Source: Bugula neritina | Lineage: Eukaryota > Animalia > Bryozoa | DNA length: 64,000 nt | NCBI GenBank assembly: GCA_964035545.1 | Contig: OZ037768.1 | Location: 9,146,741 to 9,210,740 of the forward strand | Direction: 5' to 3' | Shown: one piece after another, positions 1-64,000 of the stretch | How the letters are laid out: the number at the start of each line of letters is the position of its first letter | Position numbering within the stretch: the first letter of the stretch is position 1 | Made by a program: the position numbers and the translations under genes | The notes under the pieces: generated by a model | The model's database searches: none | The model's input: only the letters and a program-made list of their open reading frames with translations | Told to the model about the DNA's origin: nothing

Positions 1-3000
1 AGTTCAAGGTCTAGTTGCTATATGGCAGTGAACTCAACTGCTGTATTCCATGAATTATTCACATCTAATTAGCAAAGATAAAAGCAAAGTAAAGTTGCAC
101 TAGCAAACTCAGCTAAGCTGTACAGTACCAGCTTATTAATGAAAAATCCAACAGAATACTTCCCGAATGATTGCCCTAAAGGTGGTTTAATCCTAAATGC
201 TAATCAACTCGTAAACTTGCAAGTATATAATATTAAGGGTTTTCAAATTTGAACAGTAGCAAAATACTCCTTTTAGTTTCCTTTTAGCTTGGTGAAAGTT
301 GCATTGAAAATGTAAATGAAGGAGGTGACTATAATTAGTTACTGATATTTATTTCTGACTGAGACATTCACTTTTGTATTCAGTTCTGCTAATAGTTACA
401 CGTCCAGGTCAGCAGCACATTGCTGCCTGATCTCTGTGCCTTAACTGCAGCAGTGAAAGTCAGTTATATCTTAGCTAGTATAACTATTACCATTAGTCCT
501 GTGAATTTGCTATATGAGAAAGTTAGCCATCAATTCAAATATCCAGAATATCCAATAATGGTAGAGCCTATTACTAAATCATTGAGTGTTACAATAAGAC
601 AGCCGAGATAATACCATTCAAAGCTGCTAATGTAATAAGCATGTAACCAGATCGAGACTGAAGCCCACCCCCTAATGGGACACCCACACCGATACAGTAC
701 GTAGCAGTAAGCTGTCGTAGTATTACTATTATATCCTGCAGATTATATATCTCAAACATGGCAAAACATGTCTGTAAGTCAGTAACTGAGAAATCCCGAG
801 ACGAGATTTCAAGGTTACTCACTAATAACTAACTACTGCATCCACTTTATATGCACCCTAGTTTAATTTGTTATTACTACAATGGATTAGTACATAATAA
901 AAACAGACGTGGCTTATACTCCAGGTTAGTTGGCCAGCTCATCTATTGCTACTTAGCTTTAACCAGGAGTAGATACCAATAGGGAGTGTTATGTAACAAT
1001 AGCAATTGGCTTGAATAACAAATAGACAGTCTGCTGTAAATACTAATAGCAAATATGGTTTGAAAGAAAAATCAAAATTTACTTTTGTCTGATCAAGAAT
1101 AAACTAAAGTAACCCACGGCTACTGCTATCTACTAAATAACTATCTTTCAAACTTAGTACTTACTAAAACTCGAGCTAGAAACTACTAGTCGAACCTGGA
1201 AGATGAACCCATGAGCTGTTAATCCACCAAGCACAAAGATATTTTTCTGCAAACACTTAGACAAGAACTACTAAGAAGTGCGAATAGCGGTAGTCTACTG
1301 TTTATAATATGCATAATTCAACTCACGCGATAATTGCGAACTTATTCATGTAGCCTATATTCGTACTCTGCACTAGTAGCTCAGCAAAGGAGGCGAGCGT
1401 CACTTACAAAATATTAAGTGTAACCTGCTGTATTTGATAACTAACCTAAACAAGCTACGCGCGCTGATTGGCTAGAGCAGCACGTATAGTCTTATACGAT
1501 TACCACTTCGGATAGGGTGCATTTATCGTATTAACCCGACCTTTGTTAGTACAATAGATTGCGCCTAGGTTGTTGAATGCAAAAAGGTCGCTCCACACAT
1601 ACTGCGAATAAATTATTAAGGGTGGAATTCTAAGCTTCTATTACAAAATGTTTAGGCAGAGGTGAAATTCAATTTCACTCAAAACTAAATAGCGCATTGT
1701 AAATTACAAATGTAGATTGATAATTATTAAACTATAAATTATAAATTATATTAATAAAGTTCATTTGCTTCAGATCAATAAAATTCCCAAAGCCTAGATC
1801 TTTAATACAGTATAATAGTTACAAACATGGCAATTATGATATTTTTTCAAAGTAGCCTCTTAGCAGTAAGTTTTGACCACAATAGCTAAACCTGATTAAC
1901 AGTTCGAATAGTCATCGACTAAGTTCTCTAATGATGTGGGTTGTCATGTTTTCATAAAGGAACTATCTTTGCAATCATATTTTTAAGCTCGCAATATTTT
2001 CAAGGGCTTTTACTAGAACATTTACAGTCATTTTTATTCTTAATAGCTTTTTTTATAAATAATTTTTTATTTACAGATTCTTAAAACTTTAGTGATAAGT
2101 ATTTTGCTTACAAATTGATTAATACTTTCTGGTCAACTGTAAAGTAGTTCAGCTTCTCCAAAATGCTATCTAGTTTCGTGCAAATTAGGATCAAATCCTT
2201 AAAACCTCTGAAAAAGCTTTTATATAGTTTGAGCAAGCTAGAAGGCTCTAGTCATGATAAATTATTATAGGGTATCGCGGCTGTTGCTGGTTAGAAATCT
2301 TCATTTCACTTCAAGCTCTGCTGATCGCCGCTTTAAATCTCAATTCAAGAAAAATTGCAACTTTTCGCAATAAATTAAAACCCATTCCACTTTCCTTCTA
2401 ACTATATAATACCAAACTAAGAAAGCTGTATAAGCAGCTAATTAATTGAATCAAACAAATATAAAAGGTGAGAACCATATCAAAGAAAAGCAATTATAGA
2501 GGAAAAAATAACTCGTAAATTCAATTAAAAATTTATTGAACAAGTTAGTCAACACCCTTGCCAAAGAAACAAAGTAGAAAATTATTAAACAGGACAAAGC
2601 GGAGATAGGTGAGAATATAGGTGAGAATATCTGTCTACAGTGAAGCAGCAGGTAATGATATAGATTTCACTCAATTTTAGCACCGATTAGTATAGACAAG
2701 TTAGCAAATAATTTTATTTACTTTGCTAAAAGTTTCAACAACCGAATAGAAGCAGGAAGCTGTAAGATTTCAAGCCCCATGGAAATCGAAGCTTTTAATT
2801 ACAATGCAAATAGTTGCAACTTGGCAAATTACTAATCATTAAGAACATATAAAGACAGCATAAATAATCAATTTGTTGCCAGGAGTTCTTATGGATGATT
2901 ACCTAGCTTAAACTGCGTGCCTTAGAATTATCTTGCACGCATTACTTGTATTAATATCTTCGTATTATGATTGTATATACGGTTGCTAAAGAGTAGGCCT

Positions 3001-6000
3001 ACTTATAGATATAGCATTATGTTACGTAGTAAACAGCTATTTAACTTAAATTAAATGCATGTCGGACCAAGACCCATTAAAACTAAATATAGCAGTAACA
3101 CAATACTTTTCATAAAACAATGCTCGATATAAGCTGAGCTACAGTGATATTTAACATCCTAATGTAAATATAACAAACCGAACTGCAGCAGCATAATATT
3201 ACAATGGTAGCACGTGCAACCAGTACCAAAGATAAATATAACATTTTAATTTAATTTTAAGCTTTTTTGCTATTAAAAAGTACCCTTTATTTTCATAAAA
3301 AGTGTGTTTTCAAAGGTGCTCAGATTTTCAACCATTTTTATTGCTTAGCCACATAAAAAGTAATTATAGTACTTACAGGGAACCATTTTCATATTATTAT
3401 GTCTTCAAATATACTCTACTTTAAAGTATTTGTAGAAAAGACGTTCTACAGTTGAAGAGTTGTTATCAATTCAATGATATTAATGAGTATTAATATGAGA
3501 ATTATATTCAAATACAGTTATATTCTAGTAATTACATTATATTCTAGTAATTACATTATAATCTATTTTACATTATGTTTCACATTTTATTATATTACAG
3601 TCATATTATATTTTACATTACATAATAATATTATATAATATTTATGATTTTGGCACCATACATTCAGCTAATTTGCAGATTTTATCTAAACTAGCAGTAA
3701 AAATATGTTTAGCCTAATTATTTATTCGTAGAGAGCTGCGCATATAAAAACATTCTAAAGTAAAAACTGGATTTCACGCCCAAGTTTACCAAAAACTCAC
3801 ATGCCTCAACAAGAGCATTAGAGATAGGAACAGCATAATTACCCTATCACAACTTAGATAACTAGTAGCATACTGCTGTTACTTACCCCTTTCACTATTT
3901 CCTGTGTATACAAATGTATAATTTACTGAGCTAACAGTAAGTAGCGGGTCTCAAAAACTGCCTACAGTTGATAAACTAATAACTCTTAGCTACAGTAACT
4001 CACCAGTATAATATAACTAACTGTACTCAATACAATCTACTGCAGCCCACTAAAATAACATGATAATTAGAATACATGCACACGGCTTATTGAGCTGGTG
4101 CTTTCCTTCCACTTATTAACAACACACAAAGGCTTCTCAGTATTGAAGAATCAATATTATACAGATAAATCATACCCGATGTGCCAATAGCGAACTGTAG
4201 CTGCGTTCAGTGATTTATAGAATGAGCCAACCACCAGTACAGCGCAGCTATAAATGCAGTCTGCTGTGGACATAATATTATACGTACGTTACAATTAATT
4301 CATTTTCTACTTGACCCATTTGCCTCTCATCGAATGAAGTGGTTCAATTTTTCATCTAATGAAATGTCACTATTAGTATACATTGTAAAAACCACATTGG
4401 CAATTTAAAAGGATGCAGTCACTGGTGGAAAATTATGTAAAACATCTATACTTAGCATGGAAAGGAACCAATTTAGCATTTTCATTCGATAAGTAATATT
4501 ATTTGGTGATTAAATTACCAAACGCTCTTGAAATTATTTCCACTTTTTCAAAACTATACTATTCTGGGCTTAGTTATTCATGTTATACGCCCTTATTAGT
4601 ATAAACTTTATGCTCAACAAATATAATTATAGTCCTACGAGTGAAGCAAATCATATGCCATGTGACTTACAGGCAACTTGCTCATCAGCTAATTGTTAAG
4701 CAGCTGCTAGACGCAGATGATTATTATTTTCATATGGCTATGATAATGCTGCACACAAAAACAAACTGAAACTTGCAATAGTCATCTTCTTATACCAAAA
4801 TAAAGATAACATATGGCATGGTTCTATGTAAAGTATGCGTGTGACGACAAGCATGACAAATCAGTACTATTTTTGGCCGTAACTTGGCTTATTCATACTA
4901 AAACATCAGTGCGAATGTAAAACAATATATGTCATTCTAAAGTTCATCTAGCATTTATTTAATGAAAACATTAGTACTGAAGTTGCCTGTATATACAACT
5001 GTACACTGCTGGAGATTTGGCTTAGCTTTTTTGCTGATAATTATAGGAATATGCTCCAACTGCACGCTGCTTCTACAACATATGTGGGCAATAACAATAG
5101 CAACTCAGTGGAAAACTACTAAACTGATTTTGCTACGTTTGATATCACAATTAAGAAATTGTTTAGAGCAGTGATTTCCTTAGTTCAAATTCTAATTTAC
5201 ACAAAGGACATTCCAATGCCATATTAAAAAGCAAAACGCTACCCCTGACGTCACAATCTTGGCAAACTATTTTGACTGCCAAAAATGACATTGAGTTTTG
5301 TCACTGCCATCAGCTTCCCTATTAATTATAGGCAGCAATTGGCAAATGTGCCAGCAGCAAACACCAAAATAGCAATAGTACAGGACTACTATTGCCACAA
5401 TGACGTGATGCCGATGTAAACATTGTCTATAGTTAGAAGTTGAATGTTTTCTAACAAATCATAGTTCACATGTTGTAAAAACATGTAAAAGGATAAACAA
5501 ATTAAGCCTAATTTAGTTTTGGGAGTGCCAATTATTAATCTAAAGAGAAGATAACTCCATTTTAGTGCCTAAATTGTTTACTAACAGGCTTCAATTAGTA
5601 CAGAACTCTTGTTACTCTTTCTAAACTGCACTAAAATGTTATTATTGAAAGTTGAACGATAATTATGAATTATTCATTAAAGTGTCGCAATTTTATTCCT
5701 CAATCACTGGTTAATTGCAAATCAATGGTGGGGCACAGTGGCCTACATCCTTCTGCTACTAGCTGCATACAGTTTCCAGACAATAAAGAAGTCGGCATAA
5801 AATGTTGAGATATTTTAAATGTTGCTATATTTAGAATATGTGACCGTTCATTGACGTTCATCCCAGTAATTACAAAGCTTCAGTTTGAGTAGCAGTGAAA
5901 ATCAATCATTAAGTTGTAAACAATTTTAGAACGTATATGGTTATTACACTGATCAACTGTGAATGATATACTAGACCAATACAATCATTTGTAGCACAAG

Positions 6001-6391
6001 ATATTAAGCCAGTATGTGCTCAAGAAGCTTTTTATTTTCTTATATTATGTTTATTACATTACATAAATCATCATATTATGCTACCTATATTTGTATTATC
6101 AGGTATGAAAAAGTTAAGATACATCAGTCAATGTTGGGGTGTAGAAAAATCGAAAAAATCAAGTGTGATATAAGAGCCTAGTTACACTTCAGAAAATATG
6201 CAAAACACAACCATAAACATTTAGCAGTTAAAATAAGTTCACACATACAGGTTCAATCATTAATCAAATAATATTGTCATATAAGCTGTTAGAGCTGAAA
6301 ATAATATTAAAATTCCATTATTAAAATAATGGTGCACGATGGCTTATATTAACCCATTTGCAGTTTATTCATTCAAAAGGCTTCAGTGTTA

Positions 6392-8460
6392 TTAAAAATG
6401 AAAACAAATTTTACTAAGCACAGCAAACACACCAATCAAGACACTGAATTGAAAAGTAGCTGCTCCATTATCGTCATCACCTACACTGCTGTCATCATCA
6501 TCGTCGTCATCCTCGTCATCCAGTACCACTCCGTCCAACTCAAGGTCAATGATTGGGTCGTACAATGCCATTGAACTGAACATAGGGATTCTACATTTGA
6601 GTAAGGATTTTCCTCCGCTTTGTTCATATTCTGGATATCCTTCTGCCATATCCAGTACTTTGCCATCTATTTCAACCTGAATAAACCGCCATACAATCAC
6701 AATACGAAGGAAATTGATTTCTGTGCGACAGACATATGCTGTTTATACAGTATGTTATTACTACCATGTTACAGTCTGCTGAACTAGAGCATGCATACTT
6801 AGGTGGCAATAGCTTACATCAAATATTATCAATAATGTTTCTTACATAAAACAAAATATACAATGCAATGCTGTGTACAAAATTGATTAGAATTATGTCA
6901 GAAAGTTATATTCAGATGTGGGCACGTCATTGGATGGATAATCAATAATATATAATATAAAACACTTTTCTGTATTCCCAGTTCATATTTTTATCTATAT
7001 TAAACATATAAAGCTACATTTAATAAACAATACATTGGTTGGGGAATTTTCTTTCATTTCAAGTAGAGGGGAAGGTGTAATAATTGATACATTATCATTA
7101 TATTATGCTCAAGACATTTTAATAGAACACGCGTAAATAATATAATATTTATACAAAGATTGGGAAATAACTGTTTTAGTAGTTGCAAGTCATACAAGCC
7201 TCTATAGTGAAGTTTCACACGACATAAAGAGAAAGCAATAAAGCCTTACATCTCTCTGTATATAATATATTAAAAAACTACAGTTATAACTACCTCCTTT
7301 TATATTAACTGAACTTATAAAATTTCAGCAGAAAACTAACTTATTTCATGCACCACATGTTACTTCAAGCTAGTGGCTATGAAGCAATTTTTAATTTTAA
7401 TAAAAAGTTTTGCACTAGTTTTTATTTAGCAAATGTCTGTATTTACTTATAAGTCATTTATTTACTAGTTGTAGGTTTGAGTTCAGTGATTTTCCAAATG
7501 AGCTAAAATATATTATAGGAAATAGCATTTTTTTGACCTGCTTATAGGTCTAAGAGTGAAATCATTGAATTTTTGGCCTTTTCATCAATGCATTAGTATT
7601 TTTATTCTTATTTTATATTTGTGCATCACAAACTTTTTAACAATTATTCAATTATTTGTTGTATGTTCCTACAAACTTTACTTGTTAAGTTTATTGTATA
7701 ACAAGTTTATAGAAGTCTAGTTATAGTTCTAACATATTTTATATAAAAGATTATAGAATATATATTTCATTAAAGTGCAATCACATGAATGTACTAAGTT
7801 GTTATCAAGTTGCTATATTGTGTTATTTAGAGTTATCTTCCTATGACCGCCAATGAGGGGATAAAAATCACAAAAAAGTTTCTGTTAAATGTGCTGTACT
7901 TAAGCAATTTCTTGTTAACCATTAATCTACATGCATCATACCTATAAATTATAAAGTATTTCATAAAATATACGGTTTAATTATCTATTTAGTGCTGCAC
8001 ATAGTCATTAGTCTGGGACTTGGATTTAAAAAGAAATTTCTTTGTTTACCTTTTTCGACATGCGAAGAGCAGCCGTTCCACCCAGTCCATAAGTGTCAAG
8101 GTTTTCTTTGGGTCTTTTAGCTTTAGCAGCTTTTGCTTTTTTCTTACCATAAGCCACCAGTGTTACCTCTAAAGCTTCTCCAGTTTCCAAGTTTTTCTAA
8201 TGTTATTAAATATCAAATGCTATATTTTTCTATTGAAGGGTATTATATATAATTTATATGACACGAAACTTGTGAAATTATAAGTTAAGAATATTATGAT
8301 CCAGCAGATTTTACTAAATTTGTGACAAAACAATTGCAAGTGCTATATTACAAGTTTTTAAACCAAGGTCCTAAAACTACATCAACTTGTTTAGCAGGTG
8401 AGAAATCTTTTAAATTCAATTAGTTTTTGGTATTATAATATGTAATATAGCAAATTTTTA

Positions 8461-8514
<54 letters not shown>

Positions 8515-10853
8515 CCAATGAAGTTTCTCTAATAGCATGTGCGGCAAATCAAGAGTTATGGACACTCTCAAAAAGGTAGAGTAACTCCTTTTGCATCTAC
8601 ATTCACACAACATTTTTGCTATTTTAAAACACATTAGGTTGTATAAGTATTCATCAATATTGTCTATGAAGTAATTTTTCAAAATGATTTAATTACAAAC
8701 ACTATTATGCTATTCTCACCTTAGCACAGCCCGTTTCATTCGTCTCACTGGTACAAAACTTGAATCCTTCAAAGATATAGTTTGTTTTGACAGAACCTTC
8801 TGAGACATTGAAAGTCTCGTTGCCAATGCTCAGTTGAGCATCTTCCTCGAATGTATATACCGTGATGTTTATCCGTCCAATAAGTATGTCTGTGCCATTG
8901 AAATCTTTTTTTAGGTCGGTGTAAAAAGATACACTACAAAATACATTCATGAACTTTTCTTCCTTGTATAGGATTTATGTTATTATGAAGAAGCTTCATT
9001 GCGAATTTTTTTTCCCTTTTTTAGATAAACTACCTCGACAGTTGTGAACTTAACACAAACGCTCAAACTCGCTCACACACATGCATATACAAATATTATA
9101 TTGTATTATATGGTAAACGTGTGTAATTGTACTTTTTCATATAGTTGTTGACAAAACACAGATAAGTTTGCCACAATGTTTTATCAGGGTTAAAGTTTAA
9201 CCATTGTCCATTTCTAAGAATCTCATGCTTTTGAACACTATGTAAAAATTTACATGGTGCAAAAAAGCTTAAGTAACAAACTGCTCACAATTAGTTAAGT
9301 AACACTAACCTTGAAACATCGATCTCAGTGCCTGGATATGTGCCATTCTCAACAACTTCTGAAAATTCAAAGTTTAAGCCAGCAAATGACTTTATGAGGT
9401 TTCTTCCTCCCTTCAATTCCTTAAGGTCTGCAATTGAACAGGTTATTTGTAGTCCAAATTCCACAGTGCTAACATTATTTGTACAGATTCTAGTAGGTAC
9501 AAACCATTATCATAATTACAATAGATGTGCTGCATGAATAGGTGCACATAATAGTGTTACAATATACTTGCTCACATATGAATAACAACATGAATGGATT
9601 TGAATAATAGAACATCCTCGTCAATTATAAACTAAAATACAAATGTTTACTAGTTTTGGTTATAGCCTTACTTCCGCCGACACCAGGCCTTGCTCTACCA
9701 ACTTCAACAATGCTATCCAGCTGCAAGCTGACTGTATTGCTGACTCCAAAGCTATCACTATCGCTGACTTCTATTACTCCGCCACTGCCAGAAGCTCTGA
9801 CCCTTGCTTTACTCTTGCTATTTCTCTTAGGTTTTATCTGTGACAAAATGGTACAATGAGATGTTAAAATGCAAAAACTCACGCAAGACGTTTTAATGTA
9901 ACTAGTATCATACTTATGTAGCACCAAAGTTAAATATATAGTGAAGAGGATATTAGATATGTGACTGAGTTGAAGATAGTGGGAAAGAGAAAGAGAAGAC
10001 GGCCCAAATGAAGATGAATGGACACGATAGCAGATGACATGAAGCGTTGGGGCCTTAAATCAGAGGATGCAGAAGACCGGGAAAGATGACGGACGCTGAT
10101 AGAGATTGGAAGCCTGCAGACCGGTCACTCGTACAGGACTATGACCGTATAGGTGTGAAAGGTGTGAAAAGTTAAATATATAAGAACATTGAACTTAATA
10201 TTTACATACCACCAGCACTCAGTGCCTTATAGCTGGAGGAATACAAATAGTATATTGAAAAAATGATTGGGGGGAAAATAATTGTTAGTAGAAAATAAAT
10301 TGTTTCAAGTGTTTATAACACACTTGAAACCCAATTAAGTTTTTCCACTGTTTTCTGTATCTCTTAGTTTCATCAGATTAATGTTACCCGATAGTGTTAA
10401 TTTCAGCCTACCTGTTTGGTTTGAGTAGATGGTGAGGCGGTAATAACTTCTCCAGCATAAATGGTAGTTTCCGATGTTGGCTCTGTAGCTGTAACATCAA
10501 CAGGGTATAAAATACAAAACTTTAAAGAATAAAATCATCTACACTTTTAAATGGCTTAATGAAATGAAATGCTACTAATTAACATATAATACAAGGACAA
10601 ATGGTAACTCAGATTCATGTAACTTTTCTAACTGTAACGCACTTTTAGAATAAAAAGATAGCTCTATTATAAAAATAATACAAGCAAACAGCAGCCAAGA
10701 ATTTATTTTAACAATACATAGATATATAAATGCAAAACTAAAATAATAATCTAGCAATAAGTAGGATAAATAATAAAACTTACTAGCATCATCTGCGAAA
10801 ATACAGGCTGCCACGAGCAGCACTGCAAAAGCTACCTTTATTAGGCACATCAT
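6392..10853 (-). CDS. Secreted, probably GPI-anchored or membrane-tethered acidic protein of the skeletal aspartic-acid-rich protein (SAARP/CARP4)-like family, ~358 aa, 7 exons
   Basis: Phase-consistent GT-AG exons: 10784-10853, 10412-10488, 9672-9837, 9310-9427, 8720-8933, 8050-8196, 6392-6676. Signal peptide MMCLIKVAFAVLLVAACIFA. Motifs recalled from coral SAARPs: GSGGVI, SFAGLNFEFS, VYTF..IGNETFNVSEGSVKTN..FC, YGLGG, MAEGYP..CRIPMF..YDP. Asp tract DDEDDDDDDDSSVGDDD followed by a hydrophobic C-terminal tail. Family assignment is from memory, not a search. Confidence 0.8.
8463..8512. repeat. (TA)n microsatellite in an intron
   Basis: About 25 perfect TA units. Confidence 0.97.
9941..10167 (+). 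mobile_element. 5'-truncated RTE-clade LINE 3' end with 15-bp target-site duplication
   Basis: Translates as GKRKRRRPK*R*MDTIADDMKRWGLKSEDAEDRER*RTLI, the typical RTE ORF C-terminus with decayed W/R codons. Ends in short tandem repeat AGGTGTGAA. Flanked by AAAGTTAAATATATA at 9926-9940 and 10168-10182. Confidence 0.85.
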
Positions 10854-13418
10854 TTTCCTAACTTTTACAGTAACTTAACCTAAATGTTTGTACCAGGTAG
10901 TACAACCACTGAAATCAATAAAATCCAATCTAAGCCGTAGCAGCATATATATGAGTTCATAACTATAATAGACTAAATCAAACAGCCAATCAGCAACTTA
11001 ACAACCCTGGTTCTTTTGTATATGATCAACCAGCTTTGACAATCTAAAATTATTTTATATAAACTCAAGGTAAATAATTTACAAAACTTGTCAAAATTGC
11101 ACAAAGAGTAATTTATTTCAAAGTTTGATGACATCAAATTGTTATACTTTTGGTATTATAAGAAATTAAAAGCTATAGTATGTATTAGGTCAACGTTATA
11201 TTAATCAATATCACATCCTGTTAAATTGTAAAGTTTTAGCTTCGTATTCCGAACATTAAACTCCTATAAGATGGCACTATCAGGTAGGTGTGAGGTCAAC
11301 AGGCTACACGGCATGAAAGTTCTAGGTTAATAGACTATGTAGCTGTAAGAGTGATATTCTGTTCCATAAATTAGTAATGTCAATATACTTATTCTGACGC
11401 TACAAGTGACATTGCAAACAACTTTTCTTCACCTTGATAGTCAAGGAACTTGTTGCAGATGGATATATGTATGTTAAAACAGGAGTTTAGTAATATATAT
11501 GTTAGCGAGACCTGACGTTTTTATTTACATTTGCTATATTTCTTTGATGTGGCAACTTTGAAAACTGCTGTTAAACAAAAATAAAATAAACATAAATGCT
11601 AACACATAAAAATGTAGTCAAAGTTTTCATCTAAAAGCTTAAAAGCACATATTTAGCCAAACTTGTTAAGGGTGAACTGTAAATTACACATGAATGTGTA
11701 ATTCACATTTCATGCTGTAAGCTAAGATTAGCCAACTATGATTTTTGATAACTCTATTTTCACTATTAAAACTCTAACTGTGAAATATAAATGCAATTGT
11801 TGGCCAATGCATCACAAAATGTTGAAAGTTTCAGTAGTGCTTACCATATATAACATAAACCACGATTGTTCTTTATTAATTTTACTGCAGATTATAGCAG
11901 CACAAGTTTGAGGTCCTTTTCGCAGTGTTTCAGTGCAGCTACATGGCTAAAGAGACGTCAAATATGTTTTAAAGTCTAAATCATCATGTACAAATATTTC
12001 TCACACAAGGAGCTCATTGCTTGGTGTTATCTTCAGCGAGAAACTGCTACCATCCTGCATAAGGTTAGTGAACATCGTTGCACAGTGAGCATTAACGCCT
12101 GTCATTGGGTATTCAAACATAGCACATCATAGACTGATTGTACCTTTGCTCAGCTTTATAAAGCTGGGTATTTCAACTAGATTCCCTTACTGTTGCCTTG
12201 TACTAGAAATGATATAACAAGCTACACTATGTTTCACTCAAACCTGTATTTTTAGTGCTTGAAGAGCCCCATTTTCAAAAACTGATTTTTACCATGAGTG
12301 ACATCATGAGTATATTCACATATTTAATAGGTGTGGCTGCTCCCAGTAATATCATACATACTTGGTCTATTTTTGTACTAGTTTTATTTTCAATCACGTA
12401 TATAAGCAATTTCACAATTTACCTGGTGCACTCAAACACAAGGGAAAATTTAAGCAACAATACAAGTTCCATAGTTTTGCTTATTCATTGTTAAATTTCT
12501 AAAGTGTGAGTTGGTGTATTGCTCACCAGACATTACTTAGTTGAAGCAACATACACATCAAGTGAATAATCCATAGTATTTCTATTATTTTTGTGAAAGG
12601 TAGTGCAAATGACTGTTTACTAATTCATGAAGAAGCATGTGTTAGTGATTCATAGCAACTAGTATTATAAGATGGACAATCTATATATATATATATATCT
12701 CAACGATGCAAGCAAGTTACACAGTAAACTGTATACAGTAGACAAGGCAGCTAAGAAGGATGCATTCAGATTTCACTTTATGATATTAAATATTTGAAAA
12801 ATTATTTGCTCTGCCACTGGTAGACATAAGATGAGTTTTATGTATATCGCTCAACAGCACTAACTAATGCACTGACGGAACTTGGTATATCATTCCCCAC
12901 CAGAAAGACTTAGCAAAATACAAATCTGGTAGCAAAATTTGTGTAAATTTTATCTGGTAGAACATCGAGTTATTCTTATTGTTAGCAATTTGCTTGAATA
13001 CAGCTTTCCTTAATGAAGACAGTAGAATTTAAAATCAAATAACTTTTATTCCAGCATAGAGGAATGTTTTGCAAAAAATTGTATACAAAAAATAGTGTTT
13101 GTAATACAGTGGACAGAAATATCTCAGCATGGAGAAAAAAATTGATCAAGAATGTTATTAGGCAAAAAGGACTTGTTATAAGAAATTAAATAATAAAAAA
13201 ACAATTTGTTATAAGGTTTGATTAAAATCTAAAATATCATAGATTGATCATTGGCAACAGTAGAGTAATCAGTTTTTGTGAATTAGTTGGTAAATTAATT
13301 TTTTTTTTAAGCCGCAGGTTTTGCTGTAGTTGATAGAACAAAAATAAACACTTTTGAATGCAAGTTGAATTTGATTAACTAAAAAAATAAAAAATAAATG
13401 TAATTATTTTTGGACTCG

Positions 13419-16400
13419 CTACATATCTTCATCGTCGTCCTCCATTATACTGAATGCATCAGTGTTGGTTACTTCTTCATATTTGTGACTTCGGAAAAAC
13501 TTTCGCTTTTTATGAAGATAAAGAACAAATACATCGCACACAATGGTAGCAATGGAGAGTAAGGCAAGCCCACTGCCTATGTTTTGAAGAGTGGGAATAA
13601 CATTGAAAGCAGCAGCTCTAGCATCCATAGTTATAATAAACAGAATGCCATAAGCTTTGATTAGTTGCCTCTTCTGTACGTCATTTTGGAAATAGTTGTG
13701 ACTAAACCTGTAGTTGTAGCCTTTGGCAATCAAACTGTCTTCCCCTAAAACATATATTGTATGCATTAATAGGCTACAGTTTTAAAGTTTGCATGGGTTA
13801 ACAGGCTAAATTAAATGTCGTGCTAACTATTCCCTTTAGCAGTTGACAGAATTTATAACAGCTACTATTTGTAACTTGAACTATTTTTTCTTTCTATCAG
13901 GAAAAATAAAAATTTTCAACATACCCAAAAGAGAGAGTAAGGACAGTATTATACACAATCTAATGGCCGAAATGCAAGCAGAAAGTATATAATACAGACT
14001 AGCAAAGGATGGTTAAACTGATAAACATTCAAGCACTGACAACATTACAGAGCTTATAACTTTCAAATGTACTGAAACCATATTGCACAATTTATTCTGA
14101 CTTATGACAGACACAATATGTATTTTCTGTCGAAGCTGAAATTAGTAAAATGGAAATAGCTTTATTCTGATTGGTTAAGGAATACTTATTTAGATGGTCA
14201 AACTGTCGTCTGAAAAAACATAATTACATGATATATAATAATAGACATAGTAGATCAGCCGTGCATTAAATAATATGTTCAGGTAGCAAATAGTCATATC
14301 ATAATAGAGTAGACAATTTCAAAATTGCTGTTTATATGTCTATGCATATGGTGACCAAGCAGCACCTGTAAGAAGAAAAGTCTGCTGATAAAGAAAGCAC
14401 AATAGGCACTCTATTTATGCCGAGCACTGCATTTGCAGACTTTTAACCAAATTTGTGTTGTTAAAAATTAATTTCAGGCTAAAGCAGCAGTTTATGGTTG
14501 AGTATATAAATTATAGGTCTAAAACAGACAACAGAAAGAGATAAGAATGAAATAAACTAAATATATAAAAACACTATGTTTATCTATAATCAGCTTCGAG
14601 TCAAATAGTAAAAAGTATTTACAAACATAAGTATGAGGTTAAAATTCCCTAAGAATTATAATGGCTGCACCAGTTTCCGAAAACATCTATTTTACTGTTG
14701 CAACATGAGCTCCTAATACTGTGACTGCCTCTATATATATTATTTTCAGTAGAAAGTTAGCCATCAATAGTAAAATAACTAAGAAGCATTGTCAGCAATA
14801 ACTTCAGTTGATTTCTATGATTAGTGCCTTCCATGCTATCATCAATAATAAACACAGCATAATTTGGCTGAGATGCTAAGGCTTATAAAAAATCACAAGC
14901 AGTAAAATAAGTTGACAGCATGTTACACTTACCTTTATCTAATCTGTCGAAAGAATACTTTGGTTTACATAGTAAAGGGTCATAATCGAAATTACAATCC
15001 CACGATATCCTGATAGAAACCACACCGCCTACAACATATAATTTATAGATATTGTTTGCAACTTAAATATGTTGAAGTCTGTTCATGACAGCTAATAACA
15101 TCAGCTTATGCAACTAGTAGTGCTATTTTAGTAGTCTATGATAAAAAACAAAATCTGAAAGTTTCATTGAAATGAAAAGTTGAGAAATTCTAATGTTCAT
15201 CACTGGCGTTGCATTTTTTACTAGAAATTCAAAATTACAAAGAGAAGTGCAAGTTCTGTTGATTTGAGTATTTGCTCACCCATACATTTACCATTTTTTA
15301 CTCCAGCTGAATTGCTTAGCTTGTTGATTTGACTCAAGTTTTTAATTGACTTAAAAATTTTCATTAACATTCTGCAGTTCTTGAAATTCCCCAAAGCTAA
15401 AATATTGAATTGCCTAATCTAATTTTTAGCAATTGTAGTAAGCTCAGATATACTTTTTTGAAGCTGGTATGATTTAGTTTTTTTTTTATACAACGTTCAA
15501 AACTTATTTCAATGCTGTTAGAGATTTCATAGTTATTGTAGTTCAATGGAGTTCAACCATTTTCACAATATTTATTTTAAATTTCATTATTATTTATTGA
15601 CAGTAGCTAAATGTCAATTCAAAAATAACTAAACATAAAGAAAATATAATTTTATTCATGCTAGTAGTGCTAGTAGACGCATGTAACTACCCCCCACTCT
15701 GACTTTAATTATTATATCTTAGAATTCTTTATAAACATTAAATAATATATTGACTTGATCAAGTACTTATTCAATTGAAATTGAATGAGTCAATTAAAGT
15801 TATTAGCCAACTTGATTTTTTCGTCCGGAATAGGACTTAACTTTGTTAGTCAATGGCTTGACTTGATGTGACTTCAACCAAGGTTTGAAATTTTTTTTAA
15901 ACAATGCATTAAAAAACCATAGTAATTTAAATTTAAATTTTGATTTTAGGCTTTGATTATGGTTTTACTTATATTAATTGACAAATAGGCCATGAAATAA
16001 ACTAAAACTGTAAACACAATCCTAATTCAAAATTTAATTAATAACAGTAAATAAGCTAATTGCAATGACTACTGGGTGTTGGCATTGTAGCTGTATTTAA
16101 ACTTTAGTTCAACAATTGAAGTTATAGTTACAACTATCAAGTACCAAGGAACATAATAATAACCAAACTTATTTTTAAATTGAACTGGGTAAGTAAAGCG
16201 ATATGTGTTGCCAACAGTGCTACTAGTACTAGTACCACTCACCTTCATATGCCATATCATCATAAGTCTGCTTTTTCGTCATCTGTAGTTGAGCATGGTC
16301 GACAATGTAGCCTAATCGAAACACTGGGCAGAATGGATCACTGGCAGCATCATAATTGCAGCCTTTCAAGTAGCTTGCATTTGTAGATTCAACTATATTA

Positions 16401-17023
16401 CTTCTAGTCTTTTTATAATAAGGAAAATATACATGATTCTTAATCAAAACAGTAAAAGTTTTAGTGGCATTTAAAACTGGGTACCTAGTTGGAAGTTTAT
16501 TGTGTTCAATAGGACACCATGCTTCAACCATACACGTTTTTGTGGTTTTATTGCAAATTCCAGTCGTGACACCGTGACCTAACAAAAATGGCTTGTGAAT
16601 TGGAAGACAATCTTTATCTTCCGTGCAGTTGGCTCCAGGTACAGTCGGACTTTCAGCACATTCAGACGGACTTTGATCATTTGTAATTATCATATTTGTC
16701 ATAACAAAAAATGCATTGTTCTCTTCAGCTGGCATCACGATGTCGGTTGAGTCCCACAATTTTTGGTTACCAACTCTAGGATCTTCTGTATACGCAACAC
16801 CTTTGACTTTTGTCGTCGTCCCAGAAACACCCACATCCTCGAGTTGATAGCCTTTCTTGTGAATAAAGACCCATCCAATAATATAACCAATAATTGCGAG
16901 TTGTACAAGCCTGTTAAATATTCCTATACTTTTTGACTTTATATGAACAATTTTAGGAGTATCATACTCAAAAAATAGAGCAATTCCTCTTTGCACATAC
17001 GAACATGCATTGGTTTGCGCCAT
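13419..17023 (-). CDS. P2RX4-like: P2X purinoceptor (ATP-gated cation channel, P2X4-like), ~400 aa, 3 coding exons
   Basis: Exons 16243-17023, 14933-15028, 13419-13744. N-terminal FFEYDTPK, TM1, ATP-binding TKVKG, FTVLIKN, NYR, RQLIKAYG, all 10 ectodomain cysteines, TM2 NIGSGLALLSIATIVCD, C-terminal KYEEV. Confidence 0.96.
15751..15890. repeat. GACTT(G)-rich dispersed repeat fragment, related to 49218-49590
   Basis: Repeated TGACTTGA / GACTTAACTT motifs; similar motif clusters at ~15320-15360, 49218-49590 and ~52855. Confidence 0.4.
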
Positions 17024-17356
17024 TTTTAATGTTGCAAGACCTTCACGTGATGTAGTCGAAAATCTGAAGTAATAATAATTATAACAGTTGGGCAACACAC
17101 TTTAGCCCTTTAATAACGCGTACAGGAATCAAGCCCCATTACGTTGAATAAAATATTTGCGTCACACAACTCTAATCTATGGAGTTGTCTCCTATATTGT
17201 TAGACATGGTTGGCACCAAGCTTATAATTTCTAAATTATCTTAACACCAGAAAAACTGCATAAATAAGTTATGAGGAGATAACTCTGTGGGGTTTGCAAA
17301 TTTGCAACTCTTACTGAGTTATCTTCTTTACTTTTATAATGCTAATAGTTTTCGCG

Positions 17357-17396
17357 TGTAAACATTCAGTGCGCGGTTGTAATATTACCTAGCAAC
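17357..17396 (+). promoter_or_regulatory. Candidate ciliary promoter module: forkhead site TGTAAACA (17357-17364) plus RFX X-box-like ATTACCTAGCAAC (17384-17396)
   Basis: Motifs lie 80-120 bp upstream of the CFAP58 ATG. RFX and FOXJ1 are the established activators of motile-cilia genes. Confidence 0.55.
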
Positions 17397-17475
17397 ATGC
17401 CAAACTCATTCGTGCAATTTTGCCAATCTTTCTGCAGTTAACTGAATTTACAACTACTAGCTGAAACAATCAATC

Positions 17476-20400
17476 ATGGCGGATGACAAAGAAGAAACAG
17501 TTGAGGTAATATAATTACAATACTTTTTGAATTTAAAACTTTGAACAGCTGGTTAAAATTATAAAACCGTTCAAGCTTCTTATTGAAAGTAAAATGACTG
17601 AAGTTAGCTAAGTTATTATAATTAATAGCTAGTGACTGTCATAATCATAATGACAATAATCATCACATTTAAAATTTTGGGATTAATTTAAGTATCTGTT
17701 CTAAATTTAAAATAATTTTGACTTATAGTTGCAATGTTAACCTACCAGGCTAAGCTCAAGCTCCAGCTCCAGAATGTTTTGCGTTGGCTTTCGTTTGGCT
17801 ATCACTTGTCGGTAGCTTTAGTATCTGCTAGCTTGTAGCTCGTCAACATCGGATCATCTTACAATAGTAGCTAATATCGATATATCACAAAATATTTTTA
17901 AAACTATTATTTTCAGTTATTTGTAAAAATTTGAAACATTTAATTTAAATACGACATCAAAGTTACTATAGTCACTATCATGTAAGCATTTTGTGGCATG
18001 TGATAGCTTAATAGACACCCCTGGGCTGATCGTGTACGTTGTAAGTATCAAAACCAGTAAATGTTGAAAGTCAATATTTTCAATTTAGCTTCAACTCATT
18101 TAATAGTTATAGTTATAAGCTATGCCTATAATAGCATAAAAATTGCCCATATAGCCATAAAATAACATAGTTGGGACCCAATTACTCACTTCAAACTATT
18201 GATAAATTACACTATCTTAAGTAAATTTATACACCTGGAAAAAATTAGGTTTTATCTTGCTTACAGTAATAAAATTTATTAAGACTAGCTTACTTGACTG
18301 TGCACTTGGAACATGCAGTCACTTCGATCTGACAAAAACTAGTACTTTGTGTCATGATTTTTCATAAATATTATAAACTTAAAAGTATGAAGCTGAACTA
18401 ACATTGTTTTGTGATTGGAATGGTATAAAGCAAATTTAAATTTAGTTAAGAAGCATGCAAGTTTATTCGAAATACAAATTTATAATATTTATCTATAAAT
18501 ACTTTTAGACTAAACAAGAAAGATCAGGAAATGTTGGTGCATTATCTATTGAAGATAGTGCATTTGAGTCTTTGGAAAAAGATTTTCAAGATGTTCTTCA
18601 AGAATTGATGGGCGATAGGTGATTATTATTTATACAAGTACAGCCTACCTTTAAAGTTTCAAGTATGCATGTGTGTTTAAGCAAATAGTTGTATTATAAA
18701 AGGTTGTACTGGAAAAATTTTAGTAACTACTTTTGTTGGTTACATTTCTCACTTGTGTTTTGGCAAAGGCTTATTAATTGACGATGACATAATATTTTGC
18801 TGCTATAATTCAAGTAATTAAAAACATTGAAAAAATAGGCTAAAATATATTCAACACAATAATTAGTTTTTTTGTTTTCTTCATGCACTTGTGTAAATAT
18901 ATTTAATTATTTAGTTCAAAAAAAATTAAGCTCAGAGTAAACAGTCTACTTGCATTTGGTTGTTTAAATTTGTAGGAGTTTAGAAAAATTCAGAGTAGAA
19001 TATGAAAAGTTGCACCGAGCTCTAAAGAAATCTCATGAAAGTGAGAAACGGCTGATGGCAAAATGTCGCGAGTTGAACGCAGACATAGTTTCAAATGCTG
19101 CCAAAATGCAAACAGCATTAAAACTTTCTCAGGAAGATCAAGCTACTATCGCATCTCTGAAGAAGGTTAGTGAAAGTGTTAAGCGGTGAACAGGGCAACA
19201 GTGTAACACCATACGCTGAGAGGGGGAAATGTTAGTGTACATAAATATTGTTTTTCCAGGAGATAGAAAAAGCTTGGAAAATGGTTGATGCTGCACATGA
19301 CAAAGAAACTCGAGCAAAAGATACAATCCAATCTCTGAAACAAGAAATTGCCAACTTGAGTAAGTTAGTTGAGCAGGGAGCTGGTTTGACCATGGGACAA
19401 GAGCACAGGTATGCAATACTAAGTAGTTTTATTGGCTTAAATGCATGTCCAGTTATAAAAACTTTTTAATAGAATGTTGTGTGTAAAGACTATAATATTT
19501 ACTAGAGTTGAAATTTAGCAATAAATAATATTTCGTCATTTAACAGTGATTTGACTTCAAACTTTTAGTGTAAATGAATTACTCAAAGTGAAGGAAGAGT
19601 TGACAAAAGAAAGAGATGAGCAGTTGAGTGAAATTGTCAAGTTGAGAGAGCAAATGGCAGAGTCTGAAGCTGAGCAAAACAAGTTGGAAGAGGCTCATGA
19701 AGATGCCAAACAAAAGATCCAGGAGGTATGAGCTCTAAACCAGGTCTATGCTTAAGCTATAGTCAAAGTCTTTAGCGGAAGTCCAATACTACATTTTAGT
19801 GTTTCATCCTAGATATTTGTAGTGAGACTTGAGAACTATTACAAACCTGACAAAAATTACAGCTAATAGCTATTCACTATAATAAGGGAATAGTATATTT
19901 CTAACAATAAAATAAATAAACTTTATACTCTTTAAGTTGATCGTTTTGCTTGTTTCTTAAGAACACCTGAAAAACCTTTTACATGCATATAATGCCTATG
20001 TTGTAACGTCATGAGTCATAACTTTTAATCTCATAGCTCACTCAAGATATTCAAATGAGAAACAATGAGGCTCAAAGAGAATCGAGGCGGCGAGATAAGA
20101 TGGAAAAGGAGCTAAAGCAAGCCAAAGCAGACTATGAAGCAAAGAACGGCGAAGTCAAGAATCTTATGGGTGCCATAGACAGATACAAGGCAGATGTAAA
20201 TAAACTGGAACAACAGCTGAAAGAGCAAAGAGTATGTATTAGATAACCAACCGCATCGTTTACTATGATTGCAGCCTTTGAGTTTTAATAATTTGAAGTT
20301 GTCTTCCTTCAATTGTTGGTGCACAAATCTTAATACTTTGTAGTTATTTTGGTAAACATGATAAAACATACTTATCCACATTCCATATCAATTTTAAAGT

Positions 20401-23400
20401 ATGGTTTGAGGAGAAGTATGTTCTGTTATGAACCAAACTGTAAAGCATTTTTCACTGAAAGACTTTCGACTGCTTTAGATCACCAACGAAAGAAACATAA
20501 AAGAAAGTGACATATTGAACAGTAGATTCCAGAAGTTGCAGCAGGACCTCCAAGAGCAGATGGTTCTATCTGACAGTATTCACCAAGAGAACCAACAGAA
20601 AGCTCTGGAACTCAAAGTAATACATCCTAATCTATAAAATCATTACTGAGTCAAAGTTTTTTAAACATTTCTTTTTTATTTTGTCTGCAACTGAAAGTTC
20701 TAGCAGTAGAGAAATGCGTACTTATCCACATTCCATATGCGAACTAACTACGCAATGTGAATAAGTACGATTTTCTCAACTGTGATTGCAGCAAAAAGAA
20801 GACGAAGTCAACAATCTTAAGAACGACACGAATCGACTCAACCGAATGAGAGAGACTATTCAGAGAAGGTTGAGGACTGTGGAGGATCACAAGGCTGAAG
20901 TAGAGCAGTCAAAGGAGACACTCAAGGGAAACATTACCGCCTTAGAGAGAGGTTAGTAAAAACTGCATTCAATTAGTAGGATATTTCAATTATCAAGGAA
21001 AATCATCCAAAGTCAGTGGCTTTTTAAATTAAAAGAAAAGCTATGTTATGTAAAAAGCTTTAGTACAAATGTGTATGAATTCAAAATGAACGTCCTGTGT
21101 TTACAGAGTTGGAATCAGCCAGAAAGCAAGCTGAGATGGACAAAAAGGCGATTGATGACTTGGTAAGGGAAAGAGATATTTTGAACAAGAATATGCTGAA
21201 AGCAGCAGCAGCTACTCAGAAACAGCTGAATTTGGTGAAACTGCATGAGCAGAGCAAGAAAACCTTGGAGCAAGAAATTCAAAACTACAAGGAAGAGGTT
21301 TGTAAGCCGCAACATCAATTATATCAGTACTGAGTGGAATGGATAGCATAGATCAACTGCTTTCAAAAATGACAATTACCAGAGAAATTATTAACTTAAA
21401 GTTTTCTACAGCAATCAAAATTGTAAAAGAAGAAGTATTACAAAATTTTAAGAGTGCATGTAGTGTACTGAGGTCATGATATATAACATAAACTAATGTT
21501 TTGGTTAGGAAAATTTATTCACTTATTAGAAAAAAAACTTTTTTTTTTTTCATAAAAGGCTCAGAAGCAGCGTAAGATAATATACCAGCTGGAAAAGGAG
21601 CGAGACAGGTATATTAATGAGGCTAGTGACTTGACCCAGAAAGTCCTTCAGCATATGGAAGAGGTGAAAGTCAGAGAAATGTCAATATTTGACTATAAGA
21701 AGAAGATTGCTGAAGCTGAAACAAAACTTAAGCAGCAACAAAACCTGTACGAAGCTGTGAGGAGTGACCGGAACTTGTACAGCAAAAACCTGATCGAAGC
21801 GCAAGTAAGAAATATTAGTAAACAGATAGAGTTAGATTCCAAAACTGAATGCATGGTTCTTCATAGGACCTGCTTGAATACATATGTTGTAGAGAAGGGT
21901 GTTTGGCAGTGTATAGGGTGCGTACTTCATAACATTCCATATGTATCAAAAACTATAGCCTGTCATGAAGTAGGCGCCCCATACATACTGACTAACTCCT
22001 AACCCGTGTCAACCAGTATATCCATGTACAGTAGTGGTCACAGCTGCCGTGGTAAGAATGCTAGTAACGGCATACTTCATAACATTCCATAGTGTAACTC
22101 AATATAAGAGTGTTAGGAAGTATGGCATTGCCACCAATGATATACTAGAAGAGTTGTCATCACCATACTTCAAAGCCTCAATCCGCTACAAACATATATA
22201 TTCATATAGGCCTTATCGCGCCATTAACTAACTCATAGTATTTTGCAGTTTTTAAGAATATGATTATTGTAAAAGAGAGATTAGAATTTTCAGATATATA
22301 TGAAAAGATACCATCAAGAGGACACACCTATTTGGGTCATGACCTAATTATATGTGTAGTTTGCTCTTTTTAGGATGAAATCACGGAGATGCAGAGAAAA
22401 CTGAAGATCATGAACCACCAAATAGATCAGTTGAAGGAAGAGATAACTTCTAAAGAGCAGTCTCTGGTGAAAGAACATCTTGATAGACAGCGAGTGGAGA
22501 AAGAAAAGGACAATCTTAAGGTAGAGCAACTCCCATTAACTTTAGACTCTACAAAGTATATAACAGTATATTGTAAAATAATTACACAAGGCACATGAAT
22601 GTAATTAATGTGGCTTTTCATCACTATAGCGGCTCAAAATACCAAATTAATTTAACTTTTGACTTCACTGGAATTTTGTAAGTAAAATTAGACTGCTGGG
22701 TATATAATACAGATGCGTCATATACGTGCATATTTTCTAAATGTTTTCACTCGCAATATCACTGTGACAAAATTCTGAGTACTAGTTTATTAGTTCAGTT
22801 GTCGACTAATATAACATAAGATATGTGTTTTGGCCATTTTTTCCTAATAACAAGAGAATTATGATTTTAGTATGAAATAATAATTTAGGCTGAGCTTCAA
22901 AGAATGAAGCAAATGGCTGCCGAAAGCAAAGCTTACATTGAAGCACAAGAGGCTGAAGAAAGAAAACTTCTCAAGATTATTTCGGAAGCTGATGCCGAAA
23001 GAGTGAGACAGAAGAAAGAACTGGATCAGGTTGGTTAACCTAGATAGAAGTAATGCGGACACCATTTCTGGCGTGAATATCTTTCCAAGTCCGTGCTTGC
23101 GTGGTGTGAATATGTGTACGTGTGTATATAGATATGCAGCATGTCAAAATACTTTGAAAAAAATTAATAAAGTAACAAAGTTTCTTGAAATAATCAATTT
23201 GTATGACTAACTTGGGCAGCAAATTGTATGACAAGATATTTTAGGGGTATGGTTTAGGCCTATAAAATATTTGACAGTTGTTGCAGTATTTCTTCATTTT
23301 CCATAAGCAAAATGGCTGAAACAATAATAGCTTTGTGTACGATTATGCTGGATATAGAAGAAATTAGTAACAGTAAATATATAATTATATAGCTGTAATC

Positions 23401-26400
23401 AATATACTATTATTACTAGTACTACTACTTGTAGTAAGTAGTACTAGTAGTGGTAGTACAAAAAATATGCTAATTTATACTTGCTCAGTTAAAATTATTA
23501 ACAGAAGGTTGTCCTGATTTAGATATTAGAAAACTAGGTCAAGTAACTGGGTAACTACTAACTACTAATGGCAATTAACTCTGACAACCAAGCAGAATAT
23601 TATGTGCAGTATCAGTCTTTTAACAGATCTCTCCACAAGTTTCAATATTGCTAAAAGATGTTAGTCTGAGATGCTAGCTGAATCTACCAACATTGTACTC
23701 AACTACTGGTTATTATAAATTCAACTTTAGGTTAGACACATGTAACATCTTCTGAAAGATGTCTTGTATGTTTGTTTCAGGTGATTAGTGAGAGAGACAT
23801 TCTCGGAACTCAGCTAGTCAGGCGAAACGACGAGCTAGCTCTTTTGTATGAGAAAATCAAGATTCAGCAATCAACTCTTAACAAAGGAGAGATTCAGTAC
23901 AACCAGAGGCTGGAAGACATCAGAGTTCTAAAACTCGAAATAAAGAAGTTGAGAAGGGAGAAGGGTATACTCCAGAAGAGTGTGGCTAACGTAGAGGATC
24001 TTAGGTAAACAGCTGTTTTCAGCCTTTGTAGTCTTATGCTGGTGTCCAAATCAACAAAGTTTCAAACTCACATTTTGCATTGTATAATATTATAAAGGCG
24101 TGAAGTCTACCACATTCAACGAGAACTGCTGAGGGAGAGAACGAGATGCAAGGCTTTAGAAGAAGAGCTAGAAAACCCCATGAATATTCACAGATGGAGA
24201 AAACTAGAGGTAAGGTGAAAGAAAATCAAGACAACTGTGAATGCTTCATTACCTACTCTGTTCGCAAATATTAGTTCATGAAGAACACTTTTAAAAACAA
24301 TAACTCATTTCATCAGGGTTTTAAAACTACAGTCCTTTGTAAAATACTAGATGTTGCATGTGAGCGAGTGAGTGAGGTGTTGAATGTTATGCTATAGCAA
24401 GTGGATCGGCTGTTATTGGTGCTCAAAACAATATTTTTTACCATATACTTGTTCCGTGTACTTCTAGTAGTCGGCCATGTTTACTACTAGTTTTACTATT
24501 ACTAGGCCAGTGGTTCATCTCAACTGTATCAAATAAGCTAGATATGAAAAGCAAGACCACATAAATAGATTAGCTATTAATAATCACAAAGTTACTATAC
24601 AACTACGATAGTGTCTTGTATATGGTTTTATAGTAAAGAGCCAGTCTTTAGATCAAATGATCAGTAGTTTCGTGAGTTACTCTCATTTACTTAGTGACTT
24701 TCCAACTGTTTGAATCCATGTACTAATTATAGTACAGTAGTTGGTTTATAAATAGTAAACACTGCTACTAGTATAACACTGCTAGTACACAACTTACATT
24801 TCAGTTAGAGATTTGATCCGGTAAAAATTTCCTTGTCAGGGTCAGAGCTAGTGGTGGTGTGTCCCTGTACTGCACTGCAGTATCTATGCTATTTATTCAA
24901 CTTGTATACTCTACATATGCTTTACATACATATGTCTCTCTATCACCAACTCAATAGCAACATTACATTTTATGCTGGTAAATAGTGGATATCATTAGTC
25001 AGTTACTAAATCATCTGTCTATAGAATAAAATAAGGGCACGGTAAGCTGAGGCTCAACTTTCACCAGCTGTTGAAAGATCTAGCATAAAGCAACCCGTAA
25101 AGGGGGTTTGCCGCCATGTGATTGATGTGAAATAAGAGAGGCATAATGCTTTCCATATAAGCACATGCTGACTAGGTACTCAGGCACAGGCACTTTGTAG
25201 GCTGCCTTATTTATTAACTAGCTATAAAGACGAGTTGATGTGAATGGCCAGTGATTAAGCCACATCGTTAATTAGAACTAATTAATTAATACTGTGCGAA
25301 TGCAGGTTTTGGCCTTTGTTTCATTTAGATCTCTCCATAATGACCATCATACTTCTCACAAACAAAGGTCTTATATGTTAATGATAATCATACAAAGATG
25401 ATAAAACAAAGAGGCCAATACCACTGCCTTTAGCAGCAGAGAACTTCTGCAATGCTCATCAAACTAGACATACATTGACTGCACCTGACACCCTCAGCTG
25501 ACTTCTCATTGATGTTCTTCTATATTGAACCCTTATTTGGCATCACTCCGCTGATAGCTTCCCAGCATTTCCTATGAATTGGACAGGCTTCTCTTAATAA
25601 TAATATTGATGGCATCTATTTAGTTCTTAGCAATAAATAATGGCTGGCAGAAAAGCGCTGCTCTACGAATAGTATTTGTTCTGAAAACAACAGAAAATAC
25701 GATTTACCACCTTATGCCTGCAGCCAGTTTTGTTTGAATTCAAACCAAGAGAGTTTTAGTCCATAACATCCAGCTCATGTTTTTTCTTTAGTATAACTAG
25801 TATTTCTTATTTATTCAAGATTTAGCATAATTACATAATACTATTTTCACTAACAACTTTGAACAATGTTTATAAATGTGTAAAGGCTGAGCTTCTGCTT
25901 TCAAACTGGAGTTAATAATTTATTTTGACTAAACACTGGCTAAATAGATAAGGTCGTACTTTCAGGGTTCTGATCCAAGCACTTATGAAATGATTCAAAA
26001 GATTCAAGCGCTGCAGAAAAGGTTGATTGCAAAGACGGAAGAAGTGGTTGAGAAGGAATTGCTGATTCAGGAGAAAGAGAAGTTGTATGTGGAACTGAAA
26101 CATATTCTAGCTCGACAACCAGGGCCTGAAGTAGCCGAACAACTTAGCATTTATCAGTCAACACTCAAAGACAAGACCAAGCAACTCAAGGTAAGCTGCA
26201 TACAACAAATTCATCAATTTTACATCAGCCTTGCAATCCATGGAGAAAACAGTTTTTAAAACTAGTAATTTTACAGTTTTCGAAAAACTAACATTTTTGT
26301 CATAAAATGGGAAAGTAGTATTATGCTTGCTTTTAGTGATTAAATCGTTTATGTGCAGTAGTAGGGAAATTTTAATAGCCTAAATTATTTAATTCTCTTA

Positions 26401-29006
26401 ATCAATTTTGGTTTGGGATGTATAACTTCTTATGCTACATTTCTAGTTTAAAACACAGGCTTTTCTCAATTTCTTCGCTACTGCACCTACAGTACCTCTG
26501 AATGCCGCTGTTTCACTATAATACAAGCATAAGATGCGTTACTCTAGGCACCAGTGTAGAACTAAGTACCTGAAACTACTGAGCATATATCTGCAGGGTA
26601 TTACGCATGCAATCATAGCATATAATTATTTTTTTAATATTTTCTATACTACTAATTTAATCATTAGTTTTCTCTAATATTAACTACTTGATACTATTTC
26701 ATCTTACCTCATTGACTTGGTCAGAAGAGAAAAAAAGCATTTCCAACTCTCTCCAGTTTGCGAAACTTGGAGATAATCAATGTTGTTTCTCAAACCATTC
26801 AGCTGGCAACTGTAACAAATCAAATAAAAATAAATAGTAATACTACAAAATGATGAAAAATATACCAGGCATCAACAGCAGAAAACACTTTTGTAATTTA
26901 AATTGGTCAAAACTAGTAGCTTATGCTTTATTATATATAAGGGGGAGGCCGCATGGAGCTGTTCATACAATAAAAATGAGTTTTAATATAATTCAAAGCT
27001 CTGGTGGTCATCATTATAAAAATATCTTTGACTATTGTAAACTATTCAGATACATTATGATTATAGTCACTATAAGGCATAAGTCTAAACATAATATTAT
27101 TTTACTGCAATTCTGAGCTTATATTAGATATAATTGCTAGTTAGATTTTTCTGTTTGCTATAAATAATAAAATAATAAACTAAGAGTAACAAAGATAGTG
27201 AGCTGGCACTCTTTAGGCATAATCTGGCAAGCTTTTTACTAGTATTCGGCTGTAAATAGCAATCAAATATTTTTTACTTTTACTATTTCTAAGCCAATGC
27301 TAAAAGTAAATTTTAATTTAATCACAAGTTGATGTTTCATGTTTGACATGTATCTGTAATAATATTAATTGTAACAACTAAATAAATGTCAATGTAAGTG
27401 TAATATTTTAGCATGATACTTACCTTAACTTGGCTTTAAGACTTTCTAGTTTTTGATGCTGGGAAAAGAGCTAAGATTTGAGTGACCTAAATCAAACCGT
27501 TGCCTTTCCTCAGCACAATAAATTATTAAACTATGTTTAAACATATATTCTAAAGTTTTATTACTTCTATAATATTGGGTTTACCAGCGAGATTGAAACT
27601 CGGAGCAATAGTAAAAGAAGATTATAGTTGAACTATAGTTGTATGGCAGCAGCCATGGCTGGTCCGGCAGCGCTAGTAACTAACCAATCGTTTGTTCAAC
27701 GTTGATGTGGCAGTTGTTAAATAAATGAACTAGATCCAATTGGATCCTATAGTTAGAGGCTGCGCCAAGCGAAACAAAAGCATCCCAAAGGTCAAATTCC
27801 TAACCTTTTAATCAGCTAGTTGCTTAGAAAACATGATATGGGAGATGGTGCTCTTTTCAACTGGCTGTTCAGTGTAGGCTGTCAGTTATATATAGTAGTT
27901 GGCTATCAAAACAAATATCTAAGCAAGCAGTAGATGTGCTCCTATACTCTAGTATCCTAGAGTGTTACCTATAAAGTATTGCCACTCAAACACCAATACA
28001 TTTAGATAACTTTTTAAAAACATATGATAGATTGTATTGCTTCAAAATACTAAGTTAGTGTTTTACTCACCTCTTTCTTTGTGTTCTAGGTTAGAAATTT
28101 AGCAAAATTTTATAAAAAAGTTAAAGAACTTAGGCTATCATCTACTGTCTCATAAGACTATTCCTTGAGAAGACATTGTCTGGGAGTGTTTATCTTGTTG
28201 TTGCAGAGCATGGCGAGTGAATTGAACATGTACGAATCACAAGTTTCCGAGTACAAGTACGAAATAGAGAGACTTGCCAGAGAGTTACAGGATGTTAAAA
28301 AGAAGTACTATATGCAGAAGAAGAAAGAACAAGCAATTAGGTAAGAACACTTTATACTAAAACTATTAGGGGACTTATAAAACTCAGGATTTTAGGTAAA
28401 AATAACACAGGTAAAAATGGCACAGGTAAAATGGTACACTTATGTTAAACTGTCCCAAACCCCAAACCCAAACCACCACCCCAAACCCTAATATTGATAT
28501 TGTGCCATTTTCTCCTACTTTGCTGTTTGTGCCATTATCACCTGTGCCATTATTGCCTGTGCCATTATTACCTGTGCCATTATTGCCTGTGCCATTTTTA
28601 CCTGTGCAATTTTTACTTGTGCTATTTTTACCTGTGCAATTTTACCGAATACTAAAACTCAGACATGCATCTCACAATCACTTTGTTATATTATTGTCAT
28701 ATACATCAATAACATAAGTTGGTATACTTATTCATTTGTATTATCATAATGATATGTCACGCACACTCAGATTTTATTTTTGAAAAAAAGCTTGCATTTT
28801 AAATTATAAGCTGAAGTAAGTTGGCAACAGCTTTTCAACAAGTTTTCATGAATCTACTACTAAAAATTATATACCCTAATTGCAGAGAAAAAGATAGAGC
28901 CATAGCACAAGCTGGAATGCCCATCATTCAGCCGCAAAAAGGAGCGGAGCAAGCAAGGTTTACAGGAGGGGGGTTCAACCTGAAGCAACAGACTGCCAAC
29001 GCCTAA
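17476..29006 (+). CDS. CFAP58: Cilia- and flagella-associated protein 58 (CCDC147), coiled-coil, ~889 aa, 17 exons
   Basis: Exons 17476-17505, 18509-18618, 18976-19165, 19260-19408, 19569-19725, 20037-20231, 20479-20616, 20792-20951, 21107-21297, 21559-21804, 22374-22520, 22889-23029, 23781-24004, 24098-24209, 25966-26190, 28207-28340, 28886-29006. Hallmark peptides SLEKFRVEYEKLH, EIEKAWKMVD, QQNLYEAVRSDRNLYSKNLIEAQ, ERDILGTQLVRRNDELALLYEKIK, NPMNIHRWRKLEGSDP, RFTGGGF. AATAAA at 29161. Confidence 0.97.
20348..20437 (-). ncRNA. mir-1: pre-miRNA hairpin, miR-1 family copy A; predicted mature 3p UGGAAUGUGGAUAAGUAUGUUU (20385-20364)
   Basis: miR-1 5' end UGGAAUGU plus AAGUAUGU 3' motif. The 5p arm ACAUACUUCUCCUCAAACCAUA resembles the miR-1 star and pairs with the 3p arm; the lower stem extends further. 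Antisense in CFAP58 intron 6. Confidence 0.85.
20703..20783 (-). ncRNA. mir-1: pre-miRNA hairpin, miR-1 family copy B; predicted mature UGGAAUGUGGAUAAGUACGCAU (20735-20714)
   Basis: About 30-bp stem. CGUACUUAUUCACAUUGCGUA pairs with UAUGGAAUGUGGAUAAGUACG using G:U pairs available only on the minus strand. Antisense in CFAP58 intron 7. Confidence 0.85.
21907..21990 (-). ncRNA. mir-1: pre-miRNA hairpin, miR-1 family copy C; predicted mature UGGAAUGUUAUGAAGUACGCAC (21939-21918)
   Basis: Seed-identical to miR-1; imperfect inverted repeat CAGTGTATAGGGTGCGTACTTCATAACA ... TGTCATGAAGTAGGCGCCCCATACATACTG. Antisense in CFAP58 intron 10. Confidence 0.83.
22060..22134 (-). ncRNA. mir-1: pre-miRNA hairpin, miR-1 family copy D; predicted mature UGGAAUGUUAUGAAGUAUGCCG (22089-22068)
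   Basis: 5p arm CCAUACUUCCUAACACUCUUAUA pairs with the 3p arm. 150 bp from copy C, in CFAP58 intron 10. Confidence 0.83.
25482..25540. promoter_or_regulatory. Candidate muscle-enhancer motifs: E-boxes CACCTG (25482) and CAGCTG (25495), CArG box CCTTATTTGG (25531-25540)
   Basis: Perfect CC(A/T)6GG plus myogenic-type E-boxes in the long CFAP58 intron 14, upstream of the minus-strand mir-1 cluster. Motif evidence only. Confidence 0.3.
28388..28652. mobile_element. Non-autonomous foldback/MULE-like element with 15-bp tandem subterminal repeats and a 10-bp TSD
   Basis: Left arm has CACAGGTAAAAATGG units and right arm has inverted CCTGTGCCATTATTA-type units, around a C/A-rich AAACCC spacer. TAAAACTCAG is duplicated at 28378-28387 and 28653-28662. 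Confidence 0.8.
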
Positions 29007-31566
29007 TGACTAGCATTTAGTGACTTGTTTTAAACTTCCAATCTTTTTTCTTTATAGAAGATTCAAAATACAAGATGGCATACTGTTGATCATGATTATA
29101 ACACTAATAATTTATTTATATTAACTTATTTATGGTTTTGAAATAATCATTTATTTTGAAAATAAAGTTTTTACTAATTTGAATTTTGATGTTTACTTTT
29201 TAACTTTTCAAGATAGTTGAATGTTGAAATAAGATAAAGTTAAATACAAGTACATAAAAATGAAAGTTTGCTTATAATGCTGTGAATTTCGATTGATCAG
29301 ATAAATTTGTATTTTGCAACATTATGTAGCATAAACAGCTTTTACATTTTATAAAGTGTTGCTACTAGACTTGGAAATGATAAAAACATTCTTCACACAC
29401 ACCTCCATAATATGAATGTTTTACACTAGCATGATTGATATGTTAGCACCAATATATTATATAGATTTGCCTCTATAAAACAAGACAAATACTGAACAAT
29501 TGAAAAGATTTAGATTAAATATTACTTTGGCTAAAAGTATAACTCATATTTTTTGCATTTTTTTTCAATCATATTTATGCACATTATAATACTATGTTGA
29601 AAAATATTGCATAATTTGTTTAGTTTTCAGCTATATTAATTTCATAATTTATCTGACATTTTGGAATAATATGCATGAAAATGTGCGCCTCTCCACAACT
29701 ATGTTCCAATATTAAAACTTATGCATAGGCGCTTTGTTTTTCATTCTAAATGCTTTACAGTTTCTTCCATAAGAGTTGGCTTCAATATAAAAAACCTGTC
29801 AGTTTAAAAGCGATAAATTCCCAAGAATTCTTTAAATTCTCAAACACCTTCATTTTTGCTTATTCAATTAAAACAATTCTGTTATCAAAAGTAATATTCT
29901 CTAGATTTTAGCTATTGTAGCATTTGAGAAACAGAATTTAGAGAAAACTTCAGTTAATAGAAATGAAAAAATATTGATGCAAGTCAAAAAATTATGAATT
30001 CAAAACTTATTCATTTTATATCTCAAAATAGTGGGGCTTAATATAGCAATTTTCTGCAGCTTAAGTTGCTAATTTATATAACCAGTATTTTTCCTGTGGA
30101 CTGTTATATTAATGGTTGTCATTGTGTATGAGGTGCTCATTGGATGAGCTTTCACAAAATTCCACAAAAATTATTTTTAAAATTTAATTTGGCACAACTT
30201 TGTGTTCTTCCAATTTCACTAATGGCTTCAGCAACACCAAAGCACAATACAACTTAATCTCATCACAATACTATTTTCATAGTAACATTTAGACATTTAT
30301 TTCAGATGTAAAATCTGAAGACATCTGAAAAATCTGAAAAATATACAAAACAATAAAGAGTTGTCTTCTCTCCCCTCAGTTGATGCGCAGTACAATATTG
30401 TTATATTATCCAGATATTGGAAAGTTATAACTTTGATATTATAAATACAATAATTTTAGCTATACCACACGTGTTGCAAAAAGTAAACTATAATAATCAT
30501 TTTCATGCCTAATTATGATAATTAATACCATTTAAATTCTTCTTAAGTGGGTACTATATGTTATGTAGTATTAGTATTACTGAGCATTTAAATAAATAGT
30601 TGTTTTAGGACAATTAACATAAAGAAGATTTTCAAATTGAATTCGAAGTTTCTTTGTTAAGAACTTGAGATGGTTGACATCAATTATTGTTTGAACTATA
30701 AATAAATAGGCACTCAAAATTCGACACTTGAGGTTGTCAAAATCAACTGTTAAACTCACATCCCAAAACAAATGTTCTAAACCCAATAAAAGAAATGGAC
30801 AACCTTATATTATATGTGCATGTAAGAACTAAACATGCATAAGTAAAAATGTTTGGCTGCTGTATTTTGTATTTTTATTGAACTACTTTTCACAAGGCAG
30901 CTGAAATTAAGGTACAAAAGCAATGCGACACCCACAAAAGAAGTAATTCTCTTGTATCTTCTGTACATCCTTCGCTGAATGCTGGTAAAGCCGAGTTTCA
31001 GTAAATATTTTAAATTGCTAAATTCAATTTGTGCTGTGGAGGCAAAGCTGGTTTTAAACACAAAATATATGGAGTGATTTAATGGCAAATCTATATTGAT
31101 GAATTAAAAAAGACTCCTGGGCTGCTAAAATTACACCAATACATTTTCTATTGACTGCCACTATTCATAGCTTGTGCACCTTAAGACTAGCTATACAATA
31201 CTGTTGTGTCGTAGAGTCTGGTTGACTATATTTTTCTGCTTCATTGACATGCACTTTTTCCCACACTAAATATAATAGCAAGAAAGAAAATATGAATTTG
31301 TATATATATTTTTGCATGTATGCACAACACTGAATTTAAAACTTATAAACCAATGTCTTTTTGGACTGTGTAAGTAATTATATTATATAAATTACCAATT
31401 TAGGTGTTTTATAATTATTCTATAAAAATAACTAATTCTATCTGTATAAGGAGTTGTGTAAATGCTATTTGATGTAAATCAGTATAATATTATAATTTAC
31501 GAGATGTTTAATGTAATATAGATAATATAATTTGGTTAGATCACAAAACTTAGTTAAAAAAAATCA

Positions 31567-31705
31567 GTGGTCTAAATCCTAGTGAAGGCTATCGGTGATG
31601 TTAAAAGGATAAAACAGGCATTCGTCATAATTGCTAAATTGCCACAAAAGCAACTCTCCCTCACCAATGGCTACCTGTGCAGGACTAGGTAAGAAAGGGG
31701 AGAAA
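31567..31705 (+). mobile_element. Degenerate SINE-related fragment
   Basis: Shares GTGGTCTAA and the GGC.AT..GTGATGTTA..GCAT..GTCATAATTGCT core with the copies at 33559 and 48973; 3' part differs. Confidence 0.5.
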
Positions 31706-32305
31706 CTTATAATTAAATAAAACCACACATATTAAACAATTCATTGCATATACTAACATGCTGCAATAGCTACACTTTTATTTGTTTCGAATCTAAATCA
31801 GAATCTACTTATAATAATGTTATGATTTAAAGAGGATAAAACTATTACCTTTGCTATTACTTTAATTAATATAATATTATTGCAACACATTAGAAAAGTA
31901 GCTTATATATTTCTACCTTTTATTGCTTGACAACTCAACAACAACTGAAACTAACTTTTAAAGTCAGCAAAAACAAAACAAAGCAAGCTAAAACATAAGC
32001 AAAAAATAGGATAACAGTATATATTTTTAGCAAGTTACTGAAACTTGTTTTCAAAACAAAAAAACTTTTTAACTTTTTTACAAGGTCTTCTTTTTAACTT
32101 CAAGTTATTAAAATGCTTTCTGGATCTGTTTCGTCTTTTTGGTTTGCTACACGCCCCACTGATCTTATAACTACACAGCTGATGGGCCTCATGGCATGGC
32201 TCACAGGACTTGTGGTACCTCATACCTTCCTGTACCAAATAAAAAGGTTAGGGAAGTTAACAAATAAATGAAGAATAAACAAATGAAGTTTATATAATTA
32301 AAATA

Positions 32306-32509
32306 CAGTTCTCCCTCCCTATCTCATGGATCCAGTTCTCGCAAAATTCCGTAGGTCACGAGAAGGGCTTAGACCTCCATTTTGTGGCTTATGTATGTGT
32401 ATATAGGGACAGAATGGCTAAATATAACGGCCCCGAGAGTTAACTATGGTACTCTACTATGTCTCGAATTGAGGTTTTGGAAGCCACAGCTTAGTGAGAT
32501 AAGGAGGGA
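32306..32509. mobile_element. MITE remnant (Tc1/mariner-like start TA|CAGT)
   Basis: Inverted termini TCCCTCCCTATCTCA and TGAGATAAGGAGGGA ~200 bp apart; right outer terminus eroded. Confidence 0.55.
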
Positions 32510-33558
32510 ATAAATATTATTCAGTGAGTAAAAAGTGCACTATTGATAAAGGGTATTAAAAATATTATATAATAATAAAATCAAAATTAACAACTATATT
32601 TTATACTCACAACAGAATATGCCAAAAACCAACAATATAGCACCAAAACAAGGGCTAAATACTTTCTCATTTTGTGGGATATCACTGCATGCAAGTTGAA
32701 GCTACGGCGGTGACCTATAAAAATGAGAACAGATGAGATACCAATTTGGAACAGTGCACTTAGCAATAAAATGATAGTCAAGTATATTAGTGAAATTTAT
32801 ACAATTTGCAAATTTATATTTCAAATATACAGCACTCCTAAAATATAATATTCTGTGAAACATGATTGTATTATAATATATATGGCAATAAACTTCAACA
32901 CGAGACAATATTTTAAGAAAAAGTTTATATGACATAGAATTCATGCAACAAATATTTTTATTTGAAATATGTTCATGTATGTAAAATTAAGTATAAACAT
33001 GTTGTGTTGTTTTAACCAAATAAACACTATTAACTTCAGGTAAATGTATATCAACTTACCAAGCTATTCTCACAGGCTGTACTTGTATGATATAATGGCT
33101 ATATGACTACTTTAGTACAGGATCCTACTGCATGCATTCACACATTCCCAGCTACCTCAGTGTAACTCTGTGAAGCTAAGAACTCCAAGTACTATATTGG
33201 CAACTTTTTATACTTCTCTCTAGTTTTTATATTAACAAATCAATCATCTTTAAATCCCTGTTCTCATCCGTGTGAAGAGTTTATCAAGGATCTGCGTCAA
33301 TATACTACAAGACTTAAGGAAGTGTGCAATTAATAATAAAATATTTTTAATTAGATTTTTTTGTGTAATTTACCAACAAAATGCACTTAAACCTAAATTG
33401 GTGTCAAGTGTATCAGTTTTTGACAATATTATTACATATCTATATATGTAATAATATTTTATATTTTTATCTGACATTATGTTGCAAAATATTGTTTAAA
33501 TTATAACAAGTTGTGTAAAATTAGAATAATACTTATATGTAGCTTAGGGAGCTTAGGA

Positions 33559-33771
33559 AGCAGCCGTGGTCTAAGAATTAAAGCGTTTGCTCAGTAAGCA
33601 TGAAGTCATGGGTTCGAGCCCAGACAAAGGCCATTAGTGATGTTAGGAAGAGCATACAGTCATAATTGCTCCTGTGCCTCATCTGCATAAGTCCTTAGCC
33701 CAATTTAACAGAAACCCCTTCCATCAGGGGTTTCTCACAAGAATGGTGATTCTAAACTTGCATGAGTTTTT
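33559..33771 (+). mobile_element. tRNA-derived SINE copy 1
   Basis: Pol III A box (GTGGTCTAAG) and B box (GGTTCGAGCCC) in a tRNA-like head, then a core and tail. Colinear with 48973-49180. Confidence 0.8.
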
Positions 33772-34401
33772 TATGTAGCTTACAAAGAAACTTAAAACAA
33801 ATTACCCAAGATGACCAAAAGCATATATATGTACTCCATGCACAAGATTTATATTTTAACACACCAGCTTTCTAAATCTTTTCTGATATGACTCAGAGTG
33901 CATGCCGTTCTGTTTATAGAGCTGGTTGCAGAATTTATGCAGGTATAAGCTGAGCATGCACCAAGCAACCACCTGCTGTACACTGTCATTGCAGTATTAT
34001 TACAAGACTATCTGTACATTAGTTAACTGTAAATGCTTCTATAACATTTTCGGGAGTTGTAAGACTGTAGCTAATAATAGTTTCACAGAAACCAAATAAT
34101 ATTTTAAATAATTATTTAAAATATTATATAATATAAACCAAATTTAATATAATTATATTTATTGATATAACTTAATTTTCATTTTAATAACTGATAAATT
34201 TGATCACCCTAAGACTGCCAGATTTTCAAATAAAACTGAAATAAAAAATATATTTTAAGAAACATGATTGGCCGAAATGTAGTTTTTTTATTTATAGCAA
34301 CATGCATACACTTATAACTATATATAATAACTATAAAATTTTATTAAAAGTTGATGCATTTTTAACTTTTGTATAAATTCCGAAACACATGGTTCAGTTA
34401 A

Positions 34402-37400
34402 TTAAACTTAGTCCTACTGGTACTTGGTAAGGTGACACGAGCCAGTTTTTGAGGCAGATAAGTGGTATGCAAGCTGTACACAGAAGAGAGTTGATCTAGT
34501 TTTTTATGAGAAATAAGTTTCTGTTCTCTATCTTCCCACAGCTTCACTGAATCGTATGCAGAGTTGAGCTTTATGGTACAGCATGCTTCGTCAATTACAT
34601 CCCTTCTCTACAAGAATTTTATCTGAAAGTTTTAGCTGCTATAAACTTATAAGCAGCTCAAATGAGATAGTCAAAAGAAGAAACAGAAAGTTAAAAAAAT
34701 AGAAACAGCCAATCATGTGGAAGGAATTTAAAAAGATAACGAAAAGTAGTATATCATACTGTCTTTGATTTATAACTGTAATAATGCTACATCCAATTTG
34801 TCACATAACCACTAACGAACACTAAACCACATAACATTATTTATTATCTTATATTTTCTTTTGTTTCACTAGGTTTGGGCCTTATCTATTAATTTTGCTT
34901 TATATTTTATTGCCTAAAAACAGTTTACTTTTACCAAATCAGTCATAGTGAGGGTTAAATAACATTTTTCCCCGTCTTGATTGCTTTGATGTACAGAAAA
35001 CCTATTTTTATTTATATATGACTAAAATTGTCACACCGGATTAGCTATAATTAATAATAATAAGAGGTTCTACAATTACAGACTGTAATTAAATGCACTA
35101 AATCTAATTTGGGTGTGATAACTGACGTGTAAAAAATTTTTACCCAGCCTGTAAGTAACACTTCTAGGTTAAGCTACCTAAATTAGAAAATAGTTTACAG
35201 GCTTAAAGAATCCATGACACACTTAATTTATGCAGCATTAAAATATTCTTACATTATATAGGCTATATTAACTTTCATCTGTATACTGTTTTAGGATTGT
35301 GTGCTCAACCAGTTTAGCTTTACAATAAATTTTATAATAAAATCCTAGAACAGTATGTAGATAAAAGCTAACAAATATAAGAATACTTGAATGCTGTGCC
35401 ACAGATTCTTTAAAAGAAACTCACAGAACCAGAGCTATCAAACAATTAATGGTTGAAAAGTATGAGAGAGTTTTGAATGTAGTCTAACCAAAAAAAACAT
35501 TATATTTATTTAGGTTTAAAACCTTTCCAAAGGAATCTATTAATCGATATGTGTCAAAACTCAGAATTCTAGAATGTAACTATATGTAAAACATTTATCA
35601 GCAAATTGTAATTACTTCTTTTGATCAACTTGCCAAGTATTCAAACAGGAGATGTCTTTTACTTTGTAAATGAATATAATCTTAAAATGATAAACTAACT
35701 TTAGGGAGTGAAAATTTTTAGGAAAGTCCAACAGTGAAATTGTAATATTGTAATGATGGTCTATTGAAAAATATCTATGTTTTGCATACAGTAAGTTTTA
35801 GGTTTTTATGGGCAGAATTAACAAGGTATGAGGCACGCTTAACCTGATCAGTATGCAGTCTAACTGTCAGCACTTTAAATAAATTGTTTCCAAGAAAAAC
35901 TTACCAGAGCATGAGAATTTGCAACATTTGCCCAGCCAAGCTTGTCTGGTAACACACCATGTTGCAATTCTAGTTTTCCAACACTTGCATTATAAACTTC
36001 CGATAAACTAGGGGGTGTGTTTTCTAAGCTAGAGACTATCGGTGGGAGTTTTACATGTTCTTGCGAAAATGAACAGACAGGTCTCTCTGAAACACAGGAT
36101 CAAACTGTTATAGCACATTGTACAGTTACAGTAGGTACACCATTGTAGTGTAACAGCTTAAAAGAAATTAAAACTTATGCAATTAACTAAAAACTGTCAC
36201 ACGGAATTTTGACTGTGTGATGTACCCACTGCAACAACCAACAAATTAATCTTTGCATAAAATCTTCAACAAGAAATGAAGCCTGTCTTACAATCAATAA
36301 TCTTGATTCATAGACTTAATTAACCTAAATAAATAGTGTTAGGGTAAATATATGATCAGTGAAGTATTGCACCTACAGACATTATTTTTGTCTCAAAAAC
36401 CTTGGGCTGGTAGTTAAGTTCAATTAACAGCAGAGTCAGTCTGGAGTAAAATGTATAAAATCTAGTAAACAAGAGAGATGTGCAGAAGTTAAGGCTCTTG
36501 GCACAACTTCACAAAGTGATATGTATTTCATTCACATATATTTTAGCATTACTATATTGTGATACAATAATATTACTTGGAGATCTATAGGGATGATCAG
36601 ACAAAGTATAAGAATCTTGTTTTTCTCCTCGATACTGAGTGTCCAACAGGGGAGCTAATTTCTTAGTAGGGTCTTTGGGTTTGGGCCACATCGGCATGGC
36701 ATTGTAGCAGACTGTCTTAACTGCAAGGTTTACACAAAGCACTGAGCATAAATGAGGTAAATTGTAAAACTGGTAGAGTGAATCATGAAGACATGTGGAT
36801 AAGATAACTATAATTCATCTTTTTTCCAAAAGCTATATAAATTAAGCTTTTACTTCCACCTGCACGTGTCTAAATACTTGATGAGGTATAAGATTTGTAA
36901 ACCACATTGATAATGGATTAAGGTTCAACCGATATGCATATTGCTACTTGCTGTACATATTATATATCAGGTATGCAGGTCTTGTGCCAGGTACATTAAC
37001 CCCTGTCACAAGTTTAACATATTTTCATAACAAGACTAAGCCAACTGTCGGCTACTGGCAGAATATTTTCCTGACCAGTTATTGTTAATGACCAATGCAT
37101 AGGAGTCAAGTGAAAATAAATATAAACTTAATGTAGGCTTACAGACTTATGATGTAAAAATTATTTCCTCACAAAGGCTGTGCAAGTAGTAGACAATGTG
37201 CTTATGACTGTGTTATAGACAAAGTAAAACTAAATATTTAACTAGCCGAACAAAAGAAAAGTGAGGAGACGTACCTAAATGATGTAACTTCCTGTCATAA
37301 AATAATGATCCTTCAAAGAACATTTGGGAAAGAACCATTCCTTGTTTATTCAGCTTTTGAAGAATGTGCTACAAAATTATCTATTCAACAGCCAAATCAT

Positions 37401-40400
37401 AAGCTATGAAACAAGTTAGTAGATAATGAGAAGCAAGCAATGCTTTCCTGTACTTTTTGAAATTCTTCCAATCTCATTTTTATTTGGGATGAACAAAAGT
37501 AAAATTGGGTCAAAAACAAAATCACTGTAATTACAACCGATCTCCTAAAAATAAAGTTATATGATACTTTTATATGCATGAGAAATTGAAAGCAGAGTTC
37601 TTTTAGCAACTAACAGTTTTCTAAATGCCTGCTATCAAATCACCTACAGTCCTACACAGTTAAAGCAGAAATTAGAGTTGTAAACCCGAATTTTTATCTT
37701 GCATAATACTAAATTTAGTAGTACACAACCCGGTTATTTTATTTTATTCCATTATATGTAGTGTTAGCTTTGAGCCAGGCAATCTAATTTATGCTAGTGC
37801 TAATTTGTAATACATGACTTGCATTAGGATAAAAAGCATTTATATTAGAGTTTAGACACTAAAATTTACCAGGGCATATCTGGTGCCAGCACCAGTACTT
37901 CTATTTTCTATCCCATGGCCTGTGTTCTCAGATCTAACCAAACTGTCGGTACCTTGATGACAGAATATATTTGGCAGGTTCAAGGCCATAGAGCGTTTGA
38001 CAGGAACACTTGAGAATGATGGCTTACTCAACGAGCTGATGGCTTGAAAGAAGCTGCTACTTTGAGCATGTTTTGCATATTTGTTATATGCATCCGTCAT
38101 GCCGTCTTTAAACTCAAAACTTTGAGTGACTTCATTAAAGCTGAAAAAGAAAGTAAAACTGGCAATTAGGCACTAGGTTTGCTGTTTCAAATATTCTTTG
38201 CAAATCTATCATAAGCTACACACAAGTAAATGCTTTTGAACTCAATAAGTTATGAGGAAAGTGTGAAATGTTTAAGAGTTGTGCACTCTTTGCAATGCCT
38301 TTTAGTAACTAATCAGCCTCATACAACATATTTTCTATCAGTGATGTTTCAAAAGACAAAGTCAAACTCTGCCTAAAGAAATTTTTATCATTATATTATA
38401 TAATCTGATAATTAGCTTTGAAATTTTTTAACCTAAAAACCAAAGTATCTGTTAGGATGAGTGATCCTTCATTTCTATGAAAAGATCATTATTTGAAGAG
38501 TGACTAATGGCTGCAATGAGAGTCTGAGTGTAACACCCCTTCTGAAGACTCCAGCCAGCCATTATACCTCCTTATAAAATTTAAAAATAATCCTTGTACT
38601 CTGCAGAGAGCTGATATGTTCTCTATATAAAAGTTAAGGTCAGTTAGTAAGAGCTGTTTTCCAGCAAATTTAACTCACAACTTTCAAATAAAACACATTC
38701 TCAGTATTTGTATATCTGCATTTGAATCTAATATTGTTATAATTTTGAGGTTACAAAAATATATGATAATAATAAAAGTATTGAAAGCTTTACAAAACCA
38801 GTTATTGCAATGTACAAAAATTCTGCAATGGGTCTGATTGCCACAGCTACGTGAGATACTGTAGAAAATGGTCAATGTATTTTAGCCACTGCACCATTCA
38901 GGACATATAATTGGTAAGTAAGTAATAAATGAGTTGCTACAGCTGTATATTGTATGATGCTGTGCGTATAGCATAAACACATTTCATAAAATGTGTAAAA
39001 ATTCAAAGTATGTATTAGCAGATAAAGCAAAAAACTCTCTATTAACAATTTTTCGACTTTCTGTAGAAACTAAAAAATATTGCAAGACATATAAAGGAAA
39101 AAGATAAGAAAAAATAATATTGACAGAGAACCTGGTAGAAGTGTTTTTAAAAGCAATGATGATTACCTGGGTTTTAAACACGTTCCTGCTGGCCAGAGAG
39201 GAGACAACTTTGCTTTGTTGATAATATGTATTCCATTACAGATGGATTCCAGCACAGTATGATCTAAACCAAGTAGGGAGGTGCAGAACATTCTGTTTAC
39301 CCCCTTTTCTAATAACTGCATCATTCCATTCTCATCATAGTCACCATGGTTACTGATAATGTTAGATCTTTCACATTGTCTTACGAATGCATTTTTCTCC
39401 TGTCAAATAGTATGTAAGAAATATACATGGTTTTTATATCAACTAGGAATTGATAAACGTAAACAAATGCATAAAAAGATAAAAAAGTTATTTGTGTAAA
39501 AATAATATACATGTACTTATGTCAAGAAAATGTTATATTACCAACGGCAATCTGTGACCTTGATGGAAACACATTTCTGATATGGCAATAAATGTGACAG
39601 CATGGCAAGATGTAAATGCGGCAGCTGTGTCAGCAAGGATGGTATCACGGAACCCATCTACAGCAACATTATTTATACTTTTCAAAAGGTAATAAATATA
39701 CAAACTATAATATATAGAATATAGTATAATACAGAATATTGGCGGAAAAATTTTCTCCATTCACTGATAAAAGAGTATGCTGACTAGAGTAGCTACTGCT
39801 TCAAGCTACATAAGAAAACATATTTATTTCTCCTTTTGTTTCTTTGATTCTTAATAAGTAATAGTGGTGACTGTTCCAGGTATTATTCTGCCAACTACTA
39901 TGAAATGATTACCTGTGCATCCATGCTGTAAATTATTTACCAGGAACTTTAACAGATTACCACAGACTTACTTTTAGACAAATCAAGAATCACCCCAACT
40001 CTCTTCAAAGGCTACAACTTGCAAACAGTTCCACAAAGACAAGACCAGCTGATTATTATCTGAAGGAGAAAACAGACGATCAAAGAGCTTACCACCAAGT
40101 GATTGCAGATATATCTCAGTGAGGTAGAACACTGCAAACAGGTCTGTGAAACAAAGAAACCCATCTTTGTTTAAATCCAGCTCTCTTAAAATTTTCCTGC
40201 CAATGGTGTTGGAGTACGGCTTGTTGAATGCCTCACTCAGCAAAGTGCATAATTCCTCAACAGTAATGAAGCACGACTCAGATTTGTTGATGGCCAGAAA
40301 TATCTTAACAAAAACATGAACTTATAAATGTTATTGCATTTCAACAGTTTGATGCTTATAGATTTCGCAATGTAACCTAATTATAAATGGGAATAAATTT

Positions 40401-43400
40401 TACAGCATGCTCTGGTTAGCAAAAAAAGCTTGTGAATTTCATTGGAAAGAAGCTATGCTTATCATTGAAGGTTGCTTTATATGAAAATAAAAAAGTTTGT
40501 ATAGCCAAACCCCTCCTCAGTTGAAGTTTCCAAACAGTTAATGGAGTTTTGGTAGATAAGGTTTTTAGGCAGAAAAGCAATATATGCTAACGTGCGTTAC
40601 ATTAAAACTTTGGTAGTAATAGTAATCCATAATTGTTTTCTATACTATTGTAGTGATTGTCAAAACAAAAAAGAACAAGAAAAGTTTTTTTTTAACTTTA
40701 CTACAACAGTTAATGATAACTCAAAATAAACATAATATACATACAAACATTACCACATGTCATATTATATCTCTGTAATTAAAATTTAACGAATAATCCA
40801 GAAAACTAAAGTTTTACTGAATGCTTCAGAGAGTAGGAATGATTTCTCAAGAATTCTGTTGTACTTAGAACAGTTAGGAAAATATGTAGCATACTGTTTG
40901 CAGAAGATGTAACTCCTCTGATGAAAGCTCATCAATGAGGTCATCTAAAAAAGCCATTCGCTCAATAGTCAGTCTCTCCTCTTGTGATACCTGCATGGAG
41001 AAATAATTGTTGATATTAAAAGGATACAAACTGATAACTACAGTAACCTTACGACATTTGATGACCTGAATTTTATTAAGGTCAGAAATACAACATCTAC
41101 AGAAACTTGACTTCTTTCACCAAAACATTTCTATTGAACACTAACTTGAAAAATACTTTGATTTAAAGTTGAGAGAGTTATTTTTTAAAATAAAATATTG
41201 TTGGTAGCCCTTCAATTCTTATAGTTGAGTCATCTAGGTTAGGGCAAAATAACTATGGTTCAATTTATAAATTCCATACCTGCCTATCATTTACCAACTT
41301 TCTTAGCTTTTGCCAATCTACCTGAAAAGAGTAACAATGTAAGATAGTTAATAAATTGTTAAACAAAAAATAGAACATATAACAATTATTTGCTTGCATT
41401 TGAACAGTCTGTGAGGCTATAAAAATTAATTGCTTTGTGTTAACTATACTTTTTGTAATAGTTATAAGTATTATAAAAGCTAATCAATTATAATTTATTG
41501 AATTAATTTTGCTTATAGTTTTGAATTAGTTCCAATAAATTCTCGGAAACCTAGCTTATAATAGTCTAAAAGTCATTGAGAAAAAGCAGGGTGGCTACAG
41601 AAGCTTGGACAGCTAAACTTTTTCATCTGCTATACAGTACTTTTATGGCCGGTAAGCCTTAATAACACCAACTTTCCAATTCCTTAGAGTCTTTTTATAA
41701 CTAAAGATAAACTGAGAACTATGCTTATTAGTTGGCTAGAAGGTGATTTAAAGTTTATTGCTTGCATAGCTGTGGTTTAAACTGCTGTGAATATAAACAT
41801 TGTGATGAAACATTTTAGCAGGTAAAACAATCCTTATTAGTTTGAATGATGTGTTGTTTTATTAAATAAATCACACTAATTATTATACACAAGGACACAC
41901 TAATATATTTATCTATAATAATACAGCTCATAGAATAACTGTTGAAATGATTCCAAAGAACTTGAACGTTTAGGTGAAGCCAATCTTGTGTAACAGCAAT
42001 CTGGATTTCAGATGCTTTTTGGAATTATCACCCTTGCCGACGGTTGCTTCACACAAGGGAAGACAACTACAAATAAGAAAAGCATCTGAAATCCCGATTG
42101 AGTGACATTTTATTTTTGGTTTGAATGAACAGCACGTGACATGTTTTATAAAAATCTTGTTGAAACAACAGATAATCGCAAGAATAATAACTCGAAGTTA
42201 TTGGTGGTTTTAGGATAAGATATTTGCAGGCTACAGACAAATGTATATTTAAAAGAATTGGTGCCTAAGGCATAATTTTACAGTGCTTATTACAAGTTTG
42301 TTACTGATAAAACCTAGCAAGAAAGTCATTTTACAAGCAAAGATGTTATATTTGGAATACACAAGTGATATTGTATAGCCTTTCATGGATGTTAATCAAG
42401 ACAAATTAGGACAAACTTGCTAATTGTGTCTGCAATACATTAACCAGAGCAAGTCAATATTTCAATATTAACAAAGCTGTACCTTGCTTTCTCTAGTGGC
42501 GAGTTGAGAGATAGTAGATGATGAGCAAGAAGAACCCTCTCTATGACAGTTTTTCAGTTTAGTAAGATCTGCCTCCAGCTGCCTGAATCAGACACATTAC
42601 ATTCGTAAAGGCTTACAAATTGACTAGATTAAAAACATGTATTGAGATCATTTGTATCCGCACAATCATAAAAATATTTGAAAAATAGTATATAAAACAT
42701 GTTCAGATATGTCTAGATCGCCAGGTTATCAATACTAAAAAGTAATTAGGTCACTAAAATTGAGAGGATAAAGTAATATAACCCACTTTCTCTGAGAGGC
42801 TGATAAGCTATTTTTGCAGAGCACAGGCTCTTTCAGCAAAGAGACAAATTCTGCTTTAAAAGATGGCTTGCCAATAGGTTTGGTGTTCAAAGCATCTTGA
42901 ATGTTCAAATTGGCAATATTGTCCGGCCAAAGAGCTTCTCGCTTCATCAACTGATTATTGCAATAATTCAGTGCATCCTTCAGGTTTTGCTTCAAGTTTA
43001 CCTGTACTGTAAACATGAAACCTGTAGCAACAACCCATTTCAACAGCTTCTTTTCTGGCATCACGTAACTAGTCTTTCCTCTGATGGTACGTAAACTGGT
43101 GTGAACAAGTTCATTGATATGTGAAGATAACTCTTCGATGATGATATCAGGACTTCTTTCTTCAAGATGGACTTCCTTGTACACCGACCGAACGCCGTCG
43201 TCTATAAGCTTATATAGACTTATAACTGGTAGTTGCAGGACATCACCAGATGGAAGAGTTTTTTCTGTAGCCTCATCAGTTGAATAATCCATTGAATCTT
43301 CAAGACGACTGTCAGCTTCTATTATGTCGCATTGCATGCCAAAGTCTAAAGAACCTGCCAGTATGCAAAATAATTACCATCAGGAGAAATATTGTCTCTA

Positions 43401-45088
43401 TGAATTACATAGAGTGTATACTTTGTAGCGTATGAAATGTATATAATATTATGATTGCTACTGGCATGAGTTACTGTTCTGTTCAGAAATTTAAATGGAG
43501 GCATTAAATTTAGCTCATCGAGTGACTAGCTTAGCGTCGAGTGCAATTGTTAATAGCCAAATGATTAATTGGAAGGTTAAAAAAAATCGGACCATTATTT
43601 CTAGTGATAAGCAACATTCATACTGGCAAAAAATTATATAAACCTATTAAAATGTCTTTATACTATGTCTACTAATTACTATCAATTGGTTGCATTAATA
43701 AAATTTTAATATACAGCGCAGTATGTCAAACACCTCACCAGTTGTGCCATTTCGCTGTAAGTTCTGTGAAGGCCACTCATGAAACTTTGAACATGAGTAA
43801 AACGTTTGAGTGGCAGCATCTTTTCTAGCAATTCTAACCAGTAGAGACTGAGAAGGACTTAAAGATGCTGCTAATGAATTGATACCAGACGAGGGACTAG
43901 CAACAGTGACATTACCATACATGCACTGACAAACCATGGAATCTTTCATGCTTATATGTGCTGCAAATTTCAAGCATTCTAAATGGTTGAGATATGTTAC
44001 TCCAGCACTTAACTCTTCTAATTCAATTAGGGCAGCAAAATCGATATGTGTTGAACAATCATTGGTGTGAGGTTTCACATGTGATCTGGTGTGACCAGAG
44101 ACTGGATTTAGACCAAGACTTTTATCAAATTCAAGCAACTGAAAACAAAGTAAATATCCGGTGAAAATATAAGAATTAAGTTCCAAATCCAGTTTAGATT
44201 TTTGTAAACAAAGAGTTGTAAATCACAATATTCTGGCAAGTTCATAAAATATTCTCAATTTAAGGACCGTTGCATATATGCATTCATAGCTTTTTGCAAA
44301 AACAGTTAAAACTATTACATTATCTATTAGAGTATATTATAACCAAGTATAAAGAGCTTTGTAATGTTAGCTATAAATAATACAATCTTAATAAGTAATA
44401 AATTATTTGAGTGATTCATTGGAACTGCTATGCTTTACTCACACTATCACAGGAATACGAATCTTCCTTTGAAGGTGACTCTTCTATTGGAATAAGAGAG
44501 GAAGATCTTTGAGTTGCATAGAATTTTCTCTTGGAAGGAATGCCATCCACCTTATCCAACGTTTCTGCGCTCAGACGCTCACCAAAGAGTTTTTTCTGTA
44601 GTGGAGGCCTTGGAAGGTCTAGTAATAACCTCCCCATGTAGGACAAATCTGCCTCTTGCAGCTGAGAAATACGGCTTACATTACAGATAATTGCATTTTC
44701 AAAATAATATTCTAAGCTTTGGTAACAGTTTTTATTGTTGGAAACTACTTTTTTATCAATAATTTCTTTTCCAATTATATATATTTTTTAAATTTATGTG
44801 TAAATTGTTGTTCATTGTTTTACTAGGTATTACCTTATATAAGCGCTGTTCACTTAGCTGATTGTCCGATGCCGATTTTGAAACATTGGGTGTTTTTCTC
44901 TACAAGATAAAAGGTATTAAAATTTAGTTCACCAACAAGAAGTATACACTGTAGCAATAAAGACAAACAAATGGCAGAAAAAGTAGTGGCACAATTTTTG
45001 GTTGAATGCTATTTTTATATAATTGGTGGATCAATTTATCATTTTTTAGAAAGAATGTATCGATCCTTACCTTGATATTAGATTCCAT
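34402..45088 (-). CDS. Uncharacterised multi-exon protein with a calmodulin-like EF-hand pair; splicing of the middle exons uncertain
   Basis: First exon MESNIK (45071-45088). Further exons near 44834-44899, 44440-44661, 43736-44138, 42784-43354, 42483-42581, 40895-40991, 40000-40303, 37870-38140, 36575-36720, 35905-36087, 34402-34608. EF-hand region ELHLLQTIFLAINKSESCFITVEEL...ILRELDLNKDGFLCFTDL. Phases around 38.1-40.0 kb could not be reconciled, so this may be two genes. Confidence 0.55.
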
Positions 45089-45894
45089 TGTTTGCACTAC
45101 CTTTGGTTACATTATAGAAGAAGTTAAGTGAAGGAATTAGTGATGCATTTTCAATGCAAGCTTATAATACGAAAATAACAAAACTGGGCATCAAGATGTG
45201 ATGTCAGCAGTATTTGTGAATCAAAATCTAGTGAAATATCTCTGCCATCACTGCTCATTATGAAAGTTAATTAACCTTGACAATATTAGAGAGAACATAG
45301 GAATCAGCTTTGTGCACGATTACATTACACAATACAACCATGAGTCTGTAGTATACTGCTGCGTAATAATGATTTATTTTCACATTAAAATATTACATAA
45401 TTGTAAAACAGCATAATTTAATTTTATCTAAGAATAGCACACGAAATGTTGAACTAAAAATTGATTTAAGCACTTGGTGCTTCACATAATCTGTATATCA
45501 TATATGTATATATATAAAGTCGGAGAATTTTAAACAATAATCCAAATGAAATTTCTACAAAATCTCATACATACAATAATTCTTAATACACTGCTGTTAA
45601 AAACCAGTAATCTTAAAAAGCTTCATCAGTCATTATGCTAAGTTTGTCTTTGCATCCTTTTCTTAAGATTATGATTAAAAATCAGAAAAACATTACATTA
45701 AAATTTCGCTTATACATCAAATAATATCAATAGCAACTGCTAGGCAAGATTGTTCGTCTATCATAGACAGACACTTGAGTTTAAGACTAGAGAAACGGAG
45801 CACCTGTATTGATACTCAGTAAGTAATTAAATGTCCATCATTATCAATATACTTGCTTCAGATTCATTAAAGCCTCCATTAGTTAGTGAACTTG

Positions 45895-48800
45895 TTATTC
45901 ATAATCCAGCACTTTCTTGTGATAAAATAGCAAGTACCTAAAACATGTCACAAATTATAACAGTTATTAGCTGAAGCAATCTATATTGATGCGGAAACAA
46001 AAATGATAAAAATTTTCAAACTAAAAGCAACAATTCACCATGGATAGCCCGCTGCCTAAATACATTTCCCAATAACCTTCAGACCACTCATGCTATATTC
46101 AAGTTATATACATATATATTTAATAACATGTTATAAAATAATTATGATAAAATTTAACAATACAAATTTCTTCCCCTTAACAAACATGAAGTGTGTATCT
46201 TACATTCTGTAACTTTTATTTAAATGTTTGTTAGGCAAATTTTTAAACTAAAAGTTTTCTTGCAAGGAAATCTGAAATATACAAATTAAAAACTTAGCAT
46301 AAAATTGCAATATGAAGTGCAGGTGCAGACAACTACCATTAAAGCTTCAACTACATAATATTTGCAAGACATGAGCATGGTGGTGAAAAGTAATACAATA
46401 AATACTATAAATTTACTCACCCTTCACTGTTTAGAACCTCTTGTATAGTGCTCTTAGTAATTTGGTGGTCATCACATTTGAACCATGAAGACTGGCCTTG
46501 TTTAATGTAGTTAATATAATGTCCAGACTCTAGATTACCAATGTGATTCACTACTGCAAACAGTGTGTACCTGCAATAATATTACCTACTAAACACGGCA
46601 AACACAAACACGTTTATAATTTACTTTAGACATTACACTGCATTGAAACAAACTGTTTTCTAAAAAAGTACACATTCAAATAAAAAAATTGATGGATTTT
46701 CAGCACAGAGAACAAAATTTTCACACTATTTCGGTTCCACTCAGGAAAAACCTTCAAGAGATGTAATTTAGTACTCGACTTCTAAACTAAATGTATCTAG
46801 TAACCTGTACTGCTGATCATCAGTGACTATACATTCACCCATGTCATTGGTTTTACACCCGGACATAAATGGCGTCATATCCAATTCTTCGGTGAAGGAG
46901 ATCAACGTCTTTATCTTCTTATGATAGCCAATAGAATGCTCAAACCTCTACAAAATATCATTTGACAGCGAATTAAAAACCCGTACTTTGTAATACACAA
47001 CAGTTTATAATAAATAAACGAAAAACAATTTTTCAATTATTACTTCATTTATATAAATAAACTTATTTTTGAGTTTGAAGATGGATACAGTGGTATCTGA
47101 AATATGTTTACTTTATTTATATAAATAAATAAAACAGTAACTAAAAACGTTTTCCTTTATTTTTAATGAAATTGCTAGCCCGTAAAATATATTTAAATAG
47201 TCCATAAAATAAAACAAAGTTCGCCTGCAACATTAAAGCCTCTGCAACATCTATGAGTGTACACATTATGCTACACCACAACCCAACACTACAACCACAT
47301 GGATACTAACCTTGAGATGGAAACAGCAGACTATAGGAAGCCGTTTCATGGTAAGTCTCTTGGTGGACTCGCGATGCACAGTACACTGAGAGCATTTGAT
47401 CTTAGCAAAGCTGCCCAGATGTTCGTCTCTGGTAAACCTTTTCAGACAATCAAACAGAGACGTAGGCTCAGTGTAGCTGGGACTCAGCATAGCCGATCCT
47501 CCATTGCGCACACTATGCCCCATACCCAGGTCCAGCGAGATATCCCAAAATGGATCTATTGTTGTGGAGATGTTACTAAAATCCAACATAAAATTATTAA
47601 TATATTATAGACAAACAATTACTATATTACAACTCTTCAAAACTAATATTTATTAATCTGTTTCAAGAGTAGGATGAAGATTTTGCAGTAAAATTAAACA
47701 GTTGTCTCCTCTACACGTACTATATTGAGCCAATGCAGCTATTCTAGCTTTATTACTTGTATTCAACAGAAGTTATGCTATAATTCTACTATAAATTATA
47801 TATTATAATAAACTCACTGGCACTCCTGGCATGTTACGTCAGACTGAAGGGAACCTGTGAAGATTTGGTCTATAATACAGTTACAGCAGTTGGAGTTGTT
47901 GCTAGCAGCCCCATTGGTACCTGTGAAACAGAAATACGCATATTTCCATAAACCACGCAGATATCATGAATACAAAGCAATCACCAACGCACCACACCGA
48001 GAATTCACTATACCTTTACAATGTTGGTGAACTAAATCGAGTATTGCTATGAAGAATTCATGGGCGTCTTGCTGTTCATAGCCAGCTAGGTGTCTGGCGT
48101 GAGTCCATACTAAGTGTAGAAGTCTATACGGGATGTGAGGGGTACGAGAACCAGAGTAAAACTAGAAAACACATTGAAGTATATTTGGTAGATAACATAA
48201 AACTTGAACTTACAAAGAATCAGTTATTTAAAGCCAAGGTGAAACAACTCTAAAAAACACTGCTGTAACCTTAATCTATGTGATCCTTTTACATCGTGTG
48301 TACATGTGGAAAATATAAAATTTTTTGTCCTTTACTTTTTTATAAAGATCACCTGACTTAAATGTATTTGTAAAACTATTCCATCAATATGATAGGTGTC
48401 ATATAAAACAGCACTTCAAATTCTGCTGATGAGATTAAAACAAGTAGGTAACTAAAACCTGAAAAAATAAAATATAAAAAAGCTAAACACTGCATGTATT
48501 TGCAAGACAAAAACTTACCAAGATTTTGCAAATTCAGAATGTGAAGACAAAATATTAAAACAAAATTAGATTACAAAACATGCATTACTGCAAATTTATA
48601 TATAGCACTACACATACTAAGCTGTGGACGAGAAGAAATAGGTAAATGTGGTAAATTGTCCAACTCACCTCCTGAAATAGACGAGAGAGTTCACAGACAA
48701 GACATTGCTGAGTTTCAGCCATCATCTGACAGTTGTGTTTGTCGGAGAGAAAGAAGTCACGCAGTAACGGAGTGTGAGTGAGGGCCTGCACTATGCAGCT

Positions 48801-51565
48801 CATGAAACACGTGTTACCAAGGTTGATGAGACCTCTTAAACCTGTGTCAGATATACGTGTAGTCTGAGTATAGGAGTTCATTGTACTCAACACATAAATG
48901 TGAAAATAAACAAGCAAACCAATAGGCTATCACATGGCAAATTGAAATTAGCAAACATAAAAACTCTACAGAAGCAGCCGAGGTCTAGGGGTTAGAGTGT
49001 TGGCTTAGTAAACAGGACATTATGGGTTGAAACCCCAATAAAGGCCATTGGCGAGATTCAAAAGAGCATCCAGTCATAATTGCTCTTGTGCCACATCTGA
49101 ATAAGTCTTTAGTCTGCTTAAACAGACCTTTCCATCAGGGGTTTTCACTGGGATAGTGACTATAAACTTGCATCAGTTTTATAACATCTTTACACATACA
49201 AAAAACGAACACCTAGGCCAGGGTTGAGTTTAAGCCACATTGATTGAGTATTTTCTGACTTAAATACTTGAAATTTCTTGGCATGGGCGAAATTACTATA
49301 ACCAGACTTAACTTGAAAGCCTTTTTAACTGACTACAAGTTTTTCAAATTTTTTAGCGAGTAAAGGCATTATACTAGTTACTTTAATGTTCAGCATATAC
49401 TAGGGAGTAGTTGGGCAAATTAATCAAATCACAATGATCTAATAGCGTGTCAATGAAAAGGTCTCAGAGTAATTTCATTTTAGTGTTATTAAGTTAGTCC
49501 TATGGTTATTGAACTGACTTGGAATTGACTTGATTCGTTTTTATTTGAACCACAATCACTTGACTTGACTTAAACTGCTGCAACCTAAACATCTAACTTA
49601 CCAACACTAGAATTATTCTCTATTTTTCTGCGTTTAGGATTAGAATGCAATGATTCAATTTCAACATCAGTTGGAGTCCAAGCACCTGAAATGAAAACAA
49701 ATAAACGGAATACTAAAACATAAACATGAAAATAATTAAAACAGAATCACACAAACAGCTAATCTAAACAACAAGTGATATTTTCTTGGCTTCAGAACTT
49801 GAATCCTAAAGAGTTAAATCCTATATAGTAGATTGTAGAATTTGCCAATTGCAACTTTTTGTAGCAACTTACTAAAGAATCTGTTATTGCTGATCCCAGC
49901 CACTTTATCTAAATCATCGTCGTAGATGTGGTCCTTACAGCGATAGCAATAGACACCACCATATGATATGTCCATGGCTAAAAAAACAAAAGTAGAGATG
50001 AAATTCTTCAGATGTGCATCTCAAATAGCCTGTAAAACCACGCCAAACTCTTTGCCTACTTGTGTAACAAGTTAGGCTTCTAATGACGGTTACTCCTAAC
50101 TAATGTCCTGGGAGATGGGGCTTATTTGTTTGGGAAGACAGTCTATTTAAAAGAAGAAGAACTTTGATTTCAAGCTTCGGCTGCATCGTGACAAAACTCA
50201 ACCAACCATAGAAAAGGCGCTGGGAGTAAACCTTGCAAACATAGTTGGTGTCAGAACTCCTAAGGTAATTGTTTACAAATTCATTTTAGTGGCTTCTGCT
50301 TAATAATAACTTATTTATTAAACATGTTACTGGTAACCGAACATCCAATAACATCAGAGAGGGCGCCTCTAAGTTACCCAAAACAACAAGAATATATGCT
50401 AAATGTCTACCAACATTAATTTTTGCCAATTATTTCCCTACCTAAGGCAACATGACAATAGCTGATGAATTATTTGAAAACATAAGTGCCTGAAACAAAC
50501 TGTAAAATCAATCTAGTTGAGTATACAACTCTGATGCTGCATTACAATTGTAGCCCAAACAATTTTGCAGACTTTATTACTACATTAATTTAGCTTGTCA
50601 GCCCTGTTTAAAATTTTGCTGAAAAAGTATCCTTCAAGTGAAGTAAATCTCAAAAGAATACTATTACAAAACAACAACAGAGTTGAAAGGAAAGCTTATA
50701 AATACTAACCAAGAAAATGTTTACTGGATTTGGCATGTTCCTGTATATGCTTTTTTTCAAAGCAAGCAAAGTAGACACATTGCAAACATGCATACAGCCG
50801 GGGAGTATAATCATCACACTCACAACATTTTATGGCAGGTGGCTCCTACAAAACCAGTGTAAACAAGAATTTGTAAGCAACATAGTAACAAAAAAGCAAT
50901 TTTAATTAAAATACGGTGATTATTGTTGTACAGATAACCAGTATTTAAGTAGTGACATAACTGCATTTTTAAGTTTTCCATGCGGACTAGAGTTTACATT
51001 TTCATGATTAGCACAAGAACTGTAGGCAAAAAGCTTTCTAATGACCCATTCTGTTATTTTGGTAAAAGTGTTGCTTTTAAAATAAAAAAAGGCAAAACAT
51101 ATTCTGAACATTATGCTTATTACGAGTATTATACTATTTCCCACTGCAACTGTAAGTGGTAATTATAAATTTGTAAGAAATTATCAGCCAAAATCATTTC
51201 TCTTCATTATTACCATGATAATGATCATTATCAACATGATTAGCATTTCTATGTTGACTTAGTCAAAGTCATAAAACAACTTTTAACAATTAATTCAAAA
51301 TTTAACTTTAAAACTCTTGTGGTTAAATTCTTACCTCACTTATAAGTTATAGTTACTATAAAAAGCATACCTTTCTTGATGAATCTTTATATCCGCCATT
51401 CTCGGCTCCAAAGTCGCATGACTTAATGCTACTACTTGCCGGGGATCTAATAAAGGTTTCAAGCAAAAACCCATATGATTCTAGAAGACTTGTTGAAGAT
51501 TTTAGGGCTTCTATGTGGTGACAAGATGATGTTGATCTTGGTGTATTACTTGCTTTGGTACCCAT
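45895..51565 (-). CDS. USP22: Ubiquitin carboxyl-terminal hydrolase 22 (SAGA deubiquitinase, Nonstop/Ubp8 family), ~514 aa, 11 coding exons
   Basis: Exons 51371-51565, 50710-50845, 49873-49977, 49602-49685, 48669-48841, 48014-48161, 47818-47920, 47311-47575, 46805-46947, 46421-46570, 45895-45937. ZnF-UBP ([18 protein letters not shown]), Cys box [34 protein letters not shown], His box [35 protein letters not shown]. Confidence 0.95.
48973..49180 (+). mobile_element. tRNA-derived SINE copy 2 (USP22 intron)
   Basis: Colinear with 33559-33771: AGCAGCCG.GGTCTA..., AAAGGCCATT, GTCATAATTGCTC.TGTGCC.CATCTG.ATAAGTC, TTCCATCAGGGGTTT, TAAACTTGCAT.AGTTTT. Confidence 0.8.
49218..49590. mobile_element. 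Possible non-autonomous DNA transposon (hAT-like) with GACTT subterminal repeats
   Basis: Starts CAGGGTTG, ends GCAACCT, contains many GACTTGA motifs; TSD not evident. Confidence 0.35.
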
Positions 51566-52580
51566 TACTGTATCAGCTGTATGTGTAACAACAACACAAC
51601 AAATAAACAATAGCATAGCTATAACTATAAATTAATATTACTAAATATATAGGTATAGCCCATAGGCATATGCCTAAGGCTAGGTTTCAAATATTTTACA
51701 TTTATCTATAATTTAAATATAAATTGCATGGTAATGACTATGAGCAAAAACCAGCAATTGAACGAAATCACTTATTACAATAATTGATAATACTACTAGT
51801 ATTACTAATAATATTAATTCGATTTATATAAAAATTGCCAAAAACTTTTTACTATAACAGCTGTGTATGCCTATAATTATGAACACTATTAGCATTTCTA
51901 ATAGTTTATTATTTAGTGTTAATTTTACTTATAGTTATACTCATACTCGCACTGATAATAAATCTAAATCAAAATGAGCAAAACTAAAAGTAAAATAAAA
52001 ATTAAAAGTAAACGTAAATACTAAATATTTATAACTATATTATTATTAATAGTAATACTAAACAAACAAATTACTAATGACTAACGACTATGAGAATGAG
52101 CAAATATTAAAGCCCAAAAGTTAATGTTAAAGTAAATTATTATTAGTAACAGTAGGAGTATCACTATTAATATTAGTAGAACAAAGTCACTGTGTCAAAC
52201 TCAAAGTGAAAGTAAAAATTAAAACGTAACTTTTATTTCATCTGAAAGTTTCATTTCAACAAGAACTAGAAGCACCCGTGCAAGTAAATAAAGATACTAC
52301 TGAACTCTTATCATAAGTATTTAATCGATTATGATCATGATTCTTAGTTGAGTACATAATTATCATTATTATTTCGTAATTGTTATTCCCTGAAGATTGT
52401 TTCGACCTGTCAAGACCTTGAATAAATGGCAAAAGCAAAATATCTAGAAAAACAGTCCAAAATCATATTGATCAACAACTTTTAGCCTTTAACATGTATG
52501 TTATTGGAATGAAAAAGAAGGCTGTGTTTAGGACTATTTATATCACCTTGACATTATTTATTCATATTGCGCGAGGGTAG

Positions 52581-52597
52581 CACGTGTATTCCACGTG
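52581..52597. promoter_or_regulatory. Tandem E-boxes CACGTG-N5-CACGTG (ChoRE geometry) in the USP22/NUDT21 divergent intergenic region
   Basis: CACGTG at 52581-52586 and 52592-52597 separated by TATTC, in a locally CpG-rich patch. Confidence 0.5.
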
Positions 52598-54014
52598 AGC
52601 AATCCATTTTGTGAGAAGCCAACAGCTGTTAGCTTAATCGCAGCGAGTTGTAAAGTGTCAAACTCAAACAGAACATTTTTTACCAATTCTTCCTATTACA
52701 CACCATAAAATTTTCAACAAGTTTCAGGTTATTACTATTTTTCACATATTAGTAATTTTTTTTTATATTTGCAAACTTTAAGTTTCCTTCGAGCTGCATT
52801 GTAATTGTTTATTTCCTAAAGAAAATCAATTTGAATTTTACACACTCTCAGTGAAGGTTTGACTTGACTCTTTGAATGTAAGTTTTAGTCTAAACTTTGA
52901 ACAAATTTTAAATAAATAAGTAATCAAAATTCACCTCGACGTTACAGGACTAGGCCATACTAAGTATAATCTTGAAGATAAAATTATTTCAAAGCTTGAA
53001 AGTTTGCTTTAGTTTTAAATTTTAAAGCTGTACCTCAAAATCAGTCCGACTCGTTAAAAATGATTTTCACTCCTGGTATACTTAATTCAAGTTCAGTGTG
53101 AGTGTTTTTAAACTAAATGTCAACATAGTTAGAGTAAGGCTGCTTTTAAATATTTGAAATTAGGAATAAACTTACTCTTAACATGCGGATGCATAGCTTA
53201 ACTTTTAAGCTAAAACTTTCTTGTGCAAATATTTGTATTTCAGTATTTGTATTATATTTATCGTAAGAAAAAGCTAATAAAGCTATCTAATCATATGTGT
53301 ATATTTATAGCAAACGTAATGCTTAAACTGAGTTAATAGTTTGGGTGTGTAGCCCATCAACACTGTAGAATAGTTAGGTAGTGGGGTCCATTGGCTATGC
53401 TATTTTTAGCTAATATATATATATATATTTATATATATGTATATATATATGGGCATCAAAATCAGGTATTCAGTCATTACATTACTTAAATACTTAGGGT
53501 TTCCCTTCCTCAACTATTTTAACATCTAAATTATACAAGTCAACACCACTAAGGAGGCAAAAAGTAGTTTTATTATTAAATATCGTTTTGTTAAATCTTG
53601 TTTATTTTTACAAAGTTTTAGAGTTTCGTAGCACATAGTTAACGTTTAGTTTGTTTGCCCAGTTGTTACGCCAGTCAATACAGGATTACACATATCACTT
53701 TGACACCAGTAACCTTCATTCATTATCATGGTGGTGCAGCTACAACTACTCTACTGTTAATGTTAGTGTTTATGTTTGTCTCTAAAATTTATAAAATCTA
53801 AAATAGGTTTTAGGAAAGTGTAGTTTAAAGCTAACATCTTTGCTTCTAGTTTTAACATTTTTACAGATATGAATATCCTATTTTCGAAAATTTTAGAGGT
53901 TTCTTGGAATTTCTTAATTTGTTTTTCTTTTTACTCTTGCACGTAACTTGACAGAGTTGAAAAATATTACCTAGATATGGTTGTCAATCTATGCTATTTG
54001 TATGTGTGTATGTA

Positions 54015-54066
54015 TATACATACATACATACATACATACATGCATACGTACAATCATACATACATA
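54015..54066. repeat. (TACA)n microsatellite
   Basis: Imperfect TACA/CATA tandem array. Confidence 0.85.
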
Positions 54067-54327
54067 AACCATTACAAAGTGATAGTGTAATTTTCAGGAA
54101 GCTCCCGGGTACCTCCTACAAATTTTTTTTTCAAGTTTTATACCAACAGTTGAAGCAATAGCTGATTATAATATAAATAACTCATTTAAATATAAGATTT
54201 TATGTTGACCACTGCACCTTTGTTAGGGTCAAATTATCTCAGCAAAAGCTGAGACATCTTGATTATCAGATATATTGATATTGCATACTGATATTCTAGG
54301 TGGAAAGGGAAGGGCTTTTGTAATGTA

Positions 54328-57163
<2,836 letters not shown>

Positions 57164-57649
57164 CATGTATGGAAGAATGTAGATTCTAGGATCAGAAGAG
57201 TGAACTAAATGTCATCTGTATTCTGTACACTGTACAGTATATACTTTGTTATATTTCAGTGTATATATATATATATATTTCATACGTACAGTAGGCTATA
57301 TATATAATTTACTATATGTATAAATACTAAGAATATCATAAGCATGAGAATTATGTAGACACAATACATGTAGTTACAGTTGTTGGTTCTGTTTATTCAT
57401 TATAATTATATATTTCAACAGAGTGTTTCACATTCCAATATGAATGGTATTTTAATGCGAACAACAATGTTTTGGCAAAAAATTAAAATTGCTAAAATTA
57501 AAGAATTTATCTAATGTCTTTGTGAAAAGAGTAATGTCATGACAAAAGCCTAATAAATGATGCAAAAATAAATATACAAATTCTATAAATATGAATTGCT
57601 AGTGGTTTTATATTAAAGAAGGTAACAATGGGCAGTAAACTACATATGT

Positions 57650-60600
57650 TCACGTCCATTCACACTCATGGCCACAGCCAGTAGGACACTGCGTGTTTGA
57701 TTTAAACCAGTCCTTCATATGAGATATATGACCACCATGTGCACAGCCTTGGCAACACACATATATCCCTTTCACCGGAGTGTGACTACAAGAACCATTA
57801 GATTACCATACAAATTGAATAGTAAGAATCTGCTCATTGAATTTTTGTTCAACAGTGGCTGAAGAAAAAATGTAATGCTTAAATACTGTTATAAATAGTA
57901 GAAAGAATAGCAGATTTTACAAATGTCATGGTCAACAATGTATTGATCTCCTAGGACTAATATTTAAAGTTCTTGTGCCTTTTTTTAGACTACTAAATAT
58001 TCATTTAGCGAACCTAACATAAATGTGTGCATTAGAAAAACAAATTTCATGATATGTAAGGATACATTTTAAAAGATGTTTTGTCCATCTCTATAGCATA
58101 ATGTAGTTTTACATTGAACAAAAACACCATGTTGGTGTCTAATGATACAGCAAAGCAGTGGCAAATGAAAATATTTTACTACTTCTGTAGATTATTTACC
58201 ATATTGAGCAAAGAGAGGTAATCTTCCGACACTTCTTGCAGTACCAGCCACATTTCTCTGTGAGAAGTGGCTTTTGGCAAGAGGCGCACACTGTGTATAT
58301 TGTAGTTGATGCCTGATTTAATTGCTGTATGTTTTTCAAACTACATTTGGTTATGATTGTGTTGGAAACACACCACAATTTGAACATTTCAAGTAGATCT
58401 ACAATAAAGACAAACTATTATTTAATAATAGGTAACTCAAAAAAAACTTATCACTGTGTATTACTTAAAAATGCAAGGGTTAGTGATAGTTAATAAAAGG
58501 TCTATTTTTGATAATCATTTATTAGTGTATACTTAATTCAACAATTTCAGCAGATTTGCAAGTGAAGAGTGCATTTTACTATTATACAGTTAGCACACTA
58601 TAACAGTTTATAAACATCTCCATCTGTAGTCAGGACATTCCTAGTGGCTTATTATAAGACAGCTTTGCCATACCAAAAATAATAGTTTCATGCTTAATTT
58701 ATTATACCGAGTAACAATTACCAGTACTCTTACCTAAATATGCAGTCATCCAATTTTCTAATAATTCTTCATCTATCTGAGACTTAATTTTATTTCCCAG
58801 AACTATATGCATAGAAACAGCTGTTTGCACGTCACCCTGTAAATATACCAAACTGCAAACTCCATCTGAAACTTGAATTATCCTTTGCAATAAAATTTTT
58901 GCCGCTATTATCAAAACATTTTTAAAATAAGCTATTGCAATTATACAAAGACTGCGACGAAACTCTTGATTTTAAAGAATGACCCCCCTCCACCCAAAGT
59001 ACACAAGTAAAATTGTCCGCTGTCATAGTGCTACCACTACTCAACCTGAGCCACACGAGAAAGGGAACTGAATAGAAATAGCTGATAGAGACTCACATCT
59101 TCAGCATATGAGTGAAGTAAAGAAATCACAGCACTGACGGAATCCCAGAGAGGAATATCAAAGGCAGCTGGAATCACAGATATCTGCAATACATTATGGT
59201 GGTTAAAATCCAAAAATTATTTCCAGCAAGATGAAGCATGCCAACATGAAAATTTAAATCAGTAGCAGATTTTATTAATAAATTCCTGTCTTTGGTTTAA
59301 AAGTTTTCATCTCTATATGAGAGATTTTTCTTCTACTATTCTACACACGGAACTAATAGTTGATTGGTTAACATGGTGTGTGAAAGCAATTTAATATAAG
59401 AAGCGTACCAACCTTTTCTGGAGACCTTTGTTCAGAAAGTTTATCTCTCAGGTAAGGATTCTCATAGAAAGGTATACGGTGAGAGTGGTATGCTAAGGAA
59501 GACTGTGGGTGACCAGCGTCCGTCAGATCATGGGGAGGTATAAAGCTCTCCGTTGGTAAATCAAAGTCCTGAAGTCATAAACAAAGTCATAATAATAGCC
59601 TACCCGGCAGTGCATTAATGCCTTTCCAAATCTGATGCTCTTGTCATCATTTTTTTCCACATTATTTAAATAATAATTGCTTAGGTATAACAATTGTTTA
59701 CACCTCCATAATGGTCAGAACGAGTGAACGCGGAAATGTGATAACAATTTGCAAAGTAGTAGCTCTAAAGTTATTCTACCAAAAAGTTATCGAAATGTAA
59801 TTACTGAGTGTCAAAATGAATTTTCTAGTTTAAAATCTGCAAAACAATTTATTTGTGGCTAAAATTTCAACAAGTTCACCTGCTCATCTTCAAAATATTC
59901 ATCATCCTTTTCATCTAAATCAAGTTCAAATCCATCAATTTCATTATCTTCAAAGAAGAAGTCATGGTTTGCCGTCTGAGTTGCCGAGTTGCTCTGGAAA
60001 TTATCGTCATAGTCTTCATCACCGCTGACCCCTAGGAGATTAGTTGAATTAGAGATTATTACTTATAACAATGTAATTACTAAATTTCCTAAACTTGTAG
60101 GAAAATAACACAGTTAAACTTAAAATATTTTTCCCATAAGGCTTTGTAATGTGTTCATAACATATGCTATGATGACTATACCCATTTCAATTACAAACCA
60201 TCATATATTATAACTGAAACTAGGTACATGACATTATTGGTGATTAAAACTAAAAATCAAATAGTTTTGCTCGAAATAAAATACTTAATAACACAGTGAG
60301 TCTTATCAACAGTTGAGTAATATTAAATATAAAACAGTTCTAACTGATGCAATATAAAGAAATAATAGAGAAACATTTTAGGTTTTGCAGTCTGTCAGAT
60401 GTAACTTATACTATATTATATGAAAGCAGGCCAATAATTAATACTATTCTAGCTAGTGTTAAGTATGTGAGTAAATTATCTGTATAAGTAAAGATACCTG
60501 AAGTAATATCTCCATTCTCCAGATTACTATAGTTACTGTGTATCAACTTAGTATCAGCAGCAGCACCATTCACTGGAAACAGACAAACACATATTTTAGT

Positions 60601-63600
60601 TATTTATAAAACTATGTTATGCAGACACAGTACAAGCCTGAGCTAGAAGATTTGCCTAACCCTTATTAGTAAGGCTAAAACTAACCTTCTACTCTTACAG
60701 GAGGAACTTCAACCGTGATTGGACGAGGATTCGAGAGATTTGGGGGTAAAAATGTGTGCGATTGAGCATCAAAAACAGAATTAAACATAGTCTTCAGTAG
60801 CAACCAGTGTTTCATGATCTACAAAACCAAATTAATAAAAATCATTCATTCTAAAGACTTTTATCAAGATAGGAAATTACAATTTTAAAGAAAAAGTTAA
60901 TGCAAGTGAATGCCTACCTGCACTTTCTTGCATTGACCGGCAATCTCCGAGTTGTGTTGACACATCTCTTCAAAAGGACGTCCATAGAGGACGTAGTTGT
61001 TGGCACAGTATTTAAAATGATTTGCATTGAACTCCTATCAGAGAAAACATACCACTAATATACATTCAGCCAACTGAAGAGCAAATATTAGCATCCTTAT
61101 AACTCAGGTAAATATAACATGTTTTACATTTTAATGATATGTGTAAACCAACCTGATTGGCTGGTTGGAAGAAATACAGGCTAGAAATTTTGTCTTTTAT
61201 AAACTCCTCTCGTTTGTCAGGTTTAGACAAACCAGTTCGGAACAATGTCATGACCTTGCTACCGGGGCCGCCAGATGCCGAGGGATGACTCATAGAAGGA
61301 TTACTAGCTCCCTTTACACCTGCTATCTCATCAAGTCATCAATTCATTACATAGAGTATAAAACATGGAATTGCAAATAATCTAAAATTATTTCATTTAG
61401 CTAAAAAATATATTGAAATAAAATTATAGGAAGCATACTTAAAATGTGAATTAATTAAAGCAAACTCTAAATTTTCTACTCAATTTTTAGTCATCTTTGG
61501 AGCATCAGAGTTAAGTATTTACTTAGAAATGTCAATGATGTAAATAAAAAACTAAGTTATGATACATAATTATAAGTCTAACAGCAAAAGAAGCAATAGA
61601 TTTTTATAGACTAAAAATTTTTTTCTCGCCATAGAGGCTTTTAAGGACATTCTAAACACTGGAGATGACTCAAGAGTTTGAGCCAAAACCTTACTGTTTG
61701 TTCCAGTCAATAAAGAATTTAAATAAACTTCACAATTATATATTTTATGCAAACAAATACACAATTATTCTAAATCTAGGCAACTCCACTACCTGATTGG
61801 AACAGATCAACTTATTAACATTATTCATCCAACAATATAGAATCTATCCACTATAATAATGTTTGCTGTGTTGTGACTGAGTTTGCTATACAGCTTTTGC
61901 TTCCTAAAGTTGGCTAAAAGTAGTAAATGCGGGAGAAAAAACTGGTACATTTTTTAATTCTGCATGTTTTCTACTCTAGGCAAAAGATCGCAGAGTGAAA
62001 GAATAGTAAGCCTAGGGCCACACGGTGCGTATTTTCGCATGCGAAAATTGAAATCACAAGTAGCAAAGGTGTCCACTGTAGCGTCAGTGATGCGTGATAA
62101 ATAAAGCTTTCATTTTTAAATCGCACTCGCTTTCAATAAAACGCAATTTACTGGAATGTAGCACTAAAATAAAGAAGTTGGGCTCGCTGAATAACTATCA
62201 GCCAATTAGGTGACGACGACAGAGACGATTCGCACTTGCGTTGAGAATGCAGAGCGACAAGTGCGAAGGTTTTCTCAACGCGCACAGTGGACACCTTTGC
62301 TACTTGTGATTTCAATTTTCGCATGCGAAAATACACACCGTGTGGCCCTAGGCTAAAAGTAGGGGCACACAGTGCGTATTTTCGCAGCCGAAAGTTTGCA
62401 TTACAAGTAGTGCATTCTGAACGACAAGTTCAAATATTTTCTGTCGTCGTCCCCTAATTGGCTGGTAGTCACTTAGCGAGCCCACTTTTCTTAATTAGGT
62501 GCTACATTCCATTACAATGCGTTTTATTGAAAGCGAGTGAGATTTAAAAATGAAAATTTAATTTATCCCGCACATGTAGCCATAGCAACAAGGCGAGGAG
62601 TAAAGTTGAACGCAAATATTACTAGCTAGTAGTGTTTCGATTTCACTGACGCTACGTTTCGTACAGTGAACACCTTTCCTACTTGTAGTTCAAATTTTCG
62701 TCTGCGAAAATACGCACCGTGTGGCCCTAGGCTAAGAGATAGAGTACAAGAAAAGCAAATATAATACAAACCTGAGCATTGGCTAGATGAAAGCAGTAGT
62801 CTGTCATTCAAAGCAAGAGCTAGCTCAACGTCCTTGTCCAATGATATAGCTATCGGGTTGGCTTTCTCACTCAGTCTCATCGCATCTTTGAATGAATGCA
62901 TCACCAACTTAGAATCTTTACCTCCACTGATGAACTCATGGGCATCCTTCCAAATAATACCTAAACAGAGCACAGTTCCCCATAAGCAAACCAATTCCTT
63001 TTTGAAAGATGATATACTTTGCTAACCCAGCTCTGGGGATGAAAAAACTATTATAATGTCATATACATGCAACAAACAGAAGAGTGGCACTTGAAGCATA
63101 AAAAAAGAGTTGTGACGCTGAATACAGTGTGAAAGAAAGACATTCAAAACATTTTGGAAAAATTAAAATAATAAACTGCTTAAAATAAGTGCTGCGATTT
63201 TGTCATTCACTGTAATAATATTATGTTACTTTAAAGTGCGTCAGTATGAATATAGTAGTTGCAAATTGTCATTAAAAACTCAATAAGCTATCTTAAATAA
63301 TTTAAATTTGCTATTTTTATCAATAACTGTTTTTTAATTTTCAACTTAATTACTTAAAGTGAAAAAAGGATTTCAAAGTTGGAACTTGTAATTGCTGCAC
63401 CATAAATAATGCTAGAAAACTTTCCTAACTTACTCGTTACAACATCGCTGTGTTCTGTAAAAGTGGCAAAAGGAATTGAGGGACGAGTGAGTTCCCAAAC
63501 ATTCACACCCAAATCAAATGAATTGACAATACTGGCTATTTGGTTTGAACGTTTAGGCCTCCATCTTACTTTGGCCAACGGAGCTATAGTCTGTATGCCG

Positions 63601-63656
63601 TGTGTCTGTATCTTGGAATGCTGTCCAGTCATAACTGATTGAGGTAAGCTCCACAC
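57650..63656 (-). CDS. WDR24: GATOR2 complex subunit WDR24, 3' portion; N-terminal WD40 exons lie beyond the window end
   Basis: WD40 exon 63434-63656 (IQTIAPLAKVRWRP..VWELTRPSIPFATFTEHSDVVT), then ISGGKDS..ANP, CQHNSEIA, GDVQTAVSMHIVLG, LNQASTTIYTVCASCQKPL...GWYCKKC, and terminal RING exon 57650-57785 (CHTPVKGIYVCCQGCAHGGHISHMKDWF..CPTGCGHECEWT*). Confidence 0.92.
62010..62353. mobile_element. MITE with ~70-bp TIRs and TAA TSD (PIF/Harbinger-type), young copy
   Basis: GCCTAGGGCCACACGGTGCGTATTTTCGCATGCGAAAATTGAAATCACAAGTAGCAAAGGTGTCCACTGT and its near-perfect reverse complement; TAA at 62007-62009 and 62354-62356. Confidence 0.88.
62357..62732. mobile_element. Second, more diverged copy of the same MITE family in opposite orientation
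   Basis: Internal sequence is the reverse complement of the 62010-62353 interior; right TIR ...CCGTGTGGCCCTAGGC is followed by TAA. Confidence 0.82.
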
Positions 63657-64000
63657 CTGCATCATTATCTGTCATTTAATCTCTATGCCAACAATCAAGA
63701 TCAAAATGTACAGGACTGTTTAGCTTATTCTGTTTTCAAAGCAATACTTGCCCATAAATTAGATATGATAATAATAATTATTATATACCAATGACTGAGA
63801 GTTTCATCTCATGTGTACAAACATGCAATATTATATTGACCAGCCCCCATTTCTCAAGAGACTATGAAGCTAAGATAAACCTAATCATTTACTCTGCATT
63901 AAAAACTCAATCAAATATTCCCTTCTAATCTGCCAATGTAAAAATGTGCTACTAGTATAATTACTTCAATTAGTAAACTTATTTGCTCAATATGTTCAAA

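Follow-up and report, generated by a model that had tools for sequence, protein, structure and literature searches.

Does a cilia gene host, on its opposite strand, a set of working microRNA genes? miR-1 is among the most conserved of animal microRNAs, an ancient microRNA of muscle, and most invertebrates have one or two copies of it. In the 64,000-nt stretch of Bugula neritina DNA analyzed here (the window), the motif ACATTCCA occurs on the plus strand at 20378, 20728, 21932, and 22082, all within 1.7 kb, bearing out the fourfold recurrence described in the original prediction. Eight matches to ACATTCCA are present across the whole window versus 2.84 expected, a number that none of 100 shuffles reached. 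Each of the four motif copies is one arm of an imperfect hairpin, as had been proposed, and the 3p-arm sequences quoted at that time match the minus strand exactly. We designate these hairpins hp1 to hp4 (Table 1); read on the minus strand, the 3p arm of all four starts with UGGAAUGU.

Table 1 Coordinates of the hairpins, the neighboring genes, and the second mir-1 cluster
Feature	Position	Strand	Remarks
hp1, mir-1-like precursor	20357..20430	-	CFAP58 intron 6; predicted 3p mature UGGAAUGUGGAUAAGUAUGUUU (plus-strand coordinates 20364-20385)
hp2, mir-1-like precursor	20707..20779	-	CFAP58 intron 7; predicted mature UGGAAUGUGGAUAAGUACGCAU (20714-20735)
hp3, mir-1-like precursor	21911..21984	-	CFAP58 intron 10; predicted mature UGGAAUGUUAUGAAGUACGCAC (21918-21939)
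hp4, mir-1-like precursor	22061..22134	-	CFAP58 intron 10; predicted mature UGGAAUGUUAUGAAGUAUGCCG (22068-22089)
CFAP58 host gene	17476..26259 (minimum span)	+	ATG 17476; Pfam PF21771 CFAP58_CC
CFAP58 coding exons 7-10	~20504-20616, 20792-20951, 21107-21297, 21559-21804	+	Sequence reading
CFAP58 exon 11	start ~22374	+	Sequence reading
P2X receptor gene	13419..17023	-	Pfam PF00864: E 1e-78 (16229-17023), 7e-26 (13419-13766)
Second mir-1 cluster, three hairpins	Contig C5, L009 5267-6160	-	Counterparts in L017, L023

Folding, family assignment, and host gene

The minus-strand minimum free energies of hp1 to hp4 are -27.0, -38.8, -41.1, and -25.3 kcal/mol, with z-scores relative to dinucleotide shuffles of -4.4, -6.8, -5.8, and -2.5, respectively; the fold of hp4 is just modestly better than those of its shuffles. 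All four hairpins align end to end with the Rfam mir-1 model (RF00103), which places the conserved arm at 3p in every case, with scores of 39.0, 28.4, 40.3, and 39.7 bits (E-values of 5e-6 to 3.5e-3 for the 2 kb searched). None of these scores reaches the RF00103 gathering cut-off of 45.6 bits, hp2 being clearly under it, and a search of the whole window at the gathering threshold returns zero matches. The gathering score serves as a working threshold and does not define the family biologically. The canonical mir-1 of this genome, which adjoins mir-133 on contig C1, scores just 40.0 bits and also falls under it; in this lineage, scores under the threshold are therefore the norm. An hp4 orthologue on contig L019 of another bryozoan comes to 44.9 bits, and we take the cut-off to be no more than strict for such sequences. 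Our own model, R1, gives 72.5 bits for hp1 and 68.0 bits for hp2.

The host gene was identified through the CFAP58_CC domain, which is encoded on the plus strand in exons at 21106-21300, 21559-21804, 22389-22535, and 22904-23035 (E 5e-14 to 5e-42), each exon being searched singly. Exons were counted from the ATG at 17476, and their order and splice sites were read off the sequence. The hairpins, on the minus strand, fall in introns that flank exons 7 to 10, which upholds the antisense placement originally proposed. Much of intron 7 (20617-20791) is taken up by hp2, which stops 12 nt short of the 3' splice site. In the direction of the minus strand, hp4 precedes hp3 by 150 nt. No match to mir-133 was found with Rfam in 20250-22250 or anywhere in the window; a mir-133 neighbor is typical of the ancestral mir-1 locus but does not define the family.

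Conservation in other bryozoans

Orthologous hairpins are present in the same CFAP58 introns in contigs of other bryozoan species; orthologous CFAP58 exons are present in L019, L025, and L029. We group L019 and L029 as one species, L025 to L028 as another, and L030 as a third; one species has all four hairpins, one has all four over two contigs, and the third has the hp2 site. The synteny of mir-1 and CFAP58 that had been put forward as a check is thus found in relatives, and because the same introns are occupied in at least two other bryozoan species, the four hairpins look like working genes. For hp1, the same intron holds an identical 22-nt mature arm both in L029, with its U at 1681, and in L025, with its U at 8436. 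The orthologues of hp2 are identical at 21/22 positions in L029 and L025 and at 20/22 in L030, where nt 1 is C for U and the seed (nt 2-8) is intact. The hp3 orthologue at L019 1015-1088 is 21/22 identical, and the hp3 site in L025 carries the canonical miR-1 sequence UGGAAUGUAAAGAAGUAUG. For hp4, the mature arm of the orthologue at L019 1159-1236 is 22/22 identical, and the L025 orthologue reads UGGAAUGUAAUGAAGUAUGAUU.

Between the window and two of these species, identity is 93% in the mature arms (164/176), 69% in the star arms, 31% in the loops, and 44-45% in the basal flanks, whereas third codon positions of the CFAP58 exons are 48-54% identical. A blastn comparison over intron 10 aligns the mature arms alone. 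The mature arms are under purifying selection, and the arrangement of miR-1 within CFAP58 has outlasted a divergence near the saturation of synonymous sites. Contigs L020 to L022, which cover ≈630 nt of intron 10, have palindromic repeats and no hairpin. Two further contigs were set aside as comparisons, L015 as intronless or cDNA-like and hence uninformative, and L016 because its species is distant and its intron unrelated.

Stem compensation and selective constraint

Among the window copies themselves, nt 1-8 are identical and the loops, star arms, and flanks differ, in agreement with the original description. The seed GGAAUGU (nt 2-8 of the mature arm) is the same in all four and in all 21 aligned hairpins, in which nt 1-8, 13-17, and 19 are invariant and changes at nt 9-12 are matched by compensation in the star arm. 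Compensatory double changes occur in 12 of 24 consensus pairs, paired cells amount to 88.9% versus 27-46% with the partners slid, and the covariation score is 0.48 versus ≤0.14 in controls, a value reached by 0/500 shuffles. Conservation in the order mature > star > loop, combined with a compensated stem, is the evolutionary signature of a miRNA gene.

Might the hairpins instead be functionless, as decaying duplicates or as copies of a hairpin-forming repeat? The sub-threshold Rfam scores and the divergence of star arms and loops could be read in this way, but mature arms this well conserved across species with near-saturated synonymous sites, together with compensatory changes in the star arms, argue against decay, and the genome holds only eight hairpin loci, at three places in 216 Mb. 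The exact-pattern, RF00103, and R1 scans agree on this count, which was obtained by scoring best candidates only, so that very diverged copies could escape. The flanks are unrelated, and no family of dispersed hairpin repeats or MITEs was found; the high-copy repeat that the original prediction had named as its refutation is not what these hairpins are. We disfavor this explanation and regard it as extremely improbable. The cross-species conservation gradient, the compensation, the excess of G:U pairs described below, and the low copy number support the earlier proposal of selected miR-1 paralogues. A hairpin at C2:28059103 scores 41.3 bits to RF00103 and was excluded from the family on account of its seed, UGAAAAGU, and its AT-rich sequence. 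The eight other genomic matches to TGGAATGTNNNNAAGTA have no hairpin fold.

Sequence conservation by itself is blind to strand, and the elements could in principle act on the plus strand in CFAP58 pre-mRNA, either as structured elements for splicing or as sense miRNAs with complementarity to miR-1. The host introns are transcribed whenever CFAP58 is on, the proximity of hp2 to the intron 7 3' splice site would suit a splicing role, and the plus-strand fold is slightly the better one for hp1 and hp4 of the window and as good or better for hp2 of L025. Across the 21 hairpins, however, the miR-1 strand folds better in 17, with a mean gain of 5.7 kcal/mol, and its consensus pairs comprise 69 G:U versus 17 A:C, an asymmetry suggesting that transcription is from the miR-1 strand. 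Both RF00103 and R1 score the minus strand above the plus strand every time, and only on the minus strand is the conserved arm homologous to mature miR-1. The same hairpin types also occur at loci outside CFAP58 (contig C5 and L023), and we find a plus-strand function very improbable.

Transcription and linkage to P2X genes

We conclude, at a probability of roughly 0.8, that the four hairpins are selectively maintained mir-1 paralogues, transcribed from their own promoter on the minus strand, antisense to CFAP58, and processed to 3p miRNAs. The promoter would lie beyond hp4. A single clustered pri-miRNA is the probable transcript, or else two (hp4 with hp3, and hp2 with hp1), and cleavage by Drosha and Dicer would yield 3p-arm miRNAs starting with UGGAAUGU. 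We infer this processing and transcript structure, as well as the tissue of expression, proposed originally to be of muscle type, and any effect on CFAP58, such as the transcriptional interference suggested at that time. The copies differ mainly at nt 9-12, positions that contribute little to target pairing. Since nt 1-8 and the supplementary nt 13-17 and 19 are kept, the same targets as those of canonical miR-1 are expected, and the copies likely serve to raise dosage or to add a domain of expression instead of bringing in new targets.

The second cluster, on contig C5, resembles that of the window in the types of its hairpins and in their order (first an A/U-type copy, next two of GG-type) and in lying upstream of a same-strand P2X gene. 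It differs in comprising three hairpins instead of four, in having no CFAP58 on the opposite strand, and in that its P2X gene, 545 nt downstream, is intronless. In the window, the P2X gene lies on the hairpin strand, downstream of hp1 by 3.3 kb. It and CFAP58 are arranged head to head, with their ATGs (17023 and 17476) 453 nt apart, and the same layout of P2X on the minus and CFAP58 on the plus strand is found in L025. These two paralogous P2X-linked clusters, the separate canonical mir-1/mir-133 locus, and the vertebrate MIB1 precedent discussed below are three points of context absent from the original prediction. Downstream of the P2X genes, miR-1 seed sites are limited to a single 7-mer in the window, with none on C5, and we attach no meaning to this.

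This linkage raises an alternative that concerns the transcription unit alone and leaves the hairpins as miR-1 genes, namely that the same-strand P2X transcript contains them, in a long 5' leader or an upstream intron, with cropping and P2X expression coupled. Both extra clusters lie upstream of such a gene (3.3 kb in the window, 545-1440 nt on C5), the pairing recurs in L017, L023, and L025, and with ≈11 P2X loci and three mir-1 loci in 216 Mb, two chance pairings are very unlikely. On the way from the cluster to the P2X ATG, however, come the CFAP58 ATG and its presumed promoter, so a shared transcript must read through the CFAP58 start region. In addition, the P2X tree, an unresolved polytomy, does not recover the mir-1-linked P2X genes as one clade. 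On balance, we consider a shared P2X transcript unlikely. A bolder version, which we think quite doubtful, would treat the cluster and its downstream P2X gene as one conserved unit that was duplicated as a block, the pri-miRNA being the P2X 5' leader. Drosha cropping would then gate production of an ATP-gated channel, the transcript would run antisense over the CFAP58 promoter and first ten exons, and expression of the cilia gene and of the miRNA/P2X unit would be mutually exclusive; as a further twist, CFAP58 introns could give rise to plus-strand small RNAs complementary to miR-1. The recurrent linkage of miR-1 to P2X offers a concrete, testable idea of co-regulation.

Comparison with known miR-1 loci

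Like canonical bilaterian mir-1 (RF00103; MirGeneDB MIR-1), the window hairpins are ≈75 nt long with the mature sequence on the 3p arm, and they are identical to it at nt 1-8 (UGGAAUGU), nt 13-17 (AAGUA), and nt 19 (G). They differ in nt 9-12, which read GGAU or UAUG in place of AAAG, and in nt 18, where hp2 and hp3 have C in place of U. Unlike the canonical gene, they have no mir-133 neighbor and occur as four copies in 1.8 kb.

In vertebrates, a MIB1 intron carries miR-1-2/miR-133a-1 on its complementary strand (PMC3292888, figure 2 legend), and MIB1 is conserved as a miR-1 host gene in fish (PMC4177693). Like the window cluster, this pair lies antisense in an intron of an unrelated, conserved host and is stable across species, and with this precedent, the antisense-intronic layout is less exceptional than was originally implied. 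The window cluster differs in its host, its independent origin, and its lack of a mir-133 partner; with four hairpins over three introns, it is also interleaved with four host exons. A second vertebrate parallel is miR-206, a miR-1 paralogue with four nucleotides different outside the seed (PMC3292888). It, too, is a retained paralogue with an unchanged seed, presumably with shared targets and different expression. Whereas miR-206 stems from the genome duplications of vertebrates and lies with miR-133b in intergenic DNA, the origin of the window copies is local and segmental duplication in the bryozoans.

Our literature search returned no treatment of bryozoan microRNAs and no record of the mature sequences of the window hairpins. 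As no paper on bryozoan miRNAs was found, these miR-1 loci should be useful as anchors for their annotation. They reveal a bryozoan lineage with eight miR-1 copies, four of them in antisense orientation among the exons of a cilia gene. The variation among them amounts to a natural experiment that shows which positions of a miRNA are visible to selection, with the seed and supplementary positions frozen and nt 9-12 free to change with compensation in the star arm.

The mir-1-like hairpins and their host gene

The plus strand carries the motif ACATTCCA at 20378, 20728, 21932 and 22082. In the whole window it is found eight times versus 2.84 expected, a count that none of 100 shuffles reached. 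Each of the four sites is the 3′ arm of a hairpin (hp1–hp4), the RNAs quoted in the original prediction are their exact minus-strand reading, and all four minus-strand precursors fold, with z-scores from −2.5 to −6.8. Rfam gave no match at gathering thresholds. With E-value reporting on 20250–22250, the mir-1 model RF00103 aligned end to end with all four hairpins on the minus strand, scoring that strand above the plus strand in every case, at 28.4–40.3 bits against a cut-off of 45.6. Falling below the cut-off is usual for this lineage, as the canonical mir-1 on contig C1 itself obtains only 40.0 bits.

Searched singly, by reference, plus-strand exons at 21106–21300, 21559–21804, 22389–22535 and 22904–23035 match Pfam CFAP58_CC (PF21771; E 5e-14 to 5e-42). 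Our count of coding exons from the ATG, read from the 5′ end, reproduces the predicted numbering (exons 7–10) and therefore places the hairpins in introns 6, 7 and 10, antisense to the host as proposed.

Coordinates of mir-1-like hairpins, host exons and related loci (window positions unless a contig is named)
Feature	Location	Strand	Details
hp1	20357–20430	minus	RF00103 39.0 bits; −27.0 kcal/mol, z −4.4; intron 6
hp2	20707–20779	minus	RF00103 28.4 bits; −38.8 kcal/mol, z −6.8; intron 7
hp3	21911–21984	minus	RF00103 40.3 bits; −41.1 kcal/mol, z −5.8; intron 10
hp4	22061–22134	minus	RF00103 39.7 bits; −25.3 kcal/mol, z −2.5; intron 10
CFAP58 exon 7	~20504–20616	plus	counted from ATG 17476
CFAP58 exon 8	~20792–20951	plus	
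CFAP58 exon 9	~21107–21297	plus	
CFAP58 exon 10	~21559–21804	plus	
Canonical mir-1, with mir-133	L001 1373–1562 (G000:C1:24673550–24673739)	minus	UGGAAUGUAAUGAAGUAUG
Second miR-1 cluster	L009 (G000:C5:7695000–7704999) 5267–6160	minus	matures UGGAAUGUAUUGAAGUAUGAUA, UGGAAUGUGGAUAAGUACGCCU, UGGAAUGUGGUGAAGUAUGCCU
AT-rich hairpin	L012 5104–5181 (G000:C2:28059103–28059180)	minus	Rfam mir-1 41.3 bits
L019, L029	one Logan run, SRR25569768	minus	all four hairpins, introns as in window
L025 (also L026–L028)	10.3-kb ENA contig	minus	all four hairpins; P2X head to head with CFAP58
L030	SRR25569771	minus	hp2 site; nt 1 U-to-C, seed 2–8 intact
P2X loci	C4 11.756–11.778 Mb; C5 7.70, 7.90, 14.48–14.70 Mb; C7 0.458 Mb		

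Copy number and conservation

We scanned the 216-Mb assembly to which the window (C4:9146741–9210740) belongs with the exact pattern, with RF00103 and with our own covariance model R1 (21 hairpins). All three scans agreed on eight hairpins, located at three places: four in the window, three on C5 and one on C1. The four CFAP58 hairpins are not a dispersed repeat, in agreement with their original description as paralogues. The C1 hairpin, the canonical mir-1, differs from the bilaterian consensus by one change and lies 46 nt upstream of a mir-133 hairpin. The latter scores 54.9 bits on the plus strand versus 48.7 on the minus in Rfam; its canonical UUGGUCCCCUU start is on the minus strand only, and exact TGGAATGTAAAGAAGTA is absent from the entire genome. 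An AT-rich hairpin on C2 has a miR-1-like 3′ half (GUAAAGAAGUAUGUA) and a different seed (UGAAAAGU), and could be a chance match, a decayed copy or a neofunctionalised one.

Relatives were found by comparing single CFAP58 exons with a protein collection and then taking the encoding contigs. Their exons encode protein that is 81–100% identical, against an identity of only 48–54% at third codon positions, and the contigs therefore come from well-diverged species. Two of these species carry all four hairpins, and a further contig carries the hp2 site (table). In intron 10, blastn between species aligned the two mature arms and nothing else. Between the window and the two fuller species, identity falls from 93% in mature arms (164/176) to 69% in star arms and 31% in loops, with basal flanks at 44–45%, a gradient that bears out the idea of selected miR-1-family paralogues. 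Because the hp3 site of L025 is canonical miR-1 (UGGAAUGUAAAGAAGUAUG) and its hp4 site reads ...AAUG..., the cluster plainly descends from an ordinary mir-1. No miR-1 hairpin was present in the covered part of CFAP58 intron 10 in another related species (L020–L022). Palindromic ACTAGTCAGTCACTAGT-type repeats fill that intron (L020 850–1190, L021 840–1040, L022 485–669) and yield spurious plant-miRNA matches in Rfam. A TARA metagenome scaffold (L015 397–1763) holds CFAP58 exons 3–10 contiguous and intronless, with identity of 90% in exon 10 and 43% in exon 6; either the scaffold was assembled from transcripts or its organism is intron-poor.

Covariation, strand and proposed function

Across an alignment of 21 hairpins, mature nt 1–8, 13–17 and 19 are invariant, while nt 9–12 vary (GGAU, GGUG, GGUU, UAUG, AAUG, AAAG, AUUG) and the star arm changes to match. 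RNAalifold gives 24 pairs, 12 of them with compensatory double changes. Paired cells amount to 88.9%, versus 27–46% with partners slid by 1–3 columns, and the covariation score is 0.48 versus ≤0.14, with none of 500 shuffles as high. The excess of G:U over A:C pairs (69 versus 17), together with better folds on the miR-1 strand in 17/21 hairpins (mean gain 5.7 kcal/mol), marks the minus strand as the functional one despite plus-strand transcription of CFAP58.

From sequence, hp1–hp4 are best read as real mir-1 paralogues antisense to CFAP58 with predicted 3p miRNA products; minus-strand transcription would be followed by processing into these putative miRNAs. In L025, hp4 is only ~30–40 nt from exon 11, so the primary transcript would have to start within or beyond further CFAP58 exons, making antisense overlap with the host unavoidable. 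Argonaute target pairing uses the seed and the supplementary region. The frozen mature positions coincide with these and the free ones are central, so the copies should share miR-1 targets; what kept them was probably a benefit in dosage or in the domain of expression.

Antisense-intronic miR-1 is known from vertebrates: a MIB1 intron holds human miR-1-2/miR-133a-1 on its complementary strand (PMC3292888), and MIB1 as host is conserved in fish (PMC4177693). The Bugula arrangement is similar, with CFAP58 in place of MIB1, and its copies, like miR-206, are paralogues with the seed of miR-1. hp1–hp4 add new members to a known family, and their arrangement is both unusual and conserved. The novel elements are the occurrence in a bryozoan lineage, the number of copies, the way they interleave with four host exons over three introns, and the link to P2X. 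The literature searched contained no paper on bryozoan miRNAs and none giving these mature sequences. Overall, the observation behind the original prediction is confirmed and its interpretation partly supported, in that the hairpins are selected antisense mir-1 paralogues conserved across species. As originally proposed, a single transcript may cover all four, and it may be muscle-specific and interfere with CFAP58.

Linkage to P2X

A P2X receptor gene (Pfam PF00864) lies downstream of both extra clusters on the same strand. Its distance from the cluster is 3.3 kb in the window; on C5 it is 545 nt, the three hairpins there being 545–1440 nt upstream of an intronless P2X ORF (L009 3538–4722, minus). 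The pairing recurs in L017, which has the C5 layout at 93% identity, in L025, and in another species (L023), where two GG-type hairpins precede an intronless P2X by 640 and 850 nt. With ~11 P2X loci in the genome, such linkage is very unlikely to be accidental and suggests that a block was duplicated, perhaps with joint regulation of its parts. The same-strand, recurrent placement would also suit a single transcript shared by cluster and P2X. However, the P2X tree is a polytomy that does not resolve the mir-1-linked genes as one clade, and in the window the CFAP58 start falls between cluster and P2X, so we consider a shared transcript unlikely.

The P2X and CFAP58 ATGs of the window are only 453 nt apart, head to head (17023–17476), a layout also present in L025 that suggests a bidirectional promoter. 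Several members of the expanded P2X family are intronless and tandem, and a divergent group of four lies at C5 14.5–14.7 Mb, some with internal stops. At one P2X locus (L032/L033, G000:C4:11756100–11763000), identity to GCA_010799875.2, the GenBank assembly of B. neritina (L018, VXIV02003351.1), is only ~94%; the genome studied here therefore probably represents a sibling lineage within the B. neritina complex and may be a different cryptic species. L017, the Logan contig that is 93% identical to the C5 locus, comes from run SRR4020083.
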